IMG/VR virus record: IMGVR_UViG_2711768060_000012 | Location: 1-9,363 of that record | Origin: a virus | Lineage: Duplodnaviria > Heunggongvirae > Uroviricota > Caudoviricetes | Length of the DNA stretch: 9,363 nt | Direction: 5' to 3' (one strand) | Shown here: piece by piece, positions 1 through 9,363 of the stretch | Layout of the letters: the number at the start of each line of letters is the position of its first letter | Numbering within the stretch: the stretch's first letter is position 1 | Made by a program: the position numbers and the translations under genes | Notes under the pieces: model-generated | Seen by the model: the letters and a program-made list of their open reading frames with translations, nothing else | Databases searched by the model: none | Told to the model about the DNA's origin: nothing

Positions 1-1218
1 ATGAACAAACTGAGCGACACATTGTTAAGAAAACTTCATGGTAAGCCGGCGGAGAAAAATACGTTTTATAGTGATGGCGGAAATCTGAGCGTGAAATATT
101 TAACATCAGGGAAATTGACCTGGTATTTCACTTACAGGGCAGGAACGGGAAGAGGTACGCCACCGGAACGCCTGAAGCTGGGAAATTATCCTGATCTGAG
201 CCTGAAAGCAGCCAGGGAAAAAGCAGCACTGTGTCGCGCATGGCTGGCAGAGGGAAAAAATCCACGCCATGAGCTTAATTACTCCATACAGGAAGCACTA
301 AAGCCGGTAACGGTAGGCGATGCGATCAGCTACTGGCTGGAAATGCACGTAAAGGAAAACCGTGTCGATTACGTATGCCTGAAAAGCCGCCTTAATAATC
401 ACGTCATACAGCACATCGGCAATATGCCACTGGATAAATGCGAGTTACGTCACTGGCTGGCCTGTTTTGACCGGATACGCAAAAAATCACCCGTAACATC
501 TGGCCACATGATGCAGGCGTGCAAACAGGCGCTTAAGTTCTGCCGTAAACGTCGCTACGCAGTCAGTAACGTTCTGGATGATCTCAACGTGGTGGACGTT
601 GGCAAAAAGCCGGGCATAAGCGAACGCGTGCTTAGTAACAAAGAACTGGGCGAATTATTACAGGCGCTGGATAAAAAAATATTCCCGCCCTACTACAGCG
701 CACTAATCCGCCTCCTGATTGTGTTCGGCTGCCGGACCGGAGAACTGAGACTGTCGGAGATCAGGGAGTGGGATTTTAAGGAAATGCTCTGGACAGTACC
801 GAAGGAGCACAGCAAAACGAAGGTCGCCATATTCAGGCCAATACCGGAAAGCATTTTACCGTTCGTCACACAGCTGGTGGAGCAGAACCGACACACAGGG
901 CTATTACTCGGGGAACTGAAACAGGAAGCCAGCGTGTCGCAATACGGCAGATTCACGCACAAAAAATTAAACCATCCGCACTGGTCACTACACGATATAC
1001 GGCGCACGTTTACCACGATGCTGAACGATTTAGGCGTGGATCCGCATATTGTCGAGCAGCTTACCGCTCACCAGATGCCAGGGATGCAGCGAGTCTATAA
1101 CCACTCACGCTATATTGATGCGAAACGTAACGCGCTGGATATGTGGACAGAGCGATTAGAGATACTGGCGGGTGCTCACGAAAACGTAACCACACTGCCA
1201 ATAGCCAGAGAAATATAA
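1..1218 (+). CDS. int: Tyrosine site-specific integrase, P4-type
   Basis: 405-aa ORF. N-terminus (KLTWYFTYRAG...LKLGNYPDLSLKAAREKA) and C-terminus (HDIRRTFTTMLNDLGVDPHIVEQLTAHQ...VYNHSRY) match the P4/CP4-57 integrase pattern, including the HxxR and catalytic Tyr region. Confidence 0.9.
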   Translation: MNKLSDTLLRKLHGKPAEKNTFYSDGGNLSVKYLTSGKLTWYFTYRAGTGRGTPPERLKLGNYPDLSLKAAREKAALCRAWLAEGKNPRHELNYSIQEALKPVTVGDAISYWLEMHVKENRVDYVCLKSRLNNHVIQHIGNMPLDKCELRHWLACFDRIRKKSPVTSGHMMQACKQALKFCRKRRYAVSNVLDDLNVVDVGKKPGISERVLSNKELGELLQALDKKIFPPYYSALIRLLIVFGCRTGELRLSEIREWDFKEMLWTVPKEHSKTKVAIFRPIPESILPFVTQLVEQNRHTGLLLGELKQEASVSQYGRFTHKKLNHPHWSLHDIRRTFTTMLNDLGVDPHIVEQLTAHQMPGMQRVYNHSRYIDAKRNALDMWTERLEILAGAHENVTTLPIAREI

Positions 1219-1244
1219 TTTTTTTCGCGATTTTTCAGGACGTA

Positions 1245-1360
1245 CACAACGTGGAACAACGAGACACAACGACGAACAACGGCGAACAATCTGAAACAAA
1301 TCTGATTATCTATGATTATTTCTGATTAACTCCATATAAGTCTGATTTTCTGGTGATTTA
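1245..1360. repeat. Two 10-bp-phased direct repeat arrays: (A/C)ACAAC x6 (about 1246-1295) then TCTGATT-like x5 (1301-1359)
   Basis: ACAAC pentamers at 1246, 1256, 1266, 1276, 1286(ACAAT) and 1295; TCTGATT/TATGATT/GGTGATT at 1301, 1311, 1321, 1341 and 1353. Strict helical-turn spacing, immediately downstream of the int stop. Confidence 0.6.
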
Positions 1361-1594
1361 CTGTTTTTTTGTACATTGGCGAATCACTCTTAAAAATATG
1401 TAAAAAAGGTGTGAATGTAGAATTTTATGCCTTTGCATCACAATGAATTAAAAGAGTTTTTATTCTCATTACCCCACTTCTGTAAAATGACCGCCGCCAG
1501 TGTTTGCCATTCCATAAACACCCTGACACAATCCGACGCACCACAACACAATAGGACACCAAATAACTCTTTAAGAAATATCAAAGGGGGAATT

Positions 1595-1783
1595 GTGTTA
1601 AGCACAGATCGCTTTATACGTGAAAAAGAATGTCAGCAACTAACAGGCCTGAGCCGTTCATGTCGGTACCGCCTGGAAAAGGCCGGACAATTCCCATCAC
1701 GGCGTAAACTCGGCGGTCGTTCCGTTGGCTGGTCTTTATCCGAAGTTCTGGCATGGAAGGACAGCTGCGAGGCAGTTCACTAA
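1595..1783 (+). CDS. alpA: AlpA-family transcriptional regulator (phage/island activator, MerR-like HTH)
   Basis: The C-terminal 62 codons of track ORF 1427-1783 (VLSTDRFIREKECQQLTGLSRSCRYRLEKAGQFPSRRKLGGRSVGWSLSEVLAWKDS) resemble E. coli AlpA. GTG at 1595 is preceded by AAAGGGGG (1583-1590). The exact start is uncertain and could be an upstream in-frame ATG. Confidence 0.75.
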   Translation: MLSTDRFIREKECQQLTGLSRSCRYRLEKAGQFPSRRKLGGRSVGWSLSEVLAWKDSCEAVH

Positions 1784-1924
1784 TCAGACTGGCGGCATAC
1801 AGCCGCCCCCCATCCACTAACACAGAGATTTAACCATGAAGGCTGGATATACGCCCGAACAGGGGCGGGGGTTCGCTCGTCCTGGTGAAACTAAAAAGCC
1901 ATGTTATCGGGTATTTTCAGGCAT

Positions 1925-1952
1925 AAAAAAAGCGGCCCCGATAAGGAGCCGC
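1925..1952 (-). terminator. Intrinsic terminator, minus-strand oriented
   Basis: On the minus strand GCGGCUCC-UUAUC-GGGGCCGC forms an 8-bp stem (one G-U) followed by U7. The + strand version has a C/A mismatch and no U tract. Confidence 0.55.
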
Positions 1953-1996
1953 CTTTCTGAACAATTAACCTGCTGCACAAAAAATAAATATGAGCA
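1926..1996 (-). ncRNA. Candidate small RNA (~70 nt) between an extended -10 promoter and an intrinsic terminator
   Basis: Minus-strand TGaTATAAT (complement of + 2002-2010), then about 70 nt of U-rich sequence with a CUGCU/AGCAG hairpin, ending in the 1925-1952 terminator. No ORF with an RBS in the interval. Prediction only. Confidence 0.3.
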
Positions 1997-2001
1997 GTGG
2001 G

Positions 2002-2010
2002 ATTATATCA
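2002..2010 (-). promoter_or_regulatory. Extended -10 promoter element (TGnTATAAT) on the minus strand
   Basis: + strand ATTATATCA is the reverse complement of TGATATAAT. The -35 is weak (TTGTGG at non-optimal spacing). Confidence 0.35.
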
Positions 2011-2045
2011 GCCAGGTGACGAAGCGCCACAATTGCCGGATAACA

Positions 2046-2076
2046 GGCAAAACAAAGGCCACCCGCTACGGTGGCC
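2046..2076 (-). terminator. Intrinsic terminator for the leftward RHH-like gene
   Basis: Minus-strand GGCCACC-GUAGCG-GGUGGCC (7-bp stem) followed by UUUGUUUU, about 100 nt downstream of the stop at 2180. Confidence 0.55.
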
Positions 2077-2179
2077 CCTCGACACAAGCTACACGTTATC
2101 CACAACGCAAGAGAGCTGATTACTATGCCGTGATTACATCCGGTTGGCAATGTGATCAGTGTGCTGGCTTGCTGGTGGG

Positions 2180-2359
2180 CTATTCCTGCTCTTTGGCCTT
2201 GCGCCGCTGGCGGCGTTTGATCTCACCACGCATGGCTGTAACGATAAACTGCGCGTCTGTTTCGTTTTCCTCTTTGACCAAATTCATTTCGCTTAAAACT
2301 TCTAGAGGGATTCTAGCCGTTTTTTGTTGTGATTTGTTGTTGGTTGTACCCGTTGGCAT
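2180..2359 (-). CDS. Small basic DNA-binding protein, possibly ribbon-helix-helix fold (59 aa); candidate island regulator
   Basis: Internal ATG (complement of 2357-2359) of track ORF 2180-2536, preceded by a perfect SD AAGGAGG with 6-nt spacer. Product MPTGTTNNKSQQKTARIPLEVLSEMNLVKEENETDAQFIVTAMRGEIKRRQRRKAKEQE has a beta-strand/helix/helix layout and a basic tail. Candidate -10 TATACT at complement of 2391-2396. Confidence 0.55.
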   Translation of the reverse strand: MPTGTTNNKSQQKTARIPLEVLSEMNLVKEENETDAQFIVTAMRGEIKRRQRRKAKEQE

Positions 2360-2400
2360 TACTGGCCTCCTTACTGTTAGGTGGCGTTCAGTATACGTAG

Positions 2401-2471
2401 AAAAAAAAATAAAAAAAGGCTTGAAGTGCAAGTCACCTAAAAGTAGCATAACCTTTAAAGGTGACTTGCAC
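2401..2471. promoter_or_regulatory. A9TA7 tract plus 13-bp perfect inverted repeat (GTGCAAGTCACCT ... AGGTGACTTGCAC, arms 2426-2438 and 2459-2471); operator and/or minus-strand terminator
   Basis: Arms are exact reverse complements separated by 20 bp that contain the palindrome CCTTTAAAGG. On the minus strand the hairpin is followed by a long U tract. On the + strand it overlaps a candidate promoter (-35 TTGAAG 2421-2426, -10 TAGCAT 2444-2449) for the rightward operon. Confidence 0.5.
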
Positions 2472-2552
2472 CTTAAAGACAAAGCCCCGCAAGTGTCGTT
2501 ACCACTCGCAGGGCTTCTAACCACCAACGATAGCAAGATTATCGAGGCAGCT

Positions 2553-2756
2553 ATGAGAAATCATACCACACACCCGCAAGGGCGGGACTCGCACAACCTG
2601 AATAAATACATCTGGCGTTTTATCGCCCTGAGCACGGCACAACCGCGCGTGATTACCATTGAGGCCACCAGCGAACAGGAAGCACGCCAGCAATCCCCGG
2701 CTGGCTGCGTGATGGTATTCGCCGCCCGTATTCGTCAGGAGGTGCGCCATGATTAA
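2553..2756 (+). CDS. Small protein resembling Icd-like host cell division inhibitor family (67 aa)
   Basis: Last 67 codons of track ORF 1836-2756. ATG at 2553 is preceded by GAGG (2544-2547). KYIWRFIALSTAQPRVITIEATSEQEARQ...VFAARIRQ matches my recollection of Icd-like proteins in P4-like islands. The upstream part of the 306-aa ORF looks non-coding. Confidence 0.55.
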   Translation: MRNHTTHPQGRDSHNLNKYIWRFIALSTAQPRVITIEATSEQEARQQSPAGCVMVFAARIRQEVRHD

Positions 2757-2961
2757 TCTGTCACTTACCGACCTTAACCGCGTTCAGTTTCGTGAGAAAT
2801 TCACCGGGCAGCTACTGGTCAATGTGGAGAATGGACGCGTGGTGTGTAATTACCACCTGCCAGATGAATCAATTGTCGCAACAAGGGAATCATTACAGGA
2901 ACTCGCAGAACATGCCGGAATGATTAACGCGAATATTCAGGGGGTGCGCCATGTGCAATAA
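2749..2961 (+). CDS. Hypothetical protein (70 aa)
   Basis: ATG at 2749 is preceded by AGGAGG (2737-2742) and overlaps the upstream stop (translational coupling). No family recognised. Confidence 0.6.
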   Translation: MINLSLTDLNRVQFREKFTGQLLVNVENGRVVCNYHLPDESIVATRESLQELAEHAGMINANIQGVRHVQ

Positions 2962-3418
2962 CACCCATCCGGACGCAGCCGCCGAAGCTATCAAAACACT
3001 GATTGATGCGCTGATTGATATTTCTGTTATCGCGGACAGGGCGCATAAGCACGCCACCAGCGAAACAGAATATGCCGGGGCTTTCGTTCCTCACTCACTG
3101 GCTGTTATGCAGCTTAGCGCCGATATGGCGCTGAATGGGGCTAAAGCAATCCTGATTGCTGATTGTGAAAATGGGGGGGGGGTTATGCGTGATGATCGTT
3201 TTAATGCCCTGAAACAGGAATTTGATGGCGCACCGGAAGATACAGATATTGCGCTGTTATGTGTTGCTGACATGGTAAAAGCTGCATGTTTTTTACTGGA
3301 AACCGCCGAACATTCAGGAACGGGTAGCGATATTCTCAATATTGCGTCGGACTATGCGGAATATGTGGCAGAGGCACGTTACAGAAGAAAATTACCGGAG
3401 GATGTAAGCCATGGATAA
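2951..3418 (+). CDS. Hypothetical acidic protein (155 aa, about 26 D/E versus 12 K/R) containing an in-frame G10 tract
   Basis: ATG at 2951 overlaps the upstream stop. Coherent protein-like sequence on both sides of the G10 run at 3173-3182 (encodes ENGGGV). No family recognised. Confidence 0.65.
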   Translation: MCNNTHPDAAAEAIKTLIDALIDISVIADRAHKHATSETEYAGAFVPHSLAVMQLSADMALNGAKAILIADCENGGGVMRDDRFNALKQEFDGAPEDTDIALLCVADMVKAACFLLETAEHSGTGSDILNIASDYAEYVAEARYRRKLPEDVSHG

Positions 3419-3619
3419 AATCCCTTTCGATGTTCTTATTCATTCTGAGAATGCATTAATCAGGGCGCTTGAATTAAAAACGGTACTGGATGAATTAACC
3501 GAAAATAACACCGAGCGGGGGGGTATTTACTTTCTGCTTTCAGCACTCTGTTAACCCCGGTTATTGATGAATTAAACGCGGTTATGGAAATGCACGACAA
3601 GACCCGCGCAGAGGAATAA
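3411..3619 (+). pseudogene. Small gene (69 codons if corrected) interrupted by a frameshift at a G7 tract (3517-3523)
   Basis: ATG at 3411 with GGAGGA (3397-3402) opens MDKIPFDVLIHSENALIRALELKTVLDELTENNTERGG..., which stops at 3555. The -1/+2 frame opens right after a stop at 3506-3508 and continues YLLSAFSTLLTPVIDELNAVMEMHDKTRAEE to a stop at 3617-3619, just before the next gene. One extra G would fuse the two frames. Confidence 0.45.
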
Positions 3620-3624
3620 AAACC

Positions 3625-3924
3625 ATGAAAAAGAAAATTTCTGGCTTTACTGCCAGCGGCCCCGCTCGGCCTGAAATCCGCCCCGGCGATATTTTCCGGG
3701 ATAACTACGGCGGCACGGTAACGATTAAAAGCGTGGCGGGACGGTGCGTTACTTACCGCCGTGATGGGTACGGCTATGACTGCGTGATGCCTGTTTATCA
3801 GTTCCGGCGTGATTTTTCGCTGGTACAGGCCACACCACGCAGACAGCCCACCAGCAACGCAAAGGCACGGGCAAATATTCAGAAAATGAAAAACATGATT
3901 AACGCATTCAGGGGCACAAAATGA
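3625..3924 (+). CDS. Hypothetical small protein (99 aa), possibly a DUF4222-like prophage protein
   Basis: ATG at 3625 is preceded by GAGGAA. Stop overlaps the helicase start (ATGA at 3921). The IRPGDIFRDNYGGTVTIKSV...RDGYGYDCVMPV motif is tentatively recalled from small prophage proteins. Confidence 0.6.
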   Translation: MKKKISGFTASGPARPEIRPGDIFRDNYGGTVTIKSVAGRCVTYRRDGYGYDCVMPVYQFRRDFSLVQATPRRQPTSNAKARANIQKMKNMINAFRGTK

Positions 3925-5336
3925 AACTGGCACCGAACTTAAAAAAACAGCCACACGACAAAATGACCGAAGTCATTATTTTTGCGGGTAGTGATGCCTG
4001 GGCGCACGCGAAACAATGGCAGGAACAGGACGGGCGACTTGCTGGCGACAACGTGCCACCTGTATGGCTTGGAGACAGCCAGCTTGACGAACTGGCAGAC
4101 CTGAAAATCATCGATGATGGTCGCTATTGTGTCCGGCTGTACAAGGCAGGCCACATCAAGCCGTCAAATATTAATGCCATCGGGCAAAAGCTGGCGGCGG
4201 CAGGTGTACGGGATGCGAATTATTACCCTGAGGGAATGCACAGCCAGAAGCTGGAGAACTGGCACGACTACCTGCAACGGATCCGCGAACAGACAGAGCG
4301 CGGGGAAATACTTACTGACGAGCAATACAGCCAGCGAAAAACCACGCTACCAATGAGCATTGGATCTGCAGGGTACGACACACAGCTTGATTATGTCGTT
4401 AAGGGCGTGATTCCGGCTAATTCATTGTGCAGCACATACGGCGCGAGCGGTTCCTATAAATCGTTCCTCGCGTGTTCCTGGGCGTGTCATGTTGCCACGG
4501 GTCGCCACTGGGGAGGCCGCAGGGTGGCGCATGGTTCGGTGATGTATGTTGTCGGTGAAGGTGGCATTGGTGTCCCCCGCCGTATCAAAGCATGGGAAAT
4601 CGTTAATGATGAACGGGTGGAAAATCTGTACTTGGTAAACCGCCCGATTTTTCCGGCAGTTCCGCTTGATGTCGATGAAATGGTCATCGCTTCCCGCCAG
4701 GTTGAACGGGAAACGGGTAAACCGGTACGCATGATTATTCTGGATACGCTGGCGCGTTGCTTTGGCGGTAATGATGAAAATGACGCGCGGGATATGGGGG
4801 CGTTTATCCGTGGATGTGACGAACTGAAGCGACGCACAGGGGCCACGGTACTGGTGGTTCACCATTCCGGCAAGGATGAAACAAAGGGGGCGCGTGGTTC
4901 CAGTGCATTTCGTGCATCTCTGGACGCTGAATACCGTATTCGCCGGGAAGGTGCAGACAGTGAAGCCCTGGTTATCTCCTGTACCAAAATGAAGGACGCG
5001 GAGGAACTTAAAGAGGCTGCATACGATTTACGCGTGGTGGAGCTTTTTACCGACGCTGACAAGGAGTTAATCACGTCGCTGGTGGTTGTGGATAAGCCGC
5101 GCCCACCTGTTGAACTGGAACGCATCGAGGAAGCCGGGAACAAGACGGAGAATCATGCCGCGCTATGGGGCTGTATCCGTTCACGCACACAGCGCAGCGA
5201 TAAATGCACTATCCCGTTGTTGCGCGATGATATGAAAAAGCTGGGGTATGAGATGAAAAACTTCCGGCGCTGGCTGTACAAGCTGGAAAGAGACGGCGTT
5301 ATCGCTATTGACGGTGATGATGTGCGCCCACTGTAA
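3921..5336 (+). CDS. Replication protein: RepA-like / AAA_25 RecA-fold helicase with an N-terminal domain of unknown type
   Basis: 471-aa ORF. P-loop-like GASGSYKS (4440-4463), Walker B-like VRMIILDTLARCFGG, and LVVHHSGKD typical of RepA/DnaB-type helicases. Followed by an iteron array. Confidence 0.8.
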   Translation: MKLAPNLKKQPHDKMTEVIIFAGSDAWAHAKQWQEQDGRLAGDNVPPVWLGDSQLDELADLKIIDDGRYCVRLYKAGHIKPSNINAIGQKLAAAGVRDANYYPEGMHSQKLENWHDYLQRIREQTERGEILTDEQYSQRKTTLPMSIGSAGYDTQLDYVVKGVIPANSLCSTYGASGSYKSFLACSWACHVATGRHWGGRRVAHGSVMYVVGEGGIGVPRRIKAWEIVNDERVENLYLVNRPIFPAVPLDVDEMVIASRQVERETGKPVRMIILDTLARCFGGNDENDARDMGAFIRGCDELKRRTGATVLVVHHSGKDETKGARGSSAFRASLDAEYRIRREGADSEALVISCTKMKDAEELKEAAYDLRVVELFTDADKELITSLVVVDKPRPPVELERIEEAGNKTENHAALWGCIRSRTQRSDKCTIPLLRDDMKKLGYEMKNFRRWLYKLERDGVIAIDGDDVRPL

Positions 5337-5535
5337 AAAGTGAGGCGCAAAAGTGAGGGGATAGCAGGAACTGAACAAAAAGCAACCGCACCCCTCACTT
5401 TTCAACCTGTATATAGGCTCAAAAGTGAGGAATAAAAAACACATTGAAAAACAACATATTAGAATCACAAAAAAACAATGTTGGAAATCATGTGGGGAGC
5501 TTAAAAAGTGAGGTGAAAAAGTGGGGAATAGTGAG
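5336..5535. repeat. Iteron array, likely replication origin: AAAAGTGAGG repeated 5-6 times with an AT-rich core
   Basis: AAAAGTGAGG at 5336-5345, 5349-5358, 5421-5430 and 5504-5513; degenerate copy 5517-5526; inverted copy CCTCACTTTT at 5393-5402. AT-rich stretch 5431-5490. Directly downstream of the helicase gene. Confidence 0.6.
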
Positions 5536-5537
5536 AA

Positions 5538-5789
5538 ATGACCAGAAAAACCAGAGATAAGACAGCGCCAAAATATCGCGCATTAGACATGACAGAGCAC
5601 GCCTTAAAGGTGGCAATCAGAACGATAGACCGCCATGCCGGAGAAGGATACGCGAAAGCACATCCCGAACTGATAAGCGCATTCATGACCACAGCGGCGG
5701 CAAACTTTGCCACGCTGACAGAGCGGGAGATTGCGGAAGCGGAACAGGTGACAACCATCAACGTTAAAACCGGAGAGCAGACAGCATGA
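5538..5789 (+). CDS. Hypothetical protein (83 aa)
   Basis: ORF with a weak RBS. Stop overlaps the SSB start (ATGA at 5786), suggesting coupling. No family recognised. Confidence 0.5.
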   Translation: MTRKTRDKTAPKYRALDMTEHALKVAIRTIDRHAGEGYAKAHPELISAFMTTAAANFATLTEREIAEAEQVTTINVKTGEQTA

Positions 5790-6208
5790 CAGCACAGATA
5801 GCGGCTTACGGTCGGCTGGTGGCTGACCCTCAGTTAAAGACCACCAGCAAAGGGACACAAATGGCGATGGCGAGTATGGCGGTTCCCCTGCCGTGCAGCC
5901 AGGCAGATGACGGAACGGCGACGATGTGGTTATCCGTCCTGGCGTTTGGCAGACAGGCCGACGCACTGGCAAAACACCACAAAGGCGAACTGGTGAGCGT
6001 GGCGGGTAACATGCAGGTAAGCCAGTGGACAGGCCAGAACGGCGAAGCGCGGCAGGGCTGGCAGGTTATCGCAGACAGCGTAATCAGTGCGCGAACGGTG
6101 CGACCGGGCGGCAAAAAAGGCCAGCAGGGCCAGGCTACTGACGCACTGAACAGGGCAAAACAACAGGCGGGAAATGATGATCCGTACGGGGATAACATAC
6201 CGTTTTAA
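5786..6208 (+). CDS. ssb: Single-stranded DNA-binding protein (SSB, OB-fold)
   Basis: 140 aa. N-terminal OB-fold-like region, Gly/Gln-rich linker (GGKKGQQGQ) and acidic C-terminal tip ...DDPYGDNIPF, resembling the SSB DDDIPF tail. Confidence 0.8.
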   Translation: MTAQIAAYGRLVADPQLKTTSKGTQMAMASMAVPLPCSQADDGTATMWLSVLAFGRQADALAKHHKGELVSVAGNMQVSQWTGQNGEARQGWQVIADSVISARTVRPGGKKGQQGQATDALNRAKQQAGNDDPYGDNIPF

Positions 6209-6224
6209 GCAACGAGTGACAGAA

Positions 6225-6248
6225 GCCGGGGTTTTTCCCGGTTTTTTT
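6225..6248 (+). terminator. Intrinsic terminator after ssb
   Basis: CCGGG-GTTTTT-CCCGG hairpin (6226-6241) followed by T7 (6242-6248). Confidence 0.6.
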
Positions 6249-6295
6249 ATGGGTCCTTCCTGAAAAATGGAACACCGGGGGGATGCGGACGCGCA
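6242..6295 (+). repeat. 54-bp direct repeat, copy 1 (TTTTTTTATGGGTCCTTCCTGAAAAATGGAACACCGGGGGGATGCGGACGCGCA)
   Basis: Identical to 8713-8766. Starts at the T tract of the ssb terminator. Confidence 0.9.
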
Positions 6296-6476
6296 GAAAA
6301 CGGCTGGTTTTTGCATTTTCATGGTGGCGGCAGCATGTGTGATAATTAATTGATAATTAAAAATTATTTCTGTTTTCACCTGTACAATCTTTTTTCTCCC
6401 CCTGTCATCAGACCAGTTTGCAATTAATTGAAATATATAAACAAATTTGTTTTTCACCTGCCAAATGGAGCTGCCT

Positions 6477-6572
6477 ATGTCAAATGTGATTGGGATTGGT
6501 GATGCTTATCACTGGCACACAAAAATGAATATTGCATATTTTGCAATGCAATTGATCATCATTGCATTTTGA
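6477..6572 (+). CDS. Candidate 31-codon small ORF / leader peptide (MSNVIGIGDAYHWHTKMNIAYFAMQLIIIAF)
   Basis: ATG at 6477 is preceded by GGAG (6467-6470). Hydrophobic C-terminus. Overlaps the dyad-rich control region and could equally be non-coding. Confidence 0.2.
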   Translation: MSNVIGIGDAYHWHTKMNIAYFAMQLIIIAF

Positions 6573-6616
6573 TCAACACTGCACACTTCAAATATCAGTC
6601 TGAAACGAGGTGTTAC

Positions 6617-6820
6617 GTGAACGAAAAGAAAGCTGTATCGGTTTATCTCGACAATGAAACGGCGCTTGCCCTGTACCGTTTGCGCGAAGATATTCGCAAG
6701 AAAAATGCAGAAACGGGAATGGATCTTCCCACGCCAACAGTCGGCTGGCTTGCCCGTTCATTGTTGCGTCAAAGCCTGGGAATTAAGGCAGACAAAAAAG
6801 ATTTGCCTCATGAGGGGTAA
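6617..6820 (+). CDS. Small ribbon-helix-helix-like protein (67 aa) upstream of the capsid gene
   Basis: GTG at 6617 is preceded by GAGG (6607-6610) inside track ORF 6569-6820. KAVSVYLDNETALALYRLREDIRKK fits the RHH pattern of a beta-strand followed by a helix. Confidence 0.5.
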   Translation: MNEKKAVSVYLDNETALALYRLREDIRKKNAETGMDLPTPTVGWLARSLLRQSLGIKADKKDLPHEG

Positions 6821-6825
6821 GGTTG

Positions 6826-8667
6826 ATGGAAATTTCATTGTATGAGCCAATCGAAGGCGTAACCGCAAGACAGTTCCGCGATTCACTTATGGCTGCAAAA
6901 GGCCCGGTTACGGTTGCCATAAACAGCGGTGGCGGAAATGTAACTGACGGCATGGCGATGTTTAACGCCCTGAGAACGTACAAAGGCCACACGGTCGCAA
7001 GAATCGACGGTATCGCCGCATCAATGGCTACCATTGTTGCGCTCGGTGCCCGGCGTGTCGTGATGGCTGATAACGGCTGGTGGATGATCCATAACCCGTG
7101 GGGCGTTTTTGTTGGTGAATCGGAAGATCTCCGCAAAAAAGCCGACATGATGGAAAAAATCGGCAAGGCAATGCTTGATACCTACGTTGCCAAAACCGGA
7201 TTACCGGAATCAGAAATCAAAGCCATGATGGATGCTGAAACATGGCTGACGGCTGAGGAAGCGAAAGAAAAAGGATTTATTGATGAAATTTATCCGGCAG
7301 AGGGACAGGCATTAGCCATGGCCCCTGGTTGCGGATCACTGGTAGAGAAATTTACCAGAACGCCGGAAAGCATCATCGCATCGATGAAGAAAGGCGACAC
7401 GGGATCAGCAAACGAAAGAGAGAAGCGAAAAAAAGAAGCCGACGTTTTGTTTGCTTACTGGAAGAATTCTTCGTATGAGTGGTTGCCAGGAATTGTTGAA
7501 GAATTTATCAGCGGTTCCATCACTGCCGAAGAAGCACGTAAAAAACACTTAGAAAAACTGGCGGAAGAGACAACGCCGTGCGCAGGACCAGGAGCAATGA
7601 ACATGTATGCAGGTAACGGTAATATTGTTGGGGATTCAGTAAAAGCGGCGCTTATGGCACGCAGTGGACTGGCAGATGTGGAAAAAGATAACCGCTATAA
7701 CGGTTATTCATTGCGGGAACTGGCGCGCGCTTCTCTGGTGGATCGTGGGGTAAGCGGCATTCCCGGTAATCCGCTGGGCATGGTCGGAATGGCGTTTACT
7801 CACAGCAGTAGTGATTTTGGCGGCGTTCTTGCGGATGTGGCGCATAAATCATTACTGAAAGGCTGGGAAGATTCACCGGAGACGTTCCACGCCTGGACGA
7901 AAAAAGGCACTCTGACAGATTTTAAGGTTGCCCATCGTGTTGGTATGGATGGTTTTAAATCTTTGCGAAAAGTTTTACCAGGCAGTGAATACAAATACGC
8001 GTCCACGTCCGATCGCAGCGAGCCAATTGCACTGGCAACTTATGGCGAACTGTTCAGCATAGATCGCCAGGCAATCATCAATGACGATATGAGTGCGCTA
8101 ACTTCAATCCCCCAGCAAATGGGGGCAGCAGCAAGCCGCACAGTCGGAGATCTGGTTTATGCCGTTCTCGTGGCTAATCAGAGGATGGGCGATAAAAACC
8201 CGCTCTTTGATGCGAAACACAGCAATCTGATTAACAGCGAACTTGATATTCCAGGCCTGAGCGCAGCCCGTAAAGCTATGCGTATGCAAAAAAATAATGC
8301 TGGTGCTGTACTGAATATTCCGCCTCGTTTCCTGTTAGTTCCGGTAGAACTGGAAGACAGAGCAACCCAGCTTATTCGTTCTACGTCGCTACCAGACGCG
8401 CAGAACAGCGGTGTGTTTAATCCATACAATGATGCTCTGACAGTAATCACAGAAGCGCGGCTGGATGCCGACAGCGTGAAATCCTGGTATCTGCTTGCTG
8501 GTCAGGGAAGTGATACAATCGAAGTCGCTTATCTCGATGGTATTGATACCCCGTACCTGGAACAGCAGCAGGGCTTTACGGTTGATGGCGTTACTTTCAA
8601 AGTGCGCATTGATGCCGGAGTTTCTCCCCTGGACTGGCGCGGGATGGTTAAGTCATCAGGTGGCTAA
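6826..8667 (+). CDS. Prohead protease (ClpP/S14-like) fused to major capsid protein (HK97-fold)
   Basis: N-terminus AINSGGGNVTDGMAMFNALRTYKGHTVARIDGIAASMATIVALGARRVVMADNGWWMIHNPWG has ClpP-like Ser/His motifs. The long C-terminal domain resembles HK97-family capsid proteins. ATG at 6826; the track start at 6823 is TTG. Confidence 0.8.
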   Translation: MEISLYEPIEGVTARQFRDSLMAAKGPVTVAINSGGGNVTDGMAMFNALRTYKGHTVARIDGIAASMATIVALGARRVVMADNGWWMIHNPWGVFVGESEDLRKKADMMEKIGKAMLDTYVAKTGLPESEIKAMMDAETWLTAEEAKEKGFIDEIYPAEGQALAMAPGCGSLVEKFTRTPESIIASMKKGDTGSANEREKRKKEADVLFAYWKNSSYEWLPGIVEEFISGSITAEEARKKHLEKLAEETTPCAGPGAMNMYAGNGNIVGDSVKAALMARSGLADVEKDNRYNGYSLRELARASLVDRGVSGIPGNPLGMVGMAFTHSSSDFGGVLADVAHKSLLKGWEDSPETFHAWTKKGTLTDFKVAHRVGMDGFKSLRKVLPGSEYKYASTSDRSEPIALATYGELFSIDRQAIINDDMSALTSIPQQMGAAASRTVGDLVYAVLVANQRMGDKNPLFDAKHSNLINSELDIPGLSAARKAMRMQKNNAGAVLNIPPRFLLVPVELEDRATQLIRSTSLPDAQNSGVFNPYNDALTVITEARLDADSVKSWYLLAGQGSDTIEVAYLDGIDTPYLEQQQGFTVDGVTFKVRIDAGVSPLDWRGMVKSSGG

Positions 8668-8688
8668 TACACAATCAGGCATGTTATG

Positions 8689-8720
8689 TTTTTTTTGCGG
8701 CCTTCGGGCCGCTTTTTTTA
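8689..8720. terminator. Bidirectional intrinsic terminator after the capsid gene
   Basis: T8 - GCGGCC-TTCG-GGCCGC - T7: perfect 6-bp GC stem with a tetraloop, flanked by T tracts on both sides. Confidence 0.65.
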
Positions 8721-8766
8721 TGGGTCCTTCCTGAAAAATGGAACACCGGGGGGATGCGGACGCGCA
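8713..8766 (+). repeat. 54-bp direct repeat, copy 2
   Basis: Perfect match to 6242-6295. Starts at the T tract of the capsid terminator. Confidence 0.9.
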
Positions 8767-8880
8767 TAAATCGAGAGATTTTTGATATTTTATGCGTGCA
8801 GCAGCATAAGTTTAATGCTTTGATTTTTAACATTATTGATTTGTTTTGTTGAAAAAGCGACCGTGCAGTGAGGTGGTAAA

Positions 8881-9363
8881 GTGGAACTGAGCAAAATGCA
8901 GGTTAATGTCTCACAATTGGCAGACCTGGTAGGCATGAATCGAAATCTTGTTTCACGCCGTTTGCGTGAGCTGGAGCTTGTTGGCGGGAATGGTGAGAAT
9001 CTTAAATTGTATGAACTCGGTCCGGCACTTCAGGCACTACTGACCCCATCAATGAAAGAAAATGGTGAAATGTCACCACAGGATCGGAAAGCCTGGTATC
9101 AGTCAGAAAATGAAAGGCTGAAATTTGAAGCAGCTTCACGTGAATTACTCCCTGTCGAAGAGGTGGCCCGTGAATATTCATCTCTGGCTAAAGCCGTGGT
9201 CATGGTGCTGGAAACGTTACCGGATATTCTTGAGCGCGATTGCGCTCTCCAGCCTTCTGCAGTCATGCGAGTACAACGCATTATTGATGATCTACGTGAT
9301 GAAATGGCGAGAAAGATAGCAGAAAGCGATTCAGATAATGGCTGGCCTGCATGTGCAAGATGA
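8881..9363 (+). CDS. Terminase small subunit, lambda Nu1-like
   Basis: MQVNVSQLADLVGMNRNLVSRRLRELEL...NLKLYELGPALQAL parallels the Nu1 N-terminal wHTH (VNKKQLADIFGASIRTIQNWQEQGMP...NEVLYDSAAVIKWY). Start is either GTG 8881 (GAGGTGG upstream) or ATG 8896. Stop coincides with the window end. Confidence 0.75.
   Translation: MELSKMQVNVSQLADLVGMNRNLVSRRLRELELVGGNGENLKLYELGPALQALLTPSMKENGEMSPQDRKAWYQSENERLKFEAASRELLPVEEVAREYSSLAKAVVMVLETLPDILERDCALQPSAVMRVQRIIDDLRDEMARKIAESDSDNGWPACAR

Follow-up and report, generated by a model that had tools for sequence, protein, structure and literature searches.

The window analysed here, the whole stretch of 9,363 nucleotides taken from the IMG/VR virus record IMGVR_UViG_2711768060_000012 (positions 1 to 9,363 of that record), is a capsid-forming PICI (cf-PICI) with the gene layout of EcCIEDL933. 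Besides int and alpA it has a replication module and encodes a prohead protease and a major capsid protein of its own, as is characteristic of such islands (Table 1). AlpA is the master activator of Gram-negative PICIs and cf-PICIs and is switched on by helper phages. A candidate small RNA (sRNA) unit is flanked by the 3' ends of alpA and of a gene of the ylcI/ynfO family. As the last, 3'-terminal member of the leftward ylcI operon, it is convergent with alpA. The ATG of the ylcI-family gene is preceded, at a distance of 7 nt, by GGAGG, and homologues of this gene were found in 11 genera-level loci. On the other side of the unit, alpA is followed by just a hairpin without U tract (1791-1807), and no U-tract terminator was found between the alpA stop codon and T2, the terminator of the candidate sRNA.

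Table 1. Features of the window, together with the corresponding features of two reference genomes. Positions are those of the window unless an accession is given; all features of the sRNA unit are predicted.
Feature	Position	Strand	Remarks
Tyrosine integrase gene, int	1-1218		
alpA (62 aa)	1595-1783	+	Pfam PF05930, E 3e-18; convergent with the sRNA unit
Stop-free frame, 306 codons	1836-2756	+	from just past alpA into the icd-like gene
Intrinsic terminator T2	1925-1952	-	stem-loop 1952-1932 plus U7 1931-1925
Predicted sRNA, ~71 nt	1925-1995	-	start near G1995, placed from the -10; 3' end in the U tract
Conserved box GCAGCAGGTTAATTGTTCAGAAAGG	1952-1976	-	adjoins the terminator; unpaired in the predicted fold
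Weak 5' stem-loop (CUGCUCAUA...UGUG-CAGCAG)	1970-1997	-	dG -4.4, z -3.5 in the window
Extended -10 TGaTATAAT (TGATATAAT)	2002-2010	-	candidate sRNA promoter element
Spacer between T1 and the -10	2011-2053	-	conserved; block TTTGTTTTGCCTGTTATCCGGCAATTGTGGCGCTTCG nearly invariant in family 1
Intrinsic terminator T1	2045-2079	-	ends the ylcI transcript; reported by the terminator scan
Promoter-like site TTGCCA-17-CATAGT	2122-2150	-	scan match; upstream of T1
ylcI/ynfO-family gene (59 aa)	2180-2359	-	NCBIfam NF041551, E 2e-17; the RHH-like gene of the original prediction
Icd-like gene	2553-2756	+	NF033153
Replication module			DUF4222, RepA-like AAA_25 helicase, SSB
ClpP-like prohead protease/major capsid fusion			NF045540, E 7e-223
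sRNA homologue in Sakai (family 4)	NC_002695.2 1596818-1596922	-	in Sp7, inside annotated CDS ECs_1576
EDL933 island (L188)	NZ_CP008957.1 1680329-1694760		

Promoter, terminators and predicted fold of the candidate sRNA

The original prediction had placed a strong extended -10 element, TGaTATAAT, on the minus strand. The match is perfect (2010-2002), and TGNTATAAT occurs only at this site in the whole window, the number expected in 9.4 kb being 0.24. Both strands of the window together contain three extended -10 elements in which five or more of the six positions match, this one included. Within the near-invariant spacer that separates T1 from the -10 lies a perfect inverted repeat on the minus strand, TTGCC(2050-2046)-N8-GGCAA(2037-2033), which is located roughly at the -35 position and may be a protein-binding site. 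Farther upstream, the promoter-like site TTGCCA-17-CATAGT keeps both of its hexamers among relatives, with a differing spacer sequence, and is homologous to the sRNA promoter TTGCCC-17-TATCAT of family 4 (described below), the leading sequence CATTGCCCACCAGCC being common to both. The segment 2045-2150 of the minus strand may encode a second RNA of ~70 nt ending at T1, or its promoter-like site may be a decayed copy of an ancestral promoter.

T2 follows the -10 at a distance of ~50 nt on the minus strand. Its hairpin consists of the stem GCGGCUCC/GGGGCCGC and the loop UUAUC and has a predicted energy of -21.6 kcal/mol as minus-strand RNA versus -13.1 kcal/mol as plus-strand RNA. In the plus orientation the G-U pairs turn into A-C mismatches and the tail reads CUUUCUG; the U tract is present on the minus strand alone. 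Since both the stronger hairpin and the U tract belong to the minus strand, T2 is orientation-specific, in agreement with the original prediction. T1 has energies of -18.5 kcal/mol on the minus strand versus -14.3 kcal/mol on the plus strand, and a compensatory variant in which GGCCACC/GGUGGCC is changed to GGCGACC/GGUCGCC (a C-G to G-C swap) was found in L002 and L025. As the ylcI transcript is ended by T1 before the candidate promoter is reached, the sRNA unit is isolated on both sides in the window.

An RNA of 77 nt covering the unit folds with -30.8 kcal/mol (z = -5.6). The internal hairpin that had been predicted for the transcript is present in the window, but it is weak and is not kept in relatives: in most of them it is absent or not significant, with z values from -3.5 to +0.8 across the families. 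GGUUAAUUGUUCA, which is unpaired in the predicted fold, stands directly 5' of the T2 hairpin, and the 3' part of the RNA shows a feature of Hfq-dependent sRNAs, namely a terminator with a U7 tail that follows a single-stranded A/U-rich stretch.

The interval had also been said to contain no open reading frame equipped with a ribosome-binding site. Indeed, there is no minus-strand ATG between the sRNA promoter and the terminator, and the sole GTG frame in this segment has no Shine-Dalgarno sequence and is not conserved. The variable alignment columns in 1925-2150 are distributed 34/35/30 over the three codon positions (in the frame of either strand), and no protein-level purifying selection acts on the interval. 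It is extremely unlikely that the minus-strand ORF 2150-1965 (61 aa) encodes a small hydrophobic protein resembling type I toxins. In the window it would yield a strikingly hydrophobic peptide, and 12 nt separate its stop codon from T2, but it would have to start at a TTG without Shine-Dalgarno sequence and it crosses both T1 and the sRNA promoter. This candidate was rejected, as stop codons interrupt most of its homologues (L017, L018, L001, L021, L022, L002 and others), and no conserved small hydrophobic toxin ORF, as expected of a type I toxin-antitoxin system, was found.

Conservation of the unit across related islands

A megablast search with the segment 1780-2420 gave matches in 606 of 5426 complete E. 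coli genomes. With 1900-2180 as the blastn query, 1207 genomes were matched at least in part and 158 of the 5426 over at least 80% of the query, and both searches taken together located copies at up to five to six places per genome. The shorter segment 1909-1976 recurs in other island variants (blastn). Beyond the chromosomes, four E. coli plasmid records match the unit, and no homologue of it was found by BLAST in phage genomes. Many of the alignments begin or end exactly at 1922, where the U tract of T2 ends, and beyond this point identity falls from 0.95 to 0.48. Judged from the alignments, T2 marks a recombination junction between the alpA-side and the ylcI-side modules.

A set of 171 loci was fetched via the neighbouring YlcI protein, so that the RNA itself was not selected for. 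A profile search found the sRNA unit in 62 of these loci, and likewise in all 14 E. coli loci that had been retrieved by DNA match. The unit is located directly after ylcI or after one or two extra small leftward genes, and in related islands it faces alpA or a BRO-N gene; with neighbours varying in this manner, it behaves as a module. The 51 distinct unit sequences form five families, the 5' parts of which cannot be aligned with each other. Their promoters read TGaTATAAT in family 1 (this window), TTCACT-17-TATAAT in family 2 (L008, Escherichia ruysiae), TTCACA-17-TAAAAT in family 3 (L026), TTGCCC-17-TATCAT in family 4 (O157:H7 Sakai and EDL933, Nissle 1917) and TGgTATCAT in family 5 (L014, Dryocola). 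All five families keep the -10 hexamer at the aligned position, the box and the terminator; a -35 at 17 nt is present in three of them and the TG extension in two, and the unalignable stretch between the -10 and the box measures 25-37 nt.

Within family 1 the mean pairwise identity of the -10 is 0.993 (33 unique sequences), versus 0.84-0.89 in its flanks; the box has a mean identity of 0.92, the 5' domain of 0.84, and the value right after the U tract is 0.48. Across the five families the mean identity is 0.84 in the box and 0.59 in the 5' domain, and the consensus of the 24-nt box reads GCAGYAGGTTAATTGTTCAsAAAGG. RNAalifold, run on a MAFFT alignment, recovered only 5 pairs and thereby just a portion of the terminator, because the alignment had misplaced the indel that distinguishes the two terminator variants; it was uninformative on the 5' domain. 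These two variants of the T2 stem, GCGGCUCC/GGGGCCGC and GCGCUCC/GGGGCGC, differ by the loss of one base from each arm. Promoter and terminator, whose lack of conservation in related elements the original prediction had named as a refuting outcome, are kept in the five families, the two-sided stem deletion included. Since promoter, terminator and box are conserved in five families and this conservation ends at the U tract, comparative analysis makes a discrete, selected small-RNA gene in the interval well supported. That a discrete RNA is made from it appears likely on the same grounds, and this conserved RNA is probably a real regulator, of which we found no description in the literature.

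The same data bear on the alternative that the RNA product is functionless and that the unit, placed where two convergent modules meet, is a tandem terminator or insulator, with a promoter that causes at most transcriptional interference against polymerases arriving from alpA. The unit is found exactly at the mosaic boundary, its 5' part is free to vary and its 5' hairpin is not conserved, and in the family-4 islands, which have no T1, T2 also ends the leftward operon, all of which would suit an insulator. However, a -10 that is kept in five families, each time with either a TG extension or a -35 spaced by 17 nt, is hard to explain without selection for transcription, and the box is conserved beyond what a terminator needs. 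We regard this alternative as unlikely.

A stop-free frame opposite the candidate sRNA

The original prediction missed a frame of 306 codons on the plus strand. The plus strand is open from 1821 (ATG at 1836) to the icd stop codon at 2756, and the frame passes antisense through ylcI, both terminators and the sRNA, the latter being antisense to its codons 30-54. The presence of a conserved frame without stops opposite the sRNA alters the choice of the most likely mechanism. An Icd-like match was present in 141 loci. Upstream of icd, the stop-free run in its frame has a median length of 258 codons in these loci and reaches at least 150 codons in 118 of them; in the other two frames the median is 7 codons and the longest run 100. 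In the 115 loci that have an AlpA match too, the gap between alpA and icd has a median length of 1129 nt, and in 63 of them at least 90% of this gap is stop-free in the icd frame. In the icd phase none of the 51 unit variants contains a stop, whereas the other two phases average 3.5 and 2.6 stops.

The open frame was seen in L001-L005, in L017-L025 and in most of L026-L185, and deletions or replacements among relatives keep it open. It shares third codon positions with ylcI and, according to arithmetic on the annotated coordinates, with other leftward genes in L005, L018, L019 and L024. Its amino-acid sequence is not conserved and codon periodicity is absent. We read this as selection that would act on the openness of the frame and not on a protein sequence; such openness would be explained most simply if ribosomes translated the rightward transcripts through the antisense unit.

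It is very unlikely that the interval instead simply codes for a genuine plus-strand protein of 306 aa, of the kind called 'host cell division inhibitor Icd-like protein' at NCBI, and that the minus-strand signals are incidental. Such a protein would agree with the open frame in the 51 unit variants and with the long runs upstream of icd in the 141 loci, and 2323 database proteins of 250-490 aa match the plus frame, many of them named Icd-like. Yet only residues 258-301 of the frame match a family (Icd-like, NF033153), there is no third-position excess of substitutions and the amino-acid sequence changes freely, and the frame runs antisense through a bona fide ylcI and through two terminators with compensatory changes. 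The open frame is moreover compatible with an antisense RNA gene.

The Sakai element annotated as 'prophage Sp7; untypable' is a cf-PICI (NC_002695.2 1594711-1610171, L187). In Sakai and in EDL933 a long plus-strand ORF (ECs_1576 and RS32265, respectively) is annotated where related islands have leftward genes, and no leftward gene is annotated there. Annotations of 250-490-aa 'Icd-like' proteins, which resemble Icd in their last ~45 residues only, thus hide ylcI, leftward genes and the RNA unit in some genomes.

A putative second leftward promoter inside icd

A further extended -10, TGgTATGAT, is located at 2560-2568 on the minus strand within the first codons of icd, and 89 loci retain it in the form TGGTATGAT or TGGTATAAT. 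The leader of ~160 nt predicted to follow it (2395-2553, minus strand) is antisense to the icd ribosome-binding site and consists of two strong hairpins and then a long U run (dG -57.4, z -7.1), a structure that is weaker on the plus strand. This leader could be an attenuator placed before ylcI or an antisense RNA directed against icd.

Published expression data on relatives

In the RNase E CLASH data for Sakai, the entries listed contain a minus-strand intramolecular hybrid at 1597288-1597367, and the leftward arm is therefore transcribed. The hybrid maps to the equivalent of the ~160-nt leader. At the Sakai homologue of the sRNA, no read is found among the CLASH entries listed. The Hfq-CRAC orphan peaks given for Sakai include none in Sp7; the homologue lies inside ECs_1576 and was thus possibly excluded from that list. 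For EDL933, in which the family-4 homologue has TATCAT at 1,682,352-47 (NZ_CP008957.1, minus strand) and a predicted start near 1,682,340, the canonical table of Cappable-seq starts gives one start for int (1680288) and three for alpA (1681879, 1681887 and 1681896) (PMC10469882). The alpA start 1681879 was detected in most conditions of that table, alpA starts being seen in most of the uninduced ones, and the table has no start for the long ORF or for icd (PMC10469882). Taken as listed, the Hfq-CRAC orphan peaks, the CLASH entries and the canonical EDL933 start table give no direct evidence for a transcript of the sRNA. The literature that we found on PICIs and cf-PICIs, EcCIEDL933 included, describes no small RNA, RNA regulator or island repressor, and no description of the sRNA was found in the literature on ylcI/ynfO or CP-933C, nor by searching for the sequence string.

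Comparison with known RNA families and systems

A cmscan search of the whole window against Rfam at E <= 10 returned five weak matches, none of them to C4 or IsrK. The only one overlapping the unit, Atu_C8, was rejected, as it reached 20.7 bits against a gathering score of 50 and was driven by the terminator. The original prediction had drawn an analogy with the CI RNA of phage P4, of which only the logic can be retained. In P1/P7 c4 and P4 CI, as in the island, a small RNA is located in a regulatory region together with an icd-type gene and a Vis/AlpA-type regulator, and the role expected by likeness to P1 c4 and P4 CI would be the silencing of a lytic or replication operon by RNA pairing. 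The P4, P1 and N15 systems, with C4 and IsrK as structural homologues of P4 CI and seqA, have been summarised (PMC3632133). Membership in the C4 family (RF01695) is contradicted by the missing covariance-model match and by strand and position: the candidate lies on the strand opposite to icd, ~550 nt upstream of it, and not in the icd leader. c4 and CI are processed from a leader that belongs to the controlled operon and share its strand. The candidate sRNA has a promoter and a terminator of its own, which argues for a primary transcript.

By construction, the closest systems are cis-encoded 3'-end antisense sRNAs such as GadY and 3'-end sRNAs that have a promoter to themselves, such as DapZ and MicL. 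GadY is a cis-encoded sRNA opposite the gadX 3' UTR and the gadX-gadW junction, and its pairing stabilises gadX mRNA. Like GadY, the candidate is a short RNA with its own promoter and terminator that is convergent at the 3' end of a regulator gene, opposite a region without effective terminator after alpA, and its pairing with a polycistronic transcript, at the place where the regulator adjoins the downstream genes, would be perfect. Stabilisation is the outcome there, whereas we propose repression of read-through here, and the two RNAs are not homologous. The likeness to DapZ and MicL is seen in the family-4 islands, where the -35 falls within the final codons of the gene upstream and the sRNA uses the operon terminator as well; in the window, by contrast, T1 separates the sRNA from the ylcI mRNA, and again there is no homology.

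A parallel to the stop-free frame is offered by the PLL-vis-eta arrangement of P4, in which translation through the immunity region reportedly protects late transcripts from termination. There too, a Vis/AlpA-family gene is followed by an open frame that runs across an RNA-based regulatory region into the replication operon, but the regulatory RNA of P4 is on the same strand, whereas the frame described here traverses, in antisense, a convergent unit made up of a protein gene and an sRNA. More unusual than the sRNA itself may be the stop-free corridor and the second leftward promoter within icd. Finally, AgvB, AsxR and other EcOnc RNAs of EHEC are Hfq sRNAs of lambdoid prophages (PMC4104026). 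The candidate resembles these prophage sRNAs in size (50-80 nt), horizontal acquisition, the variable 5' and conserved 3' parts and the same relative position (PMC4104026); it differs in that they are lambdoid, in that no peak is listed for the Sakai cf-PICI Sp7, and in the lack of sequence similarity.

Possible function of the sRNA

The reading that we put forward, tentatively and with somewhat less than an even chance in its favour, is that the sRNA acts in cis as an antisense brake on rightward read-through. The extended -10 promoter would fire towards alpA and give a transcript of ~70 nt that ends at T2, which works on the minus strand only. This RNA would consist of a variable, largely unstructured 5' part, the conserved A/U-rich box, the terminator hairpin and the U tail. 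Rightward int/alpA transcripts would have to cross the interval, because alpA has no terminator and T2 is weak in the plus orientation, and they would carry the stop-free frame into icd and the replication genes. The sRNA, or possibly its transcription itself, would brake this read-through in cis: pairing with the rightward RNA might lead to its cleavage or to uncoupled translation, or alternatively the rightward transcript might be blocked or met by a collision. As a result, basal transcription of alpA, of the kind detected in uninduced EDL933, in the absence of a helper phage would leave icd and the replication genes off. Production of the RNA, its pairing, the consequence of the pairing and the read-through itself are steps that we infer from the observed signals, their conservation and their geometry.

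Several observations are not easily reconciled with such a brake. A purely cis-acting antisense RNA needs no conserved box, so that the box suggests a target in trans, a partner protein or a function at the DNA level. Box and terminator stand at the mosaic junction, and their conservation may come partly from recombination; the stop-free constraint on the opposite strand may add to it. Furthermore, the sRNA would pair with codons 30-54 of the plus frame and not with its start, and the Sakai homologue has neither a listed Hfq-CRAC orphan peak nor a place among the CLASH entries listed.

A rival reading is a trans-acting, chaperone-dependent sRNA, in which the box would be the seed or a module for Hfq or ProQ and the target would reside in the helper phage, the host or co-resident islands; in our estimate it is rather unlikely. 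Hfq classically binds RNAs that end, on the 3' side, in a single-stranded A/U-rich stretch, then a hairpin and then a U tail. The 3' part of the candidate fits this arrangement, the box is conserved over five families while the rest of the RNA varies, and up to five to six copies occur in a genome. A 13-bp match (with 3-4 G-U pairs) to the start codon of the ORF that begins at 2749 also recurs in L116, L098 and L051. The start region of this post-icd ORF (2749-2761, plus strand), which reads ATGATTAATCTGT here and ATGATTAACCTGT in those three loci, can pair with the sRNA box, and the score of this pairing is no better than that of chance matches elsewhere. The search for complementary sequences suggested by the original prediction, carried out by duplex folding and ungapped pairing scores in the window and related loci, gave nothing above background, and inspection by eye of the translation starts of icd and alpA showed no notable complementarity to the sRNA. 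A trans role is disfavoured by this lack of complementarity, by the absence of similarity in phage genomes, by the Hfq-CRAC orphan peaks, none of which is listed in Sakai Sp7 (where the homologue may have been left out as part of a CDS), and by the fact that the seeds of Hfq-dependent sRNAs are more often located in the 5' part.

An extended version of the cis brake, improbable as it may be, would make the sRNA one half of an undescribed Gram-negative PICI circuit, in which it would act as a brake on a translated corridor frame of 250-400 codons together with the second leftward RNA that starts inside icd. Rightward alpA transcripts would then reach icd and the replication genes only by translation through the stop-free frame, and the conserved box would let the sRNAs of co-resident islands cross-silence one another. 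Induction would be set by the balance of alpA-driven, translation-coupled read-through against antisense RNA and not by a protein repressor. Lying directly against the 3' end of alpA, a conserved sRNA gene readily suggests itself as a candidate for the negative element that is still missing in PICIs, and the frame that is held open from alpA to icd makes the model concretely testable. New in this group of elements, for which no RNA regulator was found described, would be the small RNA encoded by the island.

A minor point concerns the detection of terminators. The consensus terminator scan omits T2 although T2 meets its stated rules, an artefact of the tool that likely arises because pairs between the A tract and the U tract extend the stem and use up the T run. 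Such an omission matters whenever terminator scans of this kind serve as negative evidence.

Follow-up and report, generated by a model that had tools for sequence, protein, structure and literature searches.

Upstream of the Icd-like operon of a phage-satellite island, we identified a divergent control region that probably acts as a switch: a small RHH protein encoded by the leftward gene would work as a repressor on three 11-bp sites spread over back-to-back promoters, and a cis-encoded antisense RNA would add a second layer of control. The first part of this proposal, a repressor-operator switch at this locus, is well supported. The silencing system of these islands in enteric bacteria has so far been missing, and we consider the region a good candidate for it.

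The island and its divergent control region

The window, i.e. the entire stretch of 9,363 nucleotides that was analysed, is a phage-satellite island of the Gram-negative PICI kind. It encodes int, alpA (PF05930), a DUF4222 protein, an AAA_25 RepA-type helicase and SSB, and in addition a ClpP-protease/capsid fusion and a DUF1441 small-terminase-like protein. Islands of E. coli match about 60% of the window at ∼93–94% identity. One of them, the "clone D i14" island, carries int, alpA, a leftward YlcI/YnfO gene and a rightward Icd-like gene in the same order as the window, and in E. coli the relatives of the latter gene are annotated as "host cell division inhibitor Icd-like protein". At least 128 complete E. 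coli genomes carry the 400-bp control region with an identity of 99% or higher, and about 1,600 carry diverged forms of it, with up to seven related elements coexisting within one genome.

According to the paper that defined them (PMC6092414), Gram-negative PICIs have no known global repressor, in agreement with the earlier note on this DNA, which was aware of none for this class of islands. The only regulator with experimental proof of control over these islands is AlpA, an activator of downstream genes; its expression is sufficient to induce EcCICFT073 when no helper phage is present (PMC6092414). The later papers on cf-PICIs that we consulted describe AlpA alone and add nothing on a repressor.

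For comparison, we collected 62 loci (one genome per species), eight further loci for the closest homologues and four held-out E. coli loci, and aligned their upstream sequences with the start codon of the RHH gene as the anchor. The gene order int, alpA, leftward RHH gene and rightward Icd-like operon is found in most of the 62 loci and in many genera, and the divergent layout is kept in about 70 islands across the Enterobacterales. The elements of the control region and the genes on either side are, in the coordinates of the window:

2054..2079, minus strand: intrinsic-terminator-like hairpin and T-run downstream of the RHH gene (terminator prediction)
2180..2359, minus strand: 59-aa YlcI/YnfO-family gene including its stop codon, ATG at 2359-2357 and TAG at 2182-2180, encoding a predicted RHH DNA-binding protein
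2366..2372, minus strand: Shine-Dalgarno sequence AAGGAGG, read from the sequence, 6 nt upstream of the ATG
2381..2391, minus strand: O1, CTGAACGCCAC, predicted site over the last part of the PL –10 and the predicted start point
2390..2395, minus strand: –10 of the leftward promoter PL, TATACT, at –36 from the ATG, a spacing shared by nearly all related loci
2401..2417, plus strand: A9-T-A7 tract, read from the sequence, in the UP-element position for PR (∼–54 to –38)
2420..2425, plus strand: –35 of the rightward promoter PR, TTGAAG; TTGA(A/C/G)N abuts O2 in 63 of 65 distinct regions
2426..2436, minus strand: O2, GTGACTTGCAC, predicted site forming the core of the left repeat arm (2426-2438), in the PR spacer beside the –35
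2443..2448, plus strand: –10 of PR, TAGCAT, read from the sequence, 17 nt after the –35
2461..2471, plus strand: O3, GTGACTTGCAC, predicted site forming the core of the right repeat arm (2459-2471), at ∼+7 to +17 of PR
2553..2756, plus strand: Icd-like gene (ORF), first gene of the rightward operon and proposed target of both controls

The earlier note had described a minus-strand gene of 59 codons with a perfect Shine-Dalgarno sequence, a –10 of its own and a downstream terminator. All four were recovered: the ORF runs from 2359 to 2180 and encodes MPTGTTNNKSQQKTARIPLEVLSEMNLVKEENETDAQFIVTAMRGEIKRRQRRKAKEQE, AAGGAGG lies at 2372-2366, TATACT at 2395-2390 is kept in nearly all related loci, and a hairpin followed by a T-run is located at 2079-2054 on the same strand. 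A program-made ORF list stretches the gene upstream to a TTG at 2536; its homologues all begin at the ATG and carry a GGAG-type motif at the matching place. The PL –35 region, CTTTTT, is poor. For the Icd-like gene, the start codon previously placed at 2545 had to be corrected to 2553.

The A9TA7 tract reported before is present at 2401-2417. In 65 distinct regions, the 22 nt upstream of the PR –35 have a mean A+T content of 79%, and 61% are A on the rightward strand. Related loci show TAnnnT 17–18 nt past the –35, and the exceptions carry TATAGT or TATACT with 18-nt spacing, overlapping O3. Transcription from PR is predicted to start near 2455. A generic promoter scan of the region reported neither PR nor PL, and the two promoters therefore rest on conservation, not on a match to the consensus.

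Three operator-like sites and the protein that may read them

The two arms of the inverted repeat, GTGCAAGTCACCT (2426-2438) and AGGTGACTTGCAC (2459-2471), are exact over 13 bp and separated by a 20-nt gap, as the earlier note had stated. With loops of 3–40 nt allowed, this is the longest perfect inverted repeat of the window, and a length of 13 bp was reached in one of 100 dinucleotide-preserving shuffles. The placement of the repeat over the likely rightward promoter also holds, given a conserved PR with one arm in its spacer and the other in the early transcribed region. What did not stand is the palindrome as the functional unit. The unit is an 11-bp site, GTG-N5-CAC, which occurs three times, and in roughly every second locus O2 and O3 form a direct repeat. 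Similarly, the proposed divergent repressor-operator layout is supported and conserved, with the addition of O1, which lies on the RHH gene's own promoter and had been missed.

The positions of the sites are fixed relative to the ATG of the RHH gene. O1 begins inside the TATACT –10, 36 nt before the ATG, in nearly every related locus, and O2 at –77 and O3 at –99 to –112 are found in nearly all loci. Within a locus, the three sites agree with no or one mismatch in nearly all cases, and between loci the N5 centre differs. Thus, in about 60 loci, repeated sites cover both the target promoter and the regulator's own promoter at fixed distances, the O1 of the window being divergent. O2, in the spacer, and O3, at ∼+7 to +17, occupy positions from which a bound protein would repress. 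In the window, the exact operator 11-mer occurs at two places only, O2 and O3, and a search of the window for further copies with up to two mismatches returned none except a single chance-level match inside the Icd-like gene.

O2 is always oriented as O1, and O3 forms a direct repeat with it in about 33 loci and an inverted one in about 27. This bears on an alternative in which the repeat folds into a hairpin in RNA or DNA, such as a terminator or a processing site, and does not consist of protein sites. The arms of the window could form a 13-bp stem, and a T-rich run follows 9 nt later on the minus strand. However, where the copies are direct repeats at the same positions no stem is possible, two loci with nearly the same protein (L066 and L002) have O3 at the same position in opposite orientations, and a third copy is located on the PL –10. 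Moreover, no predicted transcript holds both arms, because PR starts between them and the antisense RNA described below ends before them. The hairpin is hence not the conserved feature and the symmetry in the window is incidental; we rejected the terminator reading, which the earlier note had named among the outcomes that would speak against a switch, and regard the hairpin explanation as very improbable.

The location of O1 on the –10 and start point of PL implies autoregulation. In the window, O1 (CTGAACGCCAC) differs from O2 and O3 (GTGACTTGCAC) at four of nine core positions, which makes autoregulation doubtful here. The same applies to a Salmonella locus (L064) that shares the KSQQKTAR β-strand: it shows the same mismatch of O1 to O2/O3 although its spacers and terminator have diverged, indicating that the divergent-O1 arrangement is maintained. 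Relatives with a KSRQKTAR strand have GACTCCC in both O1 and O2 and GACTTGC in O3. The O1 of the window resembles the operator of another type, GAACACC, which goes with an SVRLP strand. It could be a weak site, a relic or a site for the protein of a different element.

The 59-aa protein is a member of the YlcI/YnfO family. It matches NCBIfam NF041551, a 42-position N-terminal model with a curated cut-off of 30 bits, at 62.9 bits (E 2e-17), with residues 9–50 aligned to model positions 1–42, and its relatives in E. coli are also annotated YlcI/YnfO. A second match is to PHROG 949, which is without an assigned function. Pfam gave no match even at E up to 10, phmmer and profile searches of PDB sequences returned chance-level matches only, and tblastn against 50,697 phage records found no homologue. 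The family is small: clustering at 90% identity gives 114 groups, a set of 1.84 billion proteins contains 91 representatives at the 50% level, and its named members are all from Enterobacterales. A literature search found no functional study on YlcI, YnfO, DUF3950, an Icd-like gene with antisense RNA, or cf-PICI regulation.

The protein likely adopts an RHH fold. The structure prediction suggested by the earlier note, an AF2 monomer model with a pLDDT of 80.7, shows an extended N-terminus followed by helices at residues 19–28 and 35–58; the β-strand is not formed in the monomer, and RHH proteins are obligate dimers that insert their paired β-strands into the major groove. The model resembles RHH proteins such as Arc and CopG and agrees with their strand-helix-turn-helix topology of about 45 residues, which has a Gly-x-Ser/Thr-type turn before helix B. 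By hhalign, residues 9–32 align with Arc 6–29 at 46% identity, placing Q12, T14 and R16 opposite Q9, N11 and R13, the base-contacting residues of Arc. Together with the NF041551 match, the model and this alignment support the earlier assignment as RHH-like. Residues N7, K9, S10, A15, R16, P18, E33, Q37-F-I-V40, E46 and I47 are invariant in the family alignment, and positions 11–14 and 17 are variable.

The centre of the sites tracks the N-terminal β-strand of the protein encoded next to them. The strand decapeptides (residues 9–18) fall into 26 types, each associated with one N5 or with two that differ at one or two positions. Among pairs of loci in which the rest of the protein is 65–80% identical, the operator is shared by 90% of those with at least nine of ten β-strand residues identical (n=40), by 12% at seven or eight identical residues (n=65), and by 1% at six or fewer (n=225). 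Some co-variation is expected from linkage alone, since gene and sites are 20–110 bp apart. The same RHH/operator type is found beside different first rightward genes (L073 and L007), and one operator type occurs together with an alpA 33–65% identical to that of the window or without alpA within 3 kb.

These data are relevant to an alternative in which the GTG-N5-CAC sites are true operators read by AlpA, a helper-phage protein or a host factor, and the RHH protein has some other role. The experimental record of AlpA as activator of downstream genes speaks for it (PMC6092414), as does the fact that we infer site binding by the RHH protein from sequence. Against it, N5 follows the RHH β-strand at constant overall divergence, one of the sites overlaps the RHH gene's own –10, as is usual for an autoregulated repressor, and, for AlpA in particular, the operator type stays the same where alpA is diverged or absent. 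We therefore favour reading of the sites by the RHH protein rather than by AlpA, and consider it quite unlikely that another factor takes this part.

A candidate antisense RNA beside O3

Between O3 and the Icd-like gene, the alignment points to a further element that the earlier note did not contain, neither the RNA itself nor its terminator at 2481-2517. It consists of the following parts:

2560..2568, minus strand: predicted antisense promoter, extended –10 TGG-TATGAT, inside codons 3–6 of the Icd-like gene
2473..2554, minus strand: predicted antisense RNA of ∼80 nt, starting at ∼2554 and ending at ∼2474 (alignment and consensus fold)
2518-2553, minus strand: stem-loop 1 (consensus fold)
after stem-loop 1, minus strand: conserved single-stranded segment GGUGGUUAGA (alignment)
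2481-2495 with 2503-2517, minus strand: terminator stem (consensus fold)
2473-2480, minus strand: U-run

As the antisense RNA would be cis-encoded, its complementarity to the target is complete; it covers nearly all of the predicted PR 5′ UTR, the Shine-Dalgarno sequence GAGG (2544-2547) and the AUG of the Icd-like gene. In most loci, the loop of stem-loop 1 holds the complement of the downstream gene's Shine-Dalgarno sequence. For the conserved single-stranded segment, no second complementary site was found within the window.

The consensus fold of 61 distinct sequences comprises a 5-pair stem-loop and a 10-pair terminator stem. In this alignment, 96.6% of the cells are paired, compared with 80.5% in shuffles and 36–49% when slid, compensatory changes are seen in 14 of 15 pairs, and none of 500 shuffles was as good. 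The RNA of the window folds with a minimum free energy of –39.4 kcal/mol (z = –5.9). From the alignment, which does not include the four held-out E. coli loci, we derived a covariance model; it matched each of these loci once, on the correct strand and with 68–76 bits. The imperfect hairpin at 2482-2516 becomes perfect on the minus strand with G-U pairs, followed there by UUUGUCUUU. Across the alignment, 112 cells are G-U on the minus strand, compared with 2 on the plus strand. This assigns the structure to the leftward RNA, and we rejected the hairpin as part of the rightward 5′ UTR for the same reason.

Of 61 distinct loci, about 60 have a TAnnnT motif upstream of the RNA structure with constant spacing, across three unrelated kinds of coding sequence. 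Its variants (TATGAT, TATGCT, TAGACT, TACACT, TACTAT, TAAGAT, TACGAT, TAAACT and TATCAT) alter the encoded amino acids yet retain T1, A2 and T6. Where the first gene is of the same type as in the window, TGn precedes the motif, making it an extended –10, and the third type has a –35, TTGATC, 16 nt upstream. The location of the predicted promoter inside a coding region counts against the antisense layer.

Rfam gave nothing relevant for the 260 nt from 2380 to 2640 with lax filters and E up to 10, no relevant match over the whole window at E up to 1, and, at the gathering score, nothing in 14 related loci save tRNA and int-alpA RNA elsewhere. We therefore rejected an immunity RNA of the P1 c4 / P4 CI type upstream of the Icd-like gene, which has no match in the window, the region or these loci. 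With a predicted promoter and terminator of its own opposite the 5′ UTR and ribosome-binding site of the target, and with strand-specific covariation, the element is a candidate cis-encoded antisense RNA that is absent from Rfam and whose predicted structure is well supported.

In type I toxin-antitoxin systems, the ribosome-binding site of a small toxic gene is covered by an antisense RNA, and by analogy the RNA opposite the Icd-like ribosome-binding site may be read in the same way. In a further alternative, the RHH protein would bind its sites without being the maintenance repressor; it could be a transient Cro/Arc-like damper, or form, together with the RNA, an addiction module that silences a toxic Icd-like inhibitor. 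Consistent with this, the annotation of the first rightward gene is that of a cell-division inhibitor, and AlpA alone induces the island (PMC6092414). Against it, RNA and operators are also kept where the first rightward gene has no similarity to Icd (types B and C), and PR probably serves the whole operon. We regard this explanation as unlikely.

Proposed mechanism and known systems

We return to the switch with a repressor and an antisense layer. In this model, an RHH dimer would read the 11-bp GTG-N5-CAC through its N-terminal β-strand (about residues 9–18) at three sites within a 190-bp divergent control region. Protein made from PL would occupy O2 and O3 and block RNA polymerase at PR, keeping the Icd-like, replication and packaging operon off, and occupation of O1 over the PL –10 and start would result in negative autoregulation of the RHH gene. 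In parallel, a leftward RNA of ∼80 nt, presumably constitutive, would start at the Icd-like start codon and end at the intrinsic terminator beside O3. By pairing with the 5′ UTR of any transcript that escapes from PR, it would block translation of the first gene, and the downstream genes would probably be brought down via polarity or cleavage of the duplex. The 59-aa protein may serve as master repressor of the island, as the earlier note had suggested.

The RHH protein cannot be an absolute lock, and any repression it exerts can be overridden, because AlpA alone induces EcCICFT073 (PMC6092414). The AlpA of Pseudomonas acts as an antiterminator and allows RNA polymerase to pass intrinsic terminators (PMC7969949, PMC9371919). 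A more speculative extension of the model is that AlpA might induce the island in a comparable way, with transcription from the alpA promoter continuing through the convergent RHH gene; to reach the operon, the alpA transcript would have to cross terminator-like hairpins and this gene. Extended further, the RHH protein, the three variable operators and the cis-antisense RNA might make up an immunity (maintenance) system of Gram-negative PICIs and AlpA-satellites, in which the pairs of N5 and β-strand define immunity groups and antitermination by helper-triggered AlpA carries transcription through the RHH gene into the rightward operon, silencing this gene by collision and bypassing PR. We put this broader scheme forward tentatively, as a possibility with the odds somewhat against it. 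If true, immunity groups would let several satellites share one cell without cross-repression, and specificities of this kind would help to explain the up to seven related elements per genome.

The proposed switch provides a first functional hypothesis for the YlcI/YnfO family. It is directly testable with a 59-aa protein and defined 11-bp sites, for which about 17 natural combinations of site and β-strand specificity offer built-in swap experiments.

The E. coli K-12 proteins YlcI (DLP12) and YnfO (Qin), small RHH-patterned proteins of prophage origin, match the same NCBIfam N-terminal model and show weak pairwise profile similarity to the subfamily of the window. K-12 ylcI has the cos site and nohD as neighbours in a lambdoid prophage and lacks the GTG-N5-CAC triplet, and is therefore uninformative on mechanism.

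In the c4 system of P1/P7 and the CI system of P4 (Rfam C4), which act on icd/ant and on the P4 left operon, respectively, the downstream genes are silenced by a small RNA that makes the ribosome-binding site of an icd-type first gene inaccessible. These RNAs are encoded on the same strand as their targets, arise by processing of the operon transcript and recognise their targets by short complementary boxes. The candidate RNA described here likewise lies over the ribosome-binding site of an icd-type first gene, but it would be a true cis-antisense RNA and has no Rfam match.

The Stl proteins are larger helix-turn-helix proteins and are relieved by phage proteins that bind them. As with Stl (Rpr) of SaPIs and Gram-positive PICIs, a leftward regulator lies divergent from an operon for excision, replication and packaging (PMC6092414). 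The likeness to Stl is one of position and logic, and induction of the Gram-negative PICIs proceeds via AlpA.

By analogy of design, the closest systems appear to be the immI region of phage P22 and the copy control of plasmid pMV158. P22 immI encodes two RHH repressors, Mnt and Arc, and contains the divergent promoters Pant and Pmnt and the antisense RNA sar of ∼70–80 nt. The island locus as predicted shares with it a small leftward RHH gene divergent from an operon, an operator over back-to-back promoters and a short antisense RNA that runs leftward across the ribosome-binding site of a rightward gene, and Arc gives the best local alignment of the 59-aa protein among solved RHH proteins. Unlike in P22, there is one RHH gene here rather than two, with no detectable sequence family relationship beyond the fold, and three 11-bp sites with a hypervariable centre take the place of one 17–21-bp operator. 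The target also differs, being the Icd-like/replication operon of a satellite here and the antirepressor in P22. In pMV158, the RHH repressor CopG and the antisense RNA II act together on repB, and copG is co-transcribed with repB and represses its own promoter; the proposed repressor gene of the island, in contrast, is divergent, with a promoter and operator of its own. Switches that combine an RHH repressor and its operator with an antisense RNA are thus of a kind already known, and what is new is where the present one is located and which question it may answer.

Predicted antisense RNA and possible modularity of the control region

The control region shared by the divergent candidate repressor gene and the Icd-like gene (2553–2756, plus strand) contains an unannotated putative antisense RNA that shows strong covariation:

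2473–2568, minus strand: predicted antisense RNA of ~80 nt with its promoter (covariation, extended –10, intrinsic terminator)

The extended –10, which belongs to the RNA itself, and the terminator are predicted, and the Icd-like gene has its ribosome-binding site within the stretch opposite the RNA. An Rfam search of the window and 14 related loci revealed no family matching this RNA. It extends partly beyond 2180–2480, the interval considered in the earlier note.

One and the same repressor/operator type was found beside first rightward genes of three or more unrelated kinds (L073 vs L007; also L003, L021, L062, and L076, all related island loci), and whichever kind is present, the antisense RNA is retained together with its promoter. 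This combination points to a modular exchange, with a putative break point near the RNA.

Candidate operator copies and length of the putative repressor

The putative repressor has one candidate operator on the promoter of its own gene (O1; 2381–2391 in the window). In the window and in the Salmonella relative L064, O1 reads CTGAAC[G/A]CCAC and thus deviates from both operators on the rightward promoter (2426–2436 and 2461–2471 in the window), which read GTGACTTGCAC. The three copies are concordant in almost all other loci. This deviant O1 matches the operator type of another ribbon-helix-helix subtype (loci L026 and L063).

In islands resembling EcCICFT073, a published Gram-negative PICI, the annotated length of the YlcI/YnfO product is 101 aa (L001, 8421–8726; L074, 1347–1652; L075, 1776–2081). 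These versions therefore carry a C-terminal extension, which the 59-aa protein of the window lacks. A length of 100–130 aa is also seen in some distant members of the family.

The int-alpA region

Between int and alpA, the window harbors ~4.4 tandem copies of the decamer ACAACGACGA (1246–1289), followed by more short tandem repeats at 1303–1328 and 1343–1363; these repeats (1246–1363) may be binding sites for a recombinase or a regulator. In some related islands, the int-alpA RNA motif RF02996 scores above the Rfam gathering score between the same two genes (L007, 5461–5529; L008, 5446–5511; L051, 5519–5587), but the Rfam search did not find it in the window.

1926–1958, both strands: GC-rich hairpin GCGGC...GCCGC, with A7 and CTTTCT as its two flanks

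On the minus strand, this hairpin reads as a putative T7-tailed intrinsic terminator, on the plus strand as a weaker candidate terminator after alpA. It is absent from the terminator scan output because its loop comprises 11 nt.

Replication and capsid genes

Directly after the RepA-type helicase gene (3921–5336), there are six copies of AAAAGTGAGG in total, some in each orientation (5336–5526), and this array is probably an iteron-type replication origin of the island. Further downstream, a single 614-aa ORF (6823–8667) fuses a ClpP-type protease domain (residues 4–157) to a major capsid domain (301–611). The island is therefore predicted to provide its capsid protein itself, in the manner of capsid-forming PICIs.

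Follow-up and report, generated by a model that had tools for sequence, protein, structure and literature searches.

Positions 2749–3924 of the window (the whole analyzed stretch of viral DNA, 9,363 nt) probably represented the middle of a conserved early operon of an EcCICFT073-type Gram-negative phage-inducible chromosomal island (PICI), and this operon displayed the gene order Icd-like gene, optional o70, N, C, o69, RgdR/DUF4222 gene, and replicase. The resulting module was conserved across satellites that differed in integrase, replicase, and packaging genes, and its alleles were reshuffled at conserved junction sequences.

Satellite backbone and distribution

Judged by gene content, the window is a Gram-negative PICI: it harbored, in this order, int, alpA, small genes, RepA helicase with iterons, SSB, a protease/capsid fusion, and a TerS-like gene. 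The following backbone features were recognized:

1–1218: int, integrase gene at one end of the element, followed by co-oriented alpA
1595–1783: alpA (PF05930, E = 3e-18)
3921–5336, plus strand: RepA-family helicase/replicase gene, the last of the coupled chain (PF13481 AAA_25, E = 3.5e-44; phrog_2850)
5334–5526: iterons AAAAGTGAGG downstream of RepA, found by repeat search

The element was small and carried no tail or lysis genes, as expected of a Gram-negative PICI; since the window was cut at its right end, size was judged from its relative L001, which spanned about 10 kb between abgR and smrA and contained only the capsid/protease fusion and the TerS-like gene. The layout of the window matched the published Integration, Bro, Replication, and Late zones of Gram-negative PICIs, and it agreed with the AlpA-activated operons published for PICIs. 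An earlier sequence-only reading had placed the small genes in a satellite, between alpA and the replication module, and both points were borne out.

The window element and two known PICIs, EcCICFT073 and EcCIEDL933, shared the layout int–alpA–early genes–replicase–ori–SSB–capsid/packaging; the latter two likewise had an AlpA-activated operon and were very common in E. coli. Unlike them, the window element combined the RepA helicase with a protease/capsid fusion plus a TerS-like gene. No complete E. coli genome covered at least 80% of the window, about 40% of these genomes contained sequence related to it, and the conserved block was detected in 1679 of 5426 such genomes. Across 50,697 phage records, the block was absent except for one 16.5-kb induced element carrying icd, and tblastn of the 155-aa, 99-aa, and 70-aa proteins against these records gave no match.

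The left operon of satellite P4 (eta/kil–CI RNA–epsilon–orf151–alpha primase) resembled the window in that an AlpA/Vis-type regulator led into a run of small early genes, controlled by RNA-based immunity, that ended in the replicase. It differed in that the small proteins of the window had no sequence similarity to any phage record and in that a Bro/Eta-type gene was absent from the window. ORF 1836–2756 (306 aa, ending as icd) was considered as an Eta-like candidate, but its upstream 239 aa had no Pfam or PHROG match, and it was judged spurious because its conserved residues coincided with a minus-strand terminator plus the antisense of ylcI.

Putatively coupled gene chain

The small ORFs with overlapping stop and start codons (2749–2961, 2951–3418, 3411–3554, and 3625–3924) were real, but the chain opened one gene before the previously given start at 2749, with an unlisted Icd-like gene at 2553–2756. 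The chain was composed of the following features:

2553–2756, plus strand: Icd-like gene, 67 aa, opening the coupled chain (NF033153, E = 1.4e-19; phrog_6196, E = 3e-46)
2735–2751: left 17-nt copy of the junction repeat, TCAGGAGGTGCGCCATG, containing Shine-Dalgarno and start (direct repeat D8, flanking o70)
2749–2961, plus strand: o70, optional cassette gene, 70 aa (phrog_340, E = 1e-22)
2937–2953: right copy of the junction repeat, TCAGGGGGTGCGCCATG (direct repeat D8, flanking o70)
2951–3184, plus strand: N half of the 155-aa ORF (phrog_5146), a separate gene of about 79–86 aa in most relatives
3173–3182, plus strand: poly-G tract 1 (G10) where N meets C; the fused or split state follows from its length
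3185–3418, plus strand: C half of the 155-aa ORF (phrog_24341), a separate 77-aa gene in most relatives
3411–3619, plus strand: o69-family gene, frameshifted (phrog_2196 when repaired)
3517–3523, plus strand: poly-G tract 2 (G7), the o69 frameshift site, variable in relatives
3625–3924, plus strand: gene of an RgdR-family DUF4222 protein (PF13973), 99 aa, net charge +14, pI 10.6

At nearly every junction, stop and start overlapped and the Shine-Dalgarno sequence lay within the 3′ end of the upstream gene: the Icd-like gene overlapped o70, the overlaps were ATGATTAA (8 nt), ATGTGCAATAA (11 nt), and ATGGATAA (8 nt), and the 99-aa gene overlapped the repA start by ATGA at 3921; the only non-overlap among these junctions was a 5-nt gap between the o69 stop and the start at 3625. 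Identical overlaps recurred in annotated relatives, even between non-homologous genes. This geometry agreed with the translational coupling proposed before and is what suggests it. No plus-strand terminator was predicted inside the block. Every family tested was under purifying selection (dN/dS 0.23–0.37 vs. 0.10 for RepA). Paralogy among N, C, o69, and o70 was ruled out, all hhalign probabilities being <1%.

Conservation of the block

Among 64 relatives sampled through RepA, the Icd-like gene and DUF4222 were each present in 64, N in 59, and C in 51. The first sample of loci, chosen by junction sequence and biased towards the presence of N and C, yielded an o69-family gene in 67 of the 76 recovered slots. 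Family membership and order were shared by 97 distinct elements, in which the block measured 659–1814 nt (IQR 1148–1389), so that no cargo had ever been inserted. The region had been called an accessory slot, for which wide variation in content and length would be expected; none was encountered, and a block never longer than about 1.8 kb instead pointed to a conserved module with mosaic alleles.

An optional member was o70 (dN/dS 0.33), found in only about 14 of the 64 loci and alternatively placed between C and DUF4222. L001 lacked o70, and the missing segment corresponded exactly to the stretch between the two junction repeats.

As recognized before, the 69-aa gene was frameshifted: it encoded 47 aa to a stop at 3554, the other frame ran on to a stop at 3617–3619, and one added G restored 69 aa. 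Relatives had 5, 6, 7, 8, or 9 G in tract 2; the gene was intact (69/68 aa) in the G5 copy and in most of those with G8, the in-frame status depending also on the base preceding the run. Truncated o69 was found in the window and several other elements, complete genomes included. ECs1580 of Sakai was another o69-family member (32% identity).

The acidic 155-aa ORF and poly-G tract 1

The acidic 155-aa ORF (2951–3418) was confirmed, with net charge −14 and pI 4.58. By comparison with relatives, it is two adjacent genes, N and C, fused in frame at a poly-G tract. The C half retained its own ATG at 3185, a start of its own that it kept in every frame, and hence no length of tract 1 would abolish either product. 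Fused 154/155-aa forms occurred in many independent protein clusters. Tract 1 lay within the most conserved stretch of the block, roughly 60–70 nt, and an RNA structure or frameshift signal at this junction was rejected, the fold being no better than that of shuffles (z = +0.67). Its length in 84 loci was G7 (23), G8 (37), G9 (18), G10 (4), or G11 (2), and 7, 8, and 9 G all occurred in complete genomes; some of the poly-G length differences may be sequencing errors. Four near-identical element pairs (no more than 2 mismatches over 900 nt of flanking sequence) differed in tract length. The G7–G11 coding tracts resembled homopolymeric contingency (phase-variable) loci in that their length varied between near-identical elements and shifted the reading frame; they differed in that the outcome at tract 1 is a split or a fused protein instead of an on or off state, and switching here is putative.

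The 155-aa protein gave an AlphaFold model (pLDDT 80.6) composed of a helical hairpin and a three-helix unit: (i) two long helices in N (9–37 and 39–73) and (ii) three helices in C (81–90, 98–116, and 119–147; both AF2). Foldseek of this model returned nothing at E < 0.4 (best 0.45 in PDB and 2.8 in BFVD), and no target was a mimic. It had no Pfam match and only chance-level matches in a PDB sequence search (E ≥ 0.37), in which the 99-aa and 70-aa proteins had none. Exhaustive HMMER against 1.84 billion proteins gave only 48 clusters (50% identity), each being N-like, C-like, or a fused form. The N and C alleles were mosaic and diverged to 41–47% identity.

Profile searches bore out the absence of recognizable enzymatic motifs in the block. 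The claim that no function could be assigned stood for N, C, o69, and o70 (four of the six families), for which profile and structure searches found no homologues outside a narrow family; it failed for the 99-aa gene (RgdR/DUF4222) and overlooked the Icd-like leader gene, and these two were the only members homologous to ordinary regulatory or replication proteins.

The 99-aa gene and RgdR

The 99-aa gene, previously considered uncharacterized, is by homology an orthologue of RgdR (ECs1581): its product matched PF13973 (E = 1.2e-24, 86.1 bits, cut-off 27) and shared 67% identity with ECs1581 over 99 of 99 aa (E = 4.6e-46). The known RgdR systems were ECs1581 of E. coli O157:H7 (OI-51/CP-933C/Sakai Sp7, the cf-PICI EcCIEDL933) and its CFT073 orthologue C1493. 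Like the window protein, ECs1581 was a basic 99-aa DUF4222 protein; its gene lay directly upstream of a replicase gene, the two overlapping by ATGA, and came after an o69-family and an Icd-like gene. ECs1581 differed at residue 20 of the RGD motif, which was Pro in the window protein (RPGD); the tripeptide RGD at residues 20–22 was thus absent there, with P-G-D (IRPGDIF) in its place, and other RgdR-family alleles had RGD, CGD, or NGD. Residue 20 of RgdR has been published to alter activity on LEE and motility. RgdR has been described as a DNA-binding regulator, with non-specific DNA binding, LEE1 activation, and motility repression each published for ECs1581 and C1493 only. The RgdR-family model was Tudor-like and resembled the RNA-polymerase-binding UvrD/PcrA C-terminal and CarD domains. 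Searching the literature for Sakai locus tags turned up no study of the small genes next to RgdR, and a DUF4222 scan of genome contigs gave nothing usable.

The Icd-like gene and its upstream region

The Icd-like protein scored 69.9 bits against NCBIfam NF033153 (cut-off 25) and was annotated in relatives as 'host cell division inhibitor Icd-like', a putative function. The features around its start were as follows:

2401–2476, plus strand: A-tract and two GGTG-N-CAC(C) sites around the putative icd promoter (inverted repeat I2)
2421–2426 and 2444–2449, plus strand: −35 (TTGAAG) and −10 (TAGCAT) of the putative icd promoter
2475–2553, minus strand: candidate cis-antisense RNA, about 79–80 nt, complementary to the icd Shine-Dalgarno, start codon, and leader
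2560–2568, minus strand: extended −10-like motif TGGTATGAT for the candidate antisense RNA, within icd codons 3–6

The arms of the hairpin at 2421–2476 were direct repeats in other loci; this hairpin was therefore rejected as a minus-strand terminator or RNA element, and the GGTG-N-CAC(C) sites were read as probable operators instead.

A cis-antisense RNA over the icd start is a candidate predicted from folding and covariation. It displayed the layout SL1, GC-rich SL2, and U tract, and its minus strand folded at −67.8 kcal/mol (z = −8.4) vs. −46.4 for the plus strand; the minus strand was the more stable in all 37 variants of the region, by a mean of 13.6 kcal/mol. The alignment supported 23 consensus pairs, 6 of them compensatory, with 98.5% of cells paired, and for four of five measures none of 500 shuffles reached the observed values. 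SL1 was invariant, making covariation uninformative for it. The −10-like motif was conserved, at the sequence level, as TGnTATGAT/TATAAT across differing icd N-terminal types.

The phage P1/P7 immI operon (c4 RNA–icd–ant) was similar in that an Icd-like ORF headed translationally coupled downstream genes and in that isrK and C4 (Rfam) adjoined icd directly upstream in six sister satellites (L020, L026, L033, L049, L116, and L136). It differed in that the window had neither C4 nor isrK (no Rfam match to RF01695 or RF01394 at E ≤ 1), the downstream genes were not ant, and the candidate regulator was cis-encoded on the opposite strand. The P1 immI mechanism was reportedly addressed by Citron and Schuster in 1992 and by Heinrich et al. 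in 1994.

Alternative interpretations

The block had been proposed to be a variable accessory position whose small proteins counter defence or manipulate the helper, the acidic 155-aa protein being a DNA mimic. Satellite-specific orphans, a net charge of −14, the mosaic N and C alleles (down to 41–47% identity), an optional and movable o70, and constraint weaker than that on RepA would all suit this proposal; it is nevertheless unlikely, given a gene set and order kept in nearly all relatives, a block that never held cargo, a regulator (RgdR) among its members, PADLOC matches to 0 families for all nine proteins, and no structural similarity to solved or viral proteins, known DNA mimics included. 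The strong negative charge stood, whereas sequence or fold similarity to a mimic was not found, the model being a helical hairpin plus three-helix unit and not an elongated charge-patterned mimic. The strong N/C diversity would also fit proteins tracking variable helper-phage partners, and the orphan proteins may take part in helper or host manipulation.

We consider it quite improbable that the block is a replication-accessory module, with its small proteins and foremost DUF4222 acting as loaders, origin-binding factors, or replicase partners. No similarity to known loaders was found, the literature consulted, whose tests did not extend to the genes of the block, reports a requirement in PICI induction and transfer for int, alpA, and pri alone, and cells expressing RgdR by itself show altered LEE1 and motility gene expression, an indication of a role in transcription. 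These points have to be set against a DUF4222 gene always lying directly upstream of and overlapping the replicase gene, whether RepA helicase or primase, the N-terminal ~134 aa of differing replicases being conserved alongside it, the basic nature of a protein whose DNA binding was published for ECs1581 and C1493, and the related Tudor fold at the C-terminus of UvrD/PcrA helicases. A decaying remnant, with the frameshift and fusion marking a degenerating non-functional block or with the poly-G differences being assembly errors, is very improbable: o69 was truncated here and in complete genomes, and homopolymers are error-prone on several sequencing platforms, but dN/dS of all families was well below 1, the C half kept its own start in every frame, sparing both products at any tract-1 length, fused 154/155-aa forms recurred in many independent clusters, and length variants were present in finished RefSeq chromosomes.

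Proposed regulation and implications

For a conserved early operon, translation would enter at icd and pass down the chain to the replicase, so that control of the icd ribosome-binding site would gate the whole block; the gate would be isrK/C4 RNA in sister elements and the candidate cis-antisense RNA in the window element. RgdR would be a small basic Tudor-like DNA-binding co-factor of transcription or replication, N plus C an acidic helical protein-binding pair tolerating one chain or two, and the orphan proteins would act in induction or replication of the satellite itself or in host take-over rather than having a cargo function. It is possible, and is put forward tentatively, that a cis-antisense RNA of about 80 nt gates the Icd-led operon in place of isrK/C4 and that the two poly-G tracts, which are hypermutable, make the early proteins phase-variable, with N/C alternating as split or fused and o69 turned on or off. 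If so, such an RNA stand-in for isrK/C4 would be previously undescribed, and a clonal host population would carry satellites in different early-gene states.

Common as these elements are, no life-cycle role has ever been attributed to the genes lying between their alpA and replicase; as a conserved module, the block becomes a target for life-cycle genetics and not for defence screening, and the candidate antisense RNA and poly-G switching are two testable regulatory features. The mosaic alleles joined at conserved junctions show that satellites reshuffle their early genes, and RgdR, known only as an EHEC virulence regulator, is a core PICI early gene, probably coupled to the replicase.

Layout of the element and its early gene chain

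The small overlapping genes between alpA and repA (hereafter the block) make up the conserved early operon of a satellite that is very common in Escherichia coli. Two of them belong to named families (Icd-like and RgdR), and, among the genes listed in a sequence-only reading, one is a poly-G fusion of two genes and another is a poly-G frameshift. The main genes of the 9.4-kb window were co-oriented on the plus strand, with the YlcI/YnfO gene on the minus strand:

1-1218, plus: tyrosine integrase gene
1595-1783, plus: AlpA gene (PF05930, E 3e-18)
2180-2359, minus: YlcI/YnfO gene
2553-2756, plus: Icd-like gene (NF033153, E 1.4e-19)
3921-5336, plus: RepA-family helicase gene (AAA_25, E 3.5e-44)
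5334-5526: AAAAGTGAGG iterons, some direct and some inverted, in an AT-rich stretch 3' of repA, probable origin of replication
3' of the iterons, plus: 83-aa gene and SSB gene
plus: ClpP-protease/major-capsid fusion gene
8881-9363, plus: DUF1441/TerS-like gene (terminase small-subunit PHROGs, phrog_141, E 1.4e-54)

This arrangement matched the published Integration/(Bro)/Replication/Late layout of Gram-negative PICIs, and it fitted the AlpA-activated operon of EcCICFT073. A terminator-like GC-rich hairpin plus U tract (8665-8720) lay between the capsid fusion gene and the DUF1441 gene. A 306-aa open frame (1836-2756) started just past alpA, crossed the antisense of ylcI, and ran into icd; it was judged spurious, having no Pfam or PHROG match in its upstream 239 aa and conserved residues that coincided with a minus-strand terminator (2054-2079). 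A similar ORF was annotated in O157 Sakai as ECs1576. Of 5426 complete E. coli genomes, 2193 contained window-related DNA and 1679 the block itself.

The four ORFs recognized by the sequence-only reading (70-aa o70, acidic 155-aa ORF, frameshifted o69, and 99-aa gene) were all present where it had placed them, and a net charge of -14 was computed for the 155-aa protein, as it had estimated; however, it overlooked the first gene of the chain, the Icd-like gene, whose stop overlapped the start of o70. The stop/start overlaps that it described were borne out, with junctions ATGATTAA, ATGTGCAATAA, and ATGGATAA followed by a 5-nt gap and then ATGA into repA; annotations of E. coli PI7, ETEC1732, and O157 Sakai show the same junction geometry, also where the genes differ. 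Pairwise dN/dS was 0.23-0.37 for icd, o70, the DUF4222 (99-aa) gene, and the N- and C-terminal halves of the 155-aa ORF (N and C), versus 0.10 for RepA, and thus these five were real protein-coding genes under weaker constraint; o69 yielded no usable pairs. Predictions placed no plus-strand terminator within the block and a single weak promoter-like site at 4084-4111, in repA.

Conservation of the block

Two samples of relatives were collected: (i) 81 IMG/VR loci retrieved via the junction sequence and biased towards N and C and (ii) 80 loci retrieved via RepA, 64 of which had enough upstream DNA. Among these 64 loci, Icd and DUF4222 were each found in 64, N in 59, C in 51, and o70 in 14. The gene order was fixed as Icd, [o70], N, C, o69 (or an o70-family gene), DUF4222, and replicase, and the block measured 659-1814 nt with no inserted cargo among 97 distinct elements, all of which spoke against its being an accessory slot. 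The alpA-icd interval spanned a similar range in the same sample (488-1998 nt) and thus was not obviously a cargo site either. None of the block proteins was found in 50,697 phage records, apart from icd in a single induced element of 16.5 kb.

The o70 cassette was flanked by a 17-nt direct repeat (2735-2751 and 2937-2953) comprising the Shine-Dalgarno and ATG junction, and the DNA missing from PI7 was exactly that between the two repeat copies, i.e., o70; the o70 family was also able to occupy the position before DUF4222. RepA residues 1-134 (window 3921-4325) were kept at 61-66% identity in relatives with otherwise different replicases, such as the 710-aa primase ECs1582, and DUF4222 adjoined this conserved N-terminal part in every case.

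Poly-G tracts in the 155-aa ORF and o69

The 155-aa ORF (2951-3418) is two genes, N and C, fused at a poly-G run, and PHROGs contained a full-length family (phrog_2512) plus separate families for the halves (phrog_5146 and phrog_24341). When the window was aligned with two complete genomes, the G run was the sole difference at the N/C junction: (i) G10 TT in the window, giving a fused 155-aa product; (ii) G8 T in ETEC1732, giving a fused 154-aa product; and (iii) G8 TT in PI7, giving split products of 79 and 77 aa with a ATGCGTGA overlap. Tract lengths across 84 loci were G7 (n=23), G8 (n=37), G9 (n=18), G10 (n=4), and G11 (n=2), and therefore all three frames were common; no tract length abolished the N or C product, because C retained its own ATG in every case (3185 in the window). 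Lengths of 7, 8, and 9 were seen in finished chromosomes, and four element pairs with at most two differences in 900 nt of flank differed in tract length. In one relative (L120), the tract was interrupted as GGGGAGGGGGGG.

The tract was located in the most conserved ~60-70 nt of the block (window 3140-3230). In 54 distinct loci, ~70 nt around the junction showed almost no variation at synonymous sites, in contrast to the highly variable coding DNA on either side, and the interiors of N and C diverged to 41-47% protein identity. No unusual RNA fold was detected in this stretch (z +0.67), and we infer that it is a junction where alleles recombine and also the source of the Shine-Dalgarno of C.

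When the 155-aa protein was searched exhaustively with HMMER against 1.84 billion representatives, just 48 clusters were recovered, each of them N-like, C-like, or fused. Its AlphaFold model (pLDDT 80.6, pTM 0.49) displayed long helices 9-37 and 39-73, a Gly linker, and helices 81-90, 98-116, and 119-147, and Foldseek gave no match below E 0.4 in PDB and BFVD; these searches lent no support to the proposal that the acidic protein is a DNA mimic. N, C, o69, and o70 had no detectable relationship to one another.

The frameshift in o69 was confirmed: 3411-3554 encoded 47 aa, the remainder lay in another frame up to the stop at 3617-3619, and one G added to the G7 run (3517-3523) restored 69 aa. 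The repaired protein was a member of phrog_2196, and the o69 family (68-81 aa, Sakai ECs1580 included) was present in 67 of 76 slots. Relatives of the o69 allele type of the window had G runs of 5, 6, 7, 8, or 9, and annotations of complete genomes likewise include shortened versions.

The 99-aa gene as an rgdR orthologue

The 99-aa protein belonged to DUF4222 (E 1.2e-24) and was 67% identical across all 99 residues to ECs1581, the DUF4222 protein of O157 Sakai published as the regulator RgdR; the 99-aa gene is an rgdR orthologue. In the literature, RgdR (99 aa, pI about 10) is an activator of LEE1 and type III secretion and a repressor of motility that binds DNA non-specifically; altering residue 20 of its RGD motif shifts its activity, and the CFT073 orthologue C1493 is active. 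The window protein had PGD instead of RGD.

Sakai rgdR was located in 'prophage Sp7', directly upstream of the primase gene with an ATGA overlap. In gene content, this region (L159:19711-35171, annotated 'prophage Sp7; untypable') matched a capsid-forming PICI (cf-PICI), namely EcCIEDL933. The early block recurred there, with Icd-like ECs1577, two unrelated small genes, o69-family ECs1580, RgdR ECs1581, and the primase, and pchE adjoined SSB.

Predicted control region upstream of icd

Three features were predicted around the icd start:

2401-2476, between divergent ylcI and icd: A-tract, then two GGTG-N-CAC(C) palindromic sites (N5-7) flanking a weak sigma-70-like promoter
2553 to 2475, minus: candidate cis-antisense RNA of ~79 nt, no Rfam match
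complement of 2560-2568, minus: conserved extended -10-like motif TGGTATGAT preceding the candidate RNA

The GGTG-N-CAC(C) sites were inverted in the window but direct repeats in other loci, with central bases varying by lineage; a role as operators, possibly for YlcI/YnfO or AlpA, is thus likelier than an RNA hairpin.

Opposite the icd leader, the minus strand folded at -67.8 kcal/mol (z -8.4), far better than chance and better than the plus strand; it was the more stable strand in 37 of 37 variants (mean difference 13.6 kcal/mol), and several invariant G-U pairs corresponded to A-C on the opposite strand. In the candidate RNA, stem-loop 1 was the complement of the Shine-Dalgarno and start of icd, and stem-loop 2 had a GC-rich stem with a U tract after it. 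When 20 diverse loci were compared, 98.5% of cells paired, with compensatory changes at six pairs and covariation in stem-loop 2, and none of 500 shuffles reached the observed values for four of five measures. Sakai Sp7 shared this arrangement. These sequence features nominate the minus-strand RNA as a candidate cis-antisense regulator.

No Rfam C4 or isrK was found in the window. Six sister elements (L020, L026, L033, L049, L116, and L136) had isrK plus C4 immediately upstream of icd, in sense orientation (e.g., L136:2801-2989); in L136, a second C4 and an a1b1 target site lay 3' of icd. The isrK/C4-icd arrangement was the same as that of the P1 immI operon, in which C4 blocks the translation of icd and hence the expression of the coupled downstream gene too. 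The isrK/C4 RNAs and the candidate antisense RNA look like alternative regulatory modules at the same position.

Role of the block

The accessory, anti-defence, and DNA-mimic readings of the block were without support; for anti-defence factors, PADLOC models gave no match to the block proteins. The main alternative is that the small proteins manipulate the helper. We favour a role in the early programme of the satellite itself, in which translation would enter through icd and coupling would pass expression on to the replicase.

Follow-up and report, generated by a model that had tools for sequence, protein, structure and literature searches.

The DNA that we analysed, from here on referred to as the window, is a 9363-nt stretch whose features are collected in Table 1. 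Judged by its gene content, the window covers the left portion of a PICI-type phage satellite, in which an integrase, AlpA, and a replication module follow one another in that order. The packaging genes within the window are a protease/capsid fusion and the small terminase; the DNA stops short of where a portal or large terminase gene might follow. The fusion is a single ORF of 614 aa, with a ClpP-type prohead protease at residues 4–157 and a major capsid protein at residues 301–611; in the O157:H7 relative of the island, the major capsid gene instead stands by itself, and a head decoration gene is present. We do not claim that this O157:H7 island is the published cf-PICI EcCIEDL933, as it occupies ~11 kb between roxA and phoQ compared with the 15.4 kb published. 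Between AlpA and the helicase lies an early operon of small genes, which includes an Icd-like host cell division inhibitor. We note that a 306-aa ORF (1836–2756) is no more than an in-frame upstream extension of the Icd-like gene and that RefSeq labels similar stretches as partial Icd-like pseudogenes; further, an A9-C-A7 run is present at 2401–2417, just upstream of a small minus-strand gene (2180–2359, source annotation). Two of the gene junctions of the operon, at 2736–2748 (preceding gene 2749) and 2938–2950 (preceding gene 2951), are near-identical 13-mers (cAGGAGGtgcgcc-ATG and cAGGGGGtgcgcc-ATG), and a G-rich ribosome-binding site inside the end of the preceding gene seems to be a recurring junction cassette of the operon.

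Table 1. Features of the window, with the two poly-G tracts and the stop codons that different lengths of the first tract would bring into use
Feature	Position	Strand	Remarks
Integrase	1–1218		
AlpA	1427–1783		
Icd-like host cell division inhibitor	2553–2756	+	NF033153, E = 1.4e-19; same operon, upstream
Upstream operon gene, 70 aa	2749–2961	+	phrog_340; overlaps start of N by 11 nt
Gene N portion, codons 1–74 (MCNNTHPD...ILIADCEN)	2951–3172	+	phrog_5146 over residues 1–73; pN/pS 0.34
G10 tract, hypervariable junction	3173–3182	+	Gly75–77 and first base of Val78; SD-like element 2 nt upstream of ATG 3185
Gene C, 77 codons (MRDDRFN...EDVSHG)	3185–3418	+	TAA 3416–3418; phrog_24341 over residues 79–154; pN/pS 0.35
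Latent TGA ending N at G8/G11	3190–3192	+	Overlaps gene C by 8 nt, ATGCGTGA
Latent TGA ending N at G9/G12	3210–3212	+	28-nt overlap with gene C; example protein P0123
Next small operon gene	3411–3619	+	47 aa here, stop 3552–3554; full-length homologue in distant locus L151, 75 aa
Second variable poly-G tract	3517–3523	+	G7 here, out of frame
DUF4222	3625–3924		
RepA/AAA_25 helicase	3921–5336		
SSB	5786–6208		
ClpP-protease/capsid fusion	6823–8667		Single 614-aa ORF
Small terminase	from 8881		

The longest homopolymer of the window is an uninterrupted run of ten G residues on the plus strand. The run lies within an ORF of 155 codons (2951–3418), its first G is codon position 1 of codon 75, and it is read as GGG GGG GGG GTT, which gives Gly75–77 and Val78, the tenth G being the first base of the Val codon. 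A preliminary description of this DNA, made from the letters alone, had pointed to an in-frame G10 run inside an acidic 155-aa gene, and we confirm the frame, the position, and the acidity of the product (pI 4.6). The same description called such a run unusual. By chance, 9363 bases with the composition of the window would hold 0.012 runs of at least ten G if bases are independent and 0.02 under a first-order Markov model. In 1.32 Mb of DNA from related E. coli and satellites, we counted 124 G or C runs of at least 8; 105 were the tract at this site, 11 were a second tract, located in the next small gene, and the remaining 8 lay elsewhere. The exact 155-aa protein is recorded only in one draft assembly (GCA_001269325.1, contig CXYG01000016.1), in which the island adjoins the ilvG operon.

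The consequence of each tract length was determined by deriving the products in silico for runs of G6 to G13, alongside the RefSeq CDS models of G7 to G11 alleles. Tracts of G7, G10, and G13 place N and C (Table 1) in one frame and encode single proteins of 154, 155, and 156 aa, respectively, in which the two parts are joined by a Gly2–4-Val linker; as read from its sequence, the window thus holds G10, a rare allele of the fused type. At G8 and G11, N stops five or six codons past Asn-74 (ending ...ENGGGYA and ...ENGGGGYA, respectively), and the end of N at G8 is read as GGG-GGG-GGT-TAT-GCG-TGA, with the start ATG of C embedded in TTATGCGTGA. At G9 and G12, N gains a 12-residue out-of-frame tail that ends LCVMIVLMP. 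The ATG at 3185, two bases past the run, opens a frame of 73–79 codons at every tract length, and of the 140 loci that could be scored, 132 have an intact C ORF, in any tract state. It had been proposed that the gain or loss of one G would truncate the protein. The data do not support this as it stands: C keeps its own ATG at 3185, and a change of one G would separate N from C and bring back the two-gene layout, with N stopping at 3190–3192 or 3210–3212. We infer that C is initiated at ATG 3185. The duplex predicted for the G run with the 16S anti-SD has a free energy of −11.1 kcal/mol and matches in strength the two best sites of the operon, AGGAGG before 2749 and GGGGG before 2951, which give −11.6 and −10.7 kcal/mol, respectively. 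The layout at G8 can be seen in E. coli O55:H7 CB9615, where the CDS pair 837–1076 and 1069–1302 shows the 8-nt overlap, and this style of overlap is repeated in the window, at 3411/3418, where C meets the next gene.

Protein clusters of the fused length are plentiful, with 63 clusters at 154 aa and 51 at 155 aa, and the Gly-Gly-Gly-Val junction that G10 encodes is present in 49 of the best 120 full-length clusters. We note that seven clusters of fused proteins read ...ENGGGMRDDRF, without the Val codon; judged by their protein sequences, these would have become fused in some way that involves neither G7 nor G10. A model of the fused protein made with AlphaFold2, which is of low confidence (mean pLDDT 53) and was used for secondary structure only, is all-helical in two halves; the Gly run falls between these, in a non-helical stretch where confidence is lowest.

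Comparison with relatives shows N and C to be independent genes by origin and the 155-aa ORF to be a fusion allele of the two. In most relatives, N is a separate gene of about 72–87 aa, and C is likewise separate. An HMMER scan of 1.84 billion representative proteins returned 48 clusters only, many of which are N-only (72–93 aa) or C-only (75–78 aa, starting exactly at M79) with 38–52% identity, the N-only proteins being 42–52% identical. From the contigs encoding the distant proteins, we obtained five distant loci, L147 to L151. In L147–L149, C is a lone gene that follows an Icd-like gene; its ribosome-binding site is AGGAG(G), and the overlap is of the ATGA type. In L150 and L151, the free-standing N genes end in ...ADIKKIQGAHHA and ...ILIADIQEVGHA, respectively, and in L151, the lone N is followed directly by a homologue of the window gene at 3411, the junction of the two being AGGAGGTGGGGC-ATGCATAA. 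The overlap at ATGCATAA is again of the 8-nt style, and the G8 form of our locus (in which N ends in GGGYA at ATGCGTGA) mirrors this overlap of the free-standing N. In keeping with a tract that lies where the upstream CDS comes to its 3′ end, N at G8 ends 8 residues past a conserved IL.AD motif, and the free-standing N proteins end 7 (L151) and 10 (L150) residues after it. Scanning viral contigs with P0157 and P0150, both distant C proteins, recovered no relatives.

Purifying selection acts on both N and C: pN/pS is 0.29–0.38 in both halves and is alike across fused alleles, alleles split with the 8-nt overlap, and alleles split with the 28-nt overlap. Both the fused and the split forms are predicted to be functional. 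We also found that the flanks on the N and C sides recombine independently, as there are loci whose C matches the window at 100% identity and whose N matches it at only 79%, as well as loci with the opposite pattern. Halves that are mosaic relative to the window are seen in loci L048, L135, L134, and others. Many BLAST alignments with complete genomes end at the tract, and the conserved ~50 nt around the run seem to be a recombination joint between modules. Neither the 155-aa protein nor its halves matched anything in Pfam, NCBIfam, or PADLOC or in a profile search of PDB, and the PHROGs matches of the 155-aa protein are to families of "unknown function" only. No relative was found to be encoded in GenBank phage records by tblastn, so the gene seems confined to chromosomal islands.

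We next consider the length of the tract among relatives. IMG/VR and metagenomes were scanned with exact patterns that left the tract length free and demanded 12–13 conserved bases on either side, and the resulting sample is therefore biased to conserved junctions. The IMG/VR scan gave 89 loci (23 with G7, 34 with G8, 18 with G9, 3 with G10, 2 with G11, and 9 with interrupted tracts), and the metagenome scan gave 53 (10 with G7, 27 with G8, 12 with G9, 1 with G10, none with G11, and 3 with interrupted tracts). Of the 142 loci together, 130 retain a pure G run (33 with G7, 61 with G8, 30 with G9, 4 with G10, and 2 with G11), even though the flanks diverge by 20–25%. G8 is the commonest length in both scans, counts drop on both sides of it, and G10 accounts for about 3% of loci. 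All 12 of the interrupted, or "locked", tracts in these DNA scans are in a split phase, which suggests that the two-gene state is the default. By phase, 72 of 147 loci are split with the 8-nt overlap, 34 are split with the 28-nt overlap, and 41 are fused; the loci of the census are phylogenetically non-independent. Five short exact queries also found the junction core in 737 of 5426 complete E. coli genomes, at 883 places. Among these 737 genomes, the number with at least one exact copy was 383 for G7, 204 for G8, 182 for G9, 28 for G10, and 3 for G11, where the G7 count is inflated by the many O157:H7 genomes. Junction copies number up to four per genome. For example, E. coli E2865 (NZ_AP018808.1) has two satellites in one cell, a fused G7 form and a split G9 form, at 1622011 and 2989326.

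Individual strains were also checked at the base level, which gave G10 for E. coli 042, G7 for O157:H7, G8 for O55:H7 CB9615, G11 for ST130, and G9 for JNE141411. Further, strain Z1323CEC0001 has a G7 tract, and Nissle 1917 is among the exact G8 matches. In O157:H7, the length was G7 in 13 of 13 sampled matches, and in O55:H7, it was G8 in seven independent assemblies. The preliminary description had asked how tract length compares in homologous islands and had allowed for a homopolymer sequencing artefact. The comparison gave no fixed length but a range of G7 to G12, finished genomes included, and sequencing error fails as an explanation of the family-wide pattern because the lengths are consistent within the O157:H7 and O55:H7 lineages and because G10 is present in 042. 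It is a narrower matter whether the G10 of the window itself is a base-calling or assembly error, the true length being G9 or G11 and the genes being split in the source strain. Long G runs are error-prone on several sequencing platforms, the window derives from a draft assembly, and G10 is rare among the scanned loci. Set against this, G10 occurs in 28 complete genomes, 042 being one of them, the junction peptide that G10 encodes is common among the full-length clusters, and the consistency of lengths within lineages shows base calls at this site to be reproducible in general. We consider an error in this particular tract improbable.

Several observations bear on how the length of the tract changes relative to its flanks. 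Among 18 multi-member haplotypes with identical flanks (220 nt on each side, 440 nt in total), 8 are mixed in tract length. A rough neighbour-joining tree built from the flanks requires no fewer than 46 frame changes for 138 loci, compared with 59.5 when the states are shuffled. Two complete O111:H8 genomes differ over 3.44 kb only by G9 versus G10 and one other 1-nt indel. We conclude that tract length evolves faster than the flanks. The suggestion that the run is a substrate for slipped-strand mispairing is supported by these data, as lengths range from 7 to 12 in homologues and differ on identical flanks, and slipped-strand hypermutability of the G tract would account for them; the cause is named here from the established behaviour of homopolymeric tracts. 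Because G7 is uniform in the sampled O157:H7 and G8 is uniform in O55:H7, short tracts appear to be stable over the lifetime of a clone, and the label "hypermutable" may apply only to tracts of G9 and longer.

The next small gene of the operon contains a second variable poly-G tract. A nearby G7 with a frameshift had been noticed before, and we locate it at 3517–3523, where it is out of frame and truncates this gene. A second tract of G5, G8, or G11 would yield a product of 68–70 aa, ending at TAA 3617–3619. In relatives, this tract ranges from G5 to G10, and 5 of 14 scorable loci are full-length and 9 are truncated, including all six loci with the window-type context at the tract. A further viral scan for the second tract added no loci to this small census. 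No restart codon follows, and the second tract is thus an on/off or decay site. The proposal that expression at this locus could be phase-variable therefore fares differently at the two tracts: it is not what one would expect of the G10 run, where the predicted outcome is a split with C restarting at 3185, and it is the expected result at 3517–3523.

Overall, we think it probable that the G run is the variable junction between N and C, two small genes that are coupled in translation and belong to the early operon of a PICI-type satellite. The run would be an expanded G-rich ribosome-binding site of C that is sited in the overlap of N and C, and the G8 layout, which matches the distant relatives and has the 8-nt overlap typical of the operon, would be its ordinary form. 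The run would be long enough to gain or lose G residues, most likely by slipped-strand mispairing during replication, and such slippage would shift the locus between a two-gene layout and a single Gly-linked chain, both of which appear to be tolerated.

A purpose can be added to this explanation, although doing so does not replace it. The locus could be an adaptive contingency locus, in which the first tract toggles N and C between fused and split and the second tract turns the next gene on and off, so that subpopulations differ in their behavior toward helper phages or the host. In favor of such a role are the occurrence of two variable poly-G tracts in adjacent genes of one operon, the fact that the two make up 116 of the 124 long G or C runs in the 1.32 Mb of related DNA, and the retention of a pure run in most scan loci despite the divergence of the flanks. 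On the other hand, a length peak at G8 with a fall-off on both sides would also be expected from neutral stepwise drift, the locked tracts are all split and suggest a two-gene default, G7 is uniform in the sampled O157:H7, and the homology searches gave no function for N or C. On balance, we regard the adaptive role as rather unlikely. It is somewhat less likely still that E. coli satellites hold true contingency loci in the full sense, with two hypermutable tracts that produce reversible, heritable "phasotypes" altering the response to, or interference with, helper phages.

Two further explanations dispense with the junction of two coupled genes. The first is classical on/off phase variation of one 155-aa protein, with the in-frame lengths being ON and all other lengths being null. 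The tract is indeed in frame in the window, a change of one G ends the N frame within 5–12 codons, and PGAP calls the G9 allele of O111:H8 a "frameshifted" pseudogene. We nevertheless find this explanation hard to sustain: 72% of scan loci and about half of the complete genomes have an out-of-frame length, the C ORF is intact with unchanged pN/pS in split alleles, both C and N are free-standing elsewhere, and the tract is followed directly by an ATG for which a strong SD-like element is present. The second, programmed recoding, in which ribosomal frameshifting or transcriptional slippage (as in dnaX and the G/GT pair of phage tail chaperones) gives N and an N-C fusion from one allele, is very improbable, since the three frame relations are all common in the census and leave neither a fixed frame relation in homologues nor a conserved direction of frameshifting, even though tRNA-Gly can re-pair on a G run in any frame and the SD-like run just upstream of a stop superficially resembles prfB. 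Efficient transcriptional slippage in E. coli is, moreover, described for A/T runs and is not known from G runs. We also considered and rejected a prfB-like +1 shift at GCG-UGA, which at G8 would enter the C frame, as the P-site tRNA-Ala cannot re-pair on CGU and the frame relation is unconserved.

Returning to the G run as a variable junction of N and C, we compared it with known systems. Classical contingency loci with poly-G/C tracts subject to slipped-strand mispairing are found in Neisseria, Haemophilus, and Campylobacter. As in these, the homopolymer lies in a coding region and is of about 7 nt or more, it is uninterrupted, its length varies between otherwise identical sequences, and by setting the frame, it alters the product; unlike these, the host is E. 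coli, and the gene concerned belongs to the early operon of a satellite rather than encoding a surface structure. The G8 form resembles the coupled ATGnnTGA-type overlaps of phage and satellite operons, being an ordinary 8-nt stop/start overlap with a G-rich SD, but differs from them in that the SD has expanded to a mutable homopolymer inside the upstream ORF.

The closest precedent for the outcome is the tract-mediated merger of the CDSs HCAN_0660 and HCAN_0661 in Helicobacter canadensis, termed "C-terminal phase variation" and "perhaps unprecedented" by its authors (Snyder et al. 2010, PMC2823697). In both cases, a homopolymer at the 3′ end of an upstream CDS determines whether two neighbouring small hypothetical proteins are encoded separately or joined; here, too, the downstream CDS has its own start, and one phase joins both CDSs in frame. 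The Helicobacter merger was predicted in one genome, whereas the junction described here is found in E. coli satellites in three frames across hundreds of genomes; further, N and C are independent genes elsewhere, and the tract doubles as an SD-like element for the gene that follows. Among enterobacteria, the nearest parallel to the tract itself is the G10 tract of rmpA in hypervirulent Klebsiella pneumoniae, which undergoes high-frequency phase variation (10.1101/2025.09.12.675794) and which also speaks in favor of the adaptive contingency role. Like our tract, that of rmpA is an intragenic G10 on a mobile element of an enterobacterium, encodes a flexible linker between two domains, and is commonly G9 or G11 among isolates. 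In rmpA, out-of-frame lengths give a truncated protein and turn the phenotype off, whereas C carries a start codon of its own and is found elsewhere as an independent gene, and the result here is therefore a split and not a loss. The cf-PICI paper describing EcCIEDL933 makes no mention of a frameshift or homopolymer, and among the papers listed by a full-text search of the literature, none connected phage satellites to phase variation or to homopolymeric tracts.

The junction is present in about 14% of complete E. coli genomes, including those of O157:H7, O55:H7, O111:H8, 042, and Nissle 1917, and annotation pipelines treat it inconsistently, as one protein, two proteins, or a pseudogene. RefSeq gives G8, G9, and G11 alleles as two overlapping CDSs; the G8 allele of CB9615 (L152) is recorded as two hypothetical proteins, and the G9 allele of O111:H8 7-58 72A (L156) is the one that PGAP made a pseudogene. 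PHROGs has three families at this one locus, one for N, one for C, and one for the whole fused protein, because what lies there is the length-variable junction of two real genes, and reading it as such corrects calls of this kind. The locus also offers a natural experiment, in which the same pair of proteins exists as two chains and as one Gly-linked chain. If switching is frequent, the locus would rank among the rare documented examples of an E. coli mobile element with simple-repeat variation and would provide a handle on the function of the early genes of these satellites. If E. coli satellites did hold true contingency loci, an E. coli mobile element would have a bet-hedging strategy known from Neisseria and Campylobacter.

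Follow-up and report, generated by a model that had tools for sequence, protein, structure and literature searches.

A poly-G tract of variable length as a probable slipped-strand hotspot in a small gene of an Escherichia phage satellite

The DNA analysed here is a stretch of 9,363 nucleotides (hereafter the window) in which a small gene is interrupted by a frame change at a run of seven G residues. We found that natural copies of this gene differ in the length of the run, and we consider it highly likely that the run is a slipped-strand hotspot in a satellite gene of the PICI/cfPICI type, that the gene drifts between ON and OFF states and that the copy in the window is OFF. The small gene of this Escherichia phage satellite would encode a predicted helical hairpin of about 69 aa, in which the uninterrupted G run encodes Gly-Gly. 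Slipped-strand mispairing during DNA replication would add or remove G's, and such gains and losses would account for the natural copies with G4 to G13. The gene would thereby drift between one in-frame state (G5, G8 and G11) and two out-of-frame states. The G7 of the window would then be a common natural OFF allele with a truncated product of 47 aa, one G below the commonest ON allele. The switching may be reversible and fast enough for phase variation.

Organization of the split gene

The whole small gene, a member of the phrog_2196 family, is located at 3411-3619 on the plus strand, as judged from three-frame translations and from annotated 69-aa orthologues with G8; in the window it is broken where the frame shifts by -1, at the G run. 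A Shine-Dalgarno sequence, GGAGGA, was read from the sequence at 3397-3402 (+), 8 nt before the start codon. The start ATG (3411-3413) overlaps the end of the upstream ORF, whose stop codon TAA lies at 3416-3418 (ATGGATAA). The ORF that is present in the window (3411-3554, +) consists of helix 1, Gly-Gly and a 9-residue out-of-frame tail (IYFLLSALC), and it ends in frame 1 at the TAA of 3552-3554, after the G7, with a product of 47 aa. The frameshift site is the G7 tract itself (3517-3523, +), which encodes part of R36 together with G37-G38. The -1 frame opens after a TAA at 3506-3508, 8 nt before the G7. Its translation gives the downstream half of the protein (HRAGGYLLSAFSTLLTPVIDELNAVMEMHDKTRAEE; 3509-3619, +), which lacks its own start codon in the vicinity of the tract and ends with the TAA at 3617-3619. 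The next gene starts with an ATG at 3625, 5 nt past this stop codon. The original prediction had described a well-initiated ORF, with GGAGGA and the ATG at 3411, that stops soon after the G7 run, and a -1 frame that opens just before the run and ends abutting the next gene, and all of these coordinates were confirmed in the sequence.

When one G is added to the run, the window yields a product of 69 aa, MDKIPFDVLIHSENALIRALELKTVLDELTENNTERGGYLLSAFSTLLTPVIDELNAVMEMHDKTRAEE. This fusion is identical to an annotated CDS, WP_169000751.1, of the E. coli strains JP538 and ETEC4085, and it is also identical to P0077, a protein present on 164 contigs. A single 69-aa protein had been predicted to result from the insertion of one G, and the G8 alleles encode exactly that protein. 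The truncated form is a natural product as well, in that the exact 47-aa protein of the window was found on 88 contigs and in 179 index blocks. Composition alone predicts 0.66 runs of at least seven G's in the window, and the G7 by itself is unremarkable. We took the feature as real because of its position exactly at the frame junction and because of the evidence from homologues, not because of the length of the run. An antisense ORF of 164 aa (3460-3954, -) had no family match, is antisense to the neighbouring DUF4222 gene and was treated as spurious.

Homologues and predicted fold

Judging from its homologues, the small gene is a single ORF by ancestry, and the gene itself is otherwise undamaged in the copies read. 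In a five-copy alignment, the tract was G6, G7, G7, G8 and G8 and the rest was near-identical, the G8 copies being annotated as 69-aa CDSs. Two arrangements that would make the halves separate had been raised at the outset, namely orthologues with two separate short ORFs and a downstream frame that is not conserved. We found neither of them: aligned orthologues with G8 carry one fused 69-aa ORF, two separate genes were never seen, and the protein sequence of the downstream half is conserved in a subfamily that lacks the G tract and is about 50% identical. The proteins of this subfamily have 75 aa, align over both halves and are much more abundant (P0039 on 485 contigs and P0050 on 246). In the alignment with them, the downstream-half residues A43, T46, L47, L48, P50, V51, I52, E54 and L55 are invariant. 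Among the results of a protein search were full-length forms of 68, 69 and 70 aa with one, two and three glycines, and truncated forms of 46-52 aa.

Residues 1-66 of the fused product matched phrog_2196 with an E value of 1.5e-8, over profile positions 1-71 of 74; the query was the G8 form P0001, which is 99% identical to the conceptual fusion. The 75-aa relative matched the same family (E 1.4e-10), and the 47-aa truncated product alone matched no PHROG family. An exhaustive profile search returned just 14 representatives. Each distant full-length relative (77-84 aa) is encoded by one ORF and has a variable acidic loop at the position of the glycines.

The AF2 model of the 69-aa form, with a mean pLDDT of 86, is a helical hairpin that consists of a helix at residues 6-32, a turn at 33-35 and a second helix at 36-68. 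In the model, the tract-encoded Gly-Gly lies in the first turn of helix 2, just past the inter-helix turn, and it is in this glycine region that the family alignment is most variable, with indels. The tolerance of one to three glycines is explained by this position of the tract-encoded residues, at the start of helix 2 and directly behind the turn. The protein is cytoplasmic-looking. Searches of Pfam, NCBIfam and PADLOC for a functional clue gave no match, the sole PHROG match was the function-unassigned family named above, and Foldseek against the PDB returned generic helical hairpins only (E of at least 0.8).

We found the tract-bearing gene in 15 complete E. coli genomes, at 17 places. According to the source names, its taxonomic range includes E. 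coli, E. albertii, Shigella and Salmonella. Species-representative genomes were scanned with a protein pattern and with a degenerate DNA pattern, and the sole hit was an irrelevant chance match in a Sphingobacteriaceae MAG.

Tract length in natural copies

The length of the tract was determined in 31 unselected loci, of which 16 are places in the 15 complete E. coli genomes, 7 come from IMG/VR contigs and 8 from metagenome contigs. Four of these loci had G5, two had G6, seven had G7, eight had G8, eight had G9 and two had G10; 12 were in frame and 19 out of frame. Two further lengths, G4 and G13, were confirmed in the DNA of two short-read-derived contigs fetched by their predicted products. 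Lengths of G5, G8 and G11 (ON) give products of 68, 69 and 70 aa, and the other lengths give products of 46-53 aa.

Contig counts for each allele were obtained by exact look-ups of the predicted products on two sequence backbones, of which backbone A is window-like. On backbone A, G4 was found on 1 contig, G6 on 99, G7 (the allele of the window) on 88, G8 on 164, G9 on 42, G10 on 5, G11 on 6 and G13 on 1, with no entry for G5 or G12. On backbone B, the counts were 3 for G4, 41 for G5, 7 for G6, 128 for G7, 140 for G8, 67 for G9, 38 for G10, 2 for G11 and 1 for G12, with no entry for G13. By these counts, the ON length G8 was the commonest allele on both backbones, and on backbone B the ON length G5 formed a local peak over G4 and G6. 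The out-of-frame alleles occupied both alternative frames, and each of them is one or two slippage steps away from an ON length. Contigs from short-read metagenomes (SPAdes NODE) and from Logan carried G4, G5, G7, G9, G10 and G13.

Ten pairs of loci had zero mismatches across 680-850 nt outside the tracts, and four of these ten pairs differed in the small-gene tract. The pairs L027/L031 and L031/L045 amount to one comparison, between two copies in the genome of strain ETEC4090, and the independent comparisons are therefore three: L008/L030, L013/L017 and that within ETEC4090. A fifth pair with identical flanks differed in the upstream tract. As identical flanks accompany different lengths in these pairs, the small-gene tract changes far faster than point substitutions accumulate.

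The tract was uninterrupted in 43 of the 45 loci, with CTGGGGG in the other two (L012 and L018), and an uninterrupted run was retained by both of the diverged backbones as well as in E. coli, E. albertii and Salmonella. In all 45 loci, ON or OFF, both halves of the gene were without a stop or a frameshift outside the tract. This is a weak test, because a short gene was compared in very similar copies and because the exact 37-nt anchor of the search lies inside the downstream half, of which only the last 15 codons and the stop codon were free to vary. In these copies, the pattern of lengths, with one ON and two OFF frames, is what slipped-strand mispairing at a homopolymer classically leaves behind, and DNA-level slippage that alters tract length is supported by it.

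A second tract in the upstream gene

A second poly-G tract, G10, was found at 3173-3182 (+) inside the upstream gene, 340 nt upstream of the G7 tract. In the window, the upstream gene is in a fused state of 155 aa (2951-3418, +) and matches phrog_2512 over its full length; phrog_5146 covers the N half of this ORF and phrog_24341 the C half. An internal ORF of 77 aa (GGGGGGGGGGTTATGCGTGA; 3185-3418, +) begins at an ATG that lies 2 nt past the end of the second tract and is annotated as a separate CDS in most of the homologous loci. The second G run probably doubles as a Shine-Dalgarno-like or ribosome-binding element for the 77-aa ORF. We calculated from the G frequency that about 0.01 runs of at least ten G's would be expected in the window.

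The second tract ranged from G6 to G10 in 52 loci, with a mode of G8. For 60 complete E. coli genomes, chosen as a spread sample, the start of the alignment implied a range of about G4 to G10. With G7 or G10 the upstream gene is fused (154/155 aa), and fused clusters of 154/155 aa are listed; with G8 or G9 it is split into an ORF of 79 or 86 aa and the 77-aa ORF. Judged by these lengths, the second tract behaves like the tract of the small gene and is a variable poly-G. The upstream tract was apparently G7 in all five clonal derivatives of strain 2020S05-013, as read from the start of the BLAST alignment rather than from fetched sequence. Because these derivatives apparently share one length, the rate of change may be moderate and not extreme. 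In the window, both tracts are away from their modal length.

Satellite context

The window corresponds to the left portion of an integrative phage satellite. It begins with an integrase (1-1218), an AlpA-type regulator (1427-1783), an ORF with an Icd-like C-terminus (1836-2756) and a small ORF of 70 aa (2749-2961), which are followed by the two tract-bearing genes. Downstream of these are a DUF4222 gene (3625-3924, +; Pfam PF13973, E 1.2e-24) and a RepA-family (AAA_25) replicative helicase (3921-5336, +; Pfam PF13481, E 3.5e-44), which is annotated in homologues as 'helicase RepA family protein'. The remainder contains probable iterons (5337-5526), an SSB (5786-6208), a ClpP-protease/capsid fusion (6823-8667) and a small terminase that starts at 8881, the window ending at 9363. 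No RNA genes were found by Rfam and tRNA scans of the window.

The genes between 2749 and 5336 overlap or abut one another. The Shine-Dalgarno sequence of DUF4222 (GAGGAA, 3611-3616) sits inside the last codons of the small gene, and the start of the helicase overlaps the stop of DUF4222 (ATGA). A scan for promoters and terminators gave only matches at chance level, with nothing credible between these genes. To judge from this arrangement, the region looks like one translationally coupled operon.

In the SatelliteFinder definition (PMC10085698), PICI and cfPICI are recognized by an integrase, an AlpA-type regulator and a primase or replicase, and the integrase-proximal module of the window contains an integrase, AlpA and a RepA/AAA_25 helicase. 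The packaging set specific to capsid-forming PICI (cfPICI) consists of capsid, portal, head-tail adaptor and connector, TerS and TerL, and genes for tail or holin are absent from such elements (SatelliteFinder, PMC10085698). The packaging genes of the window are the ClpP-protease/capsid fusion and the small terminase, and the window ends before the portal/TerL region; its satellite may be either a PICI or a cfPICI. In E. coli 2014C-3075, a homologous element carries genes for capsid, protease, portal, connector, HNH, TerS and TerL and none for tail or lysis, a gene set that fits the description of cfPICI by SatelliteFinder (PMC10085698). An exact look-up of the DUF4222 protein of the window revealed elements with an unrelated 66-aa gene in the slot of the small gene, and we therefore regard the slot as a cassette. 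Relatives of the island sit inside Shiga-toxin prophages.

Discussion

Three sequence-level features expected of a contingency locus are present in the small gene: the repeat is within an ORF, its length is polymorphic among near-identical copies, and the frame toggles while the rest of the gene is intact. A true contingency locus would in addition switch reversibly and often within a clone, differ in phenotype between phases and have its mutability maintained by selection. The in-frame fraction of 12/31 in the unselected DNA loci is indistinguishable from the one third that would arise under neutral frame drift. Protein counts gave a larger fraction in frame (42%, 353/833), a figure that is inflated because gene callers often skip ORFs of 47-52 aa and because sampling was clonal; several OFF loci have no CDS annotated by PGAP. 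That the switching is adaptive, and the tract a true contingency locus, is a serious possibility from which we lean slightly away, and the remainder would be taken by a tolerated mutational hotspot under weak or intermittent selection.

The consequences of an OFF state may extend beyond the small protein. The OFF stop codon lies 70 nt before DUF4222 and may lower the expression of DUF4222 and of the RepA helicase, through lost translational coupling or polarity. It is conceivable, but in our opinion rather doubtful, that the two neighbouring poly-G tracts (3173-3182 and 3517-3523) are both genuine contingency loci that toggle two small early-operon proteins, and possibly DUF4222/RepA by coupling. 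If this were true, a population of lysogens would always mix satellite expression states, hedging readiness for replication and transfer against cost or helper interference.

The gene might instead be a plain pseudogene, dispensable and decaying, in which the G run was merely the first break and switching has no biological role. The proportion of unselected copies out of frame (19/31) matches random frame occupancy, the unrelated 66-aa gene in the slot of other elements implies that the gene is not universally needed, and PGAP leaves several of the OFF copies without annotation. However, no lesion besides tract length was seen in the 45 loci. In addition, the top allele on both backbones is ON, as is the local peak on backbone B, and an uninterrupted tract persists on diverged backbones and in three named taxa. 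With OFF alleles only one or two slippage steps from ON, inactivation would not be permanent. We therefore think that a plain pseudogene is unlikely.

The original prediction had also considered a sequencing error, which would mean that the G7 of the window was miscounted and that the true tract is G8. Indel errors in long-read assemblies classically arise at homopolymers, and G8 is the commonest allele. However, the contigs that carry the exact 47-aa product of the window represent many different mosaic contexts, lengths from G4 to G13 exist, and the spread of lengths in the short-read metagenome and Logan contigs is too wide for consensus errors. Because the exact product occurs on many contigs and because the lengths are so spread, a natural G7 allele certainly exists. 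Thus, we consider error excluded as a general explanation, and for the copy in the window itself it is very unlikely.

Programmed recoding is known from genes with -1 frameshifting or transcriptional slippage, such as dnaX, the transposases of the IS3 family, the phage tail chaperone G/GT and the Thermus dnaX with its A9 run. Like them, the small gene has two overlapping frames joined at a slippery homopolymer. In all these recoded genes, the slippery site, the frame relationship and the stimulator are conserved, whereas the small gene shows conservation in none of the three respects and most of its relatives are in frame. If the split were the designed state, products of 47 and 69 aa would be made by a -1 slip of the ribosome on G_GGG_GGU or by a G added by RNA polymerase, and the trans-frame peptide predicted from the G7 allele would be ...ERGGYLLSAFSTLLTPVIDELNAVMEMHDK. 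The zero-frame run does form a heptamer like X_XXY_YYZ (G GGG GGT), and low-level frameshifting is documented on the G7 run of HSV thymidine kinase (PMC5009743). However, the two-frame layout is not conserved, in that homologues are in frame (G5, G8 and G11), lack the tract or are in the other wrong frame, and those with G6 or G9 would need the opposite shift. A conserved slippery heptamer with a two-frame architecture, as required of a programmed -1 frameshift, was not found among the homologues. The fold of 3500-3625 had a z-score of 0.55 against shuffles, with no stimulatory structure after the run, and the sole local hairpin consumes the G run itself. The RNA polymerase of E. coli slips mainly on A/T runs. 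Programmed transcriptional slippage calls for a conserved A or T run of about 9, and the analysis in question covers only A or T runs of about nine (PMC1088944); here the run is made of G's, differs in length between copies and has no conserved arrangement of frames. Because OFF alleles fall in both wrong frames, no stimulator is present and relatives are in frame or tract-free, programmed recoding is unsupported and, in our judgement, extremely improbable. The slippage that had been suggested for this gene therefore fits as a change of tract length in the DNA and does not fit as a designed ribosomal or transcriptional route. An independent downstream gene was also rejected, as no ATG, GTG or TTG occurs close to the tract in the -1 frame, whose first ATG is 16 codons before the stop.

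Slippage in the DNA, which we prefer, has well-known parallels. Poly-G contingency genes of bacteria include hmbR/hpuAB of Neisseria, surface-structure genes of Campylobacter jejuni and rmpA of Klebsiella. The small gene resembles these SSR genes in having an uninterrupted G run within an ORF, polymorphic in length in near-identical strains, and in having one ON and two OFF frames with the rest of the gene intact. Unlike them, it is borne by a satellite and would encode a small helical hairpin rather than a surface structure. Its host also differs, being the mismatch-repair-proficient Escherichia, in which SSR phase variation is, to our knowledge, uncommon.

Among viruses, poly-G tracts have been described in the receptor-binding proteins of Campylobacter Fletchervirus, and 'contingency loci' in the T2/T4 coliphages (10.1101/2025.10.21.683753). 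As in those phages, the homopolymer runs are in a mobile element of viral type and would give rise to frameshifted subpopulations, for which the proposed logic is bet-hedging. Fletchervirus and T2/T4 are lytic, have their own polymerases and show known phenotypes (receptor use and defence evasion), whereas the satellite is integrated, is mostly copied by the host replisome and has its tracts in early-operon genes. The G7/G8 run of HSV thymidine kinase, with its 'savior' indel and compensatory low-level frameshifting (PMC5009743), is similar in that a run of the G7 type is a hotspot of single-G indels. In that case, the out-of-frame allele still gives trace active protein, in a eukaryotic virus under drug selection. 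Given this precedent, it is plausible that low-level slippage on the run might let the G7 allele of the small gene produce full-length protein in trace amounts. Reports of such tracts in phage satellites or in the phrog_2196 gene family were not found in the literature searched. By sequence-level criteria, the small-gene tract would join the known class of homopolymer contingency loci, and its satellite setting is new as far as the literature searched shows.

If the switching is consequential, phage satellites would join bacteria and phages as users of contingency loci, and the early operon of PICI/cfPICI would hold a stochastic switch just upstream of the replication genes. The reproducibility of island induction and transfer would then be affected. 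If both tracts were genuine contingency loci, they would be the first in a phage satellite, and in a mismatch-repair-proficient enterobacterium, in the literature searched. The interest of the finding would rise substantially if the paired tracts gate replication or transfer of the satellite.

In annotation, the split ORF calls for a single gene with a homopolymer of variable length, and it should not be dropped or called a 47-aa hypothetical protein. Solely by the number of G's, RefSeq calls the same locus a 69-aa protein, a 47-52-aa protein or nothing, and the upstream gene is annotated either as one protein of 154/155 aa or as two.

Variation at and around the small gene

A second poly-G tract, G10 in the window (3173-3182), lies inside the ORF at 2951-3418, 340 nt upstream of the G7 run of the small gene, and is longer than that run. 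Its length ranged from G6 to G10 among 52 related loci; across 60 complete genomes sampled from E. coli, the start of the alignment implied lengths of roughly G4 to G10. When the tract is G7 or G10, one fused gene of 154/155 aa results; when it is G8 or G9, the gene is split into an ORF of 79 or 86 aa and another of 77 aa, the latter starting 2 nt past the G run.

Within the small gene, the window-like backbone A and the diverged backbone B differed at 18 of the 57 nt in window 3459-3515 (codons 17-35), with eight nonsynonymous and five synonymous codon differences. The first 48 nt of the gene and about 95 nt after the tract were identical or almost so. Either recombination produced this patch or the end of helix 1 has diversified locally.

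The slot equivalent to window 3411-3619 was occupied by an unrelated 66-aa gene (MHNHESHLPVVLNV...) in elements with an identical DUF4222 protein. This gene was found at positions 3796-3996 in the homologous loci L032-L039, flanked by the same junction sequences as those around the small gene, and it contained a T8 run that was invariant in all eight loci. The slot of the small gene acts as an exchangeable cassette.

Doubtful open reading frames

The 306-aa ORF at 1836-2756, which contains an A9-T-A7 run at 2401-2417, was recognisable only in its Icd-like C-terminus (residues 258-301). It may not be a real gene, because related loci are annotated at this position with an Icd-like gene that is short, and with genes on the minus strand. 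A 164-aa ORF on the minus strand (3460-3954), antisense to the small gene and the DUF4222 gene, had no match in PHROG and is probably spurious.

Probable replication origin, possible late regulatory repeat and a homologous satellite

Directly 3' of the RepA helicase gene (3921-5336), the motif AAAGTGRGG occurred six times in window 5337-5526, compared with 0.16 expected by chance, and the copies were located on either side of an A/T-rich stretch. They are probably iterons of the satellite replication origin.

A direct repeat of 99 nt (85% identity) was present at 6238-6336, before the capsid genes, and at 8709-8807, before the terminase gene. Each copy starts at the T-run of a hairpin that resembles a terminator, followed by about 50 conserved nucleotides, ATGGGTCCTTCCTGAAAAATGGAACACCGGGGGGATGCGGACGCGCA. 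Neither copy matched an Rfam family, and the repeat may represent a repeated late regulatory region.

In E. coli 2014C-3075, a prophage that encodes Stx1d has a disrupted large-terminase gene, with a homologous cfPICI (L052; NZ_CP027447.1, 1375634-1400083) between its halves; the satellite was therefore integrated in a packaging gene of its potential helper.

Follow-up and report, generated by a model that had tools for sequence, protein, structure and literature searches.

Two predicted lambda-type cos sites in direct orientation flank the capsid gene of an EcCICFT073-family satellite

Why should a phage satellite carry the same 54 bp twice, once on each side of its capsid gene? The window, by which we mean the whole 9,363-nt stretch analyzed here (positions 1 to 9,363 of IMG/VR record IMGVR_UViG_2711768060_000012), contains an exact direct repeat of this length, and identity ends on both sides of it (Table 1). 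Shuffling the window 50 times gave longest exact direct repeats of only 11 to 16 nt, bearing out the perfect repeat described in the earlier note. Weaker similarity surrounds the two copies (99 nt at 85%; 6238-6336 and 8709-8807; repeat family D1). Each copy starts at the T-run of a terminator hairpin, as had been claimed; both hairpins are stable and they are unrelated to each other, and the T-run of the downstream hairpin is the start of repeat copy 2. An assembly artifact was ruled out, since L021 and L149, related elements that were assembled independently, have both copies at the same places. A REP/ERIC-like chromosomal repeat was also ruled out, since matches were found in only 34 of 5,426 complete E. 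coli genomes, at 81 to 94% identity. The median was one place per matching genome, and the two matches that were inspected lie about 120 bp upstream of a prophage terS-terL pair. An exact search of IMG/VR with the 44-nt core returned no match because relatives differ from it by 1 to 4 SNPs.

The window is a satellite (PICI) of the EcCICFT073 family and encodes a protease-capsid fusion and a DUF1441 small terminase of its own. It has the gene content of a Gram-negative PICI, with int, alpA, and a primase/replication module identified by Pfam and PHROG, most genes on the same strand, and neither tail nor lysis genes, and its DNA is homologous to EcCICFT073 over int-alpA-...-ssb. Iterons lie beside the replication module (5334-5530). 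The protease-capsid fusion and TerS are all that the window has of the gene set of capsid-forming PICIs (cf-PICIs), which otherwise comprises portal, head-tail connectors, and TerL. The fusion is 51% identical in amino acid sequence to that of the candidate helper prophage L020; compared with the helper-type TerS of L020, the satellite TerS is 43% identical in its N-terminal part and 63% identical in its C-terminal part. The 67-aa open reading frame (ORF) upstream of the capsid gene has no Pfam match. A search of a species-representative genome set with the SSB found only 9 distant loci, none with a capsid or cos module.

Table 1. Features of the window around the two copies of the repeat
Feature	Position	Strand	Evidence or remarks
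ssb, last gene of the satellite replication module	5786..6208	+	Pfam SSB, E 7e-16; 96% aa identity to L002 SSB
Terminator hairpin 3' of ssb	6216..6250	+	Folding energy -15.9 kcal/mol, z -3.4; repeat copy 1 opens with its 7-nt T-run
Repeat copy 1, predicted cos1 core	6242..6295	+	T-run, cosQ GGGTCCT (6251-6257), 22-nt spacer, cosN
Predicted 12-nt 5' cohesive end of cos1, GGGATGCGGACG	6280-6291	+	By alignment, uncertain by about 2 nt
Predicted cosB of cos1, cdtI/Qin/Tritos type ("type A")	6296..6464	+	88% identical to DNA directly upstream of phage terS
Three TTTTCA-YSKG elements in cosB1, candidate TerS sites	6316-6324, 6373-6382, 6451-6460	+	Repeat family D4
IHF consensus in cosB1	6343-6355	+	Pattern match
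5' remnant of type-A phage terS (MELPMSNVIGIGDAYHW...)	6465..6515	+	Within short ORF 6447-6572; compare cdtI TerS MELLMSNVSGIGDAYYW
Small conserved ORF, 67 aa, upstream of capsid gene	6618..6820	+	Homologue at the same place in L022; weak PHROG match
ClpP-like prohead protease/major capsid protein fusion, between the cos sites	6823..8667	+	Pfam CLP_protease 2e-30, Phage_capsid_4 2e-54; PHROG 133, 4523
Terminator hairpin GCGGCC-TTCG-GGCCGC plus T-run, 3' of capsid gene	8697..8719	+	8697-8712: -13.3 kcal/mol, z -3.0
Repeat copy 2, predicted cos2 core	8713..8766	+	cosQ 8722-8728; predicted cohesive end 8751-8762; evidence as for copy 1
Predicted cosB of cos2, satellite specific	8767..8880	+	Unlike helper cosB of L019/L020
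Motif TTTTATGCGTGCAGCAGC in cosB2	8785-8802	+	Conserved upstream of terS in L022, L023, and L024
IHF consensus in cosB2	8813-8825	+	Pattern match
Satellite small terminase, DUF1441 family	8881..9363	+	Pfam DUF1441 1.8e-39; PHROG 141 terminase small subunit 1.4e-54

Judged by its sequence, the repeat is neither a promoter nor an RNA but the core (cosQ, spacer, and cosN) of a cohesive-end packaging site of the lambda type. The earlier note offered three explanations, one of them a cosN/pac-like packaging signal ahead of the Nu1-like TerS, and this one is upheld here, as a cos, for both copies. Strong conservation of the 7-bp cosQ has been described (Feiss et al. 2015, PMC4669245), and GGGTCCT occurs in the window only twice, at 6251 and 8722. 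The first base of the records of phages cdtI and Tritos aligns to 6280, and the right ends of both records finish with GGGTCCT plus 22 nt. The distance from GGGTCCT to the aligned start is 29 nt for these records and 30 nt to the left end of lambda, whose true ends have the same layout as the predicted cosQ-cosN arrangement of the repeat. Both predicted cohesive ends align with the opening 12 nt of the records of lambda, cdtI, and Tritos in a register uncertain by about 2 nt; the other possible register of cosN, with nick positions likewise placed by alignment, is CG/GGGGGATGCGGA/CG.

The core is also found in prophages. That of prophages L019, L049, and L051 is identical to the repeat core, and in L019 and L020 the sequence CACCGGGGGGATGCGGA(C/T)GCGCAGAAA lies about 120 bp upstream of terS-terL-portal-ClpP/MCP. 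The same cosN core precedes terS in prophages with a TerL at least 98% identical to that of the likely helper, and across 50 phage loci the cosN type tracks the TerL type. The probable helper class is lambdoid prophages with a type-B large terminase and a cosN of the GGGAT.C.GA.. family. The related satellite L021, with a capsid protein 100% and a TerS 99% identical to those of the window, is inserted in a terL 99% identical to that of L020. It occupies about 10 kb between the two terL halves and ends about 210 bp after terS; the portal and terL genes there belong to the surrounding prophage. The link between the window and this helper class is circumstantial, consisting of the cosN match to type-B prophages and the embedding of L021 in such a prophage. 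The window integrase is of the chromosomal L002/CFT073 type (95% identical to that of L002, with no match in L021); L002 itself ends after one more small rpp-like ORF.

Downstream of each core, the sequence between cosN and terS has the makeup of a cosB, with an IHF site and candidate TerS repeats. The "GCAGCATG-like" and "TTGAT" motifs that had been noticed after the copies are the first TerS-site-like element and the IHF consensus of these two regions. The window contains only two matches to the IHF consensus, and they lie 63 and 62 nt past the predicted nicks. The cosB1 comparison (Table 1) was made with phages cdtI, Tritos, and HannyBb and with Qin-like prophages; DNA homology of the cos1 region to phages stops at 6515, and that to L002 stops at 6488. 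The cosB2 motif, in the putative TerS-binding region, covaries with the N-terminal domain of TerS. Among the three satellites that conserve the motif, L022 and L024 were compared and have N-terminal domains 83 to 84% identical to that of the window; L024 combines an 84% identical N-terminal domain and the motif with a differing C-terminal part (51%). In this window, the two sites appear to share exactly the segment that lambda uses for termination and to differ in their putative TerS-binding parts. These features predict a satellite with two complete cos sites, which have the same orientation, are 2,471 bp apart, and flank the protease-capsid gene.

How did the upstream site arise? The cos1 region is homologous to the L002 backbone from 5577 to 6488, interrupted by a 54-bp type-B patch identical to cos2. 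The recombination scar proposed in the earlier note holds in part: cos1 is a chimera with a patch in an L002-like backbone. The patch looks like the product of short-patch gene conversion after a module swap. In the simplest view, cos1 would be a captured helper cos that came with the capsid gene, as its helper-phage-type cosB and phage terS stump suggest, and a short tract from cos2 would later have replaced its cosQ-cosN, bringing both sites into line with the type-B helper of today. Joining of cohesive ends as the source of the chimera was rejected because the type-B patch runs about 8 nt past the overhang at one end and takes in cosQ at the other. Two lambda-type cos sites, packaging by the satellite TerS with a helper TerL, and a helper origin of cos1 together make up the best explanation of the locus, and it is probably correct.

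From lambda biology and the EcCICFT073 experiments, we infer the following course of packaging. Induction of the helper would lead to excision of the island and its replication to concatemers. The divergent N-terminal domain of the satellite TerS would bind DNA at the cos2 cosB, which is specific to the satellite, and the more conserved C-terminal part of the protein would recruit the helper large terminase. The large terminase would nick cosN to leave 12-nt 5' cohesive ends, and translocation would proceed rightwards (terS to att to int ... ssb) up to a downstream cosQ-cosN, where the DNA would be cut. Termination in lambda requires cosQ and cosN but no matching cosB, so that cos1 and cos2 are both potential termination sites; the exactly duplicated segment would be the part that the helper large terminase must recognize. 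The likeliest reasons for keeping two sites would be alternative entry or termination and compatibility of the cohesive ends when packaging runs from site to site. Single-unit packaging that ended at cos1 would give genomes without the capsid gene, and such units are hard to reconcile with the conserved layout unless packaging spans several units or is controlled by head filling.

The layout is conserved among relatives. The cos-MCP-cos arrangement is shared by 13 elements from module classes A and B and, in class C, by 12 of 13 (about 25 elements in three module classes). This sample was drawn with a cos regular expression, loosened to cover cos2 of the window and a class-C cosQ variant, and the intergenic regions were inspected. 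The window, L021, and L149 differ at 3 sites among them, and every change is present in both copies. The distance between copies is 3.5 of 50 positions within an element and 11 to 12 between elements (P < 1e-4 by permutation over all elements and 0.001 within class A, with kinship among the sampled elements ignored and elements picked by the cos regular expression).

These relatives also bear on the view that cos1 is a functionless relic, captured with the capsid cassette while cos2 alone is used, its identity to cos2 being a neutral by-product of gene conversion. Such conversion could act between short homologies, perhaps promoted by Red-type recombinases of the helper or by double-strand ends at cos. 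The terS stump after cos1 fits a relic, as do the related satellites L022 and L024, which have cos2 alone, and the altered cosQ, AGGTACT, of class-C cos1 sites. The only cos of L024 also has AGGTACT as its cosQ, however, and this sequence may for that reason be a working variant. The same view draws on EcCICFT073, in which one cos site is dispensable and transfer rose when it was deleted (PMC6092414, PMC6739421), so a second cos site is not necessarily beneficial. Against a relic, cosQ and cosN of cos1 remain intact across the three module classes, diverged as these are, and so does its conserved I2-like TTTTTG block; cos1 of the window also has an IHF site at the right spacing. In class A, the cosQ-cosN spacer differs between the copies whereas cosQ and cosN are identical, which is the pattern of purifying selection rather than of recent conversion. 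In the window, moreover, only the TerL-recognized part of cos1 was replaced, and it matches the new helper type. We consider a relic a tentative possibility and on the whole somewhat unlikely.

The two sites could instead widen the helper range, with cos1 and its phage-type cosB serving the TerS of a helper and cos2 serving the satellite TerS, so that more than one type of phage could package the element. In the class-A element L002, cos1 is a complete cdtI/Qin-type cos and cos2 has another cosB; three elements (L102, L157, and L143) have cos sites of clearly different cosN types within one element; and both lambda and phi80 transfer EcCICFT073 cos plasmids. cos1 of the window, however, joins a type-B cosN to a type-A cosB, a combination present in no sampled phage because cosN follows TerL and cosB follows TerS. 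A wider helper range is thus, in our judgment, an unlikely account.

It is highly improbable that the repeat turns on the capsid and terminase genes, whether as a shared late promoter or activator-binding module (another proposal of the earlier note) or as a cis-acting RNA: although each copy lies between a terminator and a late gene, and these genes have no other detected promoter, sequences of this class coincide with the physical ends of lambda-like phage genomes and with the presumed virion DNA ends of related phages. A scan of 5300-9363 for sigma-70-like promoters found none, leaving the promoter idea unsupported, and the spacing of sigma-54 and P2 Ogr-type motifs, judged by eye, does not fit. 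Folding of the 54-mer on either strand was no better than that of shuffled sequences (z -0.05 and -0.18), so a structured RNA was rejected; across the whole window, Rfam gave only subthreshold chance matches even at permissive E-values, none of them on the repeat.

The predicted cos sites resemble those of lambda and of lambda-like phages with Gifsy-2-type heads (cdtI, Tritos, and mEp213/LLS) in having a 7-bp cosQ, GGGTCCT, followed about 30 nt later by a 12-nt cohesive end, predicted here, that is GC rich and starts with GGG. Like other lambda-type cos sites, they have a conserved CGC and T-rich block after cosN, an IHF consensus and repeated elements between cosN and terS, and a location directly upstream of the small terminase gene. 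Unlike lambda-type phages, the satellite carries cos twice per genome and has no large terminase gene, and a terminator hairpin, absent from the phages, adjoins each cosQ. The predicted cohesive end also differs from that of lambda (GGGCGGCGACCT).

The closest known system is EcCICFT073, which has two functional cos sites, both active in plasmid transfer assays (Fillol-Salom et al. 2018 ISME J; 2019 Mol Cell; PMC6092414, PMC6739421). Dual cos sites are therefore known, and the window differs in their orientation and placement. The two elements share the backbone (int, alpA, icd-like, DUF4222, primase, ssb, and capsid gene), the presence of two cos sites with helper-like cosQ/cosN and non-helper cosB, and a terminator and T-run adjoining cosQ. 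In CFT073, the sites point in opposite directions on either side of a small ORF that lies between the capsid module and rppA (L018, 47529 on the + strand and about 48339 on the - strand), whereas those of the window are direct and flank the capsid gene. RppA is c1503 according to the published work; counting on from c1499-c1500, the only CFT073 ORFs matched by function to the RefSeq table, leads to the last small CFT073 ORF, 48374-48655, and not to 47660-48094. CFT073 packaging is redirected by Rpp bound to the phage TerS, whereas the window element has its own DUF1441 TerS, and the capsid gene is lambda-E-like in CFT073 but a ClpP-MCP fusion in the window.

Helper-embedded PICIs (Nasr et al. 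2023, NAR Genom Bioinform) are represented here by L021, which lies in a prophage terL and has the capsid/TerS/dual-cos module of the window. That study reported cos-region sequence common to one PICI and its helper. The window differs from such PICIs in its chromosomal-type integrase, and Nasr et al. 2023 do not describe a duplicated cos flanking a capsid gene. The cos-type SaPIs SaPIbov5 and SaPIbov4 likewise have a helper cos site and a capsid-protein homologue, and SaPIbov4 is reported to have two putative cos sites. Unlike the window element, they belong to an unrelated lineage with a Gram-positive host, need HNH-type cos phages, and encode no TerS.

The findings reveal no new kind of system but a variation on a known theme, in which an eye-catching repeat gains a concrete function as a cos core and the probable helper class of the island is identified. 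They extend the two-cos puzzle of EcCICFT073 to a branch that bears a capsid fusion and has direct sites around the capsid gene, evolving in concert within each element. A speculative extension, which we hold to be rather unlikely, is that the cos-capsid-cos layout is a working device: the upstream site, sharing only cosQ-cosN, would be a dedicated termination or alternative entry point that tunes the packaged length or lets the island alternate between genomes that have the capsid gene and genomes that lack it, the capsid gene would be an exchangeable cassette, and selection for matching ends would drive the concerted evolution. If this were true, a capsid cassette bounded by cohesive ends would be exchangeable between satellites and helpers. 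The locus provides a testable system for asking what maintains multiple cos sites in satellites and by what route capsid cassettes are acquired and exchanged.

The window holds an exact direct repeat of 54 bp, at 6242 to 6295 and 8713 to 8766, and the match ends at once on either side. The longest exact direct repeat in shuffled windows was at most 16 nt, which bears out the duplication claimed in the earlier note. That note had also placed the copies after two different terminators, and indeed each copy starts within the T-run of a stable hairpin, the two hairpins being unrelated by sequence. Looser similarity around both copies spans 99 nt at 85% (repeat family D1). An assembly artefact was ruled out, since two independently assembled related satellites, L021 and L149, hold both copies at the same places. 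On the minus strand, in the stretch 1905-1938, a terminator at 1922-1938 has 17 nt (GGGCCGCTTTTTTTATG) in common with the terminator at the second copy; past it lies CCTGAAAAT, which is like the 54-mer minus GGGTCCTT.

On sequence comparison, the 54-mer is identified as the cosQ-spacer-cosN part of a lambda-type cos site, because phage record ends, the layout of lambda, invariant positions and the IHF consensus all agree. The 54-mer contains GGGTCCT, with a GC-rich block 22 nt on. Window positions 6292-6515 match the opening 235 nt of the cdtI and Tritos genome records at 88% identity. Both records start 12 nt before this alignment, at the counterpart of window base 6280, and their right ends close with GGGTCCT plus 22 nt. 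The lambda record ends in ...GGGTCCTTTCCGGTGATCCGACAGGTTACG and starts with GGGCGGCGACCT CGCGGG. cosQ is a highly conserved 7-bp site, and initiation needs cosN and cosB, while termination needs cosQ and cosN (Feiss et al. 2015, PMC4669245). When eleven satellite and phage sites were aligned, cosQ, the GGG that opens the overhang, the CGC behind it and two blocks, TTTTTG and TTGA, were invariant. The IHF consensus YAANNNNTTGATW has just two occurrences in the whole window, 63 and 62 nt past the two predicted nicks (register uncertain by about 2 nt). The packaging signal that had been one option for the repeat thus stands for both copies, called here cos1 and cos2. The GCAGCATG-like and TTGAT motifs described as leading into the late modules are present, and they belong to the two cosB regions, outside the 54-mer core. 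A shared promoter or activator module had been another option; promoter and RNA readings of the repeat were looked for and found no support.

Gene order in the window
Feature	Position (nt)	Followed by
Integrase	1-1218	
AlpA	1597-1783	
Icd-like protein, then DUF4222 protein	between AlpA and primase/helicase	
AAA_25 primase/helicase	3921-5336	
Iterons	between primase/helicase and SSB	
SSB	5786-6208	repeat copy 1, then small ORF
ClpP-protease/major-capsid fusion	6823-8667	repeat copy 2
DUF1441 small terminase	8881-9363	

The window belongs to the phage satellites of Gram-negative PICI type. Its backbone has DNA-level homology to the EcCICFT073 locus (L018) and is closer to L002, an E. coli island beside abgR. 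Portal and TerL are missing, so the element falls outside the cf-PICI definition. Right after the integrase stop, at 1244-1345, five RACAACG repeats with a spacing of about 10 nt are followed by four TCTGATT repeats; these could be arm-type sites for the integrase, sites bound by AlpA or a portion of attP. Direct and inverted AAAAGTGAGG iterons lie at 5334-5530, in the gap that separates the primase gene from the next ORF, where a PICI replication origin is expected. The ORF at 3411-3554 stops early and another frame, whose peptide repeat is related, extends as far as 3620, suggesting a frameshift at the G7 run at 3527-3533 that could reflect slippage, phase variation or sequencing error; a G10 run lies at 3171-3180. 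A conserved 67-aa ORF (6618-6820) directly precedes the protease-capsid fusion and has a homologue in the same place in the related satellite L022; it matched no Pfam family and gave a weak PHROG hit.

Across 50 phage loci in which a site could be recognised, cosN type tracks large-terminase type, and phages whose TerL shares at least 98% identity with the TerL of prophage L020 carry GGGAT.C.GA.. overhangs. The window core CACCGGGGGGATGCGGACGCGCAGAAA is exactly matched in three prophages (L019, L049 and L051). L021 has a capsid 100% and a TerS 99% identical to those of the window and sits inside a terL 99% identical to that of L020, which makes it what Nasr et al. 2023 call a helper-embedded PICI. 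Its late module is that of the window, and its integrase is different. Type-B (L020-like) lambdoid prophages, with the gene order terS-terL-portal-ClpP/MCP, are the probable helpers of the window satellite. Satellites with related TerS/capsid modules inserted in prophage terL, portal or capsid genes (L021, L022, L024, L069 and L083) are helper-embedded PICIs.

Downstream of cosN, cos1 and cos2 are unequal. cos1 is followed by a cosB of cdtI/Qin type (type A) with three TTTTCA elements, and also by the opening 17 codons of a terS from a type-A phage (MELPMSNVIGIGDAYHW versus MELLMSNVSGIGDAYYW). The cosB of cos2 is shorter and unlike both phage types; its motif TTTTATGCGTGCAGCAGC is common to L022, L023 and L024. 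Satellite TerS and type-B helper TerS share 43% identity over the N-terminal part, against 63% over the C-terminal part. Compared with the window, L024 keeps the N-terminal domain of TerS (84%) and the cosB2 motif, whereas the C-terminal part (51%) and the adjoining terL differ. These patterns are as expected if the N-terminal domain of satellite TerS reads the satellite cosB and its C-terminal part docks on the helper large terminase. Such redirection would be analogous to that by SaPI TerS and by Rpp in EcCICFT073.

Homology between the window and L002 covers 5577-6488 and goes no further; homology to L022, which has cos2 alone, begins at 6624. At about 7650-7680 of L022, TTTTTTTATACCTGAAAAT is found where cos1 would sit. 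Within the L002-like stretch, only the 54-bp cosQ-cosN patch is of type B and identical to cos2. In the simplest account, an L002-like island would have swapped its capsid-cos2-terS module for a type-B-adapted one, after which short-patch conversion from cos2 would have overwritten the cos1 core. The terS stump that follows cos1 suggests that the cos1-capsid segment was first captured as the left arm of a helper genome and that terS to portal were deleted later, in line with the cycles of capture and loss put forward by Nasr et al. 2023.

Multiple cos sites were common among 80 IMG/VR loci with near-identical SSB, the non-truncated loci holding two sites (13), one (7), four (5) or none (4). 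The order ssb-cos-MCP-cos was found in 13 elements of classes A (L002-like) and B (window-like) and, on inspection of intergenic regions, in 12 of 13 elements of a third class, C. Since the capsid fusions of the three classes are just 46-62% identical to each other, this layout is old or recurrent. cos1 of class C carries the cosQ variant AGGTACT (between ssb and mcp in L106, L139 and L165-L180). AGGTACT is also in the sole cos upstream of terS in L024 (9830-9900), so this variant may function as a cosQ for a terminase of another type. Some related islands (L102, L157 and L143) have three cos sites, one of them inverted relative to the other two, and the cosN types within one element clearly differ, as in the combination of GGGCGGGAGCGG with GGGCGGCAGACG and lambda-like downstream sequence.

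The 54-mer varies at three positions among the window, L021 and L149, and every change is found in both copies. In 13 elements, cos distance was 3.5 per 50 nt within elements versus 11-12 between them (permutation test ignoring element kinship, p < 1e-4 for the full set and 0.001 in class A). The two copies in class A elements are identical in cosQ, cosN and the next 35 nt but not in the spacer, a pattern that looks like purifying selection. Because 3-4 substitutions separate the 54-mers of the window and L149, whose whole DNA is 90% identical, the identity of copies within an element is not extreme conservation; perfect identity inside the window reflects homogenisation.

Lambda termination is indifferent to cosB specificity, so a terminase starting at cos2 could stop at cos1. 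In multi-unit packaging, the ends would then have to be compatible, and identical cosN sequences would therefore be selected. In single-unit packaging, this stop would lose the capsid gene, which argues for head-filling control or multi-unit packaging. A required role of the second site is weakened because L022 and L024 lack cos1 and because deletion of one site in EcCICFT073 raised transfer. The same two observations favor cos1 being a functionless relic, which we regard as possible if doubtful. That the two sites serve more than one helper phage type is unlikely. Both alternatives are compatible with the 54-mer being a cos core.

For EcCICFT073, two functional cos sites were published in 2018 and 2019 (PMC6092414, PMC6739421); their cosQ/cosN is like that of the helper and their cosB is not. 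We located them at L018 47529 (+) and about 48339 (-), both past the capsid genes, where in inverted orientation they flank a small ORF that precedes rppA. The window sites are instead direct and lie around the capsid gene, cos1 is chimeric, and the element has a satellite TerS, not Rpp alone. In L002, a 93-aa ORF after the DUF1441 terS (12320-12601) shares 75% identity with the ORF in the rppA (c1503) position of EcCICFT073; by this similarity, the island may combine TerS and Rpp. A full-text literature search for "two cos sites" with PICI turned up nothing beyond the Mol Cell paper and one review. Two cos sites in a PICI are already known from EcCICFT073, and the window is a further member that differs in layout.

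Follow-up and report, generated by a model that had tools for sequence, protein, structure and literature searches.

The published core set of PICIs comprises an integrase, a regulator, a pri-rep gene, a capsid-morphogenesis gene and terS (PMC10085698), and capsid genes are reported for 21 of 29 reference Gram-negative PICIs (10.1101/2022.07.18.500453). PICI origins sit directly 3' of the rep gene (PMC6092414). EcCICFT073 carries a capsid gene, a decoration gene and two cosN copies and is packaged in phage-sized heads; deletion of its capsid or decoration gene left interference and transfer unchanged (PMC6092414). It is the only tested relative of the island described here. EcCICFT073, EcCIDi14 and EcCIED1a have an int-alpA-small genes-rep-ori-ssb backbone in about 10 kb, a late zone 3' of the origin with a capsid homologue and a packaging-specificity gene, a duplicated cos, and no tail, lysis, portal or TerL genes. 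The late zones of EcCICFT073 and EcCIDi14 encode a lambda-E-type MCP and a decoration protein with Rpp or another TerS type (TerS in EcCIDi14), and that of the E. coli PI7-type PICI encodes a ClpP/MCP fusion, a DUF1441 protein and a small ORF. Capsid-forming PICIs (cf-PICIs) such as EcCIEDL933 have the same int, alpA and rep types as classical E. coli PICIs and their own MCP, protease and TerS, lack tail genes, and add portal, head-tail connectors, HNH and TerL in about 15 kb. In an unrelated Gram-positive lineage, an MCP homologue (Ccm of SaPIbov5) and the SaPI TerS homologue are used against cos or pac helpers, according to passages in PMC6092414 and PMC6739421. Helper-embedded satellites, which like PI7 carry a ClpP/MCP fusion and DUF1441, have been described at the site C:CLP_protease:110 (10.1101/2022.07.18.500453); the satellites L054 and L072 lie inside a prophage fusion gene at about residue 87-100, each with its own full-length copy of that gene.

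The window, the whole 9,363-nucleotide stretch of DNA that was analysed, is nearly the whole of an island of 10.06 kb from attL to attR, inserted in the E. coli yifB/comM gene. Gene calls on the source contig (L002) run from a yifB fragment through the island to the remainder of yifB. A 16-bp att core lies at both island ends (15/16 identical), with attL just upstream of the integrase, and the flanking DNA matches E. coli at 100% identity. Downstream of terS there is about 0.5 kb of non-coding DNA before the island ends in yifB/comM, and on both sides host genes lie no further than about 0.5 kb from the outermost genes of the island. All five classical PICI core components are present, with the integrase at one end, a co-oriented AlpA, RepA with a putative origin, a capsid homologue and TerS (Table 1). 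The island also falls in the size range of the class (about 10-15 kb) and has no other phage structural or lysis genes. It is an ordinary classical PICI and no new kind of element. The window very probably represents nearly all of a classical Gram-negative PICI that has captured a late module and depends on a helper.

Table 1. Features of the window, with coordinates, strand and the evidence for each.
Feature	Position	Strand	Evidence
Tyrosine integrase	1..1218	+	Pfam Arm-DNA-bind_3, Phage_integrase, Phage_int_M
AlpA-family regulator/excisionase, 62 aa	1595..1783	+	Pfam Phage_AlpA (E 1.5e-17); L002 gene call
Run of small satellite genes	2553..3554	+	PHROG matches, L002 gene calls, annotated homologues in E. 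coli PICIs
DUF4222 protein; its gene overlaps the 5' end of the replication gene	3625..3924	+	Pfam DUF4222 (E 1.2e-24)
RepA-family replicative helicase (satellite replication gene)	3921..5336	+	Pfam AAA_25 (E 3.5e-44)
Putative replication origin	5334..5526	.	Direct repeat family D3
Single-stranded DNA-binding protein (SSB)	5786..6208	+	Pfam SSB (E 7e-16)
cos1, first cos-like repeat copy	6238..6336	+	99-nt direct repeat D1
67-aa ORF directly upstream of the capsid gene	6617..6820	+	L002 gene call
ClpP-like protease/spacer/major capsid polyprotein	6826..8667	+	Pfam, PHROG, NCBIfam
Intrinsic-terminator-like hairpin 3' of the capsid gene	8697..8712	+	GCGGCCTTCGGGCCGC then T-run
cos2, second cos-like repeat copy	8709..8807	+	99-nt direct repeat D1
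DUF1441-type small terminase subunit (TerS)	8881..9363	+	Pfam DUF1441, PHROG 141 and 57, predicted fold

The int-alpA-rep arrangement named in the original prediction is confirmed, with an SSB gene in addition. Homology signals for these genes, the polyprotein and TerS are strong, and chance ORFs do not account for them. The integrase gene call on the source contig begins 12 nt upstream of the window; its product has 95% amino acid identity to that of E. coli PICIs, and the RepA helicase has 99% identity to their 'helicase RepA family protein'. The run of small genes consists of a PHROG 6196 'transcriptional repressor'/Icd-like gene (2553-2756) followed by genes of 70, 155 and 47 aa. Two copies of an iteron-like repeat, TAAAAAGTGAGG(N)AAAAGTGRGG, lie directly 3' of rep (5334-5358 and 5502-5526, corresponding to 8509-8533 and 8677-8701 on the source contig at an offset of 3175), and they form a putative replication origin. 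A hairpin with a T-run was read in the sequence 3' of ssb (about 6225-6248). The int-alpA-rep-ssb backbone has about 93% DNA identity to E. coli PICIs such as EcCIDi14, and the int-to-ssb part is matched in 2193 of 5426 complete E. coli genomes, at 93-94% identity among the best matches listed. Positions 6500-9363 have no megablast match in those complete genomes, so this variant of the late module is absent from them at >=85% DNA identity; protein clusters at 98-99% identity exist in E. coli and Salmonella. Backbone, size, late zone 3' of the origin, duplicated cos and missing gene classes are as in EcCICFT073, EcCIDi14 and EcCIED1a, whereas the yifB/comM integration site sets the island apart from all three, and its polyprotein and DUF1441 TerS differ from the lambda-E-type modules of EcCICFT073 and EcCIDi14. 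PI7 (L001) shares the fusion and DUF1441 pairing, but at 46% identity for the fusion and 42% for TerS, and both proteins of the island belong to a different, deeper satellite clade. Pfam and PHROG scans of the window ORFs found none of the P4-type families (Sid, Psu, Delta, Ash and the alpha primase-helicase).

According to the source-contig gene calls, ssb is followed only by a pair of small ORFs, the fusion gene and terS. The 67-aa ORF of this zone is kept in related satellites, with a homologue upstream of the capsid gene in one of them (L011), and has a weak PHROG 3255 match; a ribbon-helix-helix-like regulator is a guess at its identity. A 99-nt repeat is duplicated so that one cos copy stands ahead of each late unit. 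Its 24-nt core, ACACCGGGGGGATGCGGACGCGCA, lies at 6272-6295 in cos1 and at 8743-8766 in cos2. The right flank of cos1 is phage-like (GAAAACGGCTGGTTTTTGCATTTTCAT) and resembles the region upstream of DUF1441 terS genes in phages and prophages. The left 58 nt of cos2 are near-identical to cos1 and its right flank has diverged; cos2 lies about 115 nt upstream of terS, the position that cos occupies in phages. Assignment of cosN is putative and follows from position and similarity to lambda-type cos. The 24-nt core is identical in the E. coli prophage L091, where it lies about 100 nt upstream of terS, and this identity points to L091-type prophages as a candidate helper type. In other satellites the core varies between elements, and a fuzzy search for it found only one satellite (L012) and Chris1/L014-type phages to be close.

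Both late proteins are found in phages with the order terS-terL-W-portal-fusion-decoration-tail, namely in mEp460, Chris1, L091 and 65 prophage loci. The fusion and terS derive from phages ordered cos-terS-terL-W-portal-fusion (mEp460, Gifsy-2-like and Chris1). The late zone probably consists of two cos-headed units taken from the head and packaging module of phages with lambda-like heads: cos1 with a small ORF and the protease-scaffold-capsid polyprotein forms the first unit, and cos2 with a DUF1441 (Nu1-like) TerS the second. The presumed donor lineage includes mEp460, Gifsy-2-like phages, cdtI, Chris1 and E. coli prophages such as that of strain WGI31CT. Like the head modules of mEp460, Gifsy-2, cdtI and Chris1, the island has a DUF1441 TerS, an NF045540 polyprotein and a cos-like sequence upstream of terS. 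Unlike them, it keeps the fusion and terS only, in reversed order and each behind its own cos, with a shorter spacer in the polyprotein and a diverged DNA-binding domain in TerS.

The original prediction had included a Nu1-like TerS in the interval of the capsid fusion. The family assignment stands, but the gene lies further downstream, behind cos2. TerS is full length at 160 aa (phage TerS median 161), matches DUF1441 (E 2e-39) and PHROG 141 and 57 'terminase small subunit', and is 49-60% identical to the annotated TerS of mEp460, Chris1, Hafnia phage yong2 and prophage L091. Its predicted structure has a Nu1-like winged helix-turn-helix N-terminus and a helical C-terminal part. Foldseek matches of the N-terminus are best to TerS DNA-binding domains, including lambda gpNu1 (1J9I), with weak E-values (0.09-0.36) and very high match probabilities. 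Compared with phage TerS, the C-terminal part is 62% identical and the DNA-binding domain 31%, whereas phage-phage pairs with equally similar C-terminal parts have DNA-binding domains that are about 50% identical. An unusually diverged DNA-binding domain on a conserved C-terminal part thus appears, at the level of sequence, to be a modest new point. A literature search found 'DUF1441' in three papers only, all on phage genomes.

The same features bear on whether this protein acts as a stand-alone TerS. It could instead behave like Rpp and form a heterodimer with helper TerS that blocks recognition of the helper cos and is retargeted to the satellite cos. Mixed oligomers with helper TerS could form through the conserved C-terminal part, the acidic C-terminal tail of nearly all phage copies is missing, and the cos-then-gene layout equals the cos-rpp layout of EcCICFT073 (PMC9026076). 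Its length, however, is that of phage TerS, and Rpps are shorter (135-154 aa). RppC (6HLK) ranks only 17th in the Foldseek list for the N-terminus, with a low match probability, and no similarity to RppC was found among PDB sequences by phmmer or with a 29-sequence profile (E<=1, E<=10); an Rpp identity of the protein was rejected on this basis. The TerS of EcCIDi14 (L007) has no RppC match either, so these siblings use TerS homologues and not Rpp. An Rpp-like function is a tentative alternative that we regard as somewhat unlikely, and a satellite TerS working with helper TerL is the preferred reading.

The ClpP-like protease fused to a capsid protein is borne out by Pfam, PHROG and NF045540 profile matches. 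The polyprotein is encoded from ATG 6826 to the stop codon at 8665-8667 (613 aa; the ORF list starts it one codon earlier, at TTG 6823). Its three parts are the ClpP-like prohead protease at aa 1-160 (nt 6826-7305), a scaffold-like helical spacer at aa ~161-260 (nt 7306-7605) and the major capsid protein at aa ~261-613 (nt 7606-8664). Pfam matches are CLP_protease at residues 4-157 (E 2e-30), Phage_capsid_4 at residues 301-611 (E 2e-54) and Mu-like gpT (E 2e-11). The full length matches the NCBIfam model NF045540 ('ClpP-like prohead protease/major capsid protein fusion protein') with 741 bits against a cut-off of 475, and the PHROG matches are 133 (head maturation protease) and 4523 ('major head and protease protein'). 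Matches to ClpP structures cover aa 22-170. The polyprotein has both ClpP catalytic residues, Ser (AASM, S66) and His (MIH, H89), which are invariant in 83/83 aligned homologues. In the AlphaFold model the protease domain has pLDDT ~90 and the spacer is helical at 167-247; the capsid part has pLDDT <50, so the HK97 fold named in the original prediction agrees with the family matches and gains no independent support from the model. The fusion had also been described as a less common arrangement, which is contradicted by the 2831 scored candidates that reached E<=1e-20 and by 553 loci confirmed in species-representative genomes. A large phage lineage has this fusion as its standard head gene, and NCBIfam has a model dedicated to it. 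Nothing on fusions appears in the phage D3 scaffold paper.

The polyprotein gene is maintained under purifying selection, since the protease and MCP parts have a dN of 0.10-0.15 where dS is saturated (dN/dS about 0.04-0.08, ratios that are rough with dS >2 or not computable). The spacer evolves about four times faster than the flanking domains. In one MAFFT alignment, with satellite or phage context assigned by tblastn, the protease-to-MCP spacer is 167-175 aa in 16/17 satellites and 183-216 aa in 66/66 phage copies; the exception, satellite L024, has a spacer of phage length. Satellite copies fall in two separate clades. These comparisons suggest, as another modest new point, that satellite polyproteins are old lineages of their own under purifying selection, with a consistently shorter spacer.

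Such conservation could mean that the polyprotein replaces that of the helper on the helper portal to build satellite-sized shells of smaller T-number, with the shortened spacer setting the size and nothing but portal, TerL, adaptor and tail coming from the helper. Such an element would stand between classical and capsid-forming PICIs. All three shell-building functions, an intact catalytic dyad and strong purifying selection would agree with this, as would the fast-evolving spacer and its shortening in two independent satellite clades. Precedents appear in passages of PMC6092414, where Ccm of SaPIbov5 makes small capsids and PmCI172 combines an MCP homologue with small heads; SaPIbov5 Ccm, though, has no protease or scaffold fusion, and the function of the island protein is predicted only. 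The dispensable capsid gene and phage-sized heads of EcCICFT073 argue against such a provider role, and the shorter spacer could reflect loss of a low-complexity Pro/Ala/Gln linker with no effect on size. We consider this reading unlikely. It is equally doubtful that polyprotein satellites form a distinct functional grade in which shell and packaging specificity are satellite-encoded and motor, portal, connector and tail are helper-encoded; in such a grade the polyprotein would suffice to form the small shells on the helper portal, and the TerS with its diverged DNA-binding domain would fill them by way of helper TerL.

Gene content decides how far the island depends on a helper. Homologues of TerL, portal, tail and sheath were found neither by tblastn nor by gene calls between attL and attR on the source contig, and decoration and lysis genes are absent from the island. 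The query that found no TerL on the contig finds TerL in phage-type loci down to 23-25% identity, and a portal, also missing from the contig, gives matches of 51-99% identity in every phage-type locus. There is no coding room for a head-tail adaptor/connector or HNH, and no W-like match was found on the contig. With host genes at both ends and no TerL, portal, adaptor, tail or lysis genes, the island is therefore a satellite. The original call of a satellite thus survives the search for a complete phage downstream, because the island ends inside yifB/comM with no tail or lysis genes. The further step in that prediction, to a capsid-forming satellite, fails. A PICI that builds its own capsids, packages itself and steals only tails could be suspected from the self-contained protease-scaffold-MCP polyprotein and TerS, and from int, alpA and rep genes common to cf-PICIs and classical E. 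coli PICIs. The class-defining portal, TerL, head-tail adaptor/connector and HNH are, however, absent, and the island is 10.06 kb against 15.4 kb for EcCIEDL933. The gene inventory rules out cf-PICI membership, and this alternative is highly improbable. Nor does a capsid gene separate the island from classical PICIs, which the original prediction had taken to rely on helper capsids, as that gene belongs to their published core set and is carried by most reference Gram-negative elements. The island sits in a chromosomal gene, in contrast to the helper-embedded satellites, which sit in a prophage. A decaying prophage remnant that happens to keep a capsid gene and terS, both of phage origin, is scarcely credible for a precise att-bounded 10-kb unit with its own integrase, AlpA, RepA and origin, in which the order differs from that of phages (fusion before terS and no genes between them), cos is duplicated, and ORFs are intact and under purifying selection (neither frameshifts or random truncations in relatives nor a dN/dS near 1 is seen). 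Elements of the same architecture but with different replication modules also occur in Enterobacterales, Pseudomonas, Halomonas and Oceanisphaera, which speaks against a remnant as well.

Without TerL, portal, adaptor, decoration, tail and lysis genes, a classical PICI of this kind therefore needs a helper phage of the donor lineage. For its induction, helper identity, packaging and particle composition, we infer the following course from characterised PICIs as analogues. A helper would activate alpA, and the island would excise and replicate with the RepA and origin that it carries. The satellite TerS, with its diverged DNA-binding domain, would bind next to the satellite cos, while its phage-like C-terminal part may contact TerL, oligomerise, or both. 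In this way it could bring helper TerL to a cosN identical to that of the helper, and satellite concatemers would be cut and packaged. The satellite polyprotein may take part in building the procapsid on the helper portal, either by itself or together with the helper polyprotein, and would give no autonomy in head formation. Most likely it is a capsid-morphogenesis/interference factor that changes the size of the capsid or poisons the assembly of helper heads; because the EcCICFT073 capsid gene is dispensable and its heads are phage-sized, the capsid-size role is put forward as a proposal only.

The island is a documented case of enterobacterial PICIs swapping their late module to suit another helper head type. 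The head type matched here is that of the DUF1441-TerS/ClpP-MCP-polyprotein phages, among them Stx-, cdt- and Gifsy-type prophages. The analysis points to a concrete candidate helper and a candidate cos site, and the satellite-specific short spacer and diverged TerS DNA-binding domain bear on the role of PICI capsid genes.

The source contig of the island (L002, NCBI GCA_001269325.1) encodes an identical polyprotein, and its flanks have 100% identity to E. coli. A 59-aa yifB/comM fragment lies upstream of int, the remainder of yifB begins ~480 bp past the terS stop, and both junctions carry ATTAT[C/A]AATAGCGGAT. The island is 10.06 kb long, and only its two ends are missing from the window. 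TerL, portal, gpW-like adaptor, decoration, tail and lysis genes are all absent from the attL–attR interval of L002. Because no complete phage follows terS and the island ends close to that gene, within yifB, the element is a satellite rather than an ordinary prophage, as originally predicted. The further proposal of a capsid-forming satellite unlike classical phage-inducible chromosomal islands (PICIs) does not hold. Integrase, regulator, primase-replicase, a capsid-morphogenesis gene and terS are the five core PICI components, and head–tail adaptor, connector and terL set capsid-forming PICIs (cf-PICIs) apart (PMC10085698); all five core components are present here and none of those specific to cf-PICIs, so the element is a textbook PICI, not a cf-PICI. 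Of 29 reference Gram-negative PICIs, 21 carry capsid genes (10.1101/2022.07.18.500453). EcCICFT073 has capsid and decoration protein genes and two cosN copies (PMC6092414). The cf-PICIs, such as EcCIEDL933 (15.4 kb), have portal, connectors, HNH and TerL in addition (10.1101/2022.09.08.507074).

The int-to-ssb backbone is matched in 2193 of 5426 complete E. coli genomes, with 93–94% identity among the best matches listed. Strain PI7 has the same backbone followed by a ClpP/MCP (major capsid protein) fusion (46% identical), a DUF1441 protein (42%), a small ORF and host smrA; in clone D i14 the backbone is followed by MCP, decoration protein, a hypothetical protein and TerS, and the island is flanked by IS110 fragments, in agreement with published EcCIDi14. 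Outside the window, L002 has four GTGAC repeats ~10–11 bp apart downstream of terS (12600–12660) and a 59-nt imperfect repeat (…CGGTGTAGT..NTGGTGTAGTCA…) near each island end (3083–3141 and 12906–12964) that probably holds integrase arm-type sites.

Genes of the co-oriented set and other features are listed in the table; no tRNA occurs in the window. A 306-aa ORF at 1836–2756 (+) is probably spurious; gene calls on the source contig place there a 59-aa gene (2180–2359, −; PHROG 949) and a 67-aa gene (2553–2756, +; PHROG 6196 'transcriptional repressor', Icd-like in E. coli annotations). The satellite probably replicates from an origin formed by two iteron-like repeats, TAAAAAGTGAGG...AAAAGTGRGG, the first of which begins at the rep stop codon. 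The 3.2 kb from 6100 to 9363 contain 0 sigma-70-like promoter matches, compared with 4.9 ± 2.4 in shuffled sequences, which hints weakly at late expression via an activator or read-through.

Features of the window and of two loci with embedded satellites
Feature	Coordinates	Remark
Integrase	1-1218	co-oriented set
AlpA	1595-1783	co-oriented set
Several small genes		between AlpA and DUF4222 gene
DUF4222 gene	3625-3924	co-oriented set
RepA-type AAA_25 helicase	3921-5336	co-oriented set
Iteron-like repeats	5334-5358, 5502-5526	probable origin
83-aa ORF		between helicase and SSB genes
SSB	5786-6208	co-oriented set
Putative cos1	6238-6336	after ssb terminator
67-aa ORF	6617-6820	co-oriented set
Polyprotein, 613-aa ORF	6826-8667	co-oriented set
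Protease part	6826-7305	
MCP part	7606-8664	
Putative cos2	8709-8807	after capsid-gene terminator
TerS, 160-aa ORF	8881-9363	co-oriented set
L054 (Rahnella), embedded satellite and split fusion	1642-1941 / 9001-10887 / 13082-14740	
L072 (Kluyvera), embedded satellite and split fusion	2212-2520 / 9001-10857 / 13443-15098	

The predicted fusion of a ClpP-like protease to a capsid protein is borne out by Pfam matches to CLP_protease (residues 4–157, E 2e-30) and Phage_capsid_4 (residues 301–611, E 2e-54) and by NCBIfam NF045540 'ClpP-like prohead protease/major capsid protein fusion protein' (741 bits, cut-off 475); Mu-like gpT is a further Pfam match, and PHROGs 133 and 4523 are also matched. 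Residues 22–170 align to solved ClpP structures, and the AASM serine and MIH histidine are present in the window polyprotein and in 83/83 aligned homologues. An AlphaFold model gives a protease pLDDT of about 90 and a helical spacer (167–247); it fails for the capsid part, whose putative HK97 fold is predicted from family matches.

The closest phage relatives of the polyprotein and TerS (46–58% identity) are mEp460, mEp043, mEp213, Hafnia phage yong2, Citrobacter phage Chris1 and Stx2-converting phages, which share the gene order terS(DUF1441)-terL-adaptor-portal-fusion-decoration-tail. Within this lineage the polyprotein is a standard head gene, not the less common arrangement that had been supposed. 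In a scan of species-representative genomes, 65 of 80 loci have the phage gene order; the other 15 are without portal and TerL, and their fusion gene is preceded by an integrase gene and a replication gene, the latter encoding a D5-type primase-helicase, RepA AAA_25 helicase or GPA-type initiator in Pfam-checked satellite-type loci. At two loci (L054 and L072) a satellite with its own complete copy lies inside a prophage fusion gene at ~residue 87–100; these correspond to 'helper-embedded satellites' at site C:CLP_protease:110 (10.1101/2022.07.18.500453).

A neighbour-joining tree of 83 polyproteins (17 satellite, 66 phage copies) splits satellite copies into two clades, one deep, in which the window groups with Rosenbergiella, Tenebrionibacter, Scandinavium, Halomonas, Pseudomonas and Oceanisphaera relatives, and one, including PI7, inside enterobacterial phages. 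The catalytic His and the AGNGN motif lie 167–175 residues apart in 16/17 satellite copies and 183–216 apart in 66/66 phage copies; the segment missing from satellite spacers is a Pro/Ala/Gln-rich linker. For the satellite copies closest to that of the window, dN values are 0.10–0.15 for the protease and MCP parts and about 0.40 for the spacer. Overall dN/dS, which is only roughly 0.04–0.08 with dS saturated, is low, so the gene is maintained in satellites and not decaying. The MCP part has ~65% identity to proteins of Chris1-type (contractile-tail) phages, the protease part is far less similar to them, and the whole polyprotein has ~50% identity to other phage copies, which suggests a mosaic history. 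In the closest relative (L011, Rosenbergiella; polyprotein 79% identical), a 567-aa ORF (10875–12578) after the capsid gene replaces the DUF1441 terS. A 205–211-aa ORF lies 3′ of the polyprotein gene in several satellite loci, namely L061 (11353–11976), L062 (11471–12106) and L079 (11322–11939); it may be an additional packaging-specificity gene, and Pfam scans of the L061 and L062 copies gave no match.

TerS matches Pfam DUF1441 (E 2e-39) and PHROGs 141 and 57 'terminase small subunit'. AlphaFold modelling of TerS from 29 homologues (mean pLDDT 81) predicts a winged helix-turn-helix at the N-terminus and long helices after it. In a Foldseek comparison with the PDB, the top hits are TerS DNA-binding domains (7LWR, 7LW0, 7LXS), the phage TerS chain of an RppC complex (6HN7_B) and lambda gpNu1 (1J9I), with probabilities of 0.92–0.99 over ~50 residues and E-values of only 0.09–0.36; these matches, weak by E-value, make the predicted 'Nu1-like' label reasonable. 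TerS is 160 aa long against a phage median of 161; residues 62–150 have a median 62% identity to phage TerS and the DNA-binding domain (residues 1–58) 31%, compared with ~50% for DNA-binding domains of phage–phage pairs with equally similar C-terminal parts. Nearly all phage copies have an acidic C-terminal tail that the window TerS lacks. These features are consistent with a packaging protein that would keep its protein contacts and read a different DNA site, and are compatible both with an autonomous satellite TerS and with a partner of helper TerS like Rpp, the PICI proteins that redirect phage packaging; sequence searches with the window TerS found no relation to RppC.

A 99-nt direct repeat is interpreted from its sequence as two putative cos copies. 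The copies are 85% identical overall, with near-identical left 58 nt and divergent right flanks. The cos1 right flank, GAAAACGGCTGGTTTTTGCATTTTCAT, matches a stretch that many phages and prophages conserve 100–130 nt before DUF1441 terS; the cos2 flank is diverged. In the putative cos, a G-rich core precedes CGCG and a T-rich tract, an arrangement similar to lambda cosN and its right flank. The 24-nt core, ACACCGGGGGGATGCGGACGCGCA, recurs without mismatch in a complete prophage of E. coli WGI31CT, where it precedes the DUF1441 terS-terL-W-portal-fusion genes by ~100 nt; the prophage TerS is 60% and the prophage fusion 51% identical to those of the window, and prophages of this type are candidate helpers.

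In the most likely mechanism, modelled on characterised PICIs (PMC6092414, PMC6739421, PMC9026076), a helper of the DUF1441/fusion type would activate alpA, after which the island would excise and replicate. Island TerS would bind beside the satellite cos and deliver helper TerL to a cosN matching that of the helper, and the polyprotein would take part in building procapsids on the helper portal, acting in capsid morphogenesis or interference. Of PICI capsid genes, only c1499 of EcCICFT073 has been tested; it is dispensable, and EcCICFT073 is packaged in phage-sized heads (PMC6092414). The satellite-specific short spacer is compatible with a capsid-size role for the polyprotein. That short spacer and the diverged TerS DNA-binding domain are two modest comparative observations on these satellites.
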